DNA of 64,000 bases from Spirulina sp. (GTDB lineage: Bacteria; Cyanobacteriota; Cyanobacteriia; Phormidesmidales; Phormidesmidaceae). The stretch lies in contig JBIPSI010000023.1 of assembly GCA_044070495.1 (NCBI GenBank), forward strand, positions 1-64,000. Reading direction: 5' to 3'. Positions 1 through 64,000 of this stretch are shown piece after piece. The notes below the pieces were generated by a model that was not told where the DNA came from, made no database searches, and saw nothing but the letters and a program-made list of their open reading frames with translations. A program made the translations under genes and the position numbers. Numbering within the stretch: position 1 is the stretch's first letter; each line of letters opens with the position of its first letter.

Positions 1-63
1 TTGCCCATTTTGATACATCAGCAGCGCGCTGAGCAGTCTAATTCCAGTACCGACGCAATCTAA
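1..63 (+). CDS. 3' end of an upstream integron cassette ORF (partial, product unknown)
   Basis: Frame 1 is open from the window edge (LPILIHQQRAEQSNSSTDAI) to TAA at 61-63, which lies inside the R'' box (ATCTAAC) of the first attC, a typical cassette arrangement. Confidence 0.5.
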   Translation: MPILIHQQRAEQSNSSTDAI

Positions 64-144
64 CAACCCGGCTGGAGCGGACTGTTGAGCGATCTTGGTG
101 GTGTTGCAAAAGTTGCGTACAGCCGCTCAGCCGGAACGTTATGC
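58..144 (+). mobile_element. Integron attC recombination site 1
   Basis: R'' ATCTAAC (58-64) and R' GTTATGC (138-144), 87 bp; arms CCGGCTG(G)AGCGG(A)CTGT / ACAGCCGCTCAGCCGG pair with two unpaired bases. Confidence 0.9.
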
Positions 145-156
145 ATACAAAATGCT

Positions 157-963
157 ATGACGCAAATATTTTCAAAAACAGACTTTATGAAAATGGCAAT
201 TGAGGAACACCTCAAATGTACGAAATATCCTCGAGTGGGAGCTGTGATCGCGAAAAGTGGAGAACTTCTTGCAACTGGCTATCGTGGTGAACGGGGCAAT
301 GACCACGCCGAACGTGTAGCGATAGAGAAATTATGTGCCGATCAACTTCATGGCTCAACTATCTATACAACTTTAGAGCCGTGCGTCAAACTATTTGATG
401 ACCAAGATATTCAATCTTGTGCAGAGTTAATAATTAGCTCAGGAATAACTGAAGTTGTTATAGGTGTTTTAGATCCAAACGGAACAATCTATTCGCAAGG
501 ATTTAGGAAATTATTGGAAAATAATATAAGCGTGAGTTTCTTTAATAGGAAGTTGCGAGCTGCTGTTGAGGAAGAAACGTTTGAATATGGAGAAATACAC
601 AAAATCTACGGCAATGGCAAGAGACGTATTCCAGTAGTTCACAGTGGGATAAGTATTGAAGTGCATTTCAGTAAAACAGATTTACGAAGCATCCCTATAA
701 GGTGGGCTACTTTACAGCCAACTCATGGATGTGTAGATCTTTCGAGCAATAATGGCGCTGTAAGAGTGGCTGCCGGAGCAAGCAGCTTTGGAGACATCAC
801 TGATCCAATGGTTTTCAGGTTCCCTAGTCACTTCGCGAGAATGAAAAAAGGAATGATTGCAATTGTACAACCAGTCGGATCGACCTTTTTTGTACTCATT
901 AAATTAATCGACATATTTGAAAATGACATAATATTTCAATGGGAAGTGAGAAATCAAGACTAG
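157..963 (+). CDS. Cassette gene: Zn-dependent cytidine/dCMP/RibD-like deaminase domain plus unknown C-terminal domain
   Basis: Motifs PRVGAVI, HAE, TLEPC-x9-C, DPN; no RibD reductase domain; AT-rich; ATG 157 chosen because the ORF-track start (85) lies inside attC1. Confidence 0.8.
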   Translation: MTQIFSKTDFMKMAIEEHLKCTKYPRVGAVIAKSGELLATGYRGERGNDHAERVAIEKLCADQLHGSTIYTTLEPCVKLFDDQDIQSCAELIISSGITEVVIGVLDPNGTIYSQGFRKLLENNISVSFFNRKLRAAVEEETFEYGEIHKIYGNGKRRIPVVHSGISIEVHFSKTDLRSIPIRWATLQPTHGCVDLSSNNGAVRVAAGASSFGDITDPMVFRFPSHFARMKKGMIAIVQPVGSTFFVLIKLIDIFENDIIFQWEVRNQD

Positions 964-1008
964 TCTATTTAAACTGTATTTTTTGGCAATTTTCTTCAGG
1001 TAGTATAT

Positions 1009-1094
1009 GCATAATAAGTTGTTTCACCGGAACGCCACAAACTGCTCGGTGAGTTGCAAAAGTTATCTACGTCTGGTGAGCTTTGTCGTTATCC
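1009..1094 (+). mobile_element. Integron attC site 2 (degenerate)
   Basis: R'' GCATAAT (AAC changed to AAT), R' GTTATCC, 86 bp; arms TCACCGG(A)ACG / CGTCTGGTGA; centre GTTGCAAAAGTT shared with attC1. Confidence 0.75.
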
Positions 1095-1200
1095 GGCACC
1101 GAGAGACTGCAATAGCAAACCCCAAGTTTTAGAAATTGTGTTAGAAATTTGGAGGCATCATCCCTTTTAATAAGGTCTTAAATTAGCTAGTAAGGTGCGT

Positions 1201-2130
1201 ATGGCTCAGCAAGATACTTCTAAGCAAAAAAAGCTAGTAATAACACTTGAAGAGAATGCAATGGATTCTCTCGTTCACGGTATTGAGCATCACCTTTACG
1301 GCAAACGTCAATCTGATTGGAAATACATTGTTCTACATGTTTTCCATGCAATTGAACTTTTTTTAAAGGCAAGACTTGCAAAACATGATGAAAAACTTAT
1401 TTATACGAATCGCAAGAATGGACATACAGTTAGCTGCGTCGAAGCAATTGGGCGATTGGTGAATGAAGTGAATATTCCGCTGGATAGCTATGTGGAATAT
1501 AAATCAAATGGCAAACAAGCAGCTAAATATCAGTTGGCTGGAGAGCTGGAAGAGTTGCGACAAGCAAGAAACGATATTGAGCATAAGGAAGCTTCTCTGG
1601 ATAAGGATGCAGTTAATAAATTTCTAGGGGTCGCATTCCGTTTCTTAGATGATTTTGTAAGTTTAGAGCTAGGACTAAGTTTGTCTGAGAAGCTAGAAGA
1701 ACTTGACGAACTTAGATGGGAAGAAATGATTGAAGCAGGTATGGAAGAAAAAGATATACCTGAGCAAGATAGCTATCAAACGCTCTCTCTTGCTTATCTC
1801 TCGTATGTTAAACATATGTCAGATCGAGGTATACCGCTCCATCCTAAGGAAAGAGTTGATTATTCATTTTTTACTTGCGAATTATGTGGTGAAGAAGCAG
1901 TTGTTCTACCCGATCCGAGGTCATACTCTGCGATCACTTACTGCTACAATTGCCGCGCTAAATATGAAGGTCATACATGTGCAAGATGCGAGCAGACTTA
2001 CATAGAATATTTAGGTGAATGGGAAAAAGGTGATAACCCACCTGAGCATCCTGATTTGGAAAGTCTTTTGAACTCTGAAGAAGATGTATCTTTTTGCGAG
2101 GTGTGTCAAGATTGGATCGCGGATCAGTGA
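1201..2130 (+). CDS. Cassette gene: HEPN-like domain protein with C-terminal Zn-ribbons
   Basis: N-terminal ENAMDSL..G..K..VL..HAIELFLKARL pattern, R-x4-H motif RNDIEH, four CxxC motifs (CELC, CYNC, CARC, CEVC); AT-rich; between attC2 and attC3. Confidence 0.65.
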   Translation: MAQQDTSKQKKLVITLEENAMDSLVHGIEHHLYGKRQSDWKYIVLHVFHAIELFLKARLAKHDEKLIYTNRKNGHTVSCVEAIGRLVNEVNIPLDSYVEYKSNGKQAAKYQLAGELEELRQARNDIEHKEASLDKDAVNKFLGVAFRFLDDFVSLELGLSLSEKLEELDELRWEEMIEAGMEEKDIPEQDSYQTLSLAYLSYVKHMSDRGIPLHPKERVDYSFFTCELCGEEAVVLPDPRSYSAITYCYNCRAKYEGHTCARCEQTYIEYLGEWEKGDNPPEHPDLESLLNSEEDVSFCEVCQDWIADQ

Positions 2131-2143
2131 TAGCGCAAGTGCC

Positions 2144-2230
2144 GCATAACAACCCCAACGCAGCGGACAGACGAAAACCGCTGGTGCTGAGTTCGAGGTT
2201 ATCTACTGCCGCTGGTTGGGAACGTTATGT
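2144..2230 (+). mobile_element. Integron attC site 3
   Basis: R'' GCATAAC, R' GTTATGT, 87 bp; arms CCCAAC(G)CAGCGG(A)CAG / CTGCCGCTGGTTGGG with two unpaired bases. Confidence 0.9.
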
Positions 2231-2369
2231 GCGCGACCTTGGAGTCGTTCTCGGAATGTTCAACCCATAAGGGGAGGGCAGTATTAGCAGAAGAGGTTAA
2301 CTGTCGAAGCATCTTCAGAGTCAAATTGAGGGTGCAGGCTAGGGCAAGGTTGCTAAGGATAATGCACGC

Positions 2370-2398
2370 ATGGGTTACGCTGCGCTAATCCATCCTAC
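2370..2398. repeat. REP-like short palindromic repeat (GTAG family)
   Basis: ATGGGTTACGCTGCGCTAATCCATCCTAC imperfect hairpin ending in CTAC; related to 5992-6073. Confidence 0.55.
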
Positions 2399-2439
2399 GG
2401 GGTCTTACGTTTAATCTGTCCCACCGACTTATCCCAGCT

Positions 2440-2775
2440 CTAACCCACGGCAAAGTCGGTAAATTGGCGCTTAAAGGGCGAATGAAACCCCAGCACAATA
2501 TCGTGCTTAGGCACCCCACGATCTACCAGTTCATTAGCAATGCCGCCCTCGGTGCCGTCGTGCTGAATCCAAATTTTGCCGTTCTTAATATCCACATGCA
2601 GCACACAACCATAGACCCGTCGCTTATTCGAGAACCCCACATGAACCACCTGATAGTGATCGCGCTCCGTATCAAAAATTAGTTCCGTTTCCAACTCTGG
2701 AATGTTGAAGTCTACCTGGCCATACTCCGTCAAAAGCTCTTGAACCAGTTGGCGATAATGGTCTACATTGTCCAT
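2440..2775 (-). CDS. xisI: XisI family protein
   Basis: Typical XisI motifs: IFDTERDHYQ, HVDIKNGKIWIQHDGTE, GVPKHDIVLGFH. Confidence 0.9.
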   Translation of the reverse strand: MDNVDHYRQLVQELLTEYGQVDFNIPELETELIFDTERDHYQVVHVGFSNKRRVYGCVLHVDIKNGKIWIQHDGTEGGIANELVDRGVPKHDIVLGFHSPFKRQFTDFAVG

Positions 2776-2972
2776 TTCACAATCACCTCTTCCTCTGGGT
2801 CATACGCAATTTTCTCATTTCCCCGCTGAGCCGCCATAATGCGTTCAGCCCCCAGGTCAATGTACATTTCCACCCCACCAAAGCTAAGAAACAGCGGGTC
2901 GTGGGTAATCGTCCAGCCGTCCTTTTCGAGGGCGCGTTTAACGGCATCATGAAACAGATCTTTGGCGGCCAT
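2763..2972 (-). pseudogene. xisH: XisH family protein with large in-frame internal deletion
   Basis: MAAKDLFHDAVKRALEKDGWTITHDP...IDLGAE...EKIA joined directly to the C-terminal YDPEEEVIVKW; 69 aa, about half normal length; the VEIK(S) nuclease motif is missing. Confidence 0.8.
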
Positions 2973-3050
2973 GGGAAAACGAAATGCAGGGCGTTGTAGG
3001 GCCAACACTATTTTAAAGCGCCCCAACCTTTGACAACAGCCCGACGAGAC

Positions 3051-3145
3051 GAACCCGAGACGGCTGGTCAGGTCAGCGTATCAGCCATAACCTGCCTTGA
3101 AATCGCCCTGGCCGAGCAACGGGGTCGGCTAGAATTTCCTTCAAC
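3051..3145 (+). pseudogene. PIN-domain (VapC-type) toxin fragment
   Basis: VSVSAITCLEIALAEQRGRLEFP resembles the central VapC helix motif; N- and C-terminal parts absent. Confidence 0.5.
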
Positions 3146-3156
3146 TAGGGGCGAAC

Positions 3157-3486
3157 CTACTGCCAAAGTAGCCTCACCAGGAGGATCAAACAGGCTATCC
3201 CTAACAGCGGGGTAGAGATGGCCACCACACGGGCCGCCAGCCAAGCGGGCAGGTAAATATCCTGCACGACTTGATCGTCAGGCGTCAGGCGTTCGGCCCA
3301 GGTTCTCAGGGGGCAGCGGAAACCATGGGTGGCATAAACAACCACTTCCACGCTGATCAGCGCAAAGGCAAAGGCCGTCCACCGCGTGAGCTGATTAGCC
3401 AGCCCGCAATACAGCAGAAACAGAATCGCCCCAAACATCACGACGAAAACGAGGGTATGGAACAGCCGCACCCAGACAATCAACAT
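3157..3486 (-). CDS. Small membrane protein (DUF2784-like)
   Basis: Three hydrophobic segments and a CPL-x-x-W-A-E motif. Confidence 0.55.
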   Translation of the reverse strand: MLIVWVRLFHTLVFVVMFGAILFLLYCGLANQLTRWTAFAFALISVEVVVYATHGFRCPLRTWAERLTPDDQVVQDIYLPAWLAARVVAISTPLLGIACLILLVRLLWQ

Positions 3487-3592
3487 GGTCTGCCTCCTGA
3501 GGTTGTTTCTAGCCTAGGTCGTCAAATCAGGGCAGAACTGGGGTGCCGTTCGTCGTGGGGAGGGATGCTCATCGTCCGCTGACCTCCGTGGC

Positions 3593-4198
3593 CTAGCTGT
3601 GAACCCTTGGCTCTGGGTGGAGGGTTGCCAGAATCTCACTTTCGGCCTCAGCTAGGGTTTTCAGGCGATCATCCACCTCAGACCGAGGGAAGCGACCCGT
3701 CGCCAACACCCAGTAGGTGCCGTAGTGACGAGCTTCCGAGGCCATCAAGCTGCGGTAAAACTTGGCCAGGGCGGGGTCGGGGCAGTGCTGGGCCAGCAGT
3801 CCTAGGCGCTCGTGGCTGCGGGCTTCGATCAGGGCAGACACCAGAAACAAATCAAGCTGACGCTGGGGTTCCACAGATCGCACCTGTTCCCGCAGTTTGG
3901 CTCCGTAGGGTGGCGGTTGTAGCGGACGCAGGGGCACCCCCCGTCGCTCTAGCCACTGGTGTACCTGGGTGAAGTGGGCCAGTTCTTCCTGGGCAATTTC
4001 TGTCAGCGCCAGAATCAACTCCCGGTCGGAGGGGTAGCGGTTGATCAGGCCCATGGCCACCCCAGCGGCCTTGCGTTCGCACTGGGCGTGGTCTAGCAAA
4101 ATGGTGTCCAAATTCGCCAAGGCTTGTTCTACCCATTCCGGGCGAGTCGGCTCAACGAGGAATTTGATGGTGGCGGTGGTCATCGTAGCCGTGGACAT
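3593..4198 (-). CDS. miaE: tRNA-(ms2io6A37) hydroxylase MiaE
   Basis: LLDHAQCERKAA, EELAHF, IEARSHERL and SEARHY di-iron motifs. Confidence 0.9.
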   Translation of the reverse strand: MSTATMTTATIKFLVEPTRPEWVEQALANLDTILLDHAQCERKAAGVAMGLINRYPSDRELILALTEIAQEELAHFTQVHQWLERRGVPLRPLQPPPYGAKLREQVRSVEPQRQLDLFLVSALIEARSHERLGLLAQHCPDPALAKFYRSLMASEARHYGTYWVLATGRFPRSEVDDRLKTLAEAESEILATLHPEPRVHS

Positions 4199-4441
4199 GG
4201 GCAATCGTGCGAACAAAGGCTAAACCCTATCATCGCAAATTCAAGGTAGAACGGCTATCTGGGTTGCCTTGGTCACGGATTGGGAACCCATTCCACCCCA
4301 CCCCTTTGGATCACCTGAGGTTCCCGTCGCGCCCTAAAATAGAGATTCTCAAGGTTAAAAAATCCCTAAGGTTAACGCCGCCCCTGCTTTGCCCTGTTCT
4401 CACCCCACCCCTTCACCCTTCACTCCCCTACCCTTCTCCCC

Positions 4442-5953
4442 ATGGCCACCGACTACCTCGAACGCATTCTCACCGCCCGTGTCTATGACGTTGCCCAGGA
4501 AACTTCCCTGGAGATGGCCCCCAACCTGTCGGCCCGGTTGCACAATCGGCTGCTGCTAAAGCGGGAGGATATGCAGTCGGTGTTTTCCTTTAAGCTGCGG
4601 GGGGCCTACAACAAAATGGCGCACCTGTCGCCGGAACAGTTGGCCCAGGGGGTGATTGCGTCTTCAGCGGGGAACCATGCCCAGGGGGTGGCCTTGGGGG
4701 CCAAGCAGTTGGGGACTCGCGCCATTATTGTGATGCCCACCACCACGCCGATGGTGAAGGTGAATGCGGTGAAAGCTCGCGGCGGCGAAGTGGTGCTCTA
4801 CGGCGAAACCTACGACGATGCCTACGCCCACGCCCGCCAATTGTCCGAAGAAAAGGGTCTTGCCTTTGTCCATCCCTTCGATGATCCCGATGTGATCGCC
4901 GGACAGGGCACCATCGGCATGGAAATTCTGCGCCAGCATCCCCAGCCCATCCACGCCATTTTTGTGGCCATCGGCGGCGGCGGTCTAATTTCCGGCATTG
5001 CCGCCTACGTGAAGCGCCTGCGACCGGAGATCAAAATCATCGGCGTGGAACCCATCGAGGCCGATGCCATGGATCAATCCCTCAAGGCTGGGGAGCGGGT
5101 GCGGCTGAGCCAGGTGGGGCTGTTTGCCGATGGGGTGGCCGTGCGCCAGGTGGGTGAAGAAACCTTCCGCCTCTGCCAGCAGTATGTGGACGACATCATT
5201 CTGGTCAGCACCGACGACACCTGTGCGGCGATTAAGGACGTGTTTGAGGACACGCGCTCGATTTTGGAACCCGCCGGAGCCTTGGCCATCGCCGGAGCCA
5301 AGGCCTACGTGGAGCGCGAGGGCATCACCGACCAAACCCTAATCGCCGTGGCCTGTGGGGCGAATATGAACTTCGACCGGCTGCGGTTTGTGGCGGAACG
5401 GGCGGAAATTGGCGAACAGCGGGAGGCCATCTTTGCCGTCACCATCCCCGAAACGCCAGGGAGCCTAAAAGCCTTTTGCGAATGCCTAGGCACCCGCAAC
5501 CTAACGGAATTTAACTACCGCATTGCCGACAATCACGAAGCCCATATTTTTGTGGGTCTAGAAGTGCAGGGCCGCGCCGATGCCGAAAAAATGATCCAAG
5601 TGTTTGAATCTAAGGGTTTGAAAACCCTGGATCTCACCGATGATGAGCTTTCCAAAATGCACCTGCGCCACATGGTCGGTGGCAAATCTGCCCTCGCCCA
5701 TAACGAGTTGATTTATCGGTTTGAATTTCCAGAACGGCCCGGTGCCCTAATGAAATTCGTCAATGCGATGAGTCCTGACTGGAACATCAGCCTCTTCCAC
5801 TACCGCAACAATGGCTCGGACTATGGCCGCATCGTCACCGGAATTCAGGTGCCCCCGGACGAAATGGAACAGTGGCAATCTTTCCTGGATAACCTAGGCT
5901 ATCAATATTGGGACGAAAACCAAAACCCCGCCTACAAACTATTTTTGGGATAG
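4442..5953 (+). CDS. ilvA: Threonine ammonia-lyase, biosynthetic
   Basis: SFKLRGAYN PLP lysine, SAGNHAQG, GGGGL, two C-terminal regulatory domains. Confidence 0.97.
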   Translation: MATDYLERILTARVYDVAQETSLEMAPNLSARLHNRLLLKREDMQSVFSFKLRGAYNKMAHLSPEQLAQGVIASSAGNHAQGVALGAKQLGTRAIIVMPTTTPMVKVNAVKARGGEVVLYGETYDDAYAHARQLSEEKGLAFVHPFDDPDVIAGQGTIGMEILRQHPQPIHAIFVAIGGGGLISGIAAYVKRLRPEIKIIGVEPIEADAMDQSLKAGERVRLSQVGLFADGVAVRQVGEETFRLCQQYVDDIILVSTDDTCAAIKDVFEDTRSILEPAGALAIAGAKAYVEREGITDQTLIAVACGANMNFDRLRFVAERAEIGEQREAIFAVTIPETPGSLKAFCECLGTRNLTEFNYRIADNHEAHIFVGLEVQGRADAEKMIQVFESKGLKTLDLTDDELSKMHLRHMVGGKSALAHNELIYRFEFPERPGALMKFVNAMSPDWNISLFHYRNNGSDYGRIVTGIQVPPDEMEQWQSFLDNLGYQYWDENQNPAYKLFLG

Positions 5954-5991
5954 CCAAAAGTCTGTCGTGAATCGACACAGCTACAATGATG

Positions 5992-6073
5992 CCTGTAGGT
6001 TGGGTGGAACGGAGTGTAACCCAACACTGGCATGGCTTTTCGGGTTCCGCTATCGCTGCACCCAACCTACAGG
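5992..6073. repeat. Inverted pair of REP-like repeats between convergent genes
   Basis: Perfect 15-bp inverted ends CCTGTAGGTTGGGTG / CACCCAACCTACAGG with internal imperfect pairing. Confidence 0.75.
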
Positions 6074-6095
6074 TTCAGTCGTGTCAGACCACGGC

Positions 6096-6734
6096 TCAAG
6101 ATTTTGCTAACTGCCTTACCCATTGGCGAAAGTCTACCTCAGCCGCGACTTCATCGGTCATGGCGGTCTGTAGAAAACGGTAGAGATCGGCTTTAGCCAC
6201 CATGGGAAAGATGGGAGACTGATCTCGTTCCTCGTATTGCCCTTCAATAAGCTTCAAAATTATCCAATCACGCCCGTTAAATCGCCAGAATTCCGGCACA
6301 CCCAAGCTGGCATAGAGATCATTTTTCTGAATATCGGTGTGGGTAATATCAACCTCAACCACTAAATCTGGGGGCGGATCAACGGCTAAGTTGATCTCAT
6401 GATCGGCCACTAGGGTATAGTTTTGAATGTAGTAACCGCTATCCGGCTCCGCACTTTTTGAAAGGTCTTCCCTGGCCAGGGTGGTTGACCCCATAGATTT
6501 CATTTTTAAGCCCAGTTCTACCACTAAAATACGAACAAATAGCTCAATTAACCGTGCCAGACGTTCATGGCTTTCTAGCGGCATGGTAATTTCTAACGTT
6601 CCATTGTCATAGGTAAAGCGGGCTTGGGTACGCGGACTTAACAGTTGGTGAATCTGTTGAAATGCTGACCAATCTAGGACGCGAAAGGCCATACGATTTT
6701 CCCCAGTTAGGGCAGGTGGAGCCTCTAGATACAT
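6096..6734 (-). CDS. Uma2 family endonuclease-like protein
   Basis: LEITMP..HE, AEPD, PPPDLVVEVD, YASLGVPEFWR motifs. Confidence 0.9.
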   Translation of the reverse strand: MYLEAPPALTGENRMAFRVLDWSAFQQIHQLLSPRTQARFTYDNGTLEITMPLESHERLARLIELFVRILVVELGLKMKSMGSTTLAREDLSKSAEPDSGYYIQNYTLVADHEINLAVDPPPDLVVEVDITHTDIQKNDLYASLGVPEFWRFNGRDWIILKLIEGQYEERDQSPIFPMVAKADLYRFLQTAMTDEVAAEVDFRQWVRQLAKS

Positions 6735-6822
6735 GGTTGTTTCTCTCGCAGGACTAACCTAGACCAACAACTGCATTCTACCCGCTAAGATCAGGGCAAG
6801 TGTGCATGGAGGGATCGCCCTG

Positions 6823-8214
6823 ATGTTCCCCGATTCTGCCGTTTGTTTGTGGTTGAAGAATAGACTACGGGCCAAGCTTGCCCCTCCTAAGGCAGCGGCT
6901 CCCCAAGGTGCCTTTTCCCTGCCCTCCCTCCCGTGGGCCATTGGTGCAGCGGGGCTGTTCCTGGTGAGCTGTGGCGGCGTGGCCGAATCCCTGGATCAAG
7001 GATCCGAGTTTACCGGGCTAGACCCGATGGCGGCGGCGGCTCCCCTGCCGGAACCGGAATGGTCGGCGGAGGAACGCTGGTATCGGGCGGTGAGTGAGGC
7101 GAATCAGGCGGCTCAACTGGCCCAAACCGCTACGACAGCCGCCGAGTGGCAACAGGTTGCAACCACCTGGGGGCAATCGGCCCTGTGGTTGAAGGGAATG
7201 CCCGTAGAGGATCCGCGCTATGCCTTCAGTCAGCGGCGGGCGCAGGAATATCTCGACAACCTAACGGTGGCCCAGGCCCAGGCTCGTCAGCAAGCCCAAC
7301 GGGACGGTATGCCACGGGTGTTTCCGGCCCTAGGCAGTGATGTCTTGGATGAGCAGATCAGTCTTTACCATTCCTACGTGGCCACCCTGGGCGTGCCGGA
7401 TATTTTGATTATGGGCAGTTCGCGAGCCTTGCAGGGGGTAGATCCCCAGGTGTTGCAGCAGGCTTTGGCGGTGCAGGGCTATCCCGATTTGCGAGTCTAT
7501 AACTTTAGTGTGAATGGGGCCACCGCCCAGGTGATGAGCTTTGTCACCCGCCAGCTTTTGGCCGAGGATATGCACCCCCGCCTGGTGATTTGGGCCGAGG
7601 GGGCCAGGGGCTTTAATAGTGGCCGCTTTGACCGCACCTTCGCCGCCATTTTGGAGTCTCCCGGCTATGCCGCCGTGCGCGATGGGGCCAACCTCAGCCT
7701 GGTCAATCCTGCCCCCGACCTCGCCATTCCCACCGATACCATCCCGCCAACGGCCATCAACAGCCAGGGCTTTTTGGCGGTCAACGATCAGTTCAACCCA
7801 GCGGTGTATTACCGATCCTTCCCCCTTGTGCGCGGCCAGTACGACAACACCTACCGCGCCTTTCGCCTCGATGGGGTGCAGACGGTGTCCCTAGAGGCGA
7901 TGATCCAATCCTTCCGCAATCGGGGGATTCCCATCGTCTTTGTGAATCTGCCCCTCAGCAACGACTACCTCGACCCCGTGCGCCTCGGCTATGAACGGCA
8001 GTTTCAGGGCTTTCTGCAAACCCACGCCAACCGGGGCACCATGACCGTGGTTGACCTGCTGGAAATTTGGCGCTGGCAGTCCCACTTCTTCGCCGACCCC
8101 AGCCACATCAACCGCTACGGTGCCCGCGAAATTGCCCGCATCCTCGCCGAAGATAGCCGCATCCCCTGGCCCACCGCCCCCAAACCGGAGCTAGAAGCGG
8201 TGGAAACCCCCTAG
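6823..8214 (+). CDS. Putative lipoprotein with SGNH-like (DUF1574-like) domain
   Basis: Lipobox-like LFLVSC, GSSR and DPSH motifs; start codon uncertain. Confidence 0.6.
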   Translation: MFPDSAVCLWLKNRLRAKLAPPKAAAPQGAFSLPSLPWAIGAAGLFLVSCGGVAESLDQGSEFTGLDPMAAAAPLPEPEWSAEERWYRAVSEANQAAQLAQTATTAAEWQQVATTWGQSALWLKGMPVEDPRYAFSQRRAQEYLDNLTVAQAQARQQAQRDGMPRVFPALGSDVLDEQISLYHSYVATLGVPDILIMGSSRALQGVDPQVLQQALAVQGYPDLRVYNFSVNGATAQVMSFVTRQLLAEDMHPRLVIWAEGARGFNSGRFDRTFAAILESPGYAAVRDGANLSLVNPAPDLAIPTDTIPPTAINSQGFLAVNDQFNPAVYYRSFPLVRGQYDNTYRAFRLDGVQTVSLEAMIQSFRNRGIPIVFVNLPLSNDYLDPVRLGYERQFQGFLQTHANRGTMTVVDLLEIWRWQSHFFADPSHINRYGAREIARILAEDSRIPWPTAPKPELEAVETP

Positions 8215-8320
8215 GCTCAGATCCCAGAATTGTGCCGGGGCGAACTCGACATCCTAACCCCGGTAACACGAACTCGGATTTGGAATTTAACAGGCCCATG
8301 GGATCTCTGCCGTGATTGGG

Positions 8321-8950
8321 CTAGGGGCCAAACCGTTCAACGGCGGCGATGACGCCAAACAGAATAAACAGCGATCCACCAATCAAGGTCAGCCAGCGCT
8401 CAGAAATGCGCCCCGCCACCAGCTTGCCACAAACCACCGCAATGGCGGCACAGATAGCATGGCCCAGGGTGGCCCCCAGCACAACGCCAACGGGATGTTG
8501 AGCCGCCGCCAGGGCAATGGTGGCCAGTTGGGTTCGATCCCCCCATTCCGCCACAAAGGTGAGGGTAAAGGCTTCTAACACCACGGCGCGATTGGTGCGT
8601 ACCACCGCTGCTTGCTCTCGTTTTTCGACCGCTTCTAGGGCTTCGATTTGTTCATCTTCAAGGCTACCTGGCCCCTTCATTCGCAGGCCATCGTAGAGCA
8701 GTTTGAGGCCAAAGCCGAGGAACAGAGCGACGGTCAAGCCATTGACAATTACAGGGGGGAAAAGGGTGGCTACTTGGCCAATGGCCACCGACAAAACCGT
8801 CATCAAGAAAAGGGCCATGGTGACCCCCAGAAACACCCAGCGGCGAGGGTGGCGGGTGGCCAAAATCATGCCAATGAAAAATGTTTTGTCCCCGATTTCT
8901 GACAGGGTTATCAAAAGTAGCGCAGCGGTAAATCCAGTTAAGGGGTTCAT
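8321..8950 (-). CDS. TMEM165/GDT1 (UPF0016) family cation (Mn2+/Ca2+) transporter
   Basis: Two signature motifs EIGDKT and EWGDRTQ. Confidence 0.93.
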   Translation of the reverse strand: MNPLTGFTAALLLITLSEIGDKTFFIGMILATRHPRRWVFLGVTMALFLMTVLSVAIGQVATLFPPVIVNGLTVALFLGFGLKLLYDGLRMKGPGSLEDEQIEALEAVEKREQAAVVRTNRAVVLEAFTLTFVAEWGDRTQLATIALAAAQHPVGVVLGATLGHAICAAIAVVCGKLVAGRISERWLTLIGGSLFILFGVIAAVERFGP

Positions 8951-9581
8951 GATATTCTCCAGATAAAATCAGCATACCATGGAGATTTTTGAATAAATAG
9001 AAAAACCTAAAAGCCCTTTGAGTTAAAGATTTAAAGGCCGCTAAAATTCATTTTTTATTCATTTTTTAAAGTCACCCTTGGAGCCCATAAGCCATGTTTA
9101 AGATGGGCCTTAATAAGCCAGAGCAATTACGGATGGAGGGCCGGTTTGTACCGATTGGAGCAGGTCCATCAGGCTGGGGGCCGATTGATGTAGCCACAGC
9201 CAGTGTCATAGGGACATTCCGTTTGCCCTGAGCGAGTCGTTCGCGGCGCATCTCCAAAGGGGAAAGGGCATCACGTTGGTCGTGCTTTCGTTGTCTAGGC
9301 GTTGCCCAGGCTGGCCGCCCAAGCTTGCCCCCGTTGTCTATGAATGGCATTCTTTGCCGACAGTGGGCTGCTCAGGGCTCGGGTTGAACTGAATCGGGAG
9401 ACGATACCCTGGTGATTCTCCCCTGAGTTATCTATGTTTGCTCTGTATCGCAGACAATGACAAAACGTCATAAACTAGGTCACTGCCCACCTAAAATAGG
9501 GAGTTGCAATCATAAGTTGTCACTCGCCATCAGTCAGCCGTCTCCACCGACCCGTAATCACTGAGTTGAGATTTCCCCGCC

Positions 9582-10313
9582 GTGAAGCTATTTTTCTATC
9601 ACATCCCCGAAGAAGTGCCCGATGCCTTAGCGCCCGATTGCGCCATTGCCATTGATGTACTGCGGGCCACCTCGACTATGGCTGCTGCCCTGGAAGCCGG
9701 AGCAGAGGCCATTCAGGTCTTTAGCGACATTGACGAACTGCTAACCGTGAGCGAACAGTGGCCTAACGATAAGCGGCTGCGGGCTGGGGAGCGGGGCGGC
9801 GGCATGGTAGAAGGCTGCGACCTGGGTAATTCGCCGTTAGATCATTCAGCGGAGACCTCCGGGGGCAAACGGTTATTTATGTCTACCACCAACGGCACCC
9901 GCTGTCTGAAGCGCATTGAGCACGCCCCCACGGTAATTACCGCCGCCCTCACCACCCGCAAAGCCGTCGTGGATTTTTTGTTGGAGCGTAACCCGGAAAC
10001 CGTGTGGCTAGTGGGTTCCGGCTGGGAAGGCACCTATTCCCTCGAAGATACCGTGTGTGCCGGGGCCGTCATCCAGGGCATTATGGACGCCACGGGGCAA
10101 AGCTTCAAGGACTTAGCGGGTAACGATGCGGTGATTGGGGCCGTCAGCCTGTATTTGCACTGGCAGGATCAACTGCTGGAGCTCATGCACTACGCTAGCC
10201 ACGGCCAGCGGTTACTGCGCCTCAATAACGAAGCCGACCTAAAATACTGCGCCCAGTTGGATGTTTTGAACGTGGTGCCGATTCAGCAAACGGCGGGGGT
10301 ATTGGTGTGCTAA
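9582..10313 (+). CDS. comB: 2-phosphosulfolactate phosphatase family protein
   Basis: [29 protein letters not shown] motifs. Confidence 0.92.
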
Positions 10314-10473
10314 GGCAGCCCGTAATTCTTCGGAAAACCTTTATCAATGCCTTATCACTTCTTTACGCACTGTCCCCTATTCTTAAATCACGCCACTCGG
10401 CACCTATGTATAACCCCCTAGCCTGAATCCTCTATACTCTGATCTTCCAGCCTTACTATACAGAACCCATTAT

Positions 10474-10517
10474 TGCCCATGGCCCTGCTTCTTCGGAGGT
10501 GGGGCCATGGGCATTTT
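10474..10517 (+). terminator. Intrinsic terminator-like hairpin with C(UUCG)G tetraloop
   Basis: TGCCCATGGCCCTGCTTC-TTCG-GAGGTGGGGCCATGGGCA followed by TTTT. Confidence 0.6.
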
Positions 10518-10610
10518 GGCAGGTGGGTTATGGGCAACCCCAGTATTGTGAACCCAGCGTCCTGGCGGGCGGTTGTGCAAGTACCGTTTTGCAAGTACCC
10601 AAGTCAGCCC

Positions 10611-12203
10611 ATGAAAGCTCTACTGCTTTATCCTGAGTTTCCTCAATCCTTTTGGTCCTACGACCGATTTATGGAAATTGCGGGTCTAAAGGCCGTGATT
10701 CCGCCCCTAGGCATCATCACCGTGGCGGCCCTATTGCCCGTCGATTGGGAGATCCGCTTCTATGATCGCAACGTGGCCCCCGAAACCGCCGCCGATTGGG
10801 CCTGGTGCGATCTGGTGATTGTCTCTGCCATGATGGTGCAAAAGCCCGATTTTCTGGCGCTGATTCAAAAGGCGGCGCGGCTGGGAAAACCCGTGGCAGT
10901 GGGTGGCCCCTATCCGACCTCTGTCCCAGAAGATGCCCTGGAGGCTGGGGCCAACTTTTTAGTCCTCGATGAGGGGGAAATGACCGTGCCCGCCTTTTTG
11001 GAGGCGCTGGATCGCGGCGATAGGTCGGGCATTTTTCGCTCCGCCGAGAAGCCCGATGTCACCCAAAGCCCCATGCCCCGCTTCGATCTGCTCCAGCGGG
11101 ATGCCTACCTGATGATGGCCATTCAGTTCTCGCGGGGCTGCCCCTTTAACTGCGAATTTTGCGACATCATTTCCCTCTATGGCCGCAGGCCCCGCACCAA
11201 AGCCCCCAGCCAAGCCCTAGCCGAGCTTCAGGCTCTCTACGACTTGGGTTGGCGGGGTTCCTTATTTATCGTGGATGACAACTTCATCGGCAACCAGCGC
11301 AATGTCAAAGCCTTCCTGCGGGAACTAATTCCCTGGATGCAGCGGCACCGCTATCCCTTTACCTTTATCACCGAAGCCTCGGTGAACCTGGCGGAGGACG
11401 AGGAACTGCTGGATCTGATGGGACAAGCCGGGTTCTATGGCGTGTTCCTCGGCATTGAAACCCCCGACCAAGACAGTTTGCAGGTGACGCGCAAGGTACA
11501 AAATACCCGCAATCCCCTGGTGGAAGCCTGCGCCAAAATTAACCAGGCCGGACTGTTGATCTACGCCGGGTTCATCCTAGGGTTTGATGGCGAGCGTGAC
11601 GGGGCCGGAGGACGCATCCAGGCGTTTGTGGAGGAAACCAGCATTCCCCAACCGATGCTGGGCATCTTACAGGCTCCGCCCAACACCGCCCTGTGGGAAC
11701 GGCTCAAACGGGAAGGACGCTTGCTGGATGAGATCGGCCATCCCACAGGCGACCAAAACACCCTGATGAACTTTGTTCCCACCCGCCCCATCGCCGCCAT
11801 TGCCCGCGAGTATGTGCAGGGCATTTGGACGCTCTACGACCCTGAGGTCTATCTCCGTCGTTGTTTGCGGCAGTGCCTCGCCCTCAGCAGCCGCCAGCAC
11901 CAGCACCAAACCATGCAGTTTCCCCTCGGCAAGGGGTTGCGCCTAGTGGCCCAAGTGATTTGGCACCAGGGCGTTCGACGGCCCGAAATTCGGGGTCAAT
12001 TCTGGCGGCAACTGGGCATCATCCTGTTCCAGCGCCCGCAAATCCTCAACACCTACCTGGGGCTGTGCGCCGCTGGGGAACACTTTTGGGAATACCGAGA
12101 ACTGGCCCGCCGCCGCATTGGCGAGCAGCTAGGGATGGATCCCTTGGCCCCCGTTGAATCCGCCGCGCCAGAGCGAGTGACGGCAAATGCAGTACACTGC
12201 TGA
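10611..12203 (+). CDS. B12-binding radical SAM protein (DUF4070-type C-terminus)
   Basis: PPLG, VGGP, SRGCPFNCEFC (CxxxCxxC), DDNF; start moved to MKALLLYPEFP. Confidence 0.9.
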   Translation: MKALLLYPEFPQSFWSYDRFMEIAGLKAVIPPLGIITVAALLPVDWEIRFYDRNVAPETAADWAWCDLVIVSAMMVQKPDFLALIQKAARLGKPVAVGGPYPTSVPEDALEAGANFLVLDEGEMTVPAFLEALDRGDRSGIFRSAEKPDVTQSPMPRFDLLQRDAYLMMAIQFSRGCPFNCEFCDIISLYGRRPRTKAPSQALAELQALYDLGWRGSLFIVDDNFIGNQRNVKAFLRELIPWMQRHRYPFTFITEASVNLAEDEELLDLMGQAGFYGVFLGIETPDQDSLQVTRKVQNTRNPLVEACAKINQAGLLIYAGFILGFDGERDGAGGRIQAFVEETSIPQPMLGILQAPPNTALWERLKREGRLLDEIGHPTGDQNTLMNFVPTRPIAAIAREYVQGIWTLYDPEVYLRRCLRQCLALSSRQHQHQTMQFPLGKGLRLVAQVIWHQGVRRPEIRGQFWRQLGIILFQRPQILNTYLGLCAAGEHFWEYRELARRRIGEQLGMDPLAPVESAAPERVTANAVHC

Positions 12204-12226
12204 AGTATTGTGGCCACCGTTAACCC

Positions 12227-12946
12227 ATGAATGCTGGCGAACTGTTAGAGGCTTACCGGGCCGGAGAACGCACCTTTATCGGTCTTAATTTATTGGAGAT
12301 CGACCTCCTCCAGGCCGATCTCAGCGAGGCCGACTTTAGCCATAGCGACCTGCGGCAATCTCGCCTGGGGCGTGCCCACTTTGTTCGCAGCACCTTTGCC
12401 CAGGCCGATCTCAGTGAAGCCTTGCTGTGGGGGGCCGACTTTACCCAAGCCAACCTATCCCAGGCCCAACTGCGCGATGCCGACCTCAGCGGGGCTGTGT
12501 TTACCCAGGCCAACCTACCCGGGGCCAACTTGGTCAAAGCCATCCTCTGCGGCGTGAATTTGCAGGGGGCCAACCTCTCCCATGCCCTGCTTATCGAGGC
12601 CGACCTGCGCCCCAGTTCCGACCAGTCCACCAACCTGAATGGCGTTGATCTATCCCAGGCCAACCTCAGCTACACCCACCTGGGCGGCGCATCCCTGGTG
12701 GGGGCTAACCTCCAAGGGGCCAAGCTTTGCCGCGCCAACCTCAGCTACGGCCTGCGACCCGATTCCCCTAAAACCAACCTCAGTGAAGCCAACCTGCAAG
12801 GGGCCGATCTCAGCTATGCCGACTTCAGCGGGGCGATTCTGCAAGGGGTCGATCTGCGTGGGGCCGACCTGACAGGGGCGATTTTCACCCGCACCGATCT
12901 GTCCGGTGCCCAACTCCCCGACGGCATCGACCTAGCACTGTCCTAG
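12227..12946 (+). CDS. Pentapeptide repeat protein
   Basis: A(D/N)LxX repeats throughout; N-terminal ELLEAYRAGER. Confidence 0.95.
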   Translation: MNAGELLEAYRAGERTFIGLNLLEIDLLQADLSEADFSHSDLRQSRLGRAHFVRSTFAQADLSEALLWGADFTQANLSQAQLRDADLSGAVFTQANLPGANLVKAILCGVNLQGANLSHALLIEADLRPSSDQSTNLNGVDLSQANLSYTHLGGASLVGANLQGAKLCRANLSYGLRPDSPKTNLSEANLQGADLSYADFSGAILQGVDLRGADLTGAIFTRTDLSGAQLPDGIDLALS

Positions 12947-12962
12947 GGGCCGCAAGCTACGC

Positions 12963-14474
12963 CTAGGAAGCCTGCTGCTGGTGGTGCCAATGCTGGGCCT
13001 GGGTTTGGATAGCGTTGAGTTCCTCCTCGCTCATTTTGTCGAGGTTTTTGAGGATAAAGCTCATGCGGCCCTGGGCTTGTAGGGTGTCGCGGTGGCGGTG
13101 CAGAAAGTCCCAATAGAAAAAATTAAAGGGACAGGCCGTTTCCCCGGTGCGTTCCTTGGGGTTGTAGCGACAGCCTTTGCAATAGTCGCCCATGCGGTTC
13201 ACGTAATTTGCCGAAGCCGCATAGGGTTTGGAGGCCAATCGCCCACCATCGGCAAACAGGCCCATACCCAGCACGTTCGTCTGCATCACCCAGTCGTAGG
13301 CATCAATAAACGCCGCGTGAAACCAACTTTCCACCGCCTGGGGGTTGAGTCCGGCAATCAGGGCAAAGTTGCTGAGGATCATCAGCCGCTGGATGTGGTG
13401 GGCGTATCCGGTGCGCTGGGTTTGGTCGATCACTTGGTGCAGGCAGTTCATGGGGGTGTCGCCTGTCCAAAAGAAATCGGGCAGAGGATGATGGTGGCCA
13501 AACCCGTTGCTCTGGGCGTAGTCGGCCCCAAAGTAGTGGTAGAGGCCGCGCATATATTCCCGCCAGCCCAACACTTGGCGAATGAACCCCTCCACGCTGT
13601 TCAACGGCAGGGCGCGTTCCCGATAGGCTTCCTCTACCCGCTGAATCACCTCCATCGGCTGTAACAGACCCAGATTTAGGTAGGGCGACAGCAGGGCGTG
13701 CCACATCGTATCTTCCCCCGTCACCATGGCGTCTTGGTAGGGGCCAAAGGTTGCTAGGCGTTCGGTAATAAAGGTTTCCAGCACCTGAAGCGCCTGGTCA
13801 CGGGTAACGCCCCAGCGAAAGGGAGTCGCTTGGCCAAAGGTAGGGAGGTCTAGGGTTTCGACTTTTTCGATGGCGGCCTGGGTGATGGCATCGGGTTCAA
13901 ACCATTGGGGATCGGGCGGATTCAGCTTGCCCTTGGGCGGTTTGCGGTTGTCCTTATCAAAATTCCACTGGCCCCCTTCCGGCTGATCCCCGGTCATCAG
14001 CACCCCAAATCGCCGCCGTCCTTCTCGGTAGAAGCTCTCCAGCAACAGCCCCTTACGGGCACTGGCCCAGGTTTGAAAATCCGCCGCACTCCACAGAAAA
14101 TGGTTGTTGTCCAAAATCGTGAGGTCACAGGGCAAGTCCAGCCCTTGCAGCCACGCCAAAAAGGGATGATCCACTGGATCCATCACCCGCAGTTCGTGGA
14201 TCTGGTGCTGCCGAATCCAGTCCCGCAGGGCCACTTCGGTATTCTGGGTGATGGCGTAGGTGACGGGCCAGCCCTCGGTTTCGAGGGTTTCGGCAAAGTG
14301 CCGCATGGCCGACCATACCAGGACAAGTTTTTGCCGATGGTAGGGGCGATCCTGGAGGAACTGTTCTGATTCAATCAGTAATACCGGAGACTTTTGCGCC
14401 TCGGCGGCCACGCTGGCCAATGCCGCCTGCTCCGCCCACAGTTGATTGCCCAATACCCAAACTCCAACCGCCAT
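12963..14474 (-). CDS. Cryptochrome/photolyase family protein, FeS-BCP (PhrB-like) clade
   Basis: HRQKLVL, GGQWNFDKDNR, FGPYQDAM, GWREY, YAHHIQRLM, C-terminal Cys cluster. Confidence 0.9.
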   Translation of the reverse strand: MAVGVWVLGNQLWAEQAALASVAAEAQKSPVLLIESEQFLQDRPYHRQKLVLVWSAMRHFAETLETEGWPVTYAITQNTEVALRDWIRQHQIHELRVMDPVDHPFLAWLQGLDLPCDLTILDNNHFLWSAADFQTWASARKGLLLESFYREGRRRFGVLMTGDQPEGGQWNFDKDNRKPPKGKLNPPDPQWFEPDAITQAAIEKVETLDLPTFGQATPFRWGVTRDQALQVLETFITERLATFGPYQDAMVTGEDTMWHALLSPYLNLGLLQPMEVIQRVEEAYRERALPLNSVEGFIRQVLGWREYMRGLYHYFGADYAQSNGFGHHHPLPDFFWTGDTPMNCLHQVIDQTQRTGYAHHIQRLMILSNFALIAGLNPQAVESWFHAAFIDAYDWVMQTNVLGMGLFADGGRLASKPYAASANYVNRMGDYCKGCRYNPKERTGETACPFNFFYWDFLHRHRDTLQAQGRMSFILKNLDKMSEEELNAIQTQAQHWHHQQQAS

Positions 14475-14595
14475 TGCGCCTCCCTAGTGCATCGCCCACG
14501 CTTTATTGTTACGCAATGTTAAGGCAATGGGATTACCGTCCTGGAAACACCAACCCTAGAAGGTCTCACCCTAAGGTCTCACCCTGTTTACAACC

Positions 14596-15105
14596 ATGAT
14601 CGATTCCTACCGTCCTAGCCCGTTTCGTCAGTACCGCATTCGCCCTTGGCAACCCGAAGATCGTCAGGCGGCGGGGGCGGTGATTGCCGCTGTGCTGGCG
14701 GAGTATGGGTTGGGTTGGGATCCCCAGGGCAGCGACCGGGATGCCCTAGAGGTAGAAACCCACTACTGGCAAACGGACGGCGAATTTTGGGTGATTGAAG
14801 ACGACGATACCCTGGTGGGCACAGCGGGCTACTATCCCATCCAGCGGGGAGATCAGGCCGTGGAAATTCGCAAAATGTACCTCCAGTCCACCGCCAGGGG
14901 CCAGGGTTTAGGTCGCCATTTGCTGAACCAGCTAGAGGAAGCCATCCAACGGCGCGGCTTTGAGCAGATTTGGGTGGAAACCGCCTCGGTGCTCAAGGAA
15001 GCGGTGCAGCTTTACGAAACCAGCGGCTATCTGCCCGTTGAGGAGGTGGAAACCGCCCGCTGTGATCGGGCTTACTATAAGCGCTTGTCTTCTCCCAGCC
15101 CTTAG
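14596..15105 (+). CDS. GNAT family N-acetyltransferase
   Basis: EIRKMY..RGQGLG acetyl-CoA motif, A..LYE..G. Confidence 0.9.
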   Translation: MIDSYRPSPFRQYRIRPWQPEDRQAAGAVIAAVLAEYGLGWDPQGSDRDALEVETHYWQTDGEFWVIEDDDTLVGTAGYYPIQRGDQAVEIRKMYLQSTARGQGLGRHLLNQLEEAIQRRGFEQIWVETASVLKEAVQLYETSGYLPVEEVETARCDRAYYKRLSSPSP

Positions 15106-15325
15106 ACTGAGGCTGTTCCGGGAATCCATCGTCCAGCGGGGCTGTTCTCCAAGGTTCTACCGTTGTGTTCAGGACGACTGTATTGGGACGATTGTATCCA
15201 GGACTACTTCCATTCGTGCCCTGTTCTAACGGACGTTAGCCCCTAGGACAGAGGCCCATGTGTCTCCCCTGCATGAACCCATCCAGATCGCTATATAATC
15301 GCTGCATCGACATTGAGATGGTGCG

Positions 15326-15892
15326 TTGATTGCCATTTATCCGGGCAGTTTTGATCCCATTACCCTAGGACACCTAGACATTATTTCCCGTGGCAGCCGT
15401 CTGTTTGAGCGGGTGATTGTCTTGATTTCCCACAATCCTAATAAGGTGCCGATGTTCTCCGTGGCCAAGCGGATTGACCAAATTCAAACCTCGGTGAGCC
15501 ACTTGGGTAATGTAGATGTCGATTACTACGATGGCCTAACCATCACCTACGCTCACCACCATCAAGCCCAGGTGTTGCTGCGAGGGTTGCGGGTGCTGTC
15601 TGATTTCGAGAAAGAACTGCAAATGGCCCATACTAATAAAACCCTGGCCGAGGATCTGGAAACCCTGTTTCTGGCCACCTCCACGGAGTATGGATTTCTC
15701 AGCAGTAGCCTGGTCAAAGAAATTGCCCAGTTTGGTGGCCCCATTGATCACCTTGTTCCTGACCATGTAGCGCGAGACGTTTACCAATGTTACGTCCAGA
15801 CCCCACCTCCCTCAGCCAGCCCCAAAACGGATTTGCCGACGCCGCCCGCCAGGATACCGATCCGCGATCCGTCCCCAGCATCGGAGATGTAG
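15326..15892 (+). CDS. coaD: Pantetheine-phosphate adenylyltransferase
   Basis: [33 protein letters not shown] start. Confidence 0.95.
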
Positions 15893-16530
15893 ATATTCAG
15901 CAGGATTTAAACAAGCTGGAGGAGATGATTCTGGGGAGTCCTAGGGTTCCCTTCAGCGGTCGGACGCTGGTGGATGAGGATCAACTGCTCGATCAACTGG
16001 ATGCCATCCGCCTTAATTTGCCCCCGGCCTTTCGTCAGGCGGTGCAGGTGCTGCAACAGCGAGACACCATCCTGGCGGAAGCCAATCAGTACGCCCAGGA
16101 TCTAATCCACGCCGCCGAGCAGCAGGCCACCCAGATCCTCGATGAAATGGGTCTTGTGCAGCAGGCCGAGCAAATTGCTCGCCAAGTGCAGGCCCAGGCC
16201 CAGGCCGAATGCGATCAGTTGCGATCCCGCATCTTGGCCGAAGTGGAACAGCTCAAGCAAGCCTCCCAGCGAGAATGGGAGACCCAACGCCAAAGCGCCA
16301 TCGAAGAACAGGCCATGATTCAGCAGGAGGCCGATGCCTACGCCGACCGCGTGCTGTTCCAGGTCGAGCAACAGCTTTCCCAAATGCTGCGGATTATCCA
16401 AAATGGCCGCAGCCAGCTTCAGCCCACCCCAGAGCCTCCGGCCCCCGTGCCTAAACGGCCCAAAGCCACTAAACCCGGCCTGCCCCCAGAGCATCGCCCC
16501 CGCCCCAAAGGGCCTGATAGCGCCCCATGA
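15787..16530 (+). CDS. cdv3: DivIVA-like coiled-coil cell division protein Cdv3
   Basis: LEEMI..SPRVP..GRTLVDE..LLDQLD..R..LP motif, [10 protein letters not shown]; conserved position after coaD. Confidence 0.75.
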
Positions 16531-17153
16531 TCAGCTATCTAAAGGGAACCTTGGCCGAGGTGCAAAAGCCCGGTAACCACAAAATTATCGTCACCCTAGA
16601 GGTGAACCACATTGGCTACGAGCTACAGGTACCCGCCCGCCAACTCGCCAACCTGCCACCCCAGGGGGAAACGGTGCAGTTGTTCAGCCATCTGCAAGTG
16701 CGCGATGACCAGATGGTGCTGTTCGGCTTTGGCCAGCGCCGGGAACGGGATCTCTTTTTGCTGCTAACCGGAGTAAGCGGCATTGGCCCCCAAATGGCCC
16801 TCGCCCTGCTAGACACCCTAGGGGATCGCGACCTGGTGCAGGCCATTGTGACGGGCAACACCCGATTGATTTCCAAGGCCCCAGGGGTGGGCAGCAAAAC
16901 CGCCGAACGGGTCGTCCTCGAACTCAAAACCAAACTCCAAGACTGGCAGGCCCAGGCGGGGATAGTCTCCGTGCCCACGGGTGGCCCCATCGCCTCCATC
17001 CACGAAGAGGTAGAAATCACCCTCAGCGCCCTCGGCTATACCCAGGCCGAAATTCTCAAAGCCCTCCAGGCCGTCGCCCAGCACAGCACAGCCTCCAAAA
17101 GTGACGATCCCGAAACCTGGGTGCGGGAAGCCATTGCCTGGCTCAGTCGCTGA
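16527..17153 (+). CDS. ruvA: Holliday junction branch migration protein RuvA
   Basis: MISYLKG, LFGF, VSGIGP, PGVGSKTAERVVLELK. Confidence 0.97.
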   Translation: MISYLKGTLAEVQKPGNHKIIVTLEVNHIGYELQVPARQLANLPPQGETVQLFSHLQVRDDQMVLFGFGQRRERDLFLLLTGVSGIGPQMALALLDTLGDRDLVQAIVTGNTRLISKAPGVGSKTAERVVLELKTKLQDWQAQAGIVSVPTGGPIASIHEEVEITLSALGYTQAEILKALQAVAQHSTASKSDDPETWVREAIAWLSR

Positions 17154-17300
17154 ATCAAACCCTAGGGGAACTGAGCGACTGAGTTCCATGGGAGAAGTGA
17201 CGCGCGGTAATGAGTTGATCATGAATGGGTCGTCCCCCTAACCACTGTGCTATAGTGAAAAATCCTGGCACAAATTCATTCTTAGAGAACGAAGCATCCC

Positions 17301-17570
17301 ATGACTCTGTTGCAAGCGCGCAAGCAGGAACTTATTTCTGACTACCAAGTTCACGAAACCGACACCGGATCTGCCGATCTTCAGATCGCCATGCTGACCG
17401 AGCGCATCAATCGCCTCAGCCTGCACCTCCAAAAAAATAAGAAAGACTACTCCTCCCGCCGTGGCCTGCTGAAAATGATCGGCCACCGCAAGCGTCTGAT
17501 GGCCTACCTGCAAAAGCAAGACAGCGACCGTTATCGCGCCCTGATTCAAAAGCTCGGCATTCGTGGCTAG
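17301..17570 (+). CDS. rpsO: 30S ribosomal protein S15
   Basis: [24 protein letters not shown]. Confidence 0.98.
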
Positions 17571-17800
17571 GCTCAAGCCCTGCTTTGATTCGCTGCGCTA
17601 GGATACAGACTAGGATGAAAACTAGGACACAGGAATTGCTCCTCTGTCCTAGTTTTTCGCGTTAACCCTAAATCTGTGTCGCCACAGACCCCTAGGATCT
17701 GTGGCGCGGCGAGCATTTCCCTCTGAGCTTGAATTCGGTAGGCTAGAAGAGCAGTGGATGGGTAGACCATCCCCAAAACTACGTTAGGTTTCAGTTCGCT

Positions 17801-18355
17801 ATGGCTCCAGATTCATCCCGCAAACGTCTTCCCTTTGAACCTGGCAAAAAGAGCAAGGGAGCCAATGGAGACTCGGATACTGCCCCCGCTAAGGGCAAAA
17901 AGAATCCTCCAAAAGCTAGCTCAACCCCAGAGACGGCAGACGCCATTTCCCCTGCTGCTGCGGCCAAGGCCAAGGCTATTAGCGAAAAAGCCAAGGCTAG
18001 GGCCGAAAAGCGCGAAAAGGCCCAGCAGCGAGCCGCCGCCACTGCCATTCCAGAGGTGGTTAGCCAGCGGATGCTGCGTCGGATGCTGGTGTTTTCGGGG
18101 ACTCCCACATTTTTGGGCATTGTCGCCTTTTTTGTTAGCTACTTTCTAATTGTGAAAGGCAACGTGGAACTGCCTCCCTATGCCGTGCTGCTGACGACCC
18201 TAGGCTGCTTTGGACTGGGGGTGGTAGGGCTAACCTACGGCGTTCTCTCCGCCTCCTGGGATGAAGATCGCCCTGGCGACTGGCTTGGTTTGGAGGAATT
18301 TAAGGTGAACTTTAGCCGCATGACCAGCGCCTGGGGCCAGCGTTCTAAGGGCTAG
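17801..18355 (+). CDS. pam68: PAM68 family PSII assembly factor
   Basis: RLPFEP, IPEVVSQRM, two TM helices, YGVLSASWD; follows rpsO. Confidence 0.9.
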   Translation: MAPDSSRKRLPFEPGKKSKGANGDSDTAPAKGKKNPPKASSTPETADAISPAAAAKAKAISEKAKARAEKREKAQQRAAATAIPEVVSQRMLRRMLVFSGTPTFLGIVAFFVSYFLIVKGNVELPPYAVLLTTLGCFGLGVVGLTYGVLSASWDEDRPGDWLGLEEFKVNFSRMTSAWGQRSKG

Positions 18356-18410
18356 GGGTTTTCTGATTCGGATTTCGCGCAAGGCAGATCCCATCTAAGG
18401 CAAATCCCAT

Positions 18411-19568
18411 CTAAGGCGGGTCAGAATATTCCTGATTTTGAAGGAGTTGGTTGATTTGGGTTTCCATCGCCTTCAACATACTGCTGACGGCTAGCAGGGT
18501 AGCGGTGGGGGGGCTGCCGATTTGTAGATTCTCGCGTGCCTGATCGCGAATGGCATGGATGCGCTGCTGAAGGTTTTGGGCAATGCCAAGGGCATCTCGT
18601 CCCAGTTGTTCGATTTGCTGCTGCTGGTAGAACTTGAGGGCAGCTCCCCGTAACACCTGTAGCGTGGCTTCTTCTCCGTGGGTGCCCGCGATGATCCGCA
18701 GGCGCAGCAGCACTCGTTCCTGACGATACAGCCGCTCAATTTCCACCTGTCTTGTCTTTGTCACAGACAACAGCGGTAAGTGGGTGAGCCGCTTGAGTTC
18801 ATTGATCACCCCCTGGAAAAGGTCGAGACTGAGATCCTCGATCACCGACTGTAAGACGCCGTCTTGGCTGCGGAGAACTCTGCCGCTGTCGGCCTGTCGC
18901 TCAAAATACAAACGACCGATGCCCTCACTGAGAACCTGCTGCACTAAAGCCTGCATCAGGGCCTTCGGAGGAAGGCTGGCGAGGTGAGTTTCCCCCGCTG
19001 CGGATATATCTGGCCCATCCATTTCAAGCTGGAGGGGCGGCGATGGGGCAGCGGACGGCGGTGGAGGCGCGGTGGGGGCGGGAGGGGCCGCTGGACTGGG
19101 GATCGCCGTTGTCCCTGTAATTTCCGTAGGGCTATCAACAACAAAGGTAGCCTGATCATCCCTGGGTGAGGCAGGAGAGGTCGTTGGCCAAGCGGGGGTT
19201 TGGCCTGGCCCCAAAGGGCTTTTGCGTTGCTTAGCCTTAGCCGCATAGCTGAGATACTTGGACAGCACTTGCCGATGCCAGTCAGAATCTACCGGCCAAG
19301 ACACCACAGAGTATTTAATGTAGGACACCTGCCGCCGGACGTACTCTAGGGCGGCGGTATCGGTTGGATCCACCATGCCTAGATTGAGATGACCTGCCTC
19401 AATGGACAGAGGAATAACCTGGTAGAACAGGCAGGCTTCAAAGGGCAGGATGCTGTCAATTAAGGACAACATCTGATCCACATTCAGGCGATGGTTAGCG
19501 GCCTCATCGCCGCTTTGATTGGGGAAGCGTGTGTCCTCGGTCGGCCCTAGGGCGTCGAGTTCCGGCAT
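18411..19568 (-). CDS. GspE/PilB N-terminal-domain-like protein lacking an ATPase domain
   Basis: LPFEAC..YQVIPL..LNLGMVDP, Pro-rich linker, GIGRLYFE; no Walker A. Confidence 0.6.
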   Translation of the reverse strand: MPELDALGPTEDTRFPNQSGDEAANHRLNVDQMLSLIDSILPFEACLFYQVIPLSIEAGHLNLGMVDPTDTAALEYVRRQVSYIKYSVVSWPVDSDWHRQVLSKYLSYAAKAKQRKSPLGPGQTPAWPTTSPASPRDDQATFVVDSPTEITGTTAIPSPAAPPAPTAPPPPSAAPSPPLQLEMDGPDISAAGETHLASLPPKALMQALVQQVLSEGIGRLYFERQADSGRVLRSQDGVLQSVIEDLSLDLFQGVINELKRLTHLPLLSVTKTRQVEIERLYRQERVLLRLRIIAGTHGEEATLQVLRGAALKFYQQQQIEQLGRDALGIAQNLQQRIHAIRDQARENLQIGSPPTATLLAVSSMLKAMETQINQLLQNQEYSDPP

Positions 19569-19733
19569 GGCTCTGTGGCAAGGAAAGCTACCTTATATCC
19601 TAGGGGGCTGACCAGAAACTGACACGGATTTCGTGCGAAATGTTACTTCTTCTGCTGGTTACGACCATCTGCAAAACGCTACGATAGCCCAGACATCCCT
19701 TAAACCCTAGGCCCGTAACCCCTAAGCAAAGGG

Positions 19734-20858
19734 TTAGGTACGCAGGGCCTGGGCCTGAAGGTATAGTTTTACCCACTGACCTTGCACCTGCTTAGGTTTT
19801 AGCACCAACCGCTGGGCCACCTCTTCTAGGGACTGCCCAGATTGGACAGCCTCAAGAATCTGTTGCTGTTCCAAGGTTAGACCTTGCCAGAAGGTTTGCC
19901 ACTGGCTGGGCGTCAGACCAAGACTATGGTCTTGGAGGGATGTTTTCAGCCAGTGGAGAACTAGGGCGGGCTGCTCTTTTAGGGCGAAAATTTTGAGGGC
20001 ATGGTAGCTAATTTTTTCCCGCAGACGATAAACCTGCTGCACCGGTAAATCCATGGTCTGGGCAATCTGTTCCTGGGAAAACCCCTGCAAATGCAGATCC
20101 AGCCAGCGCACCGCCTCCTGGTTAAGATGGCGTTGCAGATAGATCATCAACGTCTCCTTAACCTGCTGGCGCTGGGACTGCTGCTCCAACACCGCCTCAG
20201 TTTCCTGATACTGGCTCCAAGCCTGACTATCAATGAGGTTGAGGACTTCATCGCTATCGTCGGGGGCAATTTCATCGGAAACCAGGCGAATTAAGGCCCC
20301 CGTCGGCACTTGGGTCATCCCCCCCCGCTGACTACGGCGCAGGTAGTTCACAAAGCGGTACATGATCAGGGGCTGGTTGCGGATAGGCCGCAGACAATAC
20401 TCCTCTAGGCTGGCCAAGGTGAGCAAACTACGTAACCGCTCCTGATGGGTACAGGTAGCAATCCACTGAATTTCGTCACCGAGGTAGCGGTCGCTACGCA
20501 TCATTTCCTGCACCACCTCCTGCACCACATCAACAACGGTGCGGTGGCGATCTCGGCTGAGGGCAATCCAGGTGCTGATTTTATTGCGGACGAGAAAAAG
20601 CCCACTCAGGCGCTTGATTAAATGGCGATAGCCCTGCTCTGGGCTCACCCCCCAATAGCGCTGCTGCAAAATTCGGTAGCGATAGGTCATGGCCTGCTGG
20701 GCCAAACTCAGTTCCTCCGGTGCAACCTGATCCAGTCGATCCGGCGACCGCCCTAACAGCCATCCCACAACACCGTCATACACTGACTCTGGCTGGTCAG
20801 GGTAATCCACGCGTACCCGCGATAGCCATTGATCAGCCATCTTGTCTGCCATACTCAT
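19734..20858 (-). CDS. HetZ-related protein (sigma-like HTH)
   Basis: YRYRILQQRY, WIALSRDR, RNQPL..YRFVNYLRR, YRLREK. Confidence 0.75.
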   Translation of the reverse strand: MSMADKMADQWLSRVRVDYPDQPESVYDGVVGWLLGRSPDRLDQVAPEELSLAQQAMTYRYRILQQRYWGVSPEQGYRHLIKRLSGLFLVRNKISTWIALSRDRHRTVVDVVQEVVQEMMRSDRYLGDEIQWIATCTHQERLRSLLTLASLEEYCLRPIRNQPLIMYRFVNYLRRSQRGGMTQVPTGALIRLVSDEIAPDDSDEVLNLIDSQAWSQYQETEAVLEQQSQRQQVKETLMIYLQRHLNQEAVRWLDLHLQGFSQEQIAQTMDLPVQQVYRLREKISYHALKIFALKEQPALVLHWLKTSLQDHSLGLTPSQWQTFWQGLTLEQQQILEAVQSGQSLEEVAQRLVLKPKQVQGQWVKLYLQAQALRT

Positions 20859-21240
20859 GAACCCGTGATCCTCACTGCACCGCCTAGGGCTGATGGTCGG
20901 CTTCCATCTTAATCGCTGTTGTCTCCACTGCTCCGATACGCGGGATTTAGGCAGACTAGGGGCCGAAACCTACGACCAATCACTCTTTTATGAACTTTAT
21001 TAAACCTTTATATTATCAGCTCTCTTTCGAAGTTTTGACAAAGCTAAGTGATACTACGAGCGCCGCCGTTCAGAAAAAACTATAGTTCGCTTGTTACGTA
21101 TGTAGATACACGGTATTATCCAGGTGTCTCAGTAAGTTTGTGTGGTAGCAATATTACGTAGGCAGTAGATTCGTTGTTGGGTTCCCATCGGTCTTAACGT
21201 TTCCTACCACTCTAGCAACGCTTGAATCACAGGGGCTCTC

Positions 21241-21897
21241 ATGCTATCTCTTGAAAATAAACCGGCCACCGATTTTCCGCTAGTTCCATACCATCCCTCC
21301 GTAACCTGTGCCACCAAGCGCATCCTCGACATTGTCGGAGCCCTAGTGGGGTTATTTATTCTGGCGGTGATCAGCCTACCCATTGCCATTGCCATCAAGA
21401 TCGATAGTCCAGGCCCAGTTCTCTATTCTCAAGAGCGCTACGGACTCAAGGGAAAACCCTTTCGGATCTGGAAGTTCCGCTCCATGGTGCAAAACGCCGA
21501 TGACCTAAAGTCGGCGGTAGCCAATCAGGCCCAAGGGTTAATTTTCAAAAATGAGTCCGATCCTCGCGTTACCCAGGTCGGTCGCTTTCTCCGCAAGACC
21601 AGCCTAGATGAGTTTCCCCAGTTTTGGAACGTGCTACGCGGCGAAATGAGCCTAGTGGGTACCCGTCCCCCCACCGCCGACGAAGTCTCCCGCTATAGCC
21701 CTCATCACTGGCGGCGTCTAGAGGTGAAGCCTGGGTTAACCGGACAGTGGCAGGTCAGCGGGCGCTCTGCTATCAAAGACTTTGAGGAAATTGTTAAGCT
21801 CGACTTGATCTACCAGCGGATCTGGACGCCCTGGTACGACCTCAAGCTGATTGTGCAGACTATTACGGTGCTGATTCTGCGCAAAGGGGCTTACTAG
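21241..21897 (+). CDS. Bacterial sugar transferase (WcaJ/WbaP C-terminal family)
   Basis: [38 protein letters not shown]. Confidence 0.93.
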
Positions 21898-22101
21898 GGT
21901 GCTGAGCGGCCTCCTGGCAGCCCGACCACTCGATTAAGATGAACCCATTCAACGGCTTGCCCCCGGTATTTCTGGGTGAGGAGGCCTTCCCCCTACAGGT
22001 TTCGGGGTTGGGCACCGGGGTTCTCTCATTCAGATTGGGCTACCCAGATGGTTTAGGTCGTTTGTAAGTCGTGCTGTCCTTGTTTCATCATCGCCTCAGG
22101 T

Positions 22102-23079
22102 CTAGGTCGTACCCAACAGGTGGGCTCTAGGGTTGAGGCTTTCCATTTGGCGCAGTTCTTCATAGAGTGCCTTTTCCCGATCACTCAAGCGCGAGGGAAT
22201 GACCACCTCTAGTTCAATCATCAAGTCTCCCCGTTCCTGTCCGATGGGATAGCCTCGTCCAACCAGACGAATTCGCTGTCCGGTCTGAGCTCCCTGGGGA
22301 AGCGTCGTGCGTTGGGGGCCGTCTAGGGTAGGAATTTCGATGGTGCTGCCGAGGGCGGCTTCGCTGGGGGTGATGGGCAAGCGGCAAAACACATCGCTAC
22401 CCTGAAGCTTAAACAGCGGGTGGGGCTCAACTTCAATACGCAAGTACAGATTGCCGCCGCCGACGCCCTGCCCCCGTAGACGAATCCGTTGCCCTGTCAC
22501 CATTCCGGCGGGCATCTGCACTTCCAGGGATCGACCATCCTCCAGACGAATGCGCTCTCGTCCACCCCGGAATGCCTTTTCTAGGGGAATCGTGAGGCTT
22601 GCTTCGGCGTCACGTCGTCCACCTCGACGGGGTTCGGGCGGTGGAGCGCTATACTCTGGTTCACGGGCGTAGGCCGATGTCTCTACCGTGGACTGGGGGG
22701 AGTCGGCGCGGCGATTGAGCAGTTGGTCGATAAAGTGATTGAAGTCTGGGAACTCCCCAAAGCCAAAGTCTTCTAGGGAAATTCGCCCACCACCACGGCT
22801 AGGTGTGGCCTCGCGGGTCGCCGCCGTTTCGGTCTGCCGCTGAAACCCCTTTTGCTTCCAATACTGGCTAAACCGTTCGTACTGGGCGCGTTTATCAGTG
22901 TCCGATAGGATCTCGTAGGCTTCCCCCAGCAATTTGAATTTTTCCTCGGCTACTTGGTCGCCGGGGTTGAGGTCGGGGTGATACTGGCGGGCTAATTTAC
23001 GGTAGGCCTGCTTGATCGTGCCAAAGTCGGCCTCCCTAGAAACTCCCAGAATCTCGTAGTAGTTCCGAAAGTTTTGCAT
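22102..23079 (-). CDS. dnaJ: DnaJ class B co-chaperone
   Basis: J domain with HPD, C-terminal DnaJ domain, no Zn finger; downstream of dnaK. Confidence 0.92.
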   Translation of the reverse strand: MQNFRNYYEILGVSREADFGTIKQAYRKLARQYHPDLNPGDQVAEEKFKLLGEAYEILSDTDKRAQYERFSQYWKQKGFQRQTETAATREATPSRGGGRISLEDFGFGEFPDFNHFIDQLLNRRADSPQSTVETSAYAREPEYSAPPPEPRRGGRRDAEASLTIPLEKAFRGGRERIRLEDGRSLEVQMPAGMVTGQRIRLRGQGVGGGNLYLRIEVEPHPLFKLQGSDVFCRLPITPSEAALGSTIEIPTLDGPQRTTLPQGAQTGQRIRLVGRGYPIGQERGDLMIELEVVIPSRLSDREKALYEELRQMESLNPRAHLLGTT

Positions 23080-23127
23080 ATCGGGCGTTCAGGAATGTAG
23101 AGGTATGGGCGATGGAAACGGCGCACC

Positions 23128-25935
23128 CTAGAGCCACTCGTCGGGGGCATCCCAGTTGCTGCCGTAGTCAGCATCGGGCGGCGGTGGATTAGGCCGACGG
23201 CGGGAGGGTTCCCGTCGATCCGTTGGCGCTGGGTTGGGGGCTGGGGTCGAGCGTCGATCCTCACCTTGGGGTTCGGCCCAGGGGTCGTCGTCCCAGTTGT
23301 CAAACCCGCCCGCCGTACCACGGGAAGTCGTTGGAGTATTCGCCCCCCCTGCACCGTTGGCAGGCGATGCTGGCCTGGGGCCATAGCCCGGGTTGATGCT
23401 AGGGCCAGCGGTAAAATCGCTGTCTGGTCGTGCCGGGGGCCGAGACCCAGGAGTCGCAGAGCGCGGACTCGCGGGGGGAGCCTCTCCTCTGTACTCCGAT
23501 CCGTACCCGGCATCGCGCCCAGGGGCCGCAGCCGGTGGGCGATCCTGGCTATAGCCCGCTGCGGGGTATGGGGGACGGGGCTCTCGGCTCGGCTCGCGGT
23601 TGGCGTCGCGGCTGTCGTAGGGTGCCCTGGGACGACCAGCATCGTAGGCAGAACCCTGATCGTAGCGGGAATTCTGATAGCCACGACGGCCATAGCCCGG
23701 ATTATCGTTAATACCGGGTCGGTTGTCGTAGCTGGGACGGTTATCGACGGGTCGATTATCGGCGGGTCGGTTATCCGCAGGACGGCCATCGTAGCCCTGG
23801 CGACCATAGCCTGAATTGGGGTAGGTGTCGTAGGCCCCACCGCCGTAGGCAGGTCTGTTGCCGCCATAGTTGGGTTGACCGTAACCGGGTTGGCCATAGC
23901 TAGGCGGGTTGTAGCCGGGCTGACCGTAACTCGGCGGCTGACCGTAGCTTTGGCCACCACGCCCTCGGCTGTCGTAGTCCCAATCGTCATCCCAGTTGCC
24001 CCAGGAACCACCCTGATAGCCATAGTTGGGGCGGGCGTCGAGGTCGTCGTCGAAGGCGAAGGTTTTTTTCAGGGTGTTGCCGATTTGGCCCAGAATGCCG
24101 CCCTCCTGGTCGTCCTCGGCTTCGTAGAGGTAGGCTTCGCGATTAAGGTCGTAGAGTTCGTCTTGCAGTTCGGTTTGGGCGATGTCGATGCCGCGTTCGT
24201 CTCCCCGTTCTAGGCCATCGCGCAGTTCTTGGACGAGGGCTTCAATGCGGCGACGACGCTCACGGGCAAACTGCATCCCAAAGTCCAGCGCAACCTCCCG
24301 CAGCAATCGCTCGGCCTGGAAGGTGAGGGCTTCGGCGCGGTTGCGTTTTTCCACCCGTTCCCGCTGCAAACGGTCGGTTTCGGCGTATTCTTCCGCTTCC
24401 TGGATCATCCGCTGCACTTCGCTTTCGTCCAGGTTGGCGGCCCCCTGCACCGTCAGGCTTTGCTCCCGTCCGGTGGTTTTGTCCATGGCGGACACCTGCA
24501 AAATGCCGTTGGCATCGATATCAAAGGACACCAACACCTGGGGCACCCCACGGGGAGCCGGGGGAATGCCCATCAGCTTGAAGCGGCCTAGGGATTTGTT
24601 ATCCGCCCCCATTTCCCGCTCACCCTGGAGGACGTGGACTTCCACGGAGGTTTGATTATTTTCCGAGGTGGAGAAAATATCCGACCGCCGCACCGGAATC
24701 GTGGTGTTGCGGGGGATCACCTTCTTCATCACGCCGCCAATGGTCTCCAACCCTAACGAGAGGGAGGTGACATCCAGCAGCATGATGTCCTGCACCTCCT
24801 GGGTGAGGATGCCCGCCTGGATGGCCGCCCCCACCGCCACCGCCTCATCGGGATTGACGTTTTGGCTGGGTTCTAGGCCAACCAGCGACCGCACCAGGTC
24901 TTGGGCCATGGGCATGCGGCTGCCACCTCCCACCAGCACCACCTCGTCAATGTCGTTGGGCGACAGGTTGGCATCGGTGATCGCCTGCTTCAGGGGGCCA
25001 CGCAAACGACTGATCAAATCCCCACACAGCCCCTCAAACTGGGAGCGGCTGAGGCGAGTTTCGATGTGCTTGGGGCCGTCCTTCGTTGCCGTGATGAAGG
25101 GCAGGCTAATTTCCGTGGTGGCCACCCCAGACAGCTCGATTTTGGCCTTTTCCGCCGCTTCGGTCAGCCGTTGCAGGGCTTGGCGATCCTTGCGTAGATC
25201 GATCCCCTCCTGCTCTAGGAACTGATCCGCCAGCCAGGTGACGATTTTTTGGTCAAAATCCGCCCCGCCCAGTTGGGTATCTCCGGCGGTGGATCGCACC
25301 TCAAACACGCCGTCGCCCACATCCAAAATGGAGACATCGAAGGTGCCGCCCCCCAGGTCAAACACCAGGATGGTTTGGTTGTAGGATTCGTCAAAGCCGT
25401 AGGCCAGGGCGGCGGCGGTGGGCTCGTTTAAGATGCGCTTCACATCCAGTCCGGCGATGCGTCCGGCGTTGCGGGTGGCTTGGCGCTGGGTGTCGTTAAA
25501 GTAGGCGGGCACCGTAATCACCGCCCCGGTGACGGGCTGGCCCAGGTAGCGACTGGCCTCATCCGCCAGCTTCCGCAGCACCATGGCCGACAGTTCCTCA
25601 GGCGCAAAGTCTTTCTCTAGGCGCGGACAACGCACCTTCACGTTGCCCACCTCATCGCGACGGATGGTGTAGGGCACCCGCTTGGCCGCCTCATCCAGTT
25701 CCGCATACTTGCGACCCATGTAGCGCTTGACGCCGTAGAAAGTATTTTGAGGGTTCAGCACCGATTGCCGCCGTGCCAACTGCCCCACCAGGCGTTCCCC
25801 TTCCTTACTAAAGGCCACCACCGAAGGCGTGGTACGCATCCCCTCAGCGTTGGCAATCACCACTGGCTTGCCACCTTCCATGACAGAAACAACCGAGTTG
25901 GTGGTGCCTAGGTCGATGCCAACTACTTTTCCCAT
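23128..25935 (-). CDS. dnaK: Molecular chaperone DnaK (cyanobacterial DnaK3-like) with long low-complexity C-terminal tail
   Basis: [29 protein letters not shown]; 935 aa ending in NWDAPDEWL. Confidence 0.95.
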
Positions 25936-26237
25936 TCCCTTTGGCGTCTCCTTCGTGGTCGGTCTGCGAGGTGTCGGTCTGTGAGAGGTCGGTCTGCAAG
26001 GTGTTGACAGGCTAACACCCCAAAGACACGGCGTCTGCTGCCTGACTTACATCTTTCTTAATGATAGTCTGCCATGACCTAGCCTTAAATTTTAGCGCTT
26101 GCCCCGTAGATTCGCGTGAGTCAGTGGTTTTGGGTCGAAGGTGCGCTGCCCCGCCCCTATTGCGGTCAGGTTTCCCGCTAATTCCTCGTTGGGGACTTCC
26201 CAAACGATTATTTTTTGCTATGCTAGATCAGCAATAC

Positions 26238-26319
26238 GCGGATGTGGCGGAATTGGTAGACGCGCTAGATTTAGGTTCTAGTTTCGCAAGAAGTGAAGGT
26301 TCAAGTCCTTTCATCCGCA
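26238..26319 (+). tRNA. trnL: tRNA-Leu (anticodon TAG)
   Basis: Acceptor stem GCGGATG/CATCCGC, D-loop GGAATTGGTAGAC, anticodon arm CTAGA-TTTAGGT-TCTAG, long variable arm, GGTTCAAGTCC; CCA not encoded. Confidence 0.96.
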
Positions 26320-26533
26320 TAGAAATTTAAAATTGATGGCAGTTAGTGGCAGCAACGCTTCTGAGAATCTGCCCAATCCAGGGATAAGGCGCGCCCGTGC
26401 GGCTTTTCTAGTCGCCGACAGGATTCAAGGATGGGCCATGCCCTACCCATGCCGCTCTACTTCTCCGAATAGGGGCATGGTGCAGGATAAGTTTTAGGTA
26501 ACGCTCTTCGCCGTACTTTAACTGCCCTTGTGC

Positions 26534-26749
26534 CTAGTCCACCAGGCTCCACCAGCCCAGGCTGGGGCCGACAAATCGTAGGGTGATCCAAAAGGCGATG
26601 ACCAGAATGATCATGGCCCAGGTGCCACGGCTCGTCCATTTCATGAAGTCTTGGGACTGCTGCTTGGTGATGGGCAGCCAGGGCAGGATGGGTTCTGCTT
26701 GGCCGTATTTTTCACCCAGCTGTTCGCGCCGCCGTTTCGATTCCCCCAT
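26534..26749 (-). CDS. DUF2839 family small membrane protein
   Basis: MGESKRR start, one TM helix, RFVGP..GWW end. Confidence 0.8.
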   Translation of the reverse strand: MGESKRRREQLGEKYGQAEPILPWLPITKQQSQDFMKWTSRGTWAMIILVIAFWITLRFVGPSLGWWSLVD

Positions 26750-26802
26750 GGGCCTAGATCCTTCCTTTAAAACCGCTGCCTGGATCATACAACTGTCTGG
26801 GC

Positions 26803-28350
26803 CTAGGAGGGTTGGGGTGGAACGTTGGGGCGCAGATCCCATTCGGGGCGCAGGGATCGGGTGGTGGCGGAGGGACTGAGGGACTCTAGAATTTGTTGGC
26901 CGTAGCTGCGGTAGTGGACGCGGGTATCGAGCAGGGCGACGAGACCTTGGTTGGCCCGCAGGGGGGCGATGGCCCGCTGAATTTCGGCCATGGCGGTGGG
27001 AAATAGGTAGAGCCGAAACCAGTCTTGGCGGCGACGTTTGTGGAAGGCGACCCGTCCGGCCACCAGGGGATGCTCTAGGGAGGGCAGGGGCAGGGTGGCC
27101 ATAATCAGCAGGGTGGGCCGAGGCAGGCGGTGGCAGTTTTGGTGCCAAAAGTCCCAGCCGCTGACGAGGATGGTGTTCTCATCGATATCGATCTGTTCCA
27201 CCTGCACCCGCGAGCCAAATTCTCCGGCCAGGGCGGCGGCCAGTTGGCCCTTGAGGGGCAGGTCATTCACCAAAATGAGCGTGGGGCCAGGGTAGTCCGG
27301 GGCCGCACAAACGAGTAAACGGCGAATTTCCTGGTGGGCACGGCTCTGAAACTGCGGGGTGTTGGGCAGGGGCAGGTGATCTGGGAGATAGAGATGGACG
27401 AGGTCATTACGGCGGTCGGGGGCAAATTTGAGGCAGGTTAAATCCTCTAGGCCAAACCGCTGGCAAAAGATTTCGGCCTTCGCTTCGTGATCCAACGACG
27501 CCCCGACCAGCACCACGGGCTGTGGTTTCCAGATCTGCTCTCGGTAAACCGACAAATCGACCGGGGTGCAGTGCAGGGTAATGTGGCCAGATTGACGGTC
27601 GGTGACAAACCAGCGCAGGTGATCGGCGTCGGCAAAGGCAGACCAAAACCGTTGCCAAGCCAGGGGCATGGCCTCGGCCCGTCCCTCGGTGGTAAGGATG
27701 CGATGGAGGTGGTGCAGGCGATCCTGATCGTCCTCCTCCAGCAGGTGGCAGTGGTAGGGGTTGGGGGGATGTTGAAAGGCGGCGTAGGTGAGGGCTACGC
27801 GGGTATCGCGGATGAGATCCCGGTGCTGGGCGTAGGCCAGCCCGAGTTCCTCCCAATCGCCGTGGGTGAGGGTGACGGTGAGCAGATCCTCCAGCCAGGT
27901 TTCTAAATGATCGGCATCGTCTATCAGGGTGGGAATGCCGGCAGGAAACGCGCCCGTATCGCCCAAACGGTCGGCCAGCCAAGCGGTTGGCGTGGTAATC
28001 AGCAGCCCCGTAAAGTCCGAGTCTGGCCAGCGACTGCCGACCTGAATGGCCTTCGTCAGCCCCAGACGTTCCTGTAATCGAGGTAAGTCGCCCAACAGCA
28101 GCCGTTGCTGGGTGGCGGAGGGCACCACCAACACCGCTGGCCCCGGCCACAACAACAGGGCCACCAGGTAGCTGACCCGGTAGTCTCCCTGGTAGGCCGA
28201 TAGCCCCCCCACCTGCAAGAGCGCACTGCGACCTAGGCGCAACGCCCGCGCCACCAACCGGGCCAGGGTGAGGTGGTGGGGCCAGCTAGAATCGCCGCAG
28301 TCCCGCAGGAACTCGCGCAGTTGTTGGTGTACCTGGGCTTCAATCACCAT
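26803..28350 (-). CDS. DinG-like helicase C-terminal domain protein
   Basis: WPHHLT.ARLVARALR, LPLPSLEHPLV, VALLDTR; canonical Walker motifs degenerate. Confidence 0.75.
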   Translation of the reverse strand: MVIEAQVHQQLREFLRDCGDSSWPHHLTLARLVARALRLGRSALLQVGGLSAYQGDYRVSYLVALLLWPGPAVLVVPSATQQRLLLGDLPRLQERLGLTKAIQVGSRWPDSDFTGLLITTPTAWLADRLGDTGAFPAGIPTLIDDADHLETWLEDLLTVTLTHGDWEELGLAYAQHRDLIRDTRVALTYAAFQHPPNPYHCHLLEEDDQDRLHHLHRILTTEGRAEAMPLAWQRFWSAFADADHLRWFVTDRQSGHITLHCTPVDLSVYREQIWKPQPVVLVGASLDHEAKAEIFCQRFGLEDLTCLKFAPDRRNDLVHLYLPDHLPLPNTPQFQSRAHQEIRRLLVCAAPDYPGPTLILVNDLPLKGQLAAALAGEFGSRVQVEQIDIDENTILVSGWDFWHQNCHRLPRPTLLIMATLPLPSLEHPLVAGRVAFHKRRRQDWFRLYLFPTAMAEIQRAIAPLRANQGLVALLDTRVHYRSYGQQILESLSPSATTRSLRPEWDLRPNVPPQPS

Positions 28351-28669
28351 CGGCGGCGACCACGGCAAAAAACGACAATGGGACGACCTTAAAGTAAGCC
28401 TTCATTGTGACACACCTGATTTCGCGGCGGGTTGTGAGGAATACAGCCCTGTCCGTGCCCTTAGCACGGAACGGCTCCGGGACTTGCCTCTGTCCAGGGG
28501 GTACGGTGGTGTCCTGGGTTTCCCCTGACCTAGGCCGATAGCCAGATCGAACGGTTGGCCGTTTTGTAACCTAGTGTTACTAACTGCAACACAATAATCG
28601 TTACACTTTAGGCACAGTTGGGAGTTCCCCAGTCCATTCAGTGACCTTATACCCTGAGGCAGCCCGGCC

Positions 28670-30487
28670 ATGATCGGAGCGAACTACCTGGGTTCTAACC
28701 AATGCGAGTTTCGGGTGTGGGCACCCCAGCGACGGCGGGTGGCGGTGCAATTCCAGGATGGGCGTACCGTCCCCTTGACGGCGCGATCAGGGGGCTACTG
28801 GGCCTCGGTAATAGATGGCGTTCCCCCCGGCACCCGGTACCAAGTGTTACTCGACGACGACTTACTCCGGCCCGATCCCGCCTCTCGGTACCAGCCCCAG
28901 GGGGTGCATGGGTTATCCCAGGTAGTGGATCCCCAGGCGTACCCGTGGGGCGATCACCGCTGGACGGGATTACCCCTGTCGGACTTCGTCTTGTACGAAC
29001 TGCACATCGGTACCTTTACCCCCGAAGGCACCTTTGAGGCGATCATTCCCCGGTTACCGATCCTCAAAGACCTCGGCATTACCGCCCTAGAACTGATGCC
29101 CGTGGCTCAGTTTCCCGGCACCCGCAACTGGGGCTACGACGGGGTGTATCCCTTTGCAGTGCAGCACAGCTACGGCGGGCCAGAGGGGTTGAAACAGCTC
29201 GTTGATGCCTGCCATCGGCAGGGCATGGCGGTGGTGCTGGATGTGGTCTACAACCACTTTGGCCCGGAGGGCAACTACACCGCCGACTTTGGCCCCTACT
29301 TTACCCAGCGCTACAACACCCCCTGGGGCGCAGCCATCAATTTCGATGACGCCCACAGCGACGGGGTACGAGACTTTATGCTGGATAACGTGCGGATGTG
29401 GGTGCAGGACTTTCACCTCGACGGGTTGCGGCTAGATGCCATCCACGCCATCTATGACTTCAGCGCCCAGCACATTTTGGCGGAAATGCAGGCGGTGGTG
29501 CAGCCCTTGGCCGAGGCACGGGGCTATCCCTGTTATCTGATGGCCGAAAGCGACCTGAATGATCGGCGGGTGATTGCGCCCCCAGAACAGGGTGGGCATG
29601 GGTTGGATGCCCAGTGGAGTGATGACTTCCACCACGCGCTACACACCCTCCTCACCGGGGAAAACGGCGGCTACTACGAAGACTTTGGCAGCCCCGAACA
29701 ATTGGCCAAGGCCCTGCAAAAGGGGTTTGTCTACGATGGAGCCTATTCTCGCCATCGACGCCGACGGCACGGCAACGATGCCAGCCAGTTCCCGCCCCAG
29801 CAGTTTGTGGTGGCGGCCCAAAACCACGATCAAGTCGGCAACCGCATGATAGGGGATCGCCTGAGTACCCTCGTCGGCTTTGAGGGCCTGAAACTGGCAG
29901 CGGGAACGGTACTGCTATCGCCCTACATTCCGCTGCTGTTTATGGGGGAAGAATATGGCGAAACCGCCCCTTTTCTATATTTTATTGACCATGGCGATCC
30001 CGACCTCATCACCGCCGTGCGCGAGGGCCGTAAACGGGAATTTGCCGCCTTCCATGCCCTTGGCGAGCCGCCCGATGCCGCCAGTCCAGACACCTTTAAG
30101 CAATGCGTTTTGAACTGGGATCAGCACAGCGAGGGTAAACCGGGTACCCTCTGGCGCTTTTATCAAACCCTGCTGCAACTCCGACACCAGATTCCGGCCC
30201 TGGCGGTGGGAGAGAAACGCCAAATTGCCGCCAAATGTACCCCAGCCAAAGGTATTGTTTGTTGGCAACGCTGGCAAGACGCCTCTGAAGTGCTGATTTT
30301 GGCCAACTTCCAGCCCGAACCTGTCCCCTACCTACCTATCCTCGATGGTCACTGGCATCGTCGTTTGGATTCCGCCAGCTACGACTGGCTCGGCCCCGGC
30401 AGTACTACCCCGGCAATGTTGGCCATTGGCACAGAATTTCACCTCCAGCCCCAAAGCTTTGTGCTGTACGAACGTAGCGATGATTGA
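28670..30487 (+). CDS. treZ: Malto-oligosyltrehalose trehalohydrolase
   Basis: GH13: YELHIGTFT, NWGYDGV, DVVYNH, GLRLDAIH, QNHDQVGNR. Confidence 0.95.
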   Translation: MIGANYLGSNQCEFRVWAPQRRRVAVQFQDGRTVPLTARSGGYWASVIDGVPPGTRYQVLLDDDLLRPDPASRYQPQGVHGLSQVVDPQAYPWGDHRWTGLPLSDFVLYELHIGTFTPEGTFEAIIPRLPILKDLGITALELMPVAQFPGTRNWGYDGVYPFAVQHSYGGPEGLKQLVDACHRQGMAVVLDVVYNHFGPEGNYTADFGPYFTQRYNTPWGAAINFDDAHSDGVRDFMLDNVRMWVQDFHLDGLRLDAIHAIYDFSAQHILAEMQAVVQPLAEARGYPCYLMAESDLNDRRVIAPPEQGGHGLDAQWSDDFHHALHTLLTGENGGYYEDFGSPEQLAKALQKGFVYDGAYSRHRRRRHGNDASQFPPQQFVVAAQNHDQVGNRMIGDRLSTLVGFEGLKLAAGTVLLSPYIPLLFMGEEYGETAPFLYFIDHGDPDLITAVREGRKREFAAFHALGEPPDAASPDTFKQCVLNWDQHSEGKPGTLWRFYQTLLQLRHQIPALAVGEKRQIAAKCTPAKGIVCWQRWQDASEVLILANFQPEPVPYLPILDGHWHRRLDSASYDWLGPGSTTPAMLAIGTEFHLQPQSFVLYERSDD

Positions 30488-30525
30488 CCCTCACGCCCAG
30501 CCCCTCTCCCAAGGGTAGAGGGGAG
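30488..30525. repeat. Cyanobacterial short dispersed repeat
   Basis: CCCTCACGCCCAGCCCCTCTCCCAAGGGTAGAGGGGAG hairpin between treZ and treY. Confidence 0.55.
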
Positions 30526-30561
30526 TCAGAACCTACGCCCTGCCCCATTTCCCACCCCATC

Positions 30562-33375
30562 ATGCGTATCCCCCTCGCGACCTACCGACTTCAGTTCAAT
30601 CCTGCCTTTAGCTTCCAGACGGCCCAGCGAATTTTGCCCTATCTCCAGGAATTGGGCGTATCGGATATCTATGCGTCGCCGATTTTCAAGGCGCGTCAGG
30701 GCAGCACCCACGGCTACGACATTGTGGATCCTGCACAGCTTAATCCCGAACTCGGCACCGAGGAGGACTTTATGGCCCTCACGGCAGATCTATCCCAGCG
30801 AGAGATGGGCTGGCTTCAGGACATTGTGCCCAACCACATGGCCTACGACAGCGAAAACCCTTTTCTGGTGGATATTCTGGAGCATGGCCCCCACTCGGAA
30901 TACAGCGACTTTTTTGATGTGGAGTGGGATCACCCCTACGACGATTTCCGAGGCAAGCTGCTGACGCCGCTGTTGGGAGATTTTTACGGGCGCTGCCTAG
31001 AACGAGGCGAACTCAGCCTCGATTACGACGAAGATGGGCTGACCGTGAACTACTACAGCCTGTGGGTGCCCCTGCGCATCGAGTCCTACGCCCGGTTTAT
31101 CACCCATGATATGGATCGCCTAGCCCGCACCCTGGGTCGCAGTCACCCAGACTTTGTCAAGCTGCTGGGCATCCTCTATATGGCCAAAAATATCTCGACG
31201 GAAACCACCGGGCGAGAACGAAAAGACCAGGCGCTATTCATTAAAGAGTTGCTGTGGGAACTGTACAACGGTAGTGAAGAAGTACGGTCTTTTATTCAGC
31301 AGAATTTAGAGATTTTTAACGGTGAAATTGGCGGGCAGGGGGATCGCTACGATTTACTCGACAGTCTGCTGTCGGATCAGTTTTTTCGTCTTTCCTTTTG
31401 GAAGGTAGGAGCCGAAGAACTAAACTATCGCCGTTTTTTCACCGTCAACGAGCTCATTTGTCTGCGCATTGAAGACCTAAAGGTGTTTCAAAAGACCCAT
31501 TCGCTGATTGGTCAGTTGGTGAAAGCGGGTCATATCCACGGACTACGGGTTGATCATTTAGATGGGCTATACAACCCAGAACAATATCTACGGCGGCTAA
31601 GAACTCGTTGTGGCGAAGACCTCTATGTCGTGGTAGAAAAAATTCTAGAGCGGGAGGAAGCCCTTCCGGAGGATTGGCCCATTCAAGGCACCACAGGCTA
31701 CGACTTTTTGAACCAGGTGAATGGCCTATTTTGCCAGCGATCTAACGAACGGACTTTCAACGCTATCTACCGCCGCATGGTAGATCATACCCCCAACTAT
31801 GCCGAGTGGGTAGTGGATCGTAAGCACTTAATTGCCGCCACCAACCTCGTGGGAGATGTGGACAACCTGGGCCATTTGCTGAAGAGTATCGCCGGGAAAT
31901 ATCGCTACGGGCGAGATTTTACCCTTAGCGGTTTACGCAAGGCTATCTTGGAAATGCTGGTGCAGTTTCCGGTCTATTGCACCTACATCAATGAGGACGG
32001 GGTGAGCGACCGGGATCGGGTCTATATTCAGTGGGCTATCTCCCAATCCCACAAACGCATTCCCCAATTAAAAAACGAGCTAGACTTCATCGAAAAGGTG
32101 CTTACCCTTAACTACGAAGACGTGCTCAATGAGGAGGATCAGGCCCAATGGTTGCACTTCACCATGCGCTTTCAGCAGTTTTCTGGGCCGCTGATGGCCA
32201 AGGGATTAGAAGACACCCTGTTCTATGTTTACAATCGGCTAATTTCCCTCAACGAAGTGGGTGGTGATCCCGGCACCTTTGGAGTAACGCTAAAGGAGTT
32301 TCATGCCTTTAACCAGCGACAACTGGCTCAGTGGCCCCATACTCTAAACACCACCTCTACCCACGACACTAAACGCAGCGAAGATGTGCGGTCGAGACTG
32401 AATGTACTATCGGAAATCCCGGAGGAATGGGATCAGCAGGTACGCCGCTGGCAGACCATTAACGATCCCTTCAAACTTGTTACCAAAAAGCGCACAATTC
32501 CCGACCCCAACAACGAATATTTTCTCTATCAAACCCTGGTGGGAGCCTTCCCCTTTGGGGACGATCCCCAGGAGTACAAAAGCTTTGTGGAACGGATCAA
32601 GGCCTACGTGGTAAAAGCGGTTCGAGAGGCTAAGGTTTATACGGCCTGGCTCCGACCCGATACAGAGTACGAAGAGGGCTTTGTGGCCTTTGTGGATCGC
32701 ATCCTCAAAGACAGTGACGATAATGAGTTCTTGGCAGAATTTCGCCCCTTTCAGAAAAAAATTGCTGAGTACGGCATCTACAACTCCCTGTCCCAAACGC
32801 TAATTAAACTCACGGCCCCCGGTGTGCCCGACCTCTACCAAGGCACCGAACTGTGGGACTTTAGCCTGGTCGATCCCGACAACCGCCGCCCGGTAGACTA
32901 CGACGAACGGCTCTCCTTTTTGCAGGAAATTAAACGCCGTTGCCAAACGGATCTCAAAAGCCTGCTCTCTGATCTTAAAACCACCCGCTACGATGGACGG
33001 CTGAAGCTCTTTCTGATCACGCGTACCCTGGCGGCAAGGCGGCAATTTCGGACGGTCTTTGAGATGGGAGACTATCTCCCCATTACCGTGGAAGGAGACC
33101 GATCCAACCACATCGTTGCCTTTGCCAGAACCCATCAAGGTCATACCGCCATCACTGTGGTGCCTCGCTTTTTGGCGGGCTTGATTAGCCCCGACCAAGA
33201 CCCCTGCGGCAAAGTCGTTTGGGGTGATACGGCCCTAGTCTTACCCTCAGAATTCAAAGGCCCCTGGTACGATGCCCTCACCGATGTGAAGCATCGCGAT
33301 CAGGCACGGGTGCCCATTGGCAAGATTTTGCAAATCTTCCCTGTGGCTCTTCTCGTCAATGGGCAGACTGGTTAA
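30562..33375 (+). CDS. treY: Malto-oligosyltrehalose synthase
   Basis: MRIPLATYRLQF, GSTHGYD, DIVPNHM, GLRVDHLDGL, STHDTKRSED. Confidence 0.95.
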   Translation: MRIPLATYRLQFNPAFSFQTAQRILPYLQELGVSDIYASPIFKARQGSTHGYDIVDPAQLNPELGTEEDFMALTADLSQREMGWLQDIVPNHMAYDSENPFLVDILEHGPHSEYSDFFDVEWDHPYDDFRGKLLTPLLGDFYGRCLERGELSLDYDEDGLTVNYYSLWVPLRIESYARFITHDMDRLARTLGRSHPDFVKLLGILYMAKNISTETTGRERKDQALFIKELLWELYNGSEEVRSFIQQNLEIFNGEIGGQGDRYDLLDSLLSDQFFRLSFWKVGAEELNYRRFFTVNELICLRIEDLKVFQKTHSLIGQLVKAGHIHGLRVDHLDGLYNPEQYLRRLRTRCGEDLYVVVEKILEREEALPEDWPIQGTTGYDFLNQVNGLFCQRSNERTFNAIYRRMVDHTPNYAEWVVDRKHLIAATNLVGDVDNLGHLLKSIAGKYRYGRDFTLSGLRKAILEMLVQFPVYCTYINEDGVSDRDRVYIQWAISQSHKRIPQLKNELDFIEKVLTLNYEDVLNEEDQAQWLHFTMRFQQFSGPLMAKGLEDTLFYVYNRLISLNEVGGDPGTFGVTLKEFHAFNQRQLAQWPHTLNTTSTHDTKRSEDVRSRLNVLSEIPEEWDQQVRRWQTINDPFKLVTKKRTIPDPNNEYFLYQTLVGAFPFGDDPQEYKSFVERIKAYVVKAVREAKVYTAWLRPDTEYEEGFVAFVDRILKDSDDNEFLAEFRPFQKKIAEYGIYNSLSQTLIKLTAPGVPDLYQGTELWDFSLVDPDNRRPVDYDERLSFLQEIKRRCQTDLKSLLSDLKTTRYDGRLKLFLITRTLAARRQFRTVFEMGDYLPITVEGDRSNHIVAFARTHQGHTAITVVPRFLAGLISPDQDPCGKVVWGDTALVLPSEFKGPWYDALTDVKHRDQARVPIGKILQIFPVALLVNGQTG

Positions 33376-33408
33376 GCTTTAGGGGTAGGAAATCCTGGCC
33401 TTACCCCT

Positions 33409-35010
33409 GTGACAATCTCTGCTCCTGTGCCTGTCAATGTTCGCACCACTAAAGTTTCCGATGCTGTGCCTAGCAGTGATTTAACCGCCTGGCAAATTCA
33501 CGCCGTTCGTTCTTACATCAAAACCTCCTGGCAAACCCTCTCGCGATCCCTCAGCAACATCCTCGAGGCCGCCCAGGACGAAAAAATTGATCACATCGAG
33601 GGAACCCCTTGGCCCATCTACATTTCGGCCCAGGAAGATCGCTACACCGTAGAAAATGCCTTGCTGGCGGTGCTCAGCCCTGAAGCCTTCGCCCAGATTG
33701 AAATCCGTATCCTGCCCGCCGACTACGACCAAATTACCGATCACGGTCTGTTGTATCTGCCCCACGATTACGTTGTACCCGGTGGTCGCTTCAACGAAAT
33801 GTACGGCTGGGACAGCTACTTCATTGTGCTAGGGCTGCTGCGGGATGGCGAACTGCTGATGGCTAAAAATATGGTGGATCAGTTCATCTATCAGGTGAAG
33901 CACTACGGCACCGTGCTCAACGCCAACCGCACCTACATGCTCAACCGTTCCCAGCCCCCGGTGTTGTCCCTGATGGCTAGGGCCGTGTTTGATCACACCG
34001 GCGATCTGGAGTGGCTACAATCCTTGCTACCCATCCTAGAGCGCTACTACTACTACTGGATGGTGCCGCCCCACCTCAACTCCGCCACCGGACTCTCCCA
34101 CTACCACGCCCTCGGCCATGGCCCCGCCCCCGAAGTGATCGCCTCCGAGCGAGACGAAGCCGGACGAACCCACTACGACCGTGTACGCGAGTATTTTCGG
34201 ATCCATGGCAATGACATCACCGACTACGACGTTAGCCTGTTCTACAACGCCGACACCGACGAACTGACGGATCTGTACTACCAGGGCGACCGCTCCATGC
34301 GCGAAAGTGGCTTCGACATCACCAACCGCTTTGGCCCCTTCAGCGCCGACATCCTCCACTATGCCCCCGTTTGCCTCAACGTGCTGCTCTACCAAATGGA
34401 GCAAGACCTCACTCACTTCTGCCAACTCCTCGACCGCCAGTGGGAAGCCGACATCTGGCAGACCCGCGCCCAGCACCGTCACCAGATCATCGACCACTAC
34501 CTCTGGGACGACGAAGCTGGACTTTACTACGACTACAATGCCCACACCGAACAGCGTCGCCCCTACGACTTTGTCACCACCTTCATGCCCCTCTGGGCCG
34601 GACTGGCTTCTCCTTACCAAGCCCTGCGGGTGGTCGATAACCTCTACAAATTTGAGGCTCCGGGCGGGCTTGTCACCAGCACCCACGTCTCTGGAAACCA
34701 GTGGGACGCCCCCTTTGGCTGGGCACCGCTGCAATGGTTCGCCATTCAAGGGCTGATCAACACGGGCTATACAACCGAAGCCCGCCGCATTGCTCTACGG
34801 TTTGTGCAACTGGCGGTGAAGGAGTTTGAAAAAAGCGGCACCCTCGTCGAAAAATACGACGTAGAACGCTGCTCCGCCAACGTCTCCGACGATATCCAGT
34901 TTGGCTATAGCTCCAACGAAATCGGCTTCGGCTGGACTAACGGCGTCGTCTCCGAATTTCTCAGCCTGCTAGAAGATCGCCCCCAATCCCTGACAGACCA
35001 GGCCGCTTAG
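33409..35010 (+). CDS. treH: Trehalase (GH37)
   Basis: VPGGRFNEMYGWDSYF, RSQPP, RESGFD, QWDAPFGWAP, GFGWTNG. Confidence 0.93.
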   Translation: MTISAPVPVNVRTTKVSDAVPSSDLTAWQIHAVRSYIKTSWQTLSRSLSNILEAAQDEKIDHIEGTPWPIYISAQEDRYTVENALLAVLSPEAFAQIEIRILPADYDQITDHGLLYLPHDYVVPGGRFNEMYGWDSYFIVLGLLRDGELLMAKNMVDQFIYQVKHYGTVLNANRTYMLNRSQPPVLSLMARAVFDHTGDLEWLQSLLPILERYYYYWMVPPHLNSATGLSHYHALGHGPAPEVIASERDEAGRTHYDRVREYFRIHGNDITDYDVSLFYNADTDELTDLYYQGDRSMRESGFDITNRFGPFSADILHYAPVCLNVLLYQMEQDLTHFCQLLDRQWEADIWQTRAQHRHQIIDHYLWDDEAGLYYDYNAHTEQRRPYDFVTTFMPLWAGLASPYQALRVVDNLYKFEAPGGLVTSTHVSGNQWDAPFGWAPLQWFAIQGLINTGYTTEARRIALRFVQLAVKEFEKSGTLVEKYDVERCSANVSDDIQFGYSSNEIGFGWTNGVVSEFLSLLEDRPQSLTDQAA

Positions 35011-35087
35011 GCAAGATTTGACGGTCAAAGTAAGTCACCCCCCAGTCCCACGGACTCCTCACCCCCGCCCACCCTGGCTCAGCCCAC

Positions 35088-35307
35088 GGGTGAGGCAGCC
35101 CCAGGATCCTGCACCACCAGACGGGGCAAAAAACGCCTCAATCTCCGATTCCCCCCTTTGATTTGGGTGGCGGTTGTTGTGAAACAGGATGCACCGCCGA
35201 AGCCACCGCCTGTAGGTCTGCTCCGTGTGGTAAGAATAGTGCTTTAGCCGAATGGCAGCCCACCCTTGGTCAAGCCGTCGCCTAGGCAGAGAAGCCGATG
35301 CAGCCAT
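35088..35307 (-). pseudogene. intI: Integron integrase IntI, N-terminal remnant with frameshift
   Basis: RLDQ..AAIRLKHYSYHTEQTY..W.RR.ILFHN.RHP...GE.EIEAF; removing one base from the A6 run (35128-35133) continues as LPRLVVQDPGAASP, similar to IntI LTHLAV..xVAAST; catalytic domain absent. Confidence 0.85.
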
Positions 35308-35424
35308 GGGTAATTCTGCACTAACAGAAAGGACATCTTAAATTACAGAACATCTAGAGTACTGGTTGACTGACAAAACTAATCGGCAGCGTAGCTGTAC
35401 GTGTGTATTTTGAACTCGATGGCG

Positions 35425-35444
35425 AAATGAACATGGAGTTAACC
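35425..35444 (+). mobile_element. Candidate empty attI site
   Basis: AAC-ATGGA-GTT(AAC) about 130 bp upstream of intI on the opposite strand, the expected attI position; sequence match is weak. Confidence 0.3.
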
Positions 35445-35453
35445 CTACGGGCG

Positions 35454-36482
35454 TTACACCATTTGCCAGGTTAGTTCCTCCCCGGCCCATAGGGGTACAA
35501 GTCCTGCATCGAGAAATGGCAATTCATCGGGAATTCGCCACGTTGTTTTGGTTAATGTGATAGGTTCTGTATTGCGTGGAAGCTGATAAAAGTCGGGGCC
35601 ATGGAAGCTGGCAAAGGCTTCGAGTTTATCGAGGGCATCAACGCTTTCAAAGGCTTCTGCGTATAGCGCCATGGCGTGCAAAGCCGAATAGCAACCCGCA
35701 CAGCTGCAGTCGCTCTCTTTACTATTTCGAGCATGGGGAGCGCTGTCGGTACCTAGAAAAAACTTCGGGTTGCCAGAGGTTGCGGCCTTTAAAAGTGCCC
35801 GTCGATGATCTTCGCGCTTTAGAATGGGCAGGCAATAAAAATGGGGACGAAGACCACCTTTGAATAAACTATTTCGGCTAAACAATAAATGTTGAGGCGT
35901 AATGGTTGCGGCAACATTATCGGCAGATAAAACGAACTGAACGGCATCTGAGGTGGTAATGTGCTCCAGCACGATACGCAACTTTGGAAATTGTGCTGTC
36001 AGCGGGACTAAGTATTTCTCAATAAAGACTTTCTCGCGATCAAATATATCAATATGACTATCCGTAACTTCTCCGTGAAGTAGAAGCGGCAGGTCTACCT
36101 GCTGCATCGCTTCAAAGACAGGATAACAACGGCGAATATCCGTGACACCGAGGTCTGAGTTGGTGGTTGCACCGGCGGGATAGTACTTGACGGCTTTGAC
36201 AAACTGGGAGTCTTTGGCCGCCAGAATCTCCTCAGGGCTGGTGTTGTCCGTGAGGTAAAGCGTCATTAGCGGCTCGAATTGTCGGCCCGCTGGGATGGCA
36301 GCGATGATGCGATCTCGGTAGGCCGCTGCCTCGGCGACGGAGCGGACTGGGGGCTTTAGGTTTGGCATGACGATGGCGCGGGCAAACTGACGTACCGTAT
36401 GGGGCAGAACGGCTTTAAGGGCTGCACCATCGCGTAGATGCAGGTGCCAGTCGTCGGGGCGAGTAATGGTGAGCTTTTGCAT
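35454..36482 (-). CDS. pyrC: Dihydroorotase (homodimeric, E. coli type)
   Basis: [35 protein letters not shown]. Confidence 0.97.
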
Positions 36483-36576
36483 AGTCCAGTCCTAAAACAG
36501 TGGGCGATGGGGTGAGCGAGGTTCGCCTGCGCTCACCCCTGAGGGCATCGGCGGATGTTGCATAGTGGCGGGACGG

Positions 36577-37047
36577 CTAGACGGGATCGCAGCGGATTTC
36601 TACCATAAAGCCATCTGGGTCATAGAAGTACACCCCGCGTCCGGTGGGTCGGCTGACGGGGCCATGGGCGATGGCAATGTGGTGTTGCTGCAAAATCGCC
36701 AGGGCGTGATCAAAGTGATCCGGGGCGATGTCGAAGGCGAGGTGGTAGGCGCGGGTGAAGGATTGCTCTGGGTCGGGGTGGGGCGGGTCTAAATCTGGCG
36801 CGTAGAACAGGTCGAGGATGAGGCCATCGGGCAACACAAAGTTCGCGACTTGGCCAGAGGCCACCAGATTCTTAAGGGTGTCGTCTACCTCGTCGCCCGT
36901 GAGTTCACGCAGCCCTAGCAGCCCACCATAGAACTGGCGGGAAGCTTCCATATCCTTCACATTCAAGGCGAGGTGGTGTATCCGCCGCAGTTGTCCCGGT
37001 TGCAGGGCGGTAGGGGCGGCATTGGTGTTGGCGGTATTGGCGATCAT
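36577..37047 (-). CDS. VOC/glyoxalase family protein
   Basis: IHHLALNV, HLAF, YFYDPDG..VE; ATGA overlap with the upstream ABC gene. Confidence 0.9.
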   Translation of the reverse strand: MIANTANTNAAPTALQPGQLRRIHHLALNVKDMEASRQFYGGLLGLRELTGDEVDDTLKNLVASGQVANFVLPDGLILDLFYAPDLDPPHPDPEQSFTRAYHLAFDIAPDHFDHALAILQQHHIAIAHGPVSRPTGRGVYFYDPDGFMVEIRCDPV

Positions 37048-37772
37048 GGGGTGCTCCCAATGGTGGTGAATGAGGTGAGGTCGGCGGGTCGGAGGTGATC
37101 GTTCATCACTTCGCCATCTTTGAACCAAATGATCCGCTGGCTGGTGCGGGCCACATCGGGTTCGTGGGTCACCATCACCACGGTCATGCCGCTGGTGTGG
37201 AGTTCAGCGAAGATCTTCAGCACCTCTTCGGTGGTGTGGGTATCGAGCGCTCCGGTGGGTTCGTCAGCCAAAAGCAGGAGAGGGCGATTGACGATGGCGC
37301 GGGCAATGGCAACCCGCTGCTGCTGTCCCCCCGATAGCTGGTTAGGACGATTGTTGACCCGGTTCCCTAGCCCCACCTGTTCTAGGGCGGTGATGGCCCG
37401 CTGCTGCCGTTCTGCCTTGGTCACCCCGGCATAGACCATGGGAAGCTCCACATTTTCCCTCGCCGTAAGCTGGGACAGCAGATGAAACTGCTGGAAGACA
37501 AATCCAATCTTTTGGTTGCGGATGTGGGCGAGGTCGGTATCGGCCAGGGTGGCCACATTCTGCTGATCAAAGTAGTAGTCGCCAGCGGTGGGCCGATCTA
37601 GACAGCCAATCATATTCATGGCCGTGGATTTGCCTGACCCCGATGGCCCCATGATGGCGCAGTACTCCCCTGGGTAGATGGCGAGGTTGACGTTCCACAG
37701 GGCACGAACTTCGGTGTTGCCCTCACCGTAGACCTTTTGCAAATTGCGGAACTCAATCAAAGGCGTTGGCAT
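37044..37772 (-). CDS. ABC transporter ATP-binding protein (LolD/MacB type)
   Basis: GPSGSGKST, GFVFQQFHL, LSGGQQQRVAIAR, ADEPTGALD. Confidence 0.93.
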   Translation of the reverse strand: MPTPLIEFRNLQKVYGEGNTEVRALWNVNLAIYPGEYCAIMGPSGSGKSTAMNMIGCLDRPTAGDYYFDQQNVATLADTDLAHIRNQKIGFVFQQFHLLSQLTARENVELPMVYAGVTKAERQQRAITALEQVGLGNRVNNRPNQLSGGQQQRVAIARAIVNRPLLLLADEPTGALDTHTTEEVLKIFAELHTSGMTVVMVTHEPDVARTSQRIIWFKDGEVMNDHLRPADLTSFTTIGSTP

Positions 37773-37868
37773 GACCACAGGGTGACTCAAGACGATCCTA
37801 ATCCATCCTAACCAACACGCCTATGGTCATCGCCTCTGGACTCCGTTGAAAAATAGCGCCATAAGCCA

Positions 37869-37901
37869 AGATCCCAGGGTTCTTCAAGAACCCTGGGATC
37901 T
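37869..37901. repeat. Perfect palindromic short dispersed repeat
   Basis: AGATCCCAGGGTTCTT-C-AAGAACCCTGGGATCT. Confidence 0.7.
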
Positions 37902-37936
37902 GAATTTCTGGGTAACCCTAGGTTTCTAAGGAAGAC

Positions 37937-40141
37937 CTAACCCAGCAGCGCCTTGGCGCGGGCCACAAAGTTTTCAGCGGTGAGACCATTGAGAGCCATC
38001 ACTTGCCCTGCGGTGGCGGTGGTTTCGCCGCGCTTCCAGGCGAAGGTGTCGCGGGGGGCGGTGCTGCGGAGCATGATGGGTTCCAACATGGCGCTGGAAC
38101 CACCCGTCACGCCAATCACCACATCGCCGCCAAACAGCCGCTCGAATCCGGCATCATCCAGGAAGTTGCTATCGGGTTCCGAGCACAGATCCCAGGCGAC
38201 ATCGGTGGGGCGATAGAGCTGACGGGGGCTGACCACAGAGACAATCCGGCTACCGATACCTGCGCTGGCCAGTTGTTCAGCGGCCTCGAAGACGGGAATC
38301 AGGGTCATGTCGCCGATCACCGCAAACACCACGGTTTTGTCCCCAGGGGTGGAGGCCAGTTCCACCGCGCCCTCGGCCAGGGCTTGGCGGGTTTGCTCGA
38401 AGCTGGTGCGAATGGGCAGGGGCGACTTGCTGGCGGTGATGGTGACGCCCTTGTTGACGGTGCCCAAGGCCCAGTCGTAGCAGACCTGGATGCCGTTGGC
38501 GTCGGTGGGGAAGAGGGGAAACACGTTGCCGTTGCGCATCATGCCCGCGAAGTAGTTTTCAATTTCCGGGCGCTGGTGGGTCCAGCCGTTGCGGCCCTGC
38601 TCCAAGGCTCCCGCCGTAAACAGGGTGATGGTGGAGGGGGTGGCGCGACGCAGCTCGGCCATCGCCTGGGTGACGGTTTGCCAAATGGGCAGGCCGTTGA
38701 TGGCGAAGGATTCGTAGGAACACCAAAGGGTGCGGCCTCCGAATAGCGCCTGGGCGGCGGCAAGTCCCGCACAGGCATCTTCGCTGAGGGGTTCGTAGAC
38801 CTGGCCCTGGGGCTGCTGGAAGTAGGTGGCGTCGGTGGTGGGGTGGATGATCTTCAGGGCTTGGTTGATGTTGTTGATGCCGGAAGCGGCGTTGCCGTCG
38901 GCATTGGTGACCACAAAATGAGGATCCTGCTGACCCACGTAGCCCACCAGGGCACCCATGGCGGTGGTGGCCACCTGCTTATCGCCGCCCACGGGGAACT
39001 CGTTCAGGGGTAAGGTGCCTAGATCCGCTAAGGGCAGTTCTTTTTCGGTGACGGCCACCTGGGCCGCAGGGCCACCCGCCGCCCGTTCGTAGTTGGTGCG
39101 CACCAAGGCCCAAGCATCGGGGTGCAGGGCGCGATTGGTCAGGGCCGTCACGATATAATCCCGCTCTAGGGAATCGCCGGGATAGAGGTTGTGGGACTGG
39201 GCACCGCGCTTGTGAACCCCTGCGCCCTTGAGTTGCTTCACAATCAGCACCGTCAACGTGCCGCCCAGGGCGAGTTTGGCGGCTTTGTCCGTAGCTTCGA
39301 GGACGGCCTGGGTGAAGGCGAACCGCTGGGGGAAGGAGAAGGCGGTGCTATCGACATAATCCCCAGGCTGGTTGGCATCGTCAAAATCCTTGGCATCCAC
39401 CAGGATTACCTCCTGGAAGCCGTTGCCGCGCCAGTAGTCGATCATGGCCTGGTTGCTCTTGGTGGAGACCATGCTGTGGTGCTCCTGGCTGTAGCCGTTC
39501 CACACCAGGATGGGGAGGAAGTTGGTGGCGCTGGGGTAGGCGGTATTGAAGTGGCCGATGCTGCTCATGATGTAGGGTTCGCCCAGGCCACCATCGCCGA
39601 TGGTGACGGGAAACAGCACACCGGGATGCAGCTTGGCCCCGGCCATAGCGAAGTGCTGCCCCTGACCGAGGGGGCCAGCGGGGGCGAGGAGTCCCGGAAT
39701 TTGGCCCGACAGGTGGCCCAGCAATCCGTGGGTTTCCCGGAAGCGGTCGCATAGGTCTTGGACGGTGTTGATGCCCATGGCCTCTAGAGAGCCATCCAAA
39801 AACACGTTGCTATAGAAGCCCGGAGCATGGTGGCCCACTTCGGTGACGATATTTTTGTGACCCAGCATCACTAGGGAGGCGATGGCTTCGGCAATGCTGG
39901 CAAAGCCGCCGGGATGGCCCGACTGCTTGCTGGCGGTCATTTGCAGCGTCAGATAGCGCAGGGCATCGGCGGCCAGCAGGGTTTGGTAGACGGCAGCGGG
40001 GTCGCTGGGGGAGGCGATGGCGGGTTGCCCTGGGGCAATGGCAGCCTCTTGGCCATGGGCCGCAAAGTCTGGGGGCAGTTCCCCAAAGTGCTTTACTCCC
40101 TCGCAAAACGCCGGAACCGATTGGGTGCTAACCGCCGTCAT
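37937..40141 (-). CDS. Phosphoketolase/transketolase-like TPP enzyme
   Basis: SGHPGG, GHHAPG, GPLGQG, GDGG, SYESF, NGWTHQ. Confidence 0.85.
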   Translation of the reverse strand: MTAVSTQSVPAFCEGVKHFGELPPDFAAHGQEAAIAPGQPAIASPSDPAAVYQTLLAADALRYLTLQMTASKQSGHPGGFASIAEAIASLVMLGHKNIVTEVGHHAPGFYSNVFLDGSLEAMGINTVQDLCDRFRETHGLLGHLSGQIPGLLAPAGPLGQGQHFAMAGAKLHPGVLFPVTIGDGGLGEPYIMSSIGHFNTAYPSATNFLPILVWNGYSQEHHSMVSTKSNQAMIDYWRGNGFQEVILVDAKDFDDANQPGDYVDSTAFSFPQRFAFTQAVLEATDKAAKLALGGTLTVLIVKQLKGAGVHKRGAQSHNLYPGDSLERDYIVTALTNRALHPDAWALVRTNYERAAGGPAAQVAVTEKELPLADLGTLPLNEFPVGGDKQVATTAMGALVGYVGQQDPHFVVTNADGNAASGINNINQALKIIHPTTDATYFQQPQGQVYEPLSEDACAGLAAAQALFGGRTLWCSYESFAINGLPIWQTVTQAMAELRRATPSTITLFTAGALEQGRNGWTHQRPEIENYFAGMMRNGNVFPLFPTDANGIQVCYDWALGTVNKGVTITASKSPLPIRTSFEQTRQALAEGAVELASTPGDKTVVFAVIGDMTLIPVFEAAEQLASAGIGSRIVSVVSPRQLYRPTDVAWDLCSEPDSNFLDDAGFERLFGGDVVIGVTGGSSAMLEPIMLRSTAPRDTFAWKRGETTATAGQVMALNGLTAENFVARAKALLG

Positions 40142-40433
40142 ACTCAAACCCCCTAACTCGCATCAAAATAGGCAAAAACGTTCATTCCTGGGCTAATCCT
40201 GACCATAGGAGCATTGGTTAAGCGCCCTGGTCACTGTATACAATCAGCCAAGATCTGTTTACCATCCTACACAGCGACGGGTAGCCCTAGATCGAAAAGC
40301 TTGGTTTCATAAGATAGAAATCCCGTTGATGGGGGATTAGGTATCGCTATGGCATGCATTCGGTATAAGGGCAGGGGCATCGGTTCGAGCCTGCGCACAG
40401 CACAGGTTGCAGCCGTAAGCTAAGGGGCAAACG

Positions 40434-40751
40434 CTAGGGCTCAATTTCAGACTTCATGCGGTCGAGGGTTTGCTGCATCTGCTGGAACATGGCGTCGGGG
40501 GTCATGCCAAATTGCCCAAGCTGGGTTTTCAGTTGTTCGATGGTCATTTTGGCCGTGAAGTCTTCGGACAACTCGAACCGCTTCATGAAGATGTGGTAAC
40601 GATCCATCATCGCTTCCATCTGTTCGATGAACATTTTTTTGCCTTCGCGGTCAAACTTGCCGTAGTTGCTGCCCAACTGCGTCAGCGACTGGTAGTCCTG
40701 GAACAGTTGCATGGCTTCCTGTTGGATGATTTCAGAATCAAAAAATCCCAT
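40434..40751 (-). CDS. DUF1825 family protein
   Basis: MGFFDSEIIQQEA, FDREGK, KRFELSEDF. Confidence 0.85.
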   Translation of the reverse strand: MGFFDSEIIQQEAMQLFQDYQSLTQLGSNYGKFDREGKKMFIEQMEAMMDRYHIFMKRFELSEDFTAKMTIEQLKTQLGQFGMTPDAMFQQMQQTLDRMKSEIEP

Positions 40752-40830
40752 GGTTTGGCGGTGACTAACAAAAGACCTTATCCCTACGATCCTAGGGGTG
40801 AGACTGAGCCTTGGCCAAGGTGAGATAACC

Positions 40831-41784
40831 CTACTTGGGGGCGTTGGAAAATAGACGCCCCAGAAAACTTTTAGCAGGGGCCGTACTCCTAGGGGAAGGC
40901 GATTGGGTTGGAGCCGTGGGTTCGATATCGATCTTGAGCTGGCGTGCGTATTTTTGGGCAACGACGTTGTTGGGATCAATCCGCAGGGCTTGTTTGAAAT
41001 GTACCTTGGCCATCCCTGGCAGCTTGTTCAGGAGATAAGCCTGCCCCATAAGCGAGTGAAAATTACTGTTTTTGGGTTCCAGCTTCAGGGCATCCCGCAG
41101 TTCTTGAATCGCCGCCGGAGCGTTCTTGCCTTGGAGGTACTCCCTAGCCCGCTGGTAGTGGCGGTCGGCATAGGCGGGAGCACTGTCAACGGCAGAACCC
41201 TGACCCATCGTTGCCTGACTGCCCCCCCCATCGCTAGGGGTGACGGTTCGGCCAGAAACGGGGGACTTCATTACCCCCACCCGTTTTTCGCGAATGATGG
41301 TTTCCCCCATCTTGCGCTGGAAATAGACCAGATTGAGCTCACTAATTCGGTGGGTGCAGGCCGTAAAGTCGTCCGCCGAATTGTACTGGGTGGCGCTGAT
41401 TTCCTGGAGGGTATGCTCGTAGACCGTATCCACCTCCGCCTCGGGCACCGTCTGCAAATGTTGGCTCTCCTTGCCCTGGGGCTGGAACTGCCCCTCGCGC
41501 ACCAGACGCCGCACTTTAAACCGCAGTAGCGCCAAAATTTCGCTGCGCTGCTTTTCTTGCTTCAGACGTTGGTAGGCCGGATTGACCAACTTAGGTAGGG
41601 CTTGGTTGGCAAAGGCATCTGACTCCGATGAGGGATCATTCTGCACATCGGGGTGAAGCCGCTTGGCAACCTGATGGTAACGTTTCAAGATTCGTCGATC
41701 ATCAGCGGTAACCGACACCCCTAGGACGGCGTAGGGGTCGGTAAACTGACTGAACCAAGCGGGGGAAAGCGGGGGATGGGTCAT
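40831..41784 (-). CDS. J-domain protein with C-terminal TPR
   Basis: DPYAVLG..LHPD; TPR helices AIQELRDALKLEP. Confidence 0.85.
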   Translation of the reverse strand: MTHPPLSPAWFSQFTDPYAVLGVSVTADDRRILKRYHQVAKRLHPDVQNDPSSESDAFANQALPKLVNPAYQRLKQEKQRSEILALLRFKVRRLVREGQFQPQGKESQHLQTVPEAEVDTVYEHTLQEISATQYNSADDFTACTHRISELNLVYFQRKMGETIIREKRVGVMKSPVSGRTVTPSDGGGSQATMGQGSAVDSAPAYADRHYQRAREYLQGKNAPAAIQELRDALKLEPKNSNFHSLMGQAYLLNKLPGMAKVHFKQALRIDPNNVVAQKYARQLKIDIEPTAPTQSPSPRSTAPAKSFLGRLFSNAPK

Positions 41785-42004
41785 CCAGCGAGCATGATGG
41801 GGAGAAATGGGAAGCAATCGGTAATCATAAAGCCGCACCCTAGAGCTTATTCAGCGAGGCCGGTTACAGCCCTACGGCCATTATCACCAATCCCAGGGGA
41901 GAATGAGGGAATGAGGGAACGAGGAAGCAACGCTTTTATGGAGAGTATACTAAATCCATACAGTCCTAACGGTGCCCGCCCTAGCCCCCTTGCGTGAGCG
42001 TCCC

Positions 42005-42385
42005 ATGGTGCTATCTCCCTCACAGCCTCGTCGTCGTAGCATTGCCGTTGCCCTCGCTTGGTTGGGGGTTGTCCTTGCGCCGGGACTACACAAGTTTTAC
42101 CTCGGTCAGCCCGGTTGGGGAATTGCTTATCTGTTATTGAGTTGGACACCCATTCCCCGCGTGGCCTGCGCCTTGGAAGGGGCTTGGCTGTTAGGTCGCC
42201 CCCCAGAGTTTTTTGGGGCTGAACCCAAGGATCTTCCCAGCCCACCGTCCGCCCCCATCGACCCCAGCCAGGTCAACGCCCTGGGGGTGGCCCTGCGGGA
42301 ACTGGATAGCCTGCGCCAGGAAGGGCTGATTTCTGAAGCCGAATTTGAGCAAAAGCGGCGGCAACTGCTGGAACGGGTGGGCTAA
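42005..42385 (+). CDS. TM2/NINE domain plus SHOCT domain protein
   Basis: GLHKFYLG; LR.EGLISEAEFEQKRRQLL. Confidence 0.85.
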   Translation: MVLSPSQPRRRSIAVALAWLGVVLAPGLHKFYLGQPGWGIAYLLLSWTPIPRVACALEGAWLLGRPPEFFGAEPKDLPSPPSAPIDPSQVNALGVALRELDSLRQEGLISEAEFEQKRRQLLERVG

Positions 42386-42936
42386 TGGGAGCGCTGGCAC
42401 GGGTGATGCAGCAATGGCAGCGAATCCAGGGGCCAACGTCGTCCCTGGCCCAACGGTTAGCCCAAGACCCCACCTATCGCCTCACGTCCCTAGCTGAGGT
42501 CGCCCAGGCCGCTGAACTAGGCTTCCGGCTGGATGTGAATCGGGCTACGGTGGACGACTGGCTGCGGCTGCCGGGGGTTTCGATTCGTCAGGCCCAGGTT
42601 TTAGTGCATCTGCGTCAAAGCGGCGTCAGCTTCCATGCCCTAGAGGATGTGGCAGCGGCCCTAGGAGTATCACCCCAAACCCTTCAGCCCCTAGCGCCCG
42701 TCCTTTCCTTTTGTTACTACGACGACCTTAGCCCCCTGGTGGTTCGTCCCGTCGCCATTAACCAAGCCACCCTGGCCGATTTGGGGCAGATACCCGATCT
42801 ACCGATGCCCCTAGCCCAGGCCATGCTGCAAGAACGCCAACGCCGAGGGCCATTCCGCAGCATCGCCGACCTCCAGCGTCGCCTAGCTCTCCCCCCCGAC
42901 ACCATCGCCACCCTCATGCACTACCTACGCTGTTAG
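42385..42936 (+). CDS. ComEA-like helix-hairpin-helix DNA-binding protein
   Basis: DVNRAT..W.RLPGVS and INQAT..L, GPFRSIADL. Confidence 0.8.
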   Translation: MGALARVMQQWQRIQGPTSSLAQRLAQDPTYRLTSLAEVAQAAELGFRLDVNRATVDDWLRLPGVSIRQAQVLVHLRQSGVSFHALEDVAAALGVSPQTLQPLAPVLSFCYYDDLSPLVVRPVAINQATLADLGQIPDLPMPLAQAMLQERQRRGPFRSIADLQRRLALPPDTIATLMHYLRC

Positions 42937-42950
42937 GGGATGTTCTGAAG

Positions 42951-43535
42951 TTAGTCACTCTCCATATTCAGCGCCACTAAATCGGGCATCAACTGCCGAA
43001 AGGCTATGCCTCGATGGCTGTGGGCCTCTTTTTCAGCGGGGGCCAGTTCCGCAAAGCTGCGCCCCAGTTCTGGCACATAGAAAATTGGGTCGTAGCCAAA
43101 GCCGCCATTCCCCTTGGGGGCGGTGAGAATTTCCCCTCGGCAGATGCCCAGGGTTTCTAGGGCAATCTCGCCATCGGGACGGGCTAGGGCAATGGCGCAG
43201 ACAAACTGAGCACCGCGATCCGTTTCGCCCTCCAGTTCCCTTAGTACGCGCTCAATGCGAGTCTGGTCGGTGTCGGCGTAGCGGGCAGAATAGAGGCCGG
43301 GGGCACCCTCTAGGGCATCCACCTCTAGGCCAGAATCATCGGCAATGGCCCACTGGCCTAGGGCTTTAGCAACTTCGGAGGCTTTCAGTCGAGCATTTTC
43401 CAGGAAAGTCGTCCCGGTTTCGTCGATATCTAATTGGTCGGGTTTAAGCTGCAAGCTCCAGGCCAAGTCACCTAGGTAGGCTTGCATTTCCTTCAGTTTT
43501 CCAGGATTACCAGTGGCAACAACAACGGTAGGCAT
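42951..43535 (-). CDS. rdgB: Non-canonical purine NTP pyrophosphatase (RdgB/HAM1)
   Basis: ATGNPGK, ADDSGL, GFGYDPIF, SHRG. Confidence 0.95.
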   Translation of the reverse strand: MPTVVVATGNPGKLKEMQAYLGDLAWSLQLKPDQLDIDETGTTFLENARLKASEVAKALGQWAIADDSGLEVDALEGAPGLYSARYADTDQTRIERVLRELEGETDRGAQFVCAIALARPDGEIALETLGICRGEILTAPKGNGGFGYDPIFYVPELGRSFAELAPAEKEAHSHRGIAFRQLMPDLVALNMESD

Positions 43536-43668
43536 AGGGGATGTCAATGATGGCGAGAGACAGATTGTAATGGACAACCGCTATTTCTATCCATCTCTCC
43601 TCCCCCTCGGCAAAATGTCACACCCCTTCACCGCACAGGGCCGCTAAACCTGATAGCTTGGGGAAACA

Positions 43669-45441
43669 ATGCTCGCAGGTGTTTTCCCGTTGACCCACCC
43701 TCGCCGCCAAGGCTCAAACTATTGGATCCTCGCCCCCTACGTGCGGCAGCAGTGGCCCACCATTGCCAAGGCCATGTTTGGCACATTGATTTTTGTGGGC
43801 TATTGGCCAATTTTGGCCTGGTTGTCGGGGCAGGTATTGGCGCTGCTGGCGGAGGGCAACGTTCCGGCGGTGTCGCGGCTGATTGCCATTACCATGGCGG
43901 GCTTTGCGGTGCAGAAGGTGGGCCAATACATCCAGGATTCCTTCATGTCCAAGGCCGCCCTGGAGGTGGCCTTCAAGGTGCGGCGACAGGTCTATACCCA
44001 CATCCATAGCCTGAGCCTGTCCTACTTCGAGCGCAGCCAAACCGGAGATTTGGCCTACCGCCTGACGGAAGATATCGACCGCATCGGGGAGGTGGTGCTG
44101 AAGCTCTTCCACGATTTCATCCCCTCCATGCTGCAACTGATTGTGGTGGTGGGCTATATGGTTTACCTCAACTGGCAGCTCACCCTCACGGCGATGGTGC
44201 TGATTCCCTTGCTGGCGGTGCTGGCGGGCTGGTTTGGCAACCAAATGCTGAAGTCCTCCCGTCGCAGCCAAAACCTGGTGTCGGATTTGTCCTCCTTGGT
44301 CACGGAGGTGTTCAGCGGTATTCGCCTCGTCCGCGCCTTTGCCGCCGAAGACTACGAAATCGAGCGCTTCACCCAGGAGGCCGAAAAGAACCGCCAAGCC
44401 AAGTACCGAGCGGCATGGCTCCAGGCGGTGCAGTACCCCGTGGTGGGCTTCCTCTACGGCCTGGTGGTGGTAATGATTTTGCTGATGGGCACCTGGCAAA
44501 TTTCCCAGGGCAACCTGACGGGAGCCTCCTTCGGGAGCTACGTGATCGCCGCCCTGATGCTGATCGACCCCGTCAACCACTTCATCCACAACTACAGCGA
44601 ATTCAAACAGGGGGAAGCCTCTGTAGACCGCATTGTGGAACTGCTGGACATCGAACCTGCCGTGCGCGAACTGCCCAACGCCATCGAAATGCCCCCGGTC
44701 ACCGGACGGGTCGAGTACCGCAACGTCACCTTTGGCTACGATCCGGCGGAACCTATCCTGAAAAACCTGGATTTGGTGGCGCTCCCCGGCGAAAAGATCG
44801 CCCTCGTCGGCGCGTCCGGGGCCGGAAAATCTACCCTGGTCAACCTCCTACCCCGCTTCTATGATCCCCAAGCGGGCCAAATCCTGATTGATGATGTTGA
44901 TGTGGCCACGGTGTCCCTCCGCAGCCTGCGCCGCCAAATCGGCATCGTGCCCCAGGAAAATACGCTGTTTTCGGGCACCATCGCCCAAAATATCGCCTTT
45001 GGCCAAAAGGACTTCGATATCCAGGCCGTGGAAGACGCGGCCCGCATCGCCAATGCCCACGGTTTCATCAGCCAGTTTTCCCAGGGCTACTACACCTGGG
45101 TGGGCGAACGGGGGGTGAACCTCTCCGGTGGTCAACGGCAACGGGTGGCCATCGCCAGGGCCGTGCTGCTCAATCCTCGCATTCTGATTTTGGACGAAGC
45201 CACCTCCGCCCTGGATGCCGAATCGGAAGCCTTGGTGCAGGAAGCCCTAGAACGCATCATGCGCGACCGCACCGTGTTCATCATCGCCCACCGACTGGCC
45301 ACCGTGCGCCGCGCCGACCGCATTCTGGTGATCGAAAAGGGCCAAATCATCGAATCCGGCACCCACAGCGAACTGCTGGCCCAAAAAAGCCGCTACGCCC
45401 AGTTCTATGCCCAACAGTTTGCGGTGGAAAGCCAACCTTAG
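43669..45441 (+). CDS. ABC exporter, fused permease/ATPase (MsbA-like)
   Basis: TM domain plus GASGAGKST, LSGGQRQR, DEATSALD; start uncertain. Confidence 0.92.
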   Translation: MLAGVFPLTHPRRQGSNYWILAPYVRQQWPTIAKAMFGTLIFVGYWPILAWLSGQVLALLAEGNVPAVSRLIAITMAGFAVQKVGQYIQDSFMSKAALEVAFKVRRQVYTHIHSLSLSYFERSQTGDLAYRLTEDIDRIGEVVLKLFHDFIPSMLQLIVVVGYMVYLNWQLTLTAMVLIPLLAVLAGWFGNQMLKSSRRSQNLVSDLSSLVTEVFSGIRLVRAFAAEDYEIERFTQEAEKNRQAKYRAAWLQAVQYPVVGFLYGLVVVMILLMGTWQISQGNLTGASFGSYVIAALMLIDPVNHFIHNYSEFKQGEASVDRIVELLDIEPAVRELPNAIEMPPVTGRVEYRNVTFGYDPAEPILKNLDLVALPGEKIALVGASGAGKSTLVNLLPRFYDPQAGQILIDDVDVATVSLRSLRRQIGIVPQENTLFSGTIAQNIAFGQKDFDIQAVEDAARIANAHGFISQFSQGYYTWVGERGVNLSGGQRQRVAIARAVLLNPRILILDEATSALDAESEALVQEALERIMRDRTVFIIAHRLATVRRADRILVIEKGQIIESGTHSELLAQKSRYAQFYAQQFAVESQP

Positions 45442-45617
45442 CAACAACCAAACTTGAGACTGGGTAATGTAACTCCCTGAAGCCTGTCTACCTGACACAA
45501 TACCTCCAATTTCTACCCAACCCAACCGTCTGGGCTAGGTCTCCTCGCCGTTCCAAACCAAAGGTCATCAGGACTTCCTGGGACAGGACTTTCTGTGAGC
45601 AGGTCGCTCGAACCCCC

Positions 45618-46256
45618 CTAGCGGCCCAAATCGTGGAGGGTGTGAATGGCCTCGGCGCACTGGGCCGTGACCGCCTCTAGGGCATCGCGTTTGGTGGTGG
45701 CGGGGGCGGCGATGGGTTCGCCAATGCGAATGGTGAGGGGAACCGGGCGCGGAAAGGCTGACTTGCCAGAAGCAATGCCGTGGTTGCCCCAAATGCTAAC
45801 GGGCAGGAGATCGGCTCCGGCCTTGGCGGCGATCATGGCGGCTCCAATTTTGGGGTTGGGGATGCGGCCATCGGCGGTGCGGGTGCCCTCTAGGAAAATA
45901 CCCACCGCCCAGCCTTGCTCCAATTGCTTGAGGGCTTCTCGGATGGCGCTGCGGTCGGCACTGCCCCGCTTAACGGGGTAGGCTCCGTAGAGGGTGATCG
46001 CCTGCTTGAGGACAGGCACCTGGAACAGTTCCTCCTTGGCCATGTAGGACACGGGACGGCGCACGGCGGCGGAGAGTAGCGGTGGGTCGAAGTCGCTGGC
46101 GTGGTTGGCCACCACCAGAAGCTTGCCCTTTTGCGGTACGTTTTCGGCCCCGTAGACCCGCCCCCGAAAGTAGGTGTGGAACAGCGGGCTGACCACCGAC
46201 CACTTGAACAGGTGGTATAGCAGCAGGTTAACGGCGGGTTCGCGGTCGCGGGCCAT
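45618..46256 (-). CDS. plsC: 1-acyl-sn-glycerol-3-phosphate acyltransferase
   Basis: NHASDFD (HX4D), AKEELF, FLEGTRT. Confidence 0.9.
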   Translation of the reverse strand: MARDREPAVNLLLYHLFKWSVVSPLFHTYFRGRVYGAENVPQKGKLLVVANHASDFDPPLLSAAVRRPVSYMAKEELFQVPVLKQAITLYGAYPVKRGSADRSAIREALKQLEQGWAVGIFLEGTRTADGRIPNPKIGAAMIAAKAGADLLPVSIWGNHGIASGKSAFPRPVPLTIRIGEPIAAPATTKRDALEAVTAQCAEAIHTLHDLGR

Positions 46257-46424
46257 GGGCAAGTCCTCAGGAGTGTCCGGGATGGTAGGGTAGGCATCCT
46301 GCCTGCTAATCGTAGAGGGCAGGCCTCTCGTCTGCGATGGGCAGCCTGCGATGAGAACAGCCAAGATGGCTGTTCTACCTGGGCTTTTTGCCTTAAACGT
46401 TCGGGAACGTTCGGTCTTTTGAGC

Positions 46425-47312
46425 CTAGCCCTGGGTTTCGAGTTGATCTAGAGTGCCCACATTCACCAGGGCTAGATCCTTGCAGGTGCGCTTAATCAGT
46501 CCGGTGAGCACATTCCCTGGCCCCACTTCGACCACGGTATCAATGCCAATTTCGGGCAGGGTGAGGCTAATTTCCCGCCAGCGCACCGACCCGGTCATTT
46601 GCTGGATGAGGCGCTGTTTGAGCACTGCGCCCTCAGTGGCGGGGGTGGGGTCTACGTTGGAGAGTACGGGCACCTGGGCATCCTGAAACGCAACGGGTTC
46701 CAGCACCGCCGTAAAGGTTTCCGCCGCCGGGGCCATCAGGGGCGAGTGGAAGGCTCCGCTGACGTTGAGCTTCACCGCCCGCTTGGCTTTCACGCTGGCC
46801 ATCACCGCTTCCACCGCCGCCGGAGTACCGGAGATCACGACCTGGCCAGGGTTGTTGTCGTTGGCGAGGACGGCCCCAGGGTTGGCCGCTAGCTGGGCGG
46901 TGAGGTCGTCCATATCAAAGCCCAGCAGGGCCGCCATCATGCCATCGGAGGCCGCAGCCATCAGTTCTGATCGCTGTTTAACCAAGGATAGCCCCGTGGC
47001 AAAGTCAAACACCCCAGCGGCGTAGAGGGCCACGTATTCCCCCAGGCTGTGCCCTGCCACGGCGTTGGGGGCTTGGCCGCGCTCCTTCAGTAAATCCACC
47101 AGCAGGCTTTCCAGCACGTATAGGCAGGGCTGGGTGTAGCGGGTGCTGGAGACCTTGTCCTCGGCGTCTTGAATCACCTCCGGCACCGACCACCCTAGCA
47201 CCGCCTCCGCCTCGGTAAAGCGAGCCTTAGCCTGGGGTAACTCGGCTAAGTCCATCCCCATGCCCACGGACTGCGAACCCTGCCCCGGAAAAACCCACGC
47301 TGCTTTGGCCAT
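46425..47312 (-). CDS. fabD: Malonyl-CoA:ACP transacylase
   Basis: FPGQGSQ, GHSLGEY, SGAFHS, EVGPG. Confidence 0.97.
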   Translation of the reverse strand: MAKAAWVFPGQGSQSVGMGMDLAELPQAKARFTEAEAVLGWSVPEVIQDAEDKVSSTRYTQPCLYVLESLLVDLLKERGQAPNAVAGHSLGEYVALYAAGVFDFATGLSLVKQRSELMAAASDGMMAALLGFDMDDLTAQLAANPGAVLANDNNPGQVVISGTPAAVEAVMASVKAKRAVKLNVSGAFHSPLMAPAAETFTAVLEPVAFQDAQVPVLSNVDPTPATEGAVLKQRLIQQMTGSVRWREISLTLPEIGIDTVVEVGPGNVLTGLIKRTCKDLALVNVGTLDQLETQG

Positions 47313-47584
47313 CTCTTCCTTCACCTTATCTATGCTGACGCTGCCGTGCCCACCAGGTCTGGGGGCCTGAACATTACGGCGTAATGAGGTTAATGTCTCA
47401 CAAAACCGTTCACCCAGAACAGATTTCCCTGGCTCCGAGAAGTCTATCTGGGGGGTGAGGACGGCTCTACCCTAGGGCATAAATCGTCTTGAAATGGAGC
47501 GTCTAAGGATTGGGCCTGGTTAGACTAGGCGATGATTCTGCCCAAGCTTCTAGCCAAACTGTTGTCATCGCTATCGAGTGTGCC

Positions 47585-50185
47585 GTGAACCCTAATCCTG
47601 CTTCTCCGACCTTAGGTCTCCCCGTGCCCCAGTGGACCAGTGACCATCAGGGAGTGTACCTAGAACTGACCGAAACCCAGAAGTTGATGGAATGGGCCGA
47701 GGCCGTAGGTCACACAGACGACACCATTTTTCACCAGGGGCAAACCTATGCCCGCCGACTGGGGGCACACTATCGAGAGGATGGGCTAACGGAATTTGGC
47801 TTTTGGACACCGGAACTAGCCGCCGAGGTGATTCAGTCGGAGCGTACCCTGGAGTTGGAAATCCTAACGCCGCTCCAGCCGATTGATTTTCGGGCCGATC
47901 AGCAAACCATAGACTTTAAGCGGGAGCGCATCCCGGTGATGCAGCAGGGGGAATACGTGTGGGCCGTGGTGGCGGGGCTAACACCGGGCACCCGTGATCA
48001 GGCCGGATGCTTCTACTGGCTGCGCTACGTCGATCCCGAAGGGCGGGAGCACCCGATTCGTGACCCTCTAGCCTACTCCCTGCCCTACGGCGTGTTTGCC
48101 CCAGCAGAACTCTACGATATGGATCGTCTCCAGCGGGAACGGGCCGATCTCGCCTACCTGCAAAGCACCGCCGCCCGTGGGGAGGATGGGGAAATTCCCC
48201 GCCTGCCACCCCCCACCAACATTCTGCAGATCCACGTGAAGACCTCCAGCCCAGAGGGTTCCGTGGAGGGCTTAACCCGCATCTACCGCACCATTTCCGA
48301 CAAACTGGCCAAGGGAGAGGCCCTAACGGCGGCAGAGACGGCCTACGTGGGCTATGAGGCTGTGCAACTGTTGCCCGTAGAACCCACCATTGAATATCGG
48401 CGGGAGGACACCAACCTCGACCACGAATTTTTTGCCGTCGTGGGCCTTGGCTATCCAGAAAAGTCCCCGCTCGAAGATGCCATTGAAGACGCCCTTGAAA
48501 GTGCCATTGAGGCCACCGCTGAGGATGCTGCCGAGGAAGACACCGAACCCATCACCCTCACCGTGACCCTACGCCAGCCCAATACCCAAAACTGGGGCTA
48601 CGATGTGCCGATTTTGGGTTCCGCCGCCACCAACCCCGCCGTGCTTGGCAGCCTGCGCCCCGATGAAATGGTGGATTTAATCGCCACCCTGCACAATTTT
48701 TCCCAGGGGCCGATTCAGGTGATTTACGACCTCGTCTATGGCCACGCCGACAACCAGGCCCTAGAACTGTTGCCCCAGCAGTTTTTCAAAGGGCCGAATA
48801 TGTACGGCCAAGACCTTAACCACCAACTGCCTCAGGTGCGCGCCATTTTGCTAGAGATGCAGCGGCGCAAGCTCAACACTGGGGTGGATGGTATTCGGGT
48901 CGATGGCGGGCAAGATTTTCGCTTCTTTAACCCTCTCAGCGGGCGGGTGGAACACGACGACATGTACCTGATTGCCATGAGCGACGTGGTGCAGGACATT
49001 GAAGGCCATCAGCGGCTGATGTTCACCATTTTTGAGGACGGGCGACCCTGGCCGGAGGAGGGCTGGGAGGAAAAATCCACCTACCGCGAACTGATGGAGG
49101 CCAAGCCCGGATCCTTCCAGTGGGGGCCGCTGATTTTTGCCCACAATACCCCCACCCTAAAGGGCTTTTGGGATTACAAATGGCAGCGGGTTTGCGAAGT
49201 CATCACCCAGGGCGACCACTGGATTACCGGCTGCGGCAACCACGATACCGTACGACGCGGCAACCAAATTGACCCCAGCGCCGACATCAACTGGAACCTG
49301 GGCGACACCCTGCCCAGCGCCCTAAACCGGGCCTACAACAATCCGGCCACATTGCTCTGGGTGCATGGCTTCAGTCCTGGGTTGCCCATGGATTTCCTCA
49401 ACGCCTGCCTGGAAACGCCCTGGGGGTTTTTCCGCAATACCGACGACCGCTACGGCGTCAAGGTTGTGGCCGAAGAGGTGGGCTTTTTAGACTGGGAAAT
49501 TGAGCCAGACTTCTACGCCCGACCCGACACCTTCCCCCAACTCAAAGCCCTGGGGTTTGAGAGCCTGCCATCGCTGCAAGACTTCGCCAAGGCTCTACAA
49601 ACCGCCATGGTAGAAACCGACTACGACCTAGAGGCCGTCGCCCAAATTTGTCAGGGTTGCCTCGGTCAGGGGGCCGATGGTCAAACCTGCACCGTCCCGG
49701 CCCTGGGGGATATCAACCAGCCCGGACTACCGGATTTTCTGATGAACTTAGACGTGCCACGCCTAAAGCAGTTTGCCATGGCCTTTATGGAGGATGGCCA
49801 CGATAGCTGCAACGTGGTGCATTCCGCCGACCAGGTTGATCCAGAACGAGCCGTCTTTGCCCTTGCCCTACGACAGTTTCGGCAGGAGCGGCCCTGGCTG
49901 CGGCAAAACCTCAGCGGCAGCGACCGTTTCAACCGCATCAGCGAACCCACCCACACCCTGTTCTACGGCCACCGCACCCAACCCACGGGCGAAGACGCGG
50001 TAGTGATGATCACCCACATGGGTGGCGACCCCGTCACCGTCACCCTGGGCGACTGGCTTCAGCTTGACCTCAGCGAATGGCAGGTGGCCCTCGCGACCCC
50101 CGGCCTCGTCCCCGATTCTCTCCAGCAATTTGAGATCCAGGATGGCCAAGGCCTGCTGCTTATCCCCCGACCGATGGAGGGCTAA
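47585..50185 (+). CDS. gghA: Glucosylglycerol hydrolase (GH13-like)
   Basis: RLGAHY..DG.TE.GFW, DP.A.SLPYGVFAPAE, DLVYGHADNQ, DGIRVDG, NHDT; start uncertain. Confidence 0.8.
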   Translation: MNPNPASPTLGLPVPQWTSDHQGVYLELTETQKLMEWAEAVGHTDDTIFHQGQTYARRLGAHYREDGLTEFGFWTPELAAEVIQSERTLELEILTPLQPIDFRADQQTIDFKRERIPVMQQGEYVWAVVAGLTPGTRDQAGCFYWLRYVDPEGREHPIRDPLAYSLPYGVFAPAELYDMDRLQRERADLAYLQSTAARGEDGEIPRLPPPTNILQIHVKTSSPEGSVEGLTRIYRTISDKLAKGEALTAAETAYVGYEAVQLLPVEPTIEYRREDTNLDHEFFAVVGLGYPEKSPLEDAIEDALESAIEATAEDAAEEDTEPITLTVTLRQPNTQNWGYDVPILGSAATNPAVLGSLRPDEMVDLIATLHNFSQGPIQVIYDLVYGHADNQALELLPQQFFKGPNMYGQDLNHQLPQVRAILLEMQRRKLNTGVDGIRVDGGQDFRFFNPLSGRVEHDDMYLIAMSDVVQDIEGHQRLMFTIFEDGRPWPEEGWEEKSTYRELMEAKPGSFQWGPLIFAHNTPTLKGFWDYKWQRVCEVITQGDHWITGCGNHDTVRRGNQIDPSADINWNLGDTLPSALNRAYNNPATLLWVHGFSPGLPMDFLNACLETPWGFFRNTDDRYGVKVVAEEVGFLDWEIEPDFYARPDTFPQLKALGFESLPSLQDFAKALQTAMVETDYDLEAVAQICQGCLGQGADGQTCTVPALGDINQPGLPDFLMNLDVPRLKQFAMAFMEDGHDSCNVVHSADQVDPERAVFALALRQFRQERPWLRQNLSGSDRFNRISEPTHTLFYGHRTQPTGEDAVVMITHMGGDPVTVTLGDWLQLDLSEWQVALATPGLVPDSLQQFEIQDGQGLLLIPRPMEG

Positions 50186-51207
50186 TAGCGAATGCGGGGG
50201 TCGATGTAGGCGTTTAGAATATCAATGGCGATGCTGATCACCGCCACAATCATGCCGAAGAACACCATTAACCCCTGCACCACCGGATAATCCCGCTGGG
50301 AGATGGCTTCATAGAGGCGATTGGCCAAGCCGGGCCAGGAGAAGGTGACTTCGGTCAGCACCGCACCGCCCAGCATGGAGGCAAAGGTCAGCCCTAGGAT
50401 GGTAATCACCGGAATTAGGGCATTTTTGAGGGCATGAACTAGGACAATCCGCCGCTCTGGGATGCCCCTGGCGCGGGCCGCTTCCACATAGTCTGCCGTG
50501 AGGGTTTGCTTGAGGTTGACCCGCACCATACGCTCAAACACACCGCTAATCAGCACCCCCAGGGTGAGGCTGGGCAGGGCTAGGTAATAGATTGTGGTGG
50601 CAAAAGCCCCTAAATCAAAGGTGAGCAGGCTATCCAGCAGATACAATCCCGTGGGGCCAGCGGGCGGCGTACCCTGGAGGGGATAGCGGGTGCCGATGGG
50701 AAACCAGCGCAACTGCACCGCAAAAATAAGCTGCAAAATCATGCCAAACCAATACATCGGAATGGCGTAGGTGATGATGCCAAACAGCCGCCCCCCGGCA
50801 TCGAGGGCCGAGTTGGGCCGCGAGGCGGAAATTACCCCCACCGTTACCCCCACCACCGTGGCCACAATCATGCCGCACAGGGCCAGTTCCACCGTGGCCG
50901 GAAAGTGGGCGCGAATGATGGCCCACACCGTTTGCCCCTGGGTGGCGATGGAAGTACCCAAATCAAACCGCAGCAGTTGGCCCAGGTAGTCGATATATTG
51001 CGCCCACAGGGGTTGATCCAGCCCCAACTGTGCCCGTAGCTGATCCTTCGCCGCCGCCGGAGCCCGCGCCCCCAGCAGGGCATCCACCGGATCGCCGGGG
51101 GTGGCCCGCAGCAGCAAAAACACCACCGTGGTAATCGTCCAGATCATCAACGGGGCTAGCATCAGTCGGGTGAGGACGTAGTAGCGCAGGGCGGCAGAGC
51201 GGGACAT
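50182..51207 (-). CDS. Peptide/nickel ABC transporter permease (DppB type)
   Basis: PGDP, LGLDQP, EAARARG EAA loop, RDYPVVQG. Confidence 0.92.
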   Translation of the reverse strand: MSRSAALRYYVLTRLMLAPLMIWTITTVVFLLLRATPGDPVDALLGARAPAAAKDQLRAQLGLDQPLWAQYIDYLGQLLRFDLGTSIATQGQTVWAIIRAHFPATVELALCGMIVATVVGVTVGVISASRPNSALDAGGRLFGIITYAIPMYWFGMILQLIFAVQLRWFPIGTRYPLQGTPPAGPTGLYLLDSLLTFDLGAFATTIYYLALPSLTLGVLISGVFERMVRVNLKQTLTADYVEAARARGIPERRIVLVHALKNALIPVITILGLTFASMLGGAVLTEVTFSWPGLANRLYEAISQRDYPVVQGLMVFFGMIVAVISIAIDILNAYIDPRIRY

Positions 51208-51213
51208 GGGGGT

Positions 51214-51243
51214 GGGTTATTGGTTATTGGTTATTGGTTATTG
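51214..51243. repeat. Heptamer short tandem repeat (TTATTGG)n, STRR-like
   Basis: GGTTATTGGTTATTGGTTATTGGTTATTG; a reverse-complement version occurs at 53611-53647. Confidence 0.7.
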
Positions 51244-51583
51244 CGCCGCTGGTGATGAGGGTTTCTAGTTTGGCGGCGAGGTCTTCCTTGGCGGCAACCC
51301 CTTCAATGGTGGCGACGCGCGCGCCTTTGTTGAAGAAGATCAGGGTGGGGATGGCCATCACATGGTACTGAAGGGCCAGGGCGTCTTCTTCATCGACGTT
51401 GAGCTTGGCCACCTTGGCTCGGCCCGCAAAGGTTTCCGCCAGTTCTTCCACAATCGGGTTCATGATGCGGCAGGGGCCACACCAGGCTGCCCAAAAATCA
51501 ACCAGAACCGGAACATCGCTCTGAAGCACTTCGGCGTCAAAGTTGTCCGCCGTGATCGTGAGGTACTGGGCATGGTCTGCCAT
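51224..51583 (-). CDS. trxA: Thioredoxin
   Basis: VDFWAAWCGPC, IPTL. Confidence 0.95.
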   Translation of the reverse strand: MADHAQYLTITADNFDAEVLQSDVPVLVDFWAAWCGPCRIMNPIVEELAETFAGRAKVAKLNVDEEDALALQYHVMAIPTLIFFNKGARVATIEGVAAKEDLAAKLETLITSGAITNNQ

Positions 51584-51685
51584 GGGGAAATCTCTCCTTG
51601 AGGATGCTGGGGGGAATGTCCCTTGGGTCGTCTTCTACAGTACTGCATTCTTGGCCCGCCCAAAACGGGAGCCTGATGGGTGGGT

Positions 51686-52063
51686 TTAAACGCGCACCAT
51701 AGGATCCGGTTGGCACTGTTTTAGGGTCAAGAGTTGCCGCTCTAGGGACTCTTCCAACCCTGTGACTAGCAGAATGCCGTGATCGCTGGTGGGGCTATCG
51801 GCGATCCAGGTGCCGGGGAGGGTAATTTCCAGCCAATCGGCATCGCACACCGTGATCGCCAACCCCAGGCGGCGAGCTGTTTTCACTAGGGACTCTACCC
51901 CTGCGTTCTGGGCAGGAAAGGGGAGCGATCCATGGCTGGCCTGCATCCAGAGCGGTTGTCCAGAACGCAGGGCCACTAAGCTCCGCTGGGCCACCACCGC
52001 CTCCACGGGCTGAGTGACTCCTTCAACAAACGGTTCAACATCGGAATAGGTAATTTTCAACAT
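51686..52063 (-). CDS. alr0857 family protein
   Basis: MLKITY start, QR..VALRSGQ.L, CDADWLEITL.GTWI..G pattern recognised from memory of the family. Confidence 0.7.
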   Translation of the reverse strand: MLKITYSDVEPFVEGVTQPVEAVVAQRSLVALRSGQPLWMQASHGSLPFPAQNAGVESLVKTARRLGLAITVCDADWLEITLPGTWIADSPTSDHGILLVTGLEESLERQLLTLKQCQPDPMVRV

Positions 52064-52254
52064 GATCGGTCATGCCTAGGGCAAAAGTAAGGGCAAAAGA
52101 AGGACAAAAACGGCGCAGATCGGGCCAAGGTCGAAGGGGCCGAAAACCCACTCGCTGCGCCAAAAAGGTTGAGCTAAAGAATTGAGCAAAAAGGGATTGG
52201 GCAAACTTGGGCAAGGTTGAGCAAGGTTGAGCGATTCAAGCTCGACCCCAGATC

Positions 52255-52382
52255 GATCCACGCAGCCATGGATTCACGCAGCCATGGATCCACGCAGCCA
52301 TGGATTCACGCAGCCACCGATCCATGGGGACATCGATTAACACAGACATCGATCCACACAGGCATCGATCCACGAAGCCCCC
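52255..52382. repeat. Tandem array, 8 x 16 nt (consensus GATYCACRCAGVCATS)
   Basis: Exact 16-nt periodicity, no spacers; first four units nearly identical. Confidence 0.95.
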
Positions 52383-52644
52383 GTAAACGCCTGTCGTCCA
52401 AGGTTGAGTGAACGGGATATTAGGCCCAAGGGACACGGATCCGACGGGGACAAACTTCCCAGAGTGGCCGTTCCCGCTGGTGGGTCTCGCGATCCTTTCG
52501 TTGACCTAGCGGTGCCCTGCCATCGAAGACCAGAACACCCCGCCGAACGTCAACCGAGGCATAAACTGGCATAGTGCCCAAGCACGTCATGGCGATCCAG
52601 CCGCCCCCGTTGACTATCCAGGAGCCTTGAGGTTGCGTCGATCT

Positions 52645-52839
52645 GAGATCGATGCCCTAGGGTCTGAACCCTTAGGGCCTGAACCATTGGGGATCGAAGG
52701 CCCAAAAATTGGACGTTTAGGGATCGAATGCCTAGGGATTGAAGTCCCAGAAATTGAACCTTTATGGATCGAACGCCTAGGGATTGAAGTCCCAGGGATT
52801 GAGCCTTTAGGGATCGCAGTCCTAGGAATTGAACCTTTA
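52645..52839 (-). repeat. Tandem array, 13 x 15 nt, T-loop-like units
   Basis: Minus-strand units such as TAAAGGTTCAATTCC, TGGGACTTCAATCCC, TAGGCGTTCGATCCA; partial 45-nt super-period. Confidence 0.95.
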
Positions 52840-53171
52840 GCCAAACCTTGAGAAATGCTCCGCCAGAAATGCCCAGGCGTGCCCCTAGGTCAGCCCGTTT
52901 AATCACCATGGGGCTAATCGTAGGAATCATCGTGGGGCCTGTAATTCGGAGATCTGCCACCCTAGCCAACTGGCGCAGACCATCCCGCAGTAGGGCGATG
53001 GCGATTGTAGCGAAGCCAGTGAACCAGGTACCTTTCACAGCAGAACTCCTTCAGCCCAGGGCCGTTGAGGAAATACGTGCACGGTGTCTCATTAGAACGC
53101 GCCTAGGCGACTCTGTCTAGTGGCGTTCCTAGTGACTTTCGTTAGCACTGTAGATTTACCGAATTATGTCA

Positions 53172-53200
53172 ATACTACACGCGTAATACAAAAGTGTCTA
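53172..53200 (-). promoter_or_regulatory. Sigma70-type promoter overlapped by a TrcR-type operator
   Basis: Minus strand TAGACA (53200-53195), 17-nt spacer, TAGTAT (53177-53172); plus strand ATACTACACGCGTAATAC (53172-53189) resembles the Anabaena TrcR box as I recall it. Confidence 0.7.
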
Positions 53201-53262
53201 GACTATAAATGTTCTGGAAATGTTCTGTTTATTGTGTTCTCGCCATGGAGGTGTGCTCCCCG

Positions 53263-53616
53263 ATGCCAACCCTAACTCGCGTTTCAACCTCTGATATGGA
53301 AGTCACCAGCATTCGCCTAGAGCGCTCGCTGAAGGAAAAGCTCAAGGCGATGGCAGGCGACCGGGGCTATCAGGCGTTGATTCGCGACATCCTCTGGCAA
53401 TACGTAGAACACACCCCCGCCGCCCAAGTGGCTTCGTTACAACCCGAAGACATCTACGCCAGCTTTGCCGCTGTCTCCACCCACCCCCAAATCTGCGCCC
53501 TCACCGGAACCGCCATCCAACCCCAGGAATCCATTCACCTAGGACTAACGGCCCAGGGCACCCTCGTTCCCCTCAGCCTGCCCGCCGCCGCCACCCTAGG
53601 CAACCCGCCCCAATAA
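53263..53616 (+). CDS. trcR: Ribbon-helix-helix repressor, TrcR (All0854)-like
   Basis: MEVTSIRLE..LKEKLK....GYQALIRDILW.YV RHH segment, C-terminal C.LTG..I.P; GGAGG upstream; divergent from an alr0857 homologue. Confidence 0.75.
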   Translation: MPTLTRVSTSDMEVTSIRLERSLKEKLKAMAGDRGYQALIRDILWQYVEHTPAAQVASLQPEDIYASFAAVSTHPQICALTGTAIQPQESIHLGLTAQGTLVPLSLPAAATLGNPPQ

Positions 53617-53647
53617 CCAGTAACCAATAACCAGCAACCAATAACCA
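53611..53647. repeat. Heptamer short tandem repeat (CCARTAA)n
   Basis: CAATAACCAGTAACCAATAACCAGCAACCAATAACCA. Confidence 0.7.
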
Positions 53648-53774
53648 CCCCCCAAAACCCTTTAGCTTTTCTAAAGAACCCCCGGTGCCGCCCCATCCCT
53701 TTTTAAGATGATTATCCCCAGGTTAAAAACGAGGTTACCTCCCTGGGTAATGCCGTGAGATGAGGAACGGGCCG

Positions 53775-55784
53775 ATGTGTGGGATTGGCGGTGTGATGTA
53801 TGCGGATCCAAACCATCCTGTAGATCCAAAGATCTTAGTGGGGATGGCCGCCATTCAGTACCACCGAGGCCCGGATGGCTTTGGCTACGACATCGTGCCG
53901 GATCGAGGGGTGGGGTTTGCCCATGCGCGGCTGTCGATTATTGACCTAGACCCAGAGCGGGGGCGGCAACCCTTTCGATCCGCCGATGGCCAGTTTTTGA
54001 TTGCCCACAACGGCGAATTTTACGACTACAAACGCCTGCGGGCCGACCTCACCTCGCGGGGCTACCGCTTTCGCACCAAAAGCGACACGGAACTGCTGCT
54101 GCACCTCACCGACCGCTTTGGCCTAGAGGGTGCCCTGCCCCACCTGCGGGGGGAGTTTGCCTTTGCGGTCTACGAACGACAAGCGGATCGGCTGAGCCTG
54201 GTGCGAGATCGGTTTGGGGTGAAGCCGTTGTATTGGTGCCTGACGCCGGAGGGGTTGGTGTTTGGCTCGGAGATTAAGGTGGTGCTGGCCCATCCGGCGG
54301 TGAAGGCGCGGTTTGCGGCGGCGGGGCTGTATCACCAGTTGATGCAGACCATGGTTCCTGGCACCACGGCCTTTGAGGGCATCTATGCGGTGGAACCGGG
54401 GCAGCGGGTGATCGTACAGCGGCGGCAGGGGAAACTGGAGGTACGCACCGAATCCTACTGGGATTTGAACTTTCCGCTGATGGGTACCCGCCCCCAGCGC
54501 AGCGACGAAGACTGCATCGAAGAACTACGCCAGCGCTTTGTGGAGGCCATCCAACTGCGCCTAGAGGCCGATGTGCCCGTGGCCTGCTACCTGTCGGGGG
54601 GGATTGATTCCTGCTCGATTTTGGGCATCGCCGCCGCCTGTCAGCAGGCTCCGGTCAAAGCCTTCACCATCGGCTTCGACGACAGCGACTACGACGAAAC
54701 CGCCATCGCCCAGGAAATGGCCGCCGCCGTGGGGGCCGACCAAGACATTCTGCGGGTGGATGGTACCCAGCTTTATGACCACTTTGCCCGTACCCTCTGG
54801 CACACCGAACGCAGCATCTACAACACCTTCACCGTAGCCAAGTTGCTGATGAGCGAGCATGTGCATCGGGCGGGCTACAAGGTGGTGGTCACCGGAGAGG
54901 GGTCGGACGAACTGTTTGCGGGCTACCCCCAACTGCGGCTGGATATGATTCGCCACGGCATGGCCCAGGCCAGCGAGGCCGAGCGGGCCGATTTAGAATC
55001 CTGGCTAGCGGAAAGCAACAAGCTGTTTAAAGGCAACCTGCTAGCCGAAACGCCCCTAGAGGATGCCGCCCTCACCGAGGTGGTGGGGTTCACCCCCAGT
55101 TGTCTGCAATCTTGGCTGGGGTCGGCCCACTATGCCGAAACCCTGATCCATCCCGATTATCGTCAACCCCTGAAAGACTACGCCCCCGGTGCCGCCATTG
55201 CCGCCACCCTGCGGGCCGACCAACTGCAAGATCGCCACCCCCTCGACAAGGCCCAATACGTGTGGATTAAGACCCAGTTTGAATCCCAGGTGTTGGGCTG
55301 GGCCGGAGACCGGGTGGATATGGCCAATTCCATGGAGGCGCGTCCCGCCTTTTTGGATCATCCCCTGGTGGAGTTTGCCGTGACCCTGCCGCCCAACCTG
55401 CGCCTGCGGGGCCACCAAGACAAATACATCCTGCGGGAAACCATGCGGGATCTCCTACCCGAAACCCTCTACAAACGCCAGAAATTTGCCTTCATGGCTC
55501 CCCCCTCCCACACCGACCAGGTGAAACAGCGGGCCATGCAAACTCTGGCCGATCAGTACCTCAGCCCGGAGGCGGTGGGTAAGGCCGGACTGCTTGACCA
55601 CGCCGCCGTGCAGGGCGTCCTACAGCAACACCGCACCGAAACTACCCCCGTCGCCGAACGGGTGCAGCTCGATGCGGTAATTAACCACATGCTGAGCGTG
55701 CAGATTCTCCACCAGCACTTTGTCGCCCAGGATATCCCAGCGGTGGCCCAAGCCCAGGCCCAGCGGTTGGGCTGGCAACCCTAG
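53775..55784 (+). CDS. asnB: Asparagine synthase (glutamine-hydrolysing) family amidotransferase
   Basis: N-terminal MCGI, HRGPD, NGE, SDTE, LSGGIDS, GEGSDE. Confidence 0.93.
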   Translation: MCGIGGVMYADPNHPVDPKILVGMAAIQYHRGPDGFGYDIVPDRGVGFAHARLSIIDLDPERGRQPFRSADGQFLIAHNGEFYDYKRLRADLTSRGYRFRTKSDTELLLHLTDRFGLEGALPHLRGEFAFAVYERQADRLSLVRDRFGVKPLYWCLTPEGLVFGSEIKVVLAHPAVKARFAAAGLYHQLMQTMVPGTTAFEGIYAVEPGQRVIVQRRQGKLEVRTESYWDLNFPLMGTRPQRSDEDCIEELRQRFVEAIQLRLEADVPVACYLSGGIDSCSILGIAAACQQAPVKAFTIGFDDSDYDETAIAQEMAAAVGADQDILRVDGTQLYDHFARTLWHTERSIYNTFTVAKLLMSEHVHRAGYKVVVTGEGSDELFAGYPQLRLDMIRHGMAQASEAERADLESWLAESNKLFKGNLLAETPLEDAALTEVVGFTPSCLQSWLGSAHYAETLIHPDYRQPLKDYAPGAAIAATLRADQLQDRHPLDKAQYVWIKTQFESQVLGWAGDRVDMANSMEARPAFLDHPLVEFAVTLPPNLRLRGHQDKYILRETMRDLLPETLYKRQKFAFMAPPSHTDQVKQRAMQTLADQYLSPEAVGKAGLLDHAAVQGVLQQHRTETTPVAERVQLDAVINHMLSVQILHQHFVAQDIPAVAQAQAQRLGWQP

Positions 55785-55890
55785 GTCAAGCCTCAGTAGA
55801 TCACAAACACGCTCTTTTGCCGTGATCCAGCACTTACCCTTGGGGAGAGGGACTTTGAAAACCGTTTCCGGCTCCCTTCTTCCTCCTGAG

Positions 55891-56055
55891 CTACTGTGTA
55901 TACACATCTTGTTTTCATGCCGCAAGTCCTCGGAGATCCCCCTAAATCCCCCTTAAAAAGGGGGACTTTGAATCCGGTTCCCCCCTTTTTAAGGGGGGCT
56001 AGGGGGGATCAATTCCCTATGTCGTATACGTCAAAGACTTGTGCGTACACAGTAG
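55891..56055. mobile_element. MITE-like element containing a nested palindromic short dispersed repeat
   Basis: Inverted ends CTACTGTGTATACACA / TGTGCGTACACAGTAG (14/16); inner palindrome 55935-56010. Confidence 0.65.
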
Positions 56056-56094
56056 TCCCTACGGGTGGATGGGTTGGGGGGATGGGGTTTAGGA

Positions 56095-56622
56095 TTAGCC
56101 TTGGCCAGCGGCGGCGGTGGCGGGGAGTTTGGCTTCGACCGTTTGGCCGCTGTGGACGACCATCACCGAGCAAGCGGAATGGTGCATAACATGGTTGCTG
56201 ACGCTGCCCAGCAGCAGTTCGCCCAGCCCTTTACGGCCATGGCTCCCCACCACAATTAAGTCGGCTTCCCAGGATTTGGCCACGGCGCAAATGGTGGTGG
56301 CCGGATCACCTGCCGCTTGGGAAAATTCGGCTTCTACCCCAGCGGCCTTGGCGAGGTCAGCCTCCCGTTGCAGCATGGCGAGACGGTTGGATTCAAAGGT
56401 TTCCCAGCGTTTTTGGTAGTCCTTCCACACAGCATCATCCAGCACCGGATAGTAGGCCTGATAGGAGCGAATGGGAATGCCCGGACTACCTTCTTCGTAG
56501 GCCGACAGCACATGGAGCAGCATCAAATTGGCTCCGGTGGCCTGGGCTAAATCCAAGGCTTGCTCAAACACCGTTTGCCGTAGGGACGAGCTATCTAGGG
56601 CCACAAGAATGCGTTTAAACAT
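56095..56622 (-). CDS. Universal stress protein (UspA family)
   Basis: ILVALD, GDP..IC, DLIVVGSHGR, LLGSVS. Confidence 0.95.
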   Translation of the reverse strand: MFKRILVALDSSSLRQTVFEQALDLAQATGANLMLLHVLSAYEEGSPGIPIRSYQAYYPVLDDAVWKDYQKRWETFESNRLAMLQREADLAKAAGVEAEFSQAAGDPATTICAVAKSWEADLIVVGSHGRKGLGELLLGSVSNHVMHHSACSVMVVHSGQTVEAKLPATAAAGQG

Positions 56623-56893
56623 GGTGAGTCTCCTCTGCTTCTAGTAGCCCGCTTTCCTAGTTGCTCTGAACTGAAGCGATGAAACCAGGGAAACACCAGC
56701 GGTAAACCACCAGCGGTAGAGAACCAGAGCCAGGGGCCGTAGGCTATGTCTTTATTATAAAAAATGCCCCTAGGGTATCCCCCAGGGCTTAACAATGCCG
56801 CAACAAAGCCAAAGTTCAAAGGCCAAGAACCGTCGGTGCTAACATTGCCCGTTACCTCAACTCCGCTGAGGCGTTCCCTGCCTAGGTGGTAAC

Positions 56894-57023
56894 CCAGTTG
56901 ACTGACAAAACTTGCTAGAACCTACATCTGACAAAGGGGCAGGAGACCTGACCCCTACATGAAACCAATCCTGTAGGGGCGCGGTTTTCGCGCCCGACGC
57001 AGCATCTTTTGTCAGTCAGCTAG
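56894..57023. mobile_element. 130-bp MITE with 17-bp TIRs and 9-bp target-site duplication
   Basis: CCAGTTGACTGACAAAA ... TTTTGTCAGTCAGCTAG flanked by GGTGGTAAC at 56885-56893 and 57024-57032; internal GTAG-type REP hairpin. Confidence 0.8.
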
Positions 57024-57040
57024 GGTGGTAACAGAAGAGC

Positions 57041-57532
57041 CTAGCGATAGTTGGTAAATTGCAGCGCTACGGGCCATTCTTCCTGCTTCACCAACTGCAT
57101 GGCCTGTTGTAGGTCATCTTTAGATTTACCCGATACCCGCACGGCATCGCCCTGGATGGAGGCGGTGACTTTTTTGAGGTTGTCGCGGATGAGCTTGGAG
57201 ACCTGCTTGGCAATGTCTTGGCTCATGCCTTTCTTAAGGGTGATCTGCTGGCGCACTCGGTTGCCGCTGGCGGATTCCACCGTACCATAGTCAAAAATTT
57301 TCAGGGAAAGATCCCGCTTTGCCGCCTTTTGGTGCATTAGCTCCTTCACCGAATCCAGGCTCATCTGGCTGGCGGTTTCGATGGTGATGGTGTCGTTACT
57401 GAGGTCGATGCTGGTTTTGCTGTCTTTTAGGTCGTAGCGGCTGGTGACATCGCGGCGGGTTTGGTCGAGGGCGTTGACCAGTTCTTGGCGATCAAAATCG
57501 CTGACAATATCAAAGGAAAACGTAGAGGCCAT
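57041..57532 (-). CDS. yajQ: YajQ family nucleotide-binding protein
   Basis: [34 protein letters not shown]. Confidence 0.95.
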
Positions 57533-57599
57533 CGTGGAGGGTCTCCCAAATACAAACAGTTTTTATCAATCAGAATCAATTAGACGAGTCAAGAACAGC

Positions 57600-58004
57600 C
57601 TACAGGAAGGCCGAGCGACAACTCAAGACATAGAGGGTAATGGTGCCCAAGTTGGCCAAGCCAAACATCAGGGAACGCAGGGCGGGCACATTGGCAATGT
57701 AGAACACCGGATACAGCGCTCTGGCCACCAGATAGACCACCGCCGCCCCCAGAGCCACCGTAGACTGCTGCTGGGTGATGTAGGCCATTAGTGCCGCCGG
57801 GGTAAAGAGAATCATCGATTCAAAGGCGTTTTCGTGGGCCCAGGTGGCCCGTTGGGCATAGGGGGGCAGCTTGGCCAGCATGGCGCGGGGGGCCGATTGG
57901 TCGTAGCCCACCTTGAAGCGGGCATAGCCCACCGCAAAGAAGGGCACGTACACAAGCACCGCCGCGAGGGCAATACTAAGCAGGAGAAAACCGGGCATTG
58001 CCAT
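57600..58004 (-). CDS. MAPEG family membrane protein
   Basis: RATWAHENAFE, AR.LY..FY. Confidence 0.88.
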   Translation of the reverse strand: MAMPGFLLLSIALAAVLVYVPFFAVGYARFKVGYDQSAPRAMLAKLPPYAQRATWAHENAFESMILFTPAALMAYITQQQSTVALGAAVVYLVARALYPVFYIANVPALRSLMFGLANLGTITLYVLSCRSAFL

Positions 58005-58051
58005 GACGATTCCCTAATTGAAGTAAGACAGCGTTGTTAAGTGGGCCATAC

Positions 58052-58105
58052 TCGGTGGGCAATGCCCTACCAAAAGCTATATTCGGTGGGCAGTGCCCAC
58101 CCTAC
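58052..58105. repeat. Two REP-like units
   Basis: TCGGTGGGCAATGCCCTAC and TCGGTGGGCAGTGCCCACCCTAC. Confidence 0.65.
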
Positions 58106-58121
58106 CGAGATTGCTTGTTTC

Positions 58122-58625
58122 CTAATCGAAGTAAAACAGGGTCACAATTTTGCGCTGGTCTTCGGCGTCTTGGCAGGTGCGTAGCAGGGTGTGGCTGTCG
58201 TGGAAGGCAAAGCAGATCAGCTGTTGACAGCGGGAGATAATTTCTTGGTTGCAGATAGAGCTGGCCTCCGCCAGGGAGAGTACGTCGTTGGAGGGATTTT
58301 CCACCAAATGCATGACATCCTCTAACTGCTCCCGCGACTCACGGGGCTGACGCTCCAGGCTTTGGGGCAAAATCACCGTGAGCAGGTTGGGATCGGCCTT
58401 CATCGCCCCCCGAATGGCCGCTGAGTTGGTGCCCGTTGCGCCGGAGGTAATCACCCGATTGCCGCCTAAGACCAGGGCGTAGGTCATCAACTCGATGAGC
58501 TGCTGATGGGTGATGGGCACATGGCGCGACCCAAGAATGGCCACCCGCTTAGAACCGGACTGTTGAATGGCGGCCAGTTCCTGGAGGAATGTATCGACTT
58601 TGGAGGCTTCGATGGACTGACTCAA
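58122..58625 (-). CDS. DprA/Smf-like Rossmann-fold (SLOG) protein
   Basis: VAILGSR, TSGATGTN.A; conserved cyanobacterial protein. Confidence 0.75.
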   Translation of the reverse strand: MSQSIEASKVDTFLQELAAIQQSGSKRVAILGSRHVPITHQQLIELMTYALVLGGNRVITSGATGTNSAAIRGAMKADPNLLTVILPQSLERQPRESREQLEDVMHLVENPSNDVLSLAEASSICNQEIISRCQQLICFAFHDSHTLLRTCQDAEDQRKIVTLFYFD

Positions 58626-58707
58626 CGACTACACCAATTAGGAGAAGACGGGCTTCATTGTATCAGACCCCCGTTCTCCCTGGGCAGGCCCACCGGGGAG
58701 ATTGCCC

Positions 58708-59799
58708 CTAGCCCGCCGAGACAGGCAGTTTCAGGTCAATCAGGCTGAGTAGGCGATCTAGATCGAGGTGATTGGCTACCAAATCCTGCACACACTGCAC
58801 CTTAACGGGCTGATGTAGGCGCACTTGGCCAAACAGTTCGTCGATGCGCTCCACGGTGGAGAGGGTGTCGGAATCCACCGCCATAATGGGAATTTCCAGG
58901 TCGGTGGCCCGCTCTAGGATGGCGGGGATGGGCGGAATTTGCCCTGTCAGCACCAGGCACTGGGTGGAGGTTTCGAGGGCGGCAAACTGAATATCGGTGC
59001 GGTCGCCCCCGGTGACCACGGCCATGTTTAGCCCCTTACGGAAGTAACGCAGGGCCGAGTTAACGTTCATCGCCCCAATGGTGAGGGTTTCCACCATCAG
59101 TTCCATGCGGTCGGGGCAGCAAAGAATTTCAGCGTGTAGTCGCTCCACAATTTCGCCCACAGTGATGCTCCGCATAATGGGGGATCGCGGAAACAGCGCC
59201 AGCACCGGAATCCCCTGCTGCTCTAGGAAGGGCTTGGTAACCTGATGGGCCATCTCTAGGCTGTCATCGGGCACATCGTTGAGGATGACCCCCACCAAAT
59301 GGTGGTTCAGTTGGGCCTTGGCAGACAGCAGCCGATCCACCAGCAGCGGCGAGTCGTAACGGGTGACGAGCAGAACGGGGGCATCCAGGGCGGCGGCCAT
59401 GTGAGGCAAGGACAGATGGAGCATCGTGCCCTCGGTCAGGTTGCCGGGGCCTTCTAGCAGCAGCAGCGATTCCCCTTGGTTTTGGCCGTAGGGGGTGAGG
59501 CTATAGTCGGCCCTCTCGTCTAGGGTCAGGCGTTCGCCCACCGTGGCTTCGGTCAGGGAGGTGACGGGGGGATAGTAGCGGTTGGCAGAGAGCTTTAGGG
59601 TCTCCACAATGAAGTCAAGGTCGGGATCGAGGGCGGCCTGGCCCACGGCACTGCCCAGGGGTTTACCAAAGGCAATATCCAAACCCATGGCCTGAAGTTG
59701 CAGCCCGATACCCAGGATGGCTGCCGACTTGCCACTATAAGGCTCGGTCGATCCAATCAACAAATGCTTTGAACTGGGCACGCCATCACTCCTTACCAT
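58708..59799 (-). CDS. Phosphotransacetylase N-terminal-like protein (BioD-like plus DRTGG domain)
   Basis: YSGKS, KPLG, LEG, VVTGGDRTDI. Confidence 0.88.
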   Translation of the reverse strand: MVRSDGVPSSKHLLIGSTEPYSGKSAAILGIGLQLQAMGLDIAFGKPLGSAVGQAALDPDLDFIVETLKLSANRYYPPVTSLTEATVGERLTLDERADYSLTPYGQNQGESLLLLEGPGNLTEGTMLHLSLPHMAAALDAPVLLVTRYDSPLLVDRLLSAKAQLNHHLVGVILNDVPDDSLEMAHQVTKPFLEQQGIPVLALFPRSPIMRSITVGEIVERLHAEILCCPDRMELMVETLTIGAMNVNSALRYFRKGLNMAVVTGGDRTDIQFAALETSTQCLVLTGQIPPIPAILERATDLEIPIMAVDSDTLSTVERIDELFGQVRLHQPVKVQCVQDLVANHLDLDRLLSLIDLKLPVSAG

Positions 59800-60009
59800 C
59801 GGGGGAACCGTTTATTCTCTAGGGTAGACCAAACCATGCCCCTGACAATACCCACCCCATTTCCCCGACTCAGAACAAGGCTCCAACGGCTGAGGCTTAC
59901 CTGAACGCTAAGGGCCATTATCCCCACCGCGAACCACAACAATAACGCCCAGGGGCATCAGACCCTTGGGAATCCCGGTAAGCGGTGGCTTGGGGTGGAG
60001 AGAATCGCC

Positions 60010-60390
60010 CTAATCTTCGGCCCGCAACAGCTTGCGATAGAACGCCTTGGAGAAATCCGGGGTTCGTTTGTTGCGCAGGGCTACGATGACATCAAACAAA
60101 AAGTCCACAAACTCAAAGGTAGCCATCACAATTTCGTAGCTGAGGTCGGCATCGCCATCAAATTGCAGGCGACATCGGGTGAGGTCGGCGGGCAACATCG
60201 AGACATTCCAGGTGGCGATAAAGGCGATGCTTTCTCCGCCCTCGATGTGTCTTTCTCCCTCTAAATTGCCCTGTTTATATAGAGAAATAGCATAGGGAAG
60301 GGCGGCGCGCTTATTGCCCTGGTAGTAGGGCATATACACGCCAACATCTTGCTTACCAGCCGGTTGAATATCCTCAAATGTCAAGCGCAT
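60010..60390 (-). CDS. ebsA: Type IV pilus/biofilm protein EbsA
   Basis: VYMPYYQG.KR..LPYAISLY..G.LEG.R.IEGG, DF...FYRKL. Confidence 0.75.
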   Translation of the reverse strand: MRLTFEDIQPAGKQDVGVYMPYYQGNKRAALPYAISLYKQGNLEGERHIEGGESIAFIATWNVSMLPADLTRCRLQFDGDADLSYEIVMATFEFVDFLFDVIVALRNKRTPDFSKAFYRKLLRAED

Positions 60391-60783
60391 GGGTGTGGCC
60401 TTAAAGTGTGGCAAAGCGGAAGGGCAATGGGTTGGAGAAACGTGCTCCGGTACCCCCTGGCCTCAAAGGGTACCCGCACGGTTGCTGGGTCTCCCCTGGG
60501 GCGATTTCTAGCCTGATCTAGAGGTCAGGGTACCGCGAACTCCTCGGTACGAACTATAACCTCCTGGAAAGATGGCAAAACCTTTGCAATTTGGCGTTGA
60601 GGCCGCCCATCAGCGCCATCCCAGGGGGCTAGGATTAGCGTTCCCCTCTTTTAGGGGCAAGACATCACCTCATTTTTTTCTTCAACATCGGGGATGATAA
60701 AGCGGGATAATAGGTAAACCTTAGTAACGTTACGTAAAGAACGTTTCCCCGTTCCTTCGTGGTGCTCTGTGCGGTTCTCGTCC

Positions 60784-62184
60784 ATGATTGACTCCCCAAA
60801 CGCTGTGTTTCAACCCCTCGCCGATCTCGACATTGAAGATTTTCCCGGCTATGCGGGGCGTCGCCGTAAGGCGGCGCTCACCCTCACGTTGCTCTGGGGG
60901 AGTACCGTGGCGCTTCACCTGTTGTCCTGGGGAAGTTGGGTCATCCTCGGGTTAATGGCGGTGCTGTCTACCCACGCCCTGCGGGTGTTGCTGGCCCGCC
61001 CTCGCCTGGGGCCAACGCCGCTGCCGCCCCCGTCCTTGGCCGATCACCCTGAAGCCGCTCATGCTAGTTCCAACCCCAGCCTTTGGCCCTACGTATCGCT
61101 GCTGGTGGCCGCTAAAAATGAGGAGGCGGTCATCCAGCGCCTCGTCACTGCCCTCTGCAATCTGGACTATCCCACCCACCGCTACGAGGTGTGGATCATC
61201 GACGACTACAGCACCGATGGCACCGCCCAGCGCCTCCAGGAACTCCGCCAGCGCTATCCTCAACTGCGGGTGCTGCACCGGGCCGCCAACGCCACCGGGG
61301 GCAAATCCGGTGCCCTCAACCAAGTCTGGCCCGACACCCAGGGCGACATTATCGGCGTGTTCGATGCCGATGCCCAGGTGCCGAAGGATCTGTTGCGCCA
61401 CATTGTGCCCATGTTTGCGGCGGAACAGGTGGGGGCCGTGCAGATGCAGAAGGCCATCGTCAACCGCGCCAAGAATTGGCTCACCCGGGGTCAACAGGCG
61501 GAAATGGCCCTCGATACCTATTTTCAGCAGCAGCGCATTGCCCTAGACGGTATTGGTGAACTGCGGGGCAACGGCCAATTTGTACGGCGTAGCGCCCTCA
61601 GGCAGTGCGGCGGCTGGAACGAGGAAACCATCACCGACGACCTCGACCTCACCCTGCGGCTCCACTTTAGCGGCTGGGATATTGAGTTTATGCTGCACCC
61701 CGCCGTAGACGAAGAGGGCGTTGAACGGCCCATGGCCCTGTGGCACCAGCGTAACCGTTGGGCCGAGGGCGGTTATCAGCGCTATCTCGACTATTGGCGC
61801 TTTCTGGCCAACAGCCGCCTTACCCCCGGCAAAACCCTCGATATGGCGGCCTTCTGGCTGATTCAGTACGGTCTGCCTACCGTGGCCCTGCCCGACTTTG
61901 TCATGGCCCTGCTGCGCCACCGATTGCCCGTATTTTTGCCCGTCTCCGGCCTCGCCCTCACCCTGTCGATGGTGGGCATGTACTGCGGCCTGCGACGCAC
62001 CCAACGACAACCCCGTTGGGCCAGCGCCCTGCTGACGGTGTGGGGCAACCTGTACATGCTCCACTGGCTGCTGGTGATTTCCACCATGGCCCTACGGCTA
62101 TCGGTGCGGCCCAAACGCCTGCGCTGGGTCAAAACCGTTCACCAAGGCGTGGAGGACGAGCTTCAGGTGGATGGCTCGGTCTAG
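60784..62184 (+). CDS. mgdA: GT2 glycosyltransferase, monoglucosyldiacylglycerol synthase
   Basis: GRRRKAA N-terminus, GGKSGALN, FDAD, TDDLD, QRNRWAEGG (QxxRW), WVKTVH. Confidence 0.8.
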   Translation: MIDSPNAVFQPLADLDIEDFPGYAGRRRKAALTLTLLWGSTVALHLLSWGSWVILGLMAVLSTHALRVLLARPRLGPTPLPPPSLADHPEAAHASSNPSLWPYVSLLVAAKNEEAVIQRLVTALCNLDYPTHRYEVWIIDDYSTDGTAQRLQELRQRYPQLRVLHRAANATGGKSGALNQVWPDTQGDIIGVFDADAQVPKDLLRHIVPMFAAEQVGAVQMQKAIVNRAKNWLTRGQQAEMALDTYFQQQRIALDGIGELRGNGQFVRRSALRQCGGWNEETITDDLDLTLRLHFSGWDIEFMLHPAVDEEGVERPMALWHQRNRWAEGGYQRYLDYWRFLANSRLTPGKTLDMAAFWLIQYGLPTVALPDFVMALLRHRLPVFLPVSGLALTLSMVGMYCGLRRTQRQPRWASALLTVWGNLYMLHWLLVISTMALRLSVRPKRLRWVKTVHQGVEDELQVDGSV

Positions 62185-62406
62185 CCCTGCGGTACAGCCG
62201 GGTTGGCCTAGACCAAGGTTGACGGGATCAGGCTCCACGGAGGAAAGGATCTCCGACCTTTCATCTAGCCTCTTCATCTCAAGGTAGCTAGGCTTCTGGC
62301 GTCAATGGCCTCAGCTATGGCGCGGCCCTAACCACGCCGTATGCCCCATCGCTATGATTTGATAAGATCCTCCTTGCCCAAAAGCCCTCACCCAGGACAT
62401 TGCCCC

Positions 62407-63282
62407 ATGTCAGTCACTACCACGCCCACGCCCTGGCACCTTCGAGATCGCACCTTTGCCTGGGGTAGCCGCACCTACATCATGGGTGTTTTGAACGTGA
62501 CGCCGGACAGCTTCAGCGATGGCGGCCAGTTCAATACCGTAGAACGGGCGGTGGAACAGGCGCGACACCTCGTCCACAACGGTACCGATATCGTGGATAT
62601 TGGCGGACAGTCTACCCGTCCGGGGTCGGAGTCCATCTCCAGGGAAGAGGAACTCAACCGAGTGATCCCCGTCATCGAAGCCATTCGGGCCGATGGGGAT
62701 GAGGCCCTCAGCCAAGCGGTGATTTCCGTGGATACCACCCGTTCCGCCGTGGCCAGGGCAGCGGTGAAGGCCGGGGCCGATGTGGTGAACGATATTTCCG
62801 GCGGCACCTACGACCGCGCTATGCTTTCCACCGTGGCCGATCTGGGCGTACCCGTGATTCTCATGCACCTGCGCGGCACCCCCGCCACCATGCAGCAGCA
62901 TACGGATTATCAGGATTTGATTGGTGATATTTATGAATTTCTAGAACGCCGCATCGAAGACGCCATTGCCGTAGGAGTCAAACCCAGCCAAATTGCCATC
63001 GATCCAGGCATCGGCTTTGCCAAAACCTATCCCCAAAACATCGAAATTCTGCGTAATCTAGGCAAATTCCGCGAGCTAGACTGTCCCCTGTTGGTGGGGC
63101 CATCCCGCAAGAGCTTCATCGGCTGGATTCTTGACCAACCCGATGCCCAAAAGCGAGTGTGGGGCACGTCGGCGGCCTGCTGTGCCGCCATTGCGGGTGG
63201 AGCCGATCTGCTCCGAGTCCACGATGGGGCAGAAATGTATGATGTCTGTCGGGTCGCTGATGCAATCTGGCGGGCGGCTTAG
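62407..63282 (+). CDS. folP: Dihydropteroate synthase
   Basis: MGVLNVTPDSFSDGG, DIGGQSTRPG, DPGIGF, SRKSF, RVHD. Confidence 0.97.
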   Translation: MSVTTTPTPWHLRDRTFAWGSRTYIMGVLNVTPDSFSDGGQFNTVERAVEQARHLVHNGTDIVDIGGQSTRPGSESISREEELNRVIPVIEAIRADGDEALSQAVISVDTTRSAVARAAVKAGADVVNDISGGTYDRAMLSTVADLGVPVILMHLRGTPATMQQHTDYQDLIGDIYEFLERRIEDAIAVGVKPSQIAIDPGIGFAKTYPQNIEILRNLGKFRELDCPLLVGPSRKSFIGWILDQPDAQKRVWGTSAACCAAIAGGADLLRVHDGAEMYDVCRVADAIWRAA

Positions 63283-63378
63283 GACTATCGGGATGACTTC
63301 AGGTTCCCTTCGGAGAATCTGAGACAGCGCTAGACTCTTTGACCGTTCGGCTACTCTCAAGGTTAGGATTTCACCCCC

Positions 63379-63858
63379 ATGTCAACGGAACTGATTACGT
63401 GGCTCGTCGTGGTGCTGGGCATTTTGGGCTTTGGCATGGGGTCGATGCTGGTGGCCTATCGTCGGCCAGCGGGGGCGGCGGTGCTGTTTCCGGCCCCGGT
63501 AACGGAGTTATCCATGCCCATGACAGAACGGGCTAGAACGCTGTTTCAGGCTGGGTTAGCAGACTTTGAACGGGGACACTACGCCAAAGCCATCGGTCAA
63601 TTTAGTGAGGTGATCGCACTGGAACCCACCTGTGCCGAAGCCCTTCACAACGGTGGGCTCGCCTACGCCAACCTGGGTAACGATAACCTGGCAGTGCCAG
63701 CCCTCGTTCAGGCCAGCGACCGCTACGACCAGCAGGGCACCAAATCAGGCCTGGATCGGGTGAAGTACGCCCTGGAGCAGGTGGCCGCACGGCAAAATCA
63801 ACGACGCGCCGCTAAGGATCAGGCCGGACAGGCTCAGGCAGGAAACATCCGTGGCTAA
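63379..63858 (+). CDS. Membrane-anchored TPR protein
   Basis: N-terminal TM helix and TPR helices (AIGQF..VI.L.P..AEA.HN.GLAY). Confidence 0.8.
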
Positions 63859-64000
63859 GCAGCGGCTCGATGTACTCTTGGTGGAACGGGGGCTATGTCC
63901 CTCCCGGCAGCAGGCCCAGCGCTGGATTCAGGCCGGAGAGGTGCAGGTGAACCATGCGGTGGTGGATAAACCCGGCACCCCCGTGGCCGAGGATGCGGAG
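63851..64000 (+). CDS. tlyA: TlyA family RNA methyltransferase (partial, 5' end)
   Basis: GTG start, [35 protein letters not shown]4 domain; runs off the window. Confidence 0.8.

Follow-up and report, generated by a model that had tools for sequence, protein, structure and literature searches.

A probable TrcR autoregulatory locus, with tandem repeat arrays between trcR and the alr0857-family gene, in a Nodosilinea-like filamentous cyanobacterium

The locus described here is part of a 64-kb stretch of DNA (hereafter the window) and comprises the gene for an RHH repressor and, divergent from it, a unit that ends in an alr0857-family gene. We regard it as probably an orthologue of the TrcR autoregulatory locus in a filamentous, Nodosilinea-like cyanobacterium, where the tandem arrays located between the two genes are repeat expansions and neither relics of tRNA genes nor parts of a structured RNA. 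According to this explanation, TrcR would bind to the repeats TGTATTACG and TGTAGTATT, which cover the spacer and the -10 element of the leftward promoter, and both directions would thereby be turned off; when translation elongation is impaired, the amount of the TrcR protein would fall, as it does in Anabaena, and the leftward promoter would fire. The leftward mRNA would begin with a hairpin-bearing 5' UTR of about 127 nt, followed by an SD-led ORF of 162 codons, which may be translated, a 486-nt spacer and the alr0857-family gene, through which we infer that the transcript extends. The 1.2-kb interval between the two genes would be the counterpart of the stretch that holds asr0855, with or without the HNH gene alr0856, in a genus that lacks the HNH gene and where very fast evolution would have spared only the promoter/operator and, in the first ORF, the start and its ribosome-binding site. 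The features of the locus are summarized in Table 1.

Table 1. Features of the trcR–alr0857 locus (positions are those of the window)
Feature	Position	Strand	Remarks
trcR orthologue, 117 aa RHH repressor	53263..53616, stop codon included	+	start MPTLTRVSTSDMEVTSIRL, set by alignment of 28 homologues
Predicted sigma-70-type promoter	53172..53200	-	-35 TAGACA 53200-53195, 17-nt spacer, -10 TAGTAT 53177-53172; promoter scan 9/12
Putative TrcR operator ATACTACACGCGTAATAC (+ strand reading)	53172..53189		15/18 bases as in the Anabaena motif ATACTACACTTGTATTAC
Predicted 5' UTR, ~127 nt	53039..53165	-	long hairpin, core 53095-53128; SD GAAGGAG 53052-53046
Orphan first ORF, 162 codons, GTG start at 53038	52550..53038	-	positional equivalent of the asr0855-position first ORF
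15-nt tandem array, 9 or more units, inside the first ORF	52633..52840		TRF 52690-52840; 9 copies at 52633-52832
Spacer between first ORF and alr0857-family gene, 486 nt	52064..52549	-	
16-nt tandem array, 8 units, unit GATCCACGCAGCCATG	52236..52395, TRF core 52252-52379		length not a multiple of 3
Degenerate CAAGGTTGAGCNA / TTGAGCAAGG repeats, 3 copies	52164..52234		fourth copy at 52399
12-nt repeat AGGGCAAAAGTA (2.8 copies), immediately ahead of the start of the alr0857-family gene	52078..52109		
alr0857-family gene, 125 aa	51686..52063	-	NCBIfam NF045647

The trcR gene, its operator and the divergent promoter

The RHH ORF as listed spans positions 53209..53616 (+), and an alignment of 28 homologues, in which the N-terminal stretch MEVTSIRLE..LKE.LK...GYQALIR is invariant or nearly so, moves its start to 53263. 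A protein search identified 867 homologues with E<=1e-3, and the gene is present in a single copy in its own genome. The match of the protein to the Pfam family RHH_1 is weak (E 0.021; 15.2 bits with a cut-off of 20.5) and covers residues 33-66 of the long ORF. TrcR homologues in phages are named in PMC10272220; none was detected at E<=1e-5 when 50,697 phage records were searched by tblastn.

For Anabaena TrcR, both a motif, ATACTACACTTGTATTAC, and a footprint are given in PMC10272220, and the operator has been described as two 9-nt direct repeats located over the -10 element and the transcription start (PMC8421152). The putative operator of the window, when read on the minus strand, also consists of two direct repeats, TGTATTACG cg TGTAGTATT. 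It differs from the published 18-mer at three positions, lies 74-91 nt ahead of the trcR start codon and was the one match when the genome was searched with the pattern and 0-2 mismatches were allowed. Upstream of trcR, a box with at most three mismatches was found in 68 of the 80 related loci, and in 28 of these it matches exactly, in most cases some 50 nt ahead of the start codon; the genes of this trcR family, to which that of the window belongs, bear a ATACTACACTTGTATTAC-type motif at their own promoter. Based upon its homologues and its operator, the RHH protein is a TrcR-family regulator, as had been proposed in a sequence-only reading of this DNA. The 15/18 match suggests that TrcR binds at 53172-53189, and, judged from this operator, stress induction of the locus is plausible. 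Elsewhere in this genome, loose direct-repeat patterns match at C11:98918 and C42:23266, whose neighbours give no clear link to a regulon. One of these two boxes appears to fall within a coding sequence.

The box overlaps the -10 element of the divergent promoter. The promoter scan taken by itself is at about the level of chance (2 sites vs 1.2 +/- 1.1 in shuffled sequences); the promoter and the box are, in addition, invariant across 18 aligned congeneric sequences, and a DNA search recovered only positions 53160-53205 of the whole interval, in 10 of the 18 congeneric genomes. The arrangement TAGACA-N17-TAGTAT overlapped by the box, which the sequence-only reading had pointed out, is in this way borne out at 53200-53172, and the promoter prediction would place the start of the leftward transcript near 53165.

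The alr0857-family gene and the trcR–alr0857 intervals

The gene at the far end of the interval had already been assigned to the alr0857 family, and the NCBIfam model NF045647 recognizes its product with 92.2 bits (cut-off 75, E 2.4e-26) over model positions 1-118 of 121. Only one copy of the gene was found when its own genome was searched (91.5 bits), and its protein carries the precomputed Pfam label PF28246; on plasmids, alr0857 was found in one record, from Kovacikia, with 34% identity. Although the AF2 model of this protein has a mean pLDDT of 91.5, a Foldseek search against the PDB gave no match at E<=1e-3. The best VIA-align Z, 5.3, reflects a generic ferredoxin-like alpha/beta half and is uninformative, and the atlas feature matches (AAA, 0.86) are below the lead threshold.

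A homologue of alr0857 is divergent from trcR in 64 of the 80 loci, which together with the window gives 65 intervals. Their lengths range from 255 to 1587 nt. The survey of synteny, which had been suggested along with the sequence-only reading, maps what lies between trcR and alr0857 in these 64 cyanobacterial loci: a small first ORF, an HNH endonuclease gene in about half of them (32/65 with the window counted) and never a tRNA gene (0/65). Neither an HNH gene nor a remnant of one was detected in the window interval by tblastn (E<=10); as 33 of the 65 intervals are without this gene, its absence is common, and a related HNH gene is present elsewhere in the window's genome (C16:18631-19056). 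With 1199 nt the window interval is the longest of the 33 HNH-free ones, the next having 1044 nt, and the repeats, which sum to about 440 nt, account for its excess length.

The first ORF, the tandem arrays and the spacer

The SD-led ORF noticed previously was recovered in this work: GAAGGAG is located 7 nt ahead of the GTG at 53038, and the ORF occupies 489 nt of the leader. The SD and the start align with those of the congeners (AAGGAGTTCTGCTGTGAAAGG in the window vs AAGGAGTCCTGCTGTGAAACG in L002), and between the ORF and the first ORFs of the congeners it is only this ribosome-binding site and start that align. Two close homologues of the ORF, of 147 and 152 aa (P0128 and P0129), were found by a word-based search and differ in the number of in-frame repeats. 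An exhaustive phmmer search with the 67-aa N-terminus detected one representative in 1.84 billion, from the same small cluster only. Homology of the 162-aa ORF to the first-ORF family of the congeners was also considered and was rejected, since both the HMM and the shuffle controls were at the level of chance. The HMM of this family (17 sequences) gave the ORF 3.1 bits, rank 8 of the 473 window ORFs; the best Smith-Waterman score of its N-terminus against the congeners, 34, was attained by 523 of 2000 shuffles and its C-terminal scores by 467, 1170 and 628 of 2000. Because shuffled sequences match these scores, the resemblances visible by eye (MK..TG.AT.IA and LSIQR) are likewise at the level of chance.

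The codon score of the window ORF is 0.04 bits per codon vs 0.34-0.54 in the neighbouring genes, and its share of rare codons is 0.105 vs a genome mean of 0.037. The N-terminus alone scores 0.13 bits per codon, which is ambiguous (real genes, mean 0.445, sd 0.22; non-coding frames, 95th percentile 0.018). The first ORFs of the congeners score -0.02 to 0.22 vs 0.28-0.61 for alr0857. They are open in 17/17 non-redundant sequences, over 77-147 codons with either start, although their central part is rich in indels. In the first 33 codons the variable columns number 17/12/16 by codon position, and the lack of a third-position excess indicates little constraint on the protein. The AF2 model of the window ORF has a mean pLDDT of 38.5 and no fold, although, with an alignment of three rows, this model is weak evidence. 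As regards a pentapeptide-repeat protein, no Pfam family was matched at E<=0.1, and the repeat is strandless in the AF2 model, with pLDDT 28-42. Two scans of metagenome contigs yielded no DNA from a close relative for a dN/dS estimate of the ORF. The 162 open codons, together with the consensus SD and the start context common to the congeners, hint that the first ORF is translated under selection, and the array within it may be non-neutral.

The 15-nt, 16-nt and degenerate repeats of the sequence-only reading were all located where it had placed them. The 15-nt array can also be read with periods of 30 and 45 nt, and in translation it forms a 5-residue repeat (LGLQS, LGVRS etc.). A close relative, about 90% identical, shows losses that equal or approach whole units: it lacks 30 nt (two units) of this array at 52752, 10 nt (one unit) of the CAAGGTTGAGCNA repeats at 52211, and 11 nt at 52094 within the 12-nt repeat; in the 16-nt array, 52324-52441 are exchanged for 157 other letters. 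No other copies of the interval repeats were found in the genome when seven segments were searched. TRF arrays with a score of at least 50 number 900 in 5.31 Mb, periods of 15 (149 arrays) and 16 (67 arrays) being among the commonest, and 73 arrays are of short unit and at least 100 nt long. The arrays of the locus are therefore genuine repeats that are nothing out of the ordinary for this genome. As only four places in the genome have two long short-unit arrays within 1.2 kb, the local density of arrays is on the high side.

The spacer was found to contain no supported ORF, no HNH remnant and no terminator- or promoter-like site on the minus strand, and its alignment with the congeners is limited to the last ~20 nt, AGGCATGAnnGATC ahead of the ATG. 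Metatranscriptome contigs with about 90-97% identity cover 52774-53058 and 52168-52401 (X14) and 52949-53074 (X22); these are from relatives and are uninformative as to strand, ends or induction, and nothing follows from the parts that they leave bare. Among RNA runs, the highest word share of the stretch was <=0.09. The arrays are probably slippage-type tandem expansions, like hundreds of others in this genome, and lie in the least constrained parts of the interval, viz. the spacer and the central part of the first ORF.

tRNA genes, leader folding and comparison with known systems

The sole tRNA gene identified by ARAGORN in the 64-kb window is a tRNA-Leu at 26238, and with default settings none was called in the interval, in agreement with the earlier failure to recognize a cloverleaf. 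At the relaxed thresholds suggested at that time, -ps90 gave no calls and -ps80 three overlapping calls, a number within that of the controls (shuffles, mean 0.63, max 3; random window pieces, 1.33, max 3). The draft genome itself contains 36 tRNAs, never more than two of them adjacent, and no array. Long arrays of 15 to 26 tRNA genes are present near trcR in 5 of the 80 loci (L047, L069, L072, L074 and L076), on the same strand as alr0857 and 1.3-1.6 kb past its end, and two further loci have 3-tRNA clusters 0.46 and 1.46 kb past alr0857. In two of the five, L069 and L072, alr0857 and the array are separated by a polysaccharide-deacetylase gene of opposite orientation and by a separate direct-repeat operator box. 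The tRNA arrays adjoining trcR are in our view separate operator-controlled units, at least two of which have an operator of their own, and the statement of the sequence-only reading that such arrays often occupy this position in other cyanobacteria was not upheld.

With regard to RNA structure, a search of 51000-54500 against Rfam gave no match at E<=1. The 5' hairpin that had been noted is indeed present at 53095-53128, in both the MFE and the centroid folds, but it has no extra stability: the z-score of this segment vs shuffles is -0.40, and with -0.38 for the spacer and a third value of +0.45 the leader nowhere exceeds shuffled sequences in folding. In the congeners the corresponding position is occupied by another long hairpin, for which covariation is weak. 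We also built a covariance model (R1) of the GCGGGAGG-hairpin of asr0855-type leaders, which matches 39 of the 80 other loci, 35 of these being its training rows. Its best match within window positions 50000-55000, with filters off, had 3.4 bits (E 2.1) and lies outside the interval, and in the window's own genome there was no match.

These results bear directly on the proposal that the 1.1-kb leader represents a long, structured non-coding RNA induced by stress, which either replaces a tRNA array or has decayed from one. This proposal could draw upon the TrcR operator and promoter, which are real, upon the long arrays that occur near trcR on the alr0857 strand, and upon the repression of the Anabaena trn array by TrcR (PMC10272220). 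However, it is contradicted both on position, as none of the 65 intervals holds a tRNA gene and the arrays are found only beyond alr0857, and on structure, as there is no excess folding and a large share of the leader is taken up by an SD-led ORF. Further, the relaxed tRNA calls do not exceed the controls, Rfam is empty, and the repeat units of 15, 16, 10 and 12 nt are unrelated to tRNA in length and sequence, and their copy number is different in a close relative. We consider it scarcely tenable. A different division of the locus into two units, which we regard as unlikely, would have the TrcR promoter produce a short transcript comprising the 5' UTR and first ORF, with alr0857 being expressed from a separate, unrecognized promoter within the spacer. 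In that case the 16-nt and TTGAGCAA repeats would not be transcribed or would lie close to this promoter, and they might be binding sites for proteins. The length and lack of conservation of the spacer, the position of the CAAGGTTGAGC repeats 100-170 nt ahead of the alr0857 start, and the fact that a sigma-70 consensus scan often misses cyanobacterial promoters are consistent with such an arrangement. It is opposed by the absence of promoter-like sites from the spacer and of terminator-like sites from its minus strand, by the difference in repeat copy number in the close relative, and by the observation that in the Anabaena trcR mutant alr0857 rises along with asr0855 and alr0856 (Table 1 of PMC10272220).

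It is also conceivable, but distinctly unlikely, that the first ORF acts in cis as a leader ORF, in which the act of translation would count and not the product. Ribosomes moving along a long, poorly adapted coding run made of repeats would sense elongation stress and thereby determine how stable the alr0857 mRNA is or how strongly it is expressed downstream, in which case the 15-nt array would be a selected lengthening of the sensor. The conservation in congeners of the SD and start context, which just one other part of the interval shares, the open frame in all of their non-redundant sequences, the low codon scores with many rare codons, and the even spread of variable columns together with the absence of an AF2 fold all fit this possibility. 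Low codon adaptation and little protein constraint are, however, equally expected of non-coding sequence, and since the repeat unit can be read through in more than one frame, the openness of the array is no evidence. Moreover, no terminator- or attenuator-like site is present on the operon strand from the ORF to alr0857, and in Anabaena the loss of TrcR protein explains derepression without any leader mechanism. Extended to cyanobacteria as a whole, this idea would make the first product of the TrcR promoter a translated, sequence-unconstrained cis leader ORF that gauges elongation, with the repeat number tuning the response of alr0857, a generalization that we hold to be very improbable. In most lineages such an ORF may end in the conserved GCGGGAGG-hairpin, and in this genus it may combine a conserved SD/start with a 5-residue-periodic middle; the 15-nt array of the window may have stretched it to 162 poorly adapted codons. 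If true, the gauge would give the response to translational stress a further layer beside TrcR, at the post-transcriptional level.

Under the preferred explanation of an orthologous TrcR autoregulatory locus with repeat expansions, the window locus would be an ordinary part of the translational-stress regulon of TrcR, and the attractive tRNA interpretation is corrected. The survey provides background for the study of stress sensing by TrcR and opens no new question by itself.

The short tandem repeats of cyanobacterial genomes offer one comparison. They are known as STRR-type repeats (short tandemly repeated sequences) and include dispersed heptamer families. The window repeats resemble STRR-type repeats in being short-unit tandem arrays in poorly constrained DNA, of which there are many per genome and whose copy number varies between close relatives. 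They differ in their units of 15, 16, 10 and 12 nt, which are unique to this locus, and in that one array lies inside an ORF.

The long tRNA arrays (L-arrays) of the Anabaena trn operon type (Santamaria-Gomez et al. 2021, PMC8421152) share with the window locus the regulator class and an operator of two direct repeats at the -10 element, and in 5/80 loci they are neighbours of the trcR–alr0857 unit. In contrast to them, the window interval is without a tRNA gene or a tRNA-like fold, and the arrays elsewhere are separate units beyond alr0857.

The closest comparison is with trcR (all0854)-asr0855-alr0856-alr0857 of Anabaena sp. PCC 7120. According to Table 1 of Wang et al. 2023 (PMC10272220), the latter three genes are neighbours, possibly one operon, and are up 7- to 9-fold in the trcR mutant; a drop in the TrcR protein upon chloramphenicol treatment has also been reported. 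Both loci have a repressor gene whose product belongs to one and the same RHH family, an operator of the same 18-bp class, and a divergent unit in which a small first ORF lies right behind the controlled promoter and an alr0857-family gene forms the end. Unlike the Anabaena locus, the window interval has no HNH endonuclease gene equivalent to alr0856, its first ORF is an orphan for which no similarity to others was detected, and its operator is 74-91 nt from the trcR start vs about 28-53 nt. The conserved GCGGGAGG-hairpin element of 39/80 other TrcR loci is missing from it, and about 440 nt of tandem repeats have been added.

Components of the trcR-alr0857 locus

The features that the sequence-only reading had described at this locus, viz. 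the RHH gene, the box, the divergent promoter, the hairpin, the SD-led ORF, the arrays, the CAAGGTTGAGCNA repeats and the alr0857-family gene, are all present in the window. Their coordinates are listed below, together with those of features from 80 loci of TrcR homologues that were fetched from other cyanobacteria (L-numbers).

Coordinates of features in the window and at other TrcR loci
Feature	Position	Strand	Remarks
RHH ORF (trcR homologue)	53209..53616	+	as listed; ORF listing
TrcR box, putative operator ATACTACACGCGTAATAC	53172-53189	+	+ strand reading
Promoter TAGACA-17-TAGTAT	53200 to 53172	-	promoter scan
Hairpin core	53095-53128	-	leader
SD GAAGGAG	53052-53046	-	7 nt ahead of GTG at 53038
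First ORF, 162 codons	53038 to 52550	-	GTG start; SD-led
15-nt array	52633-52832		9 units
16-nt array	52236-52395		8 units
CAAGGTTGAGCNA repeats	52164-52234
12-nt repeat	52078-52109
alr0857-family gene, 125 aa	52063..51686	-	NCBIfam equivalog model alr0857_fam
Metatranscriptome contig matches	52774-53058, 52168-52401, 52949-53074, 53153-53599
tRNA array	L069:2596-5316	-
tRNA array	L072:2703-5043	-
tRNA array	L074:3703-5534	-
tRNA array	L076:2491-5011	-
tRNA array	L047:3034-5191	-
Core-congener conserved spacer	L004:7092-7420		corresponding place in L005-L009, L011, L084-L092
asr0855-end element	L019:7655-7735	-	also L044:7633-7713, L069:7655-7735

The RHH protein has 867 homologues at E<=1e-3 (from 881 candidates), the best named of which are from Nodosilinea and related cyanobacteria of the Leptolyngbya group, and its match to the Pfam RHH_1 model is weak (E 0.021) and under the cut-off. 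Based upon an alignment with 28 homologues, the true start of trcR is at 53263 (MPTLTRVSTSDMEVTSIRL), giving a product of 117 aa. Both this gene and the alr0857-family gene are present in single copy in the draft genome of this strain (5.31 Mb, 74 contigs). As the promoter spans 53200-53172 on the minus strand, its -10 hexamer lies within the box, which in the minus-strand reading consists of two direct repeats, TGTATTACG cg TGTAGTATT. The 80 loci were fetched with the TrcR alignment, and in the 300 nt preceding the gene the best site had at most 3 mismatches in 68 of them and no mismatch in 28. Between the leftward -35 hexamer and the trcR start, 1.9 copies of an 11-nt sequence, AAATGTTCTGG, follow each other as an exact direct repeat (53207-53227), which is absent from the corresponding place in the aligned congeners (loci from the genus of the window). 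The locus is also flanked on both sides by heptamer repeats, CCAATAA / CCAGTAA past the trcR stop (53610-53647) and the complementary TTATTGG past the thioredoxin gene (51218-51242); arrays of these heptamers, with as many as ~20 units, are also present at other places in the genome (e.g., contig positions C11:155727, C43:4, and C57:6726).

The protein of the alr0857-family gene scored 92.2 bits against alr0857_fam (cut-off 75), and 64 of the 80 loci have a homologue of it upstream of trcR on the opposite strand. In the window, the next gene past it is the thioredoxin gene. The AlphaFold model of this protein, based upon a 60-row alignment, is confident (pLDDT 91.5, pTM 0.80); Foldseek returned no match for it at E<=1e-3 and the top VIA-align hit (Z = 5.3) was to a generic ferredoxin-like half. 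This cyanobacteria-wide and probably TrcR-controlled protein has no informative fold match.

tRNA genes and HNH genes in relation to the interval

It had been suggested that the repeats between trcR and the alr0857-family gene stand in place of tRNAs, or are the relic of a tRNA array, such arrays being frequent at this position in other cyanobacteria. The latter statement holds in part for the neighbourhood but not for the position. At five of the 80 loci, all chromosomal (L047, L069, L072, L074, and L076), the operon strand carries tRNA arrays with 15 to 26 genes, but no tRNA gene is present within any of the 65 trcR-alr0857 intervals surveyed (64 loci and the window), which range from 255 to 1587 nt in length. 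The long arrays begin 1.3-1.6 kb past the end of alr0857, and clusters of three tRNAs in L023 and L037 lie 0.46 and 1.46 kb past this gene. At both L069 and L072, alr0857 and the tRNA array are separated by a polysaccharide-deacetylase gene of opposite orientation, and in front of each array there is a separate TGTAGTA direct-repeat box (TGTAGTATTTTTGTAGTA or a close variant of it); L037 likewise has a direct-repeat box. The window interval itself was correctly described as lacking a tRNA: ARAGORN with default settings finds in the whole window a single tRNA, at 26238, and with -ps90 makes no call on the interval. The three overlapping calls made with -ps80 are within the range of the controls (shuffles, mean 0.63 and maximum 3; random window pieces, mean 1.33 and maximum 3). 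These results, and the absence of tRNAs from all 65 intervals, argue against both replacement and relic. No Rfam match was found at E<=1 over 51000-54500. The draft genome contains 36 tRNA genes, at most two of them adjacent; a 92-nt ARAGORN "tRNA-???" with a two-base anticodon readout (C19:87986-88077) may be a tRNA that is aberrant or contains an intron.

In nearly all of the intervals, the operator is directly followed by a small first ORF, and 32 of the 65 contain a gene for an HNH endonuclease (nearly full length in 30, partial in 2). All six tested ORFs of 172-180 aa matched PF14279/PF01844; a seventh, of 182 aa in L049, gave no match. No HNH remnant was found in the window interval, and the 12 loci nearest to the window (L002-L013) are all without this gene. 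Among the 33 intervals without an HNH gene, that of the window has the greatest length, 1199 nt (the runner-up has 1044 nt); its repeats add up to roughly 440 nt, and with these removed it would enter the 819-979 nt range of most congeners. On another contig of the same genome, an HNH endonuclease gene (C16:18631-19056) shows 42-47% identity to the alr0856-type genes of TrcR loci, with no clear TrcR box in the 300 nt upstream that were checked by eye.

Repeats, folding, and the first ORF of the leader

Arrays with a period of at least 7 are present in 11 of the 65 intervals, the window's being the largest, and hence they are not a conserved property of the leader. The genome holds 900 merged TRF arrays (score at least 50) in 5.31 Mb, periods of 15 and 16 (149 and 67 arrays, respectively) being among the commonest. 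There are 73 short-unit arrays of at least 100 nt and 26 with 10-20-nt units in at least 6 copies, and two long arrays occur within 1.2 kb at four places; the array density at the interval is high but not unique. As seven segments of the interval have no other copy in the genome, the interval is not a dispersed element. Other TRF rows of this genome have periods of 74-77 nt (C20:31352-33131 and C16:73354-73779) or ~290 nt (C1:148290-152269) and have fixed 36-37-nt cores in common; the first two look like CRISPR arrays, and the third looks like another or like a longer-period repeat on a CRISPR-like core.

The DNA sequencing run X3, from a ~90%-identical relative, is colinear across the entire stretch; at 52094, 52211, and 52752 it is shorter than the window by 11, 10, and 30 nt, respectively, and it has 157 other letters in place of 52324-52441. 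The differences thus fall just at the arrays, the deletions amounting to 1-2 units or nearly one unit. In a DNA search of 30 relatives, the 1199-nt interval matched only at 53160-53205 (promoter and operator), in 10 of 18 congeneric genomes, with one more weak match outside the genus. An alignment of 18 sequences contains two conserved blocks, one comprising TAGACA, the box, and TAGTAT, and the other the start of the first ORF with its ribosome-binding site (window, AAGGAGTTCTGCTGTGAAAGG; L002, AAGGAGTCCTGCTGTGAAACG; core congeners, GAGGAACTCCGCTATG). The 5' UTR between these blocks is, in sequence, unlike that of the congeners, which have a long hairpin of their own (outer stem GAGCGTATCC / GGATGCCCTC, weak covariation), and the spacer before alr0857, although well conserved in the core congeners, is shared with the window only over its last ~20 nt. 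This core-congener spacer (~300 nt) has long conserved DNA blocks, e.g., ccaggggttcgcatcggtattcacccacgg and gggccgctgccgcctcgacacagc, none of which is in the window, and could represent an RNA or a regulatory region specific to the genus.

A long structured RNA, as had also been envisaged, is not borne out: z scores versus dinucleotide shuffles were -0.40 for the 5' UTR, +0.45 for the ORF region, and -0.38 for the spacer, i.e., there is no folding beyond such shuffles in any of these three parts of the predicted leader. A search for runs with RNA of this organism found none. Contigs from two metatranscriptome libraries, each of a separate study, align with portions of the stretch at an identity of roughly 90-97%; as they are from relatives, may include DNA carry-over, and are uninformative on strand, ends, and level, they do no more than hint weakly at transcription of the interval.

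In the congeners, the first ORF (77-147 codons by the start used, 17 non-redundant sequences) reads MLRILSTGTAxxIAxTTGDAGQLGMVAGFDG, followed by a variable middle with 5-residue periodicity and SQHSVFQH. It is open in every case despite many indels. Variable columns in its first 33 codons (17/12/16) show no third-position excess, and its codon score is -0.02 to 0.22 bits per codon versus 0.28-0.61 for alr0857. The window ORF occupies the same place behind a homologous SD and start. It was considered as a member of this family and rejected, with no detectable similarity by HMM (3.1 bits, rank 8 of 473) or by alignment (N-terminal local score reached by 523 of 2000 shuffles; C-terminal alignments not significant). 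Its sole relatives, two proteins of 147 and 152 aa (75-76% identity), differ by in-frame repeat number, and nothing beyond their cluster came out of an exhaustive search. Its codon score is 0.04 (N-terminus, 0.13), and AF2 gave no fold. Since several frames of the repeat unit are free of stops, that the ORF runs through the array is no proof of coding; what does speak for translation are the 101 non-repeat codons in the same frame and the conserved start. We put the odds of translation at about even or a little higher. A folded product is unlikely, and we consider it quite improbable that the first ORF serves as a translated, sequence-free gauge of elongation. In our best explanation, the locus would be a normal TrcR-controlled divergent unit, whose fast-evolving leader (first ORF and spacer) would have been enlarged by slippage-type tandem repeats, this growth being set in a repeat-rich genome.

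An element of other TrcR loci and comparison with the published regulon

In Anabaena, the divergent neighbours of trcR are asr0855, alr0856, and alr0857. The seemingly conserved C-terminus of the asr0855-like ORF (SGRYR..AVPI) corresponds to a nucleotide-level element in 39 of the 80 other loci, these covariance-model matches including 35 training rows. It consists of A-GCGGGAGG, a hairpin TACAG(N8-14)CTGTA closed by GG/CC (7-bp), and a tail NATATA(A/G)GAC.AGAAAAC, within which the stop codon of the ORF lies. Each of these loci has a single copy of the element, located on the operon strand, and its stem is 90.2% paired with few compensatory changes (35 sequences). Of 151 genomes of the class, 27 have the element (a single copy in 26 of them, two in the other); it was not found in the window, its own genome, or 9 genomes of its family. 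Rfam gave no match for the L019 copy and, as judged from search listings, none of the three papers found to name asr0855, alr0856, or alr0857 appears to study them. Possibly, the TrcR regulon has here a leader element, at the RNA (or DNA) level, that has not been described before.

According to one report, these three genes (alr0856 encoding an HNH endonuclease) are up 7- to 9-fold in a trcR mutant, the TrcR footprint spans -53 to -28, and the TrcR protein declines upon chloramphenicol treatment (PMC10272220). Another describes separately mapped promoters for the trn operon and the neighbouring HNH gene, and an operator of two 9-nt direct repeats across the -10 and start site (PMC8421152); the separate boxes of the tRNA arrays in L069 and L072 fit this picture. 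The window box is identical to the TrcR motif, as given in PMC10272220, at 15 of 18 bases. Based upon this match, the sites upstream of the homologous genes, the alr0857_fam match, and the synteny, the locus, as had been claimed, is by its sequence a TrcR-alr0857 unit of the published kind.
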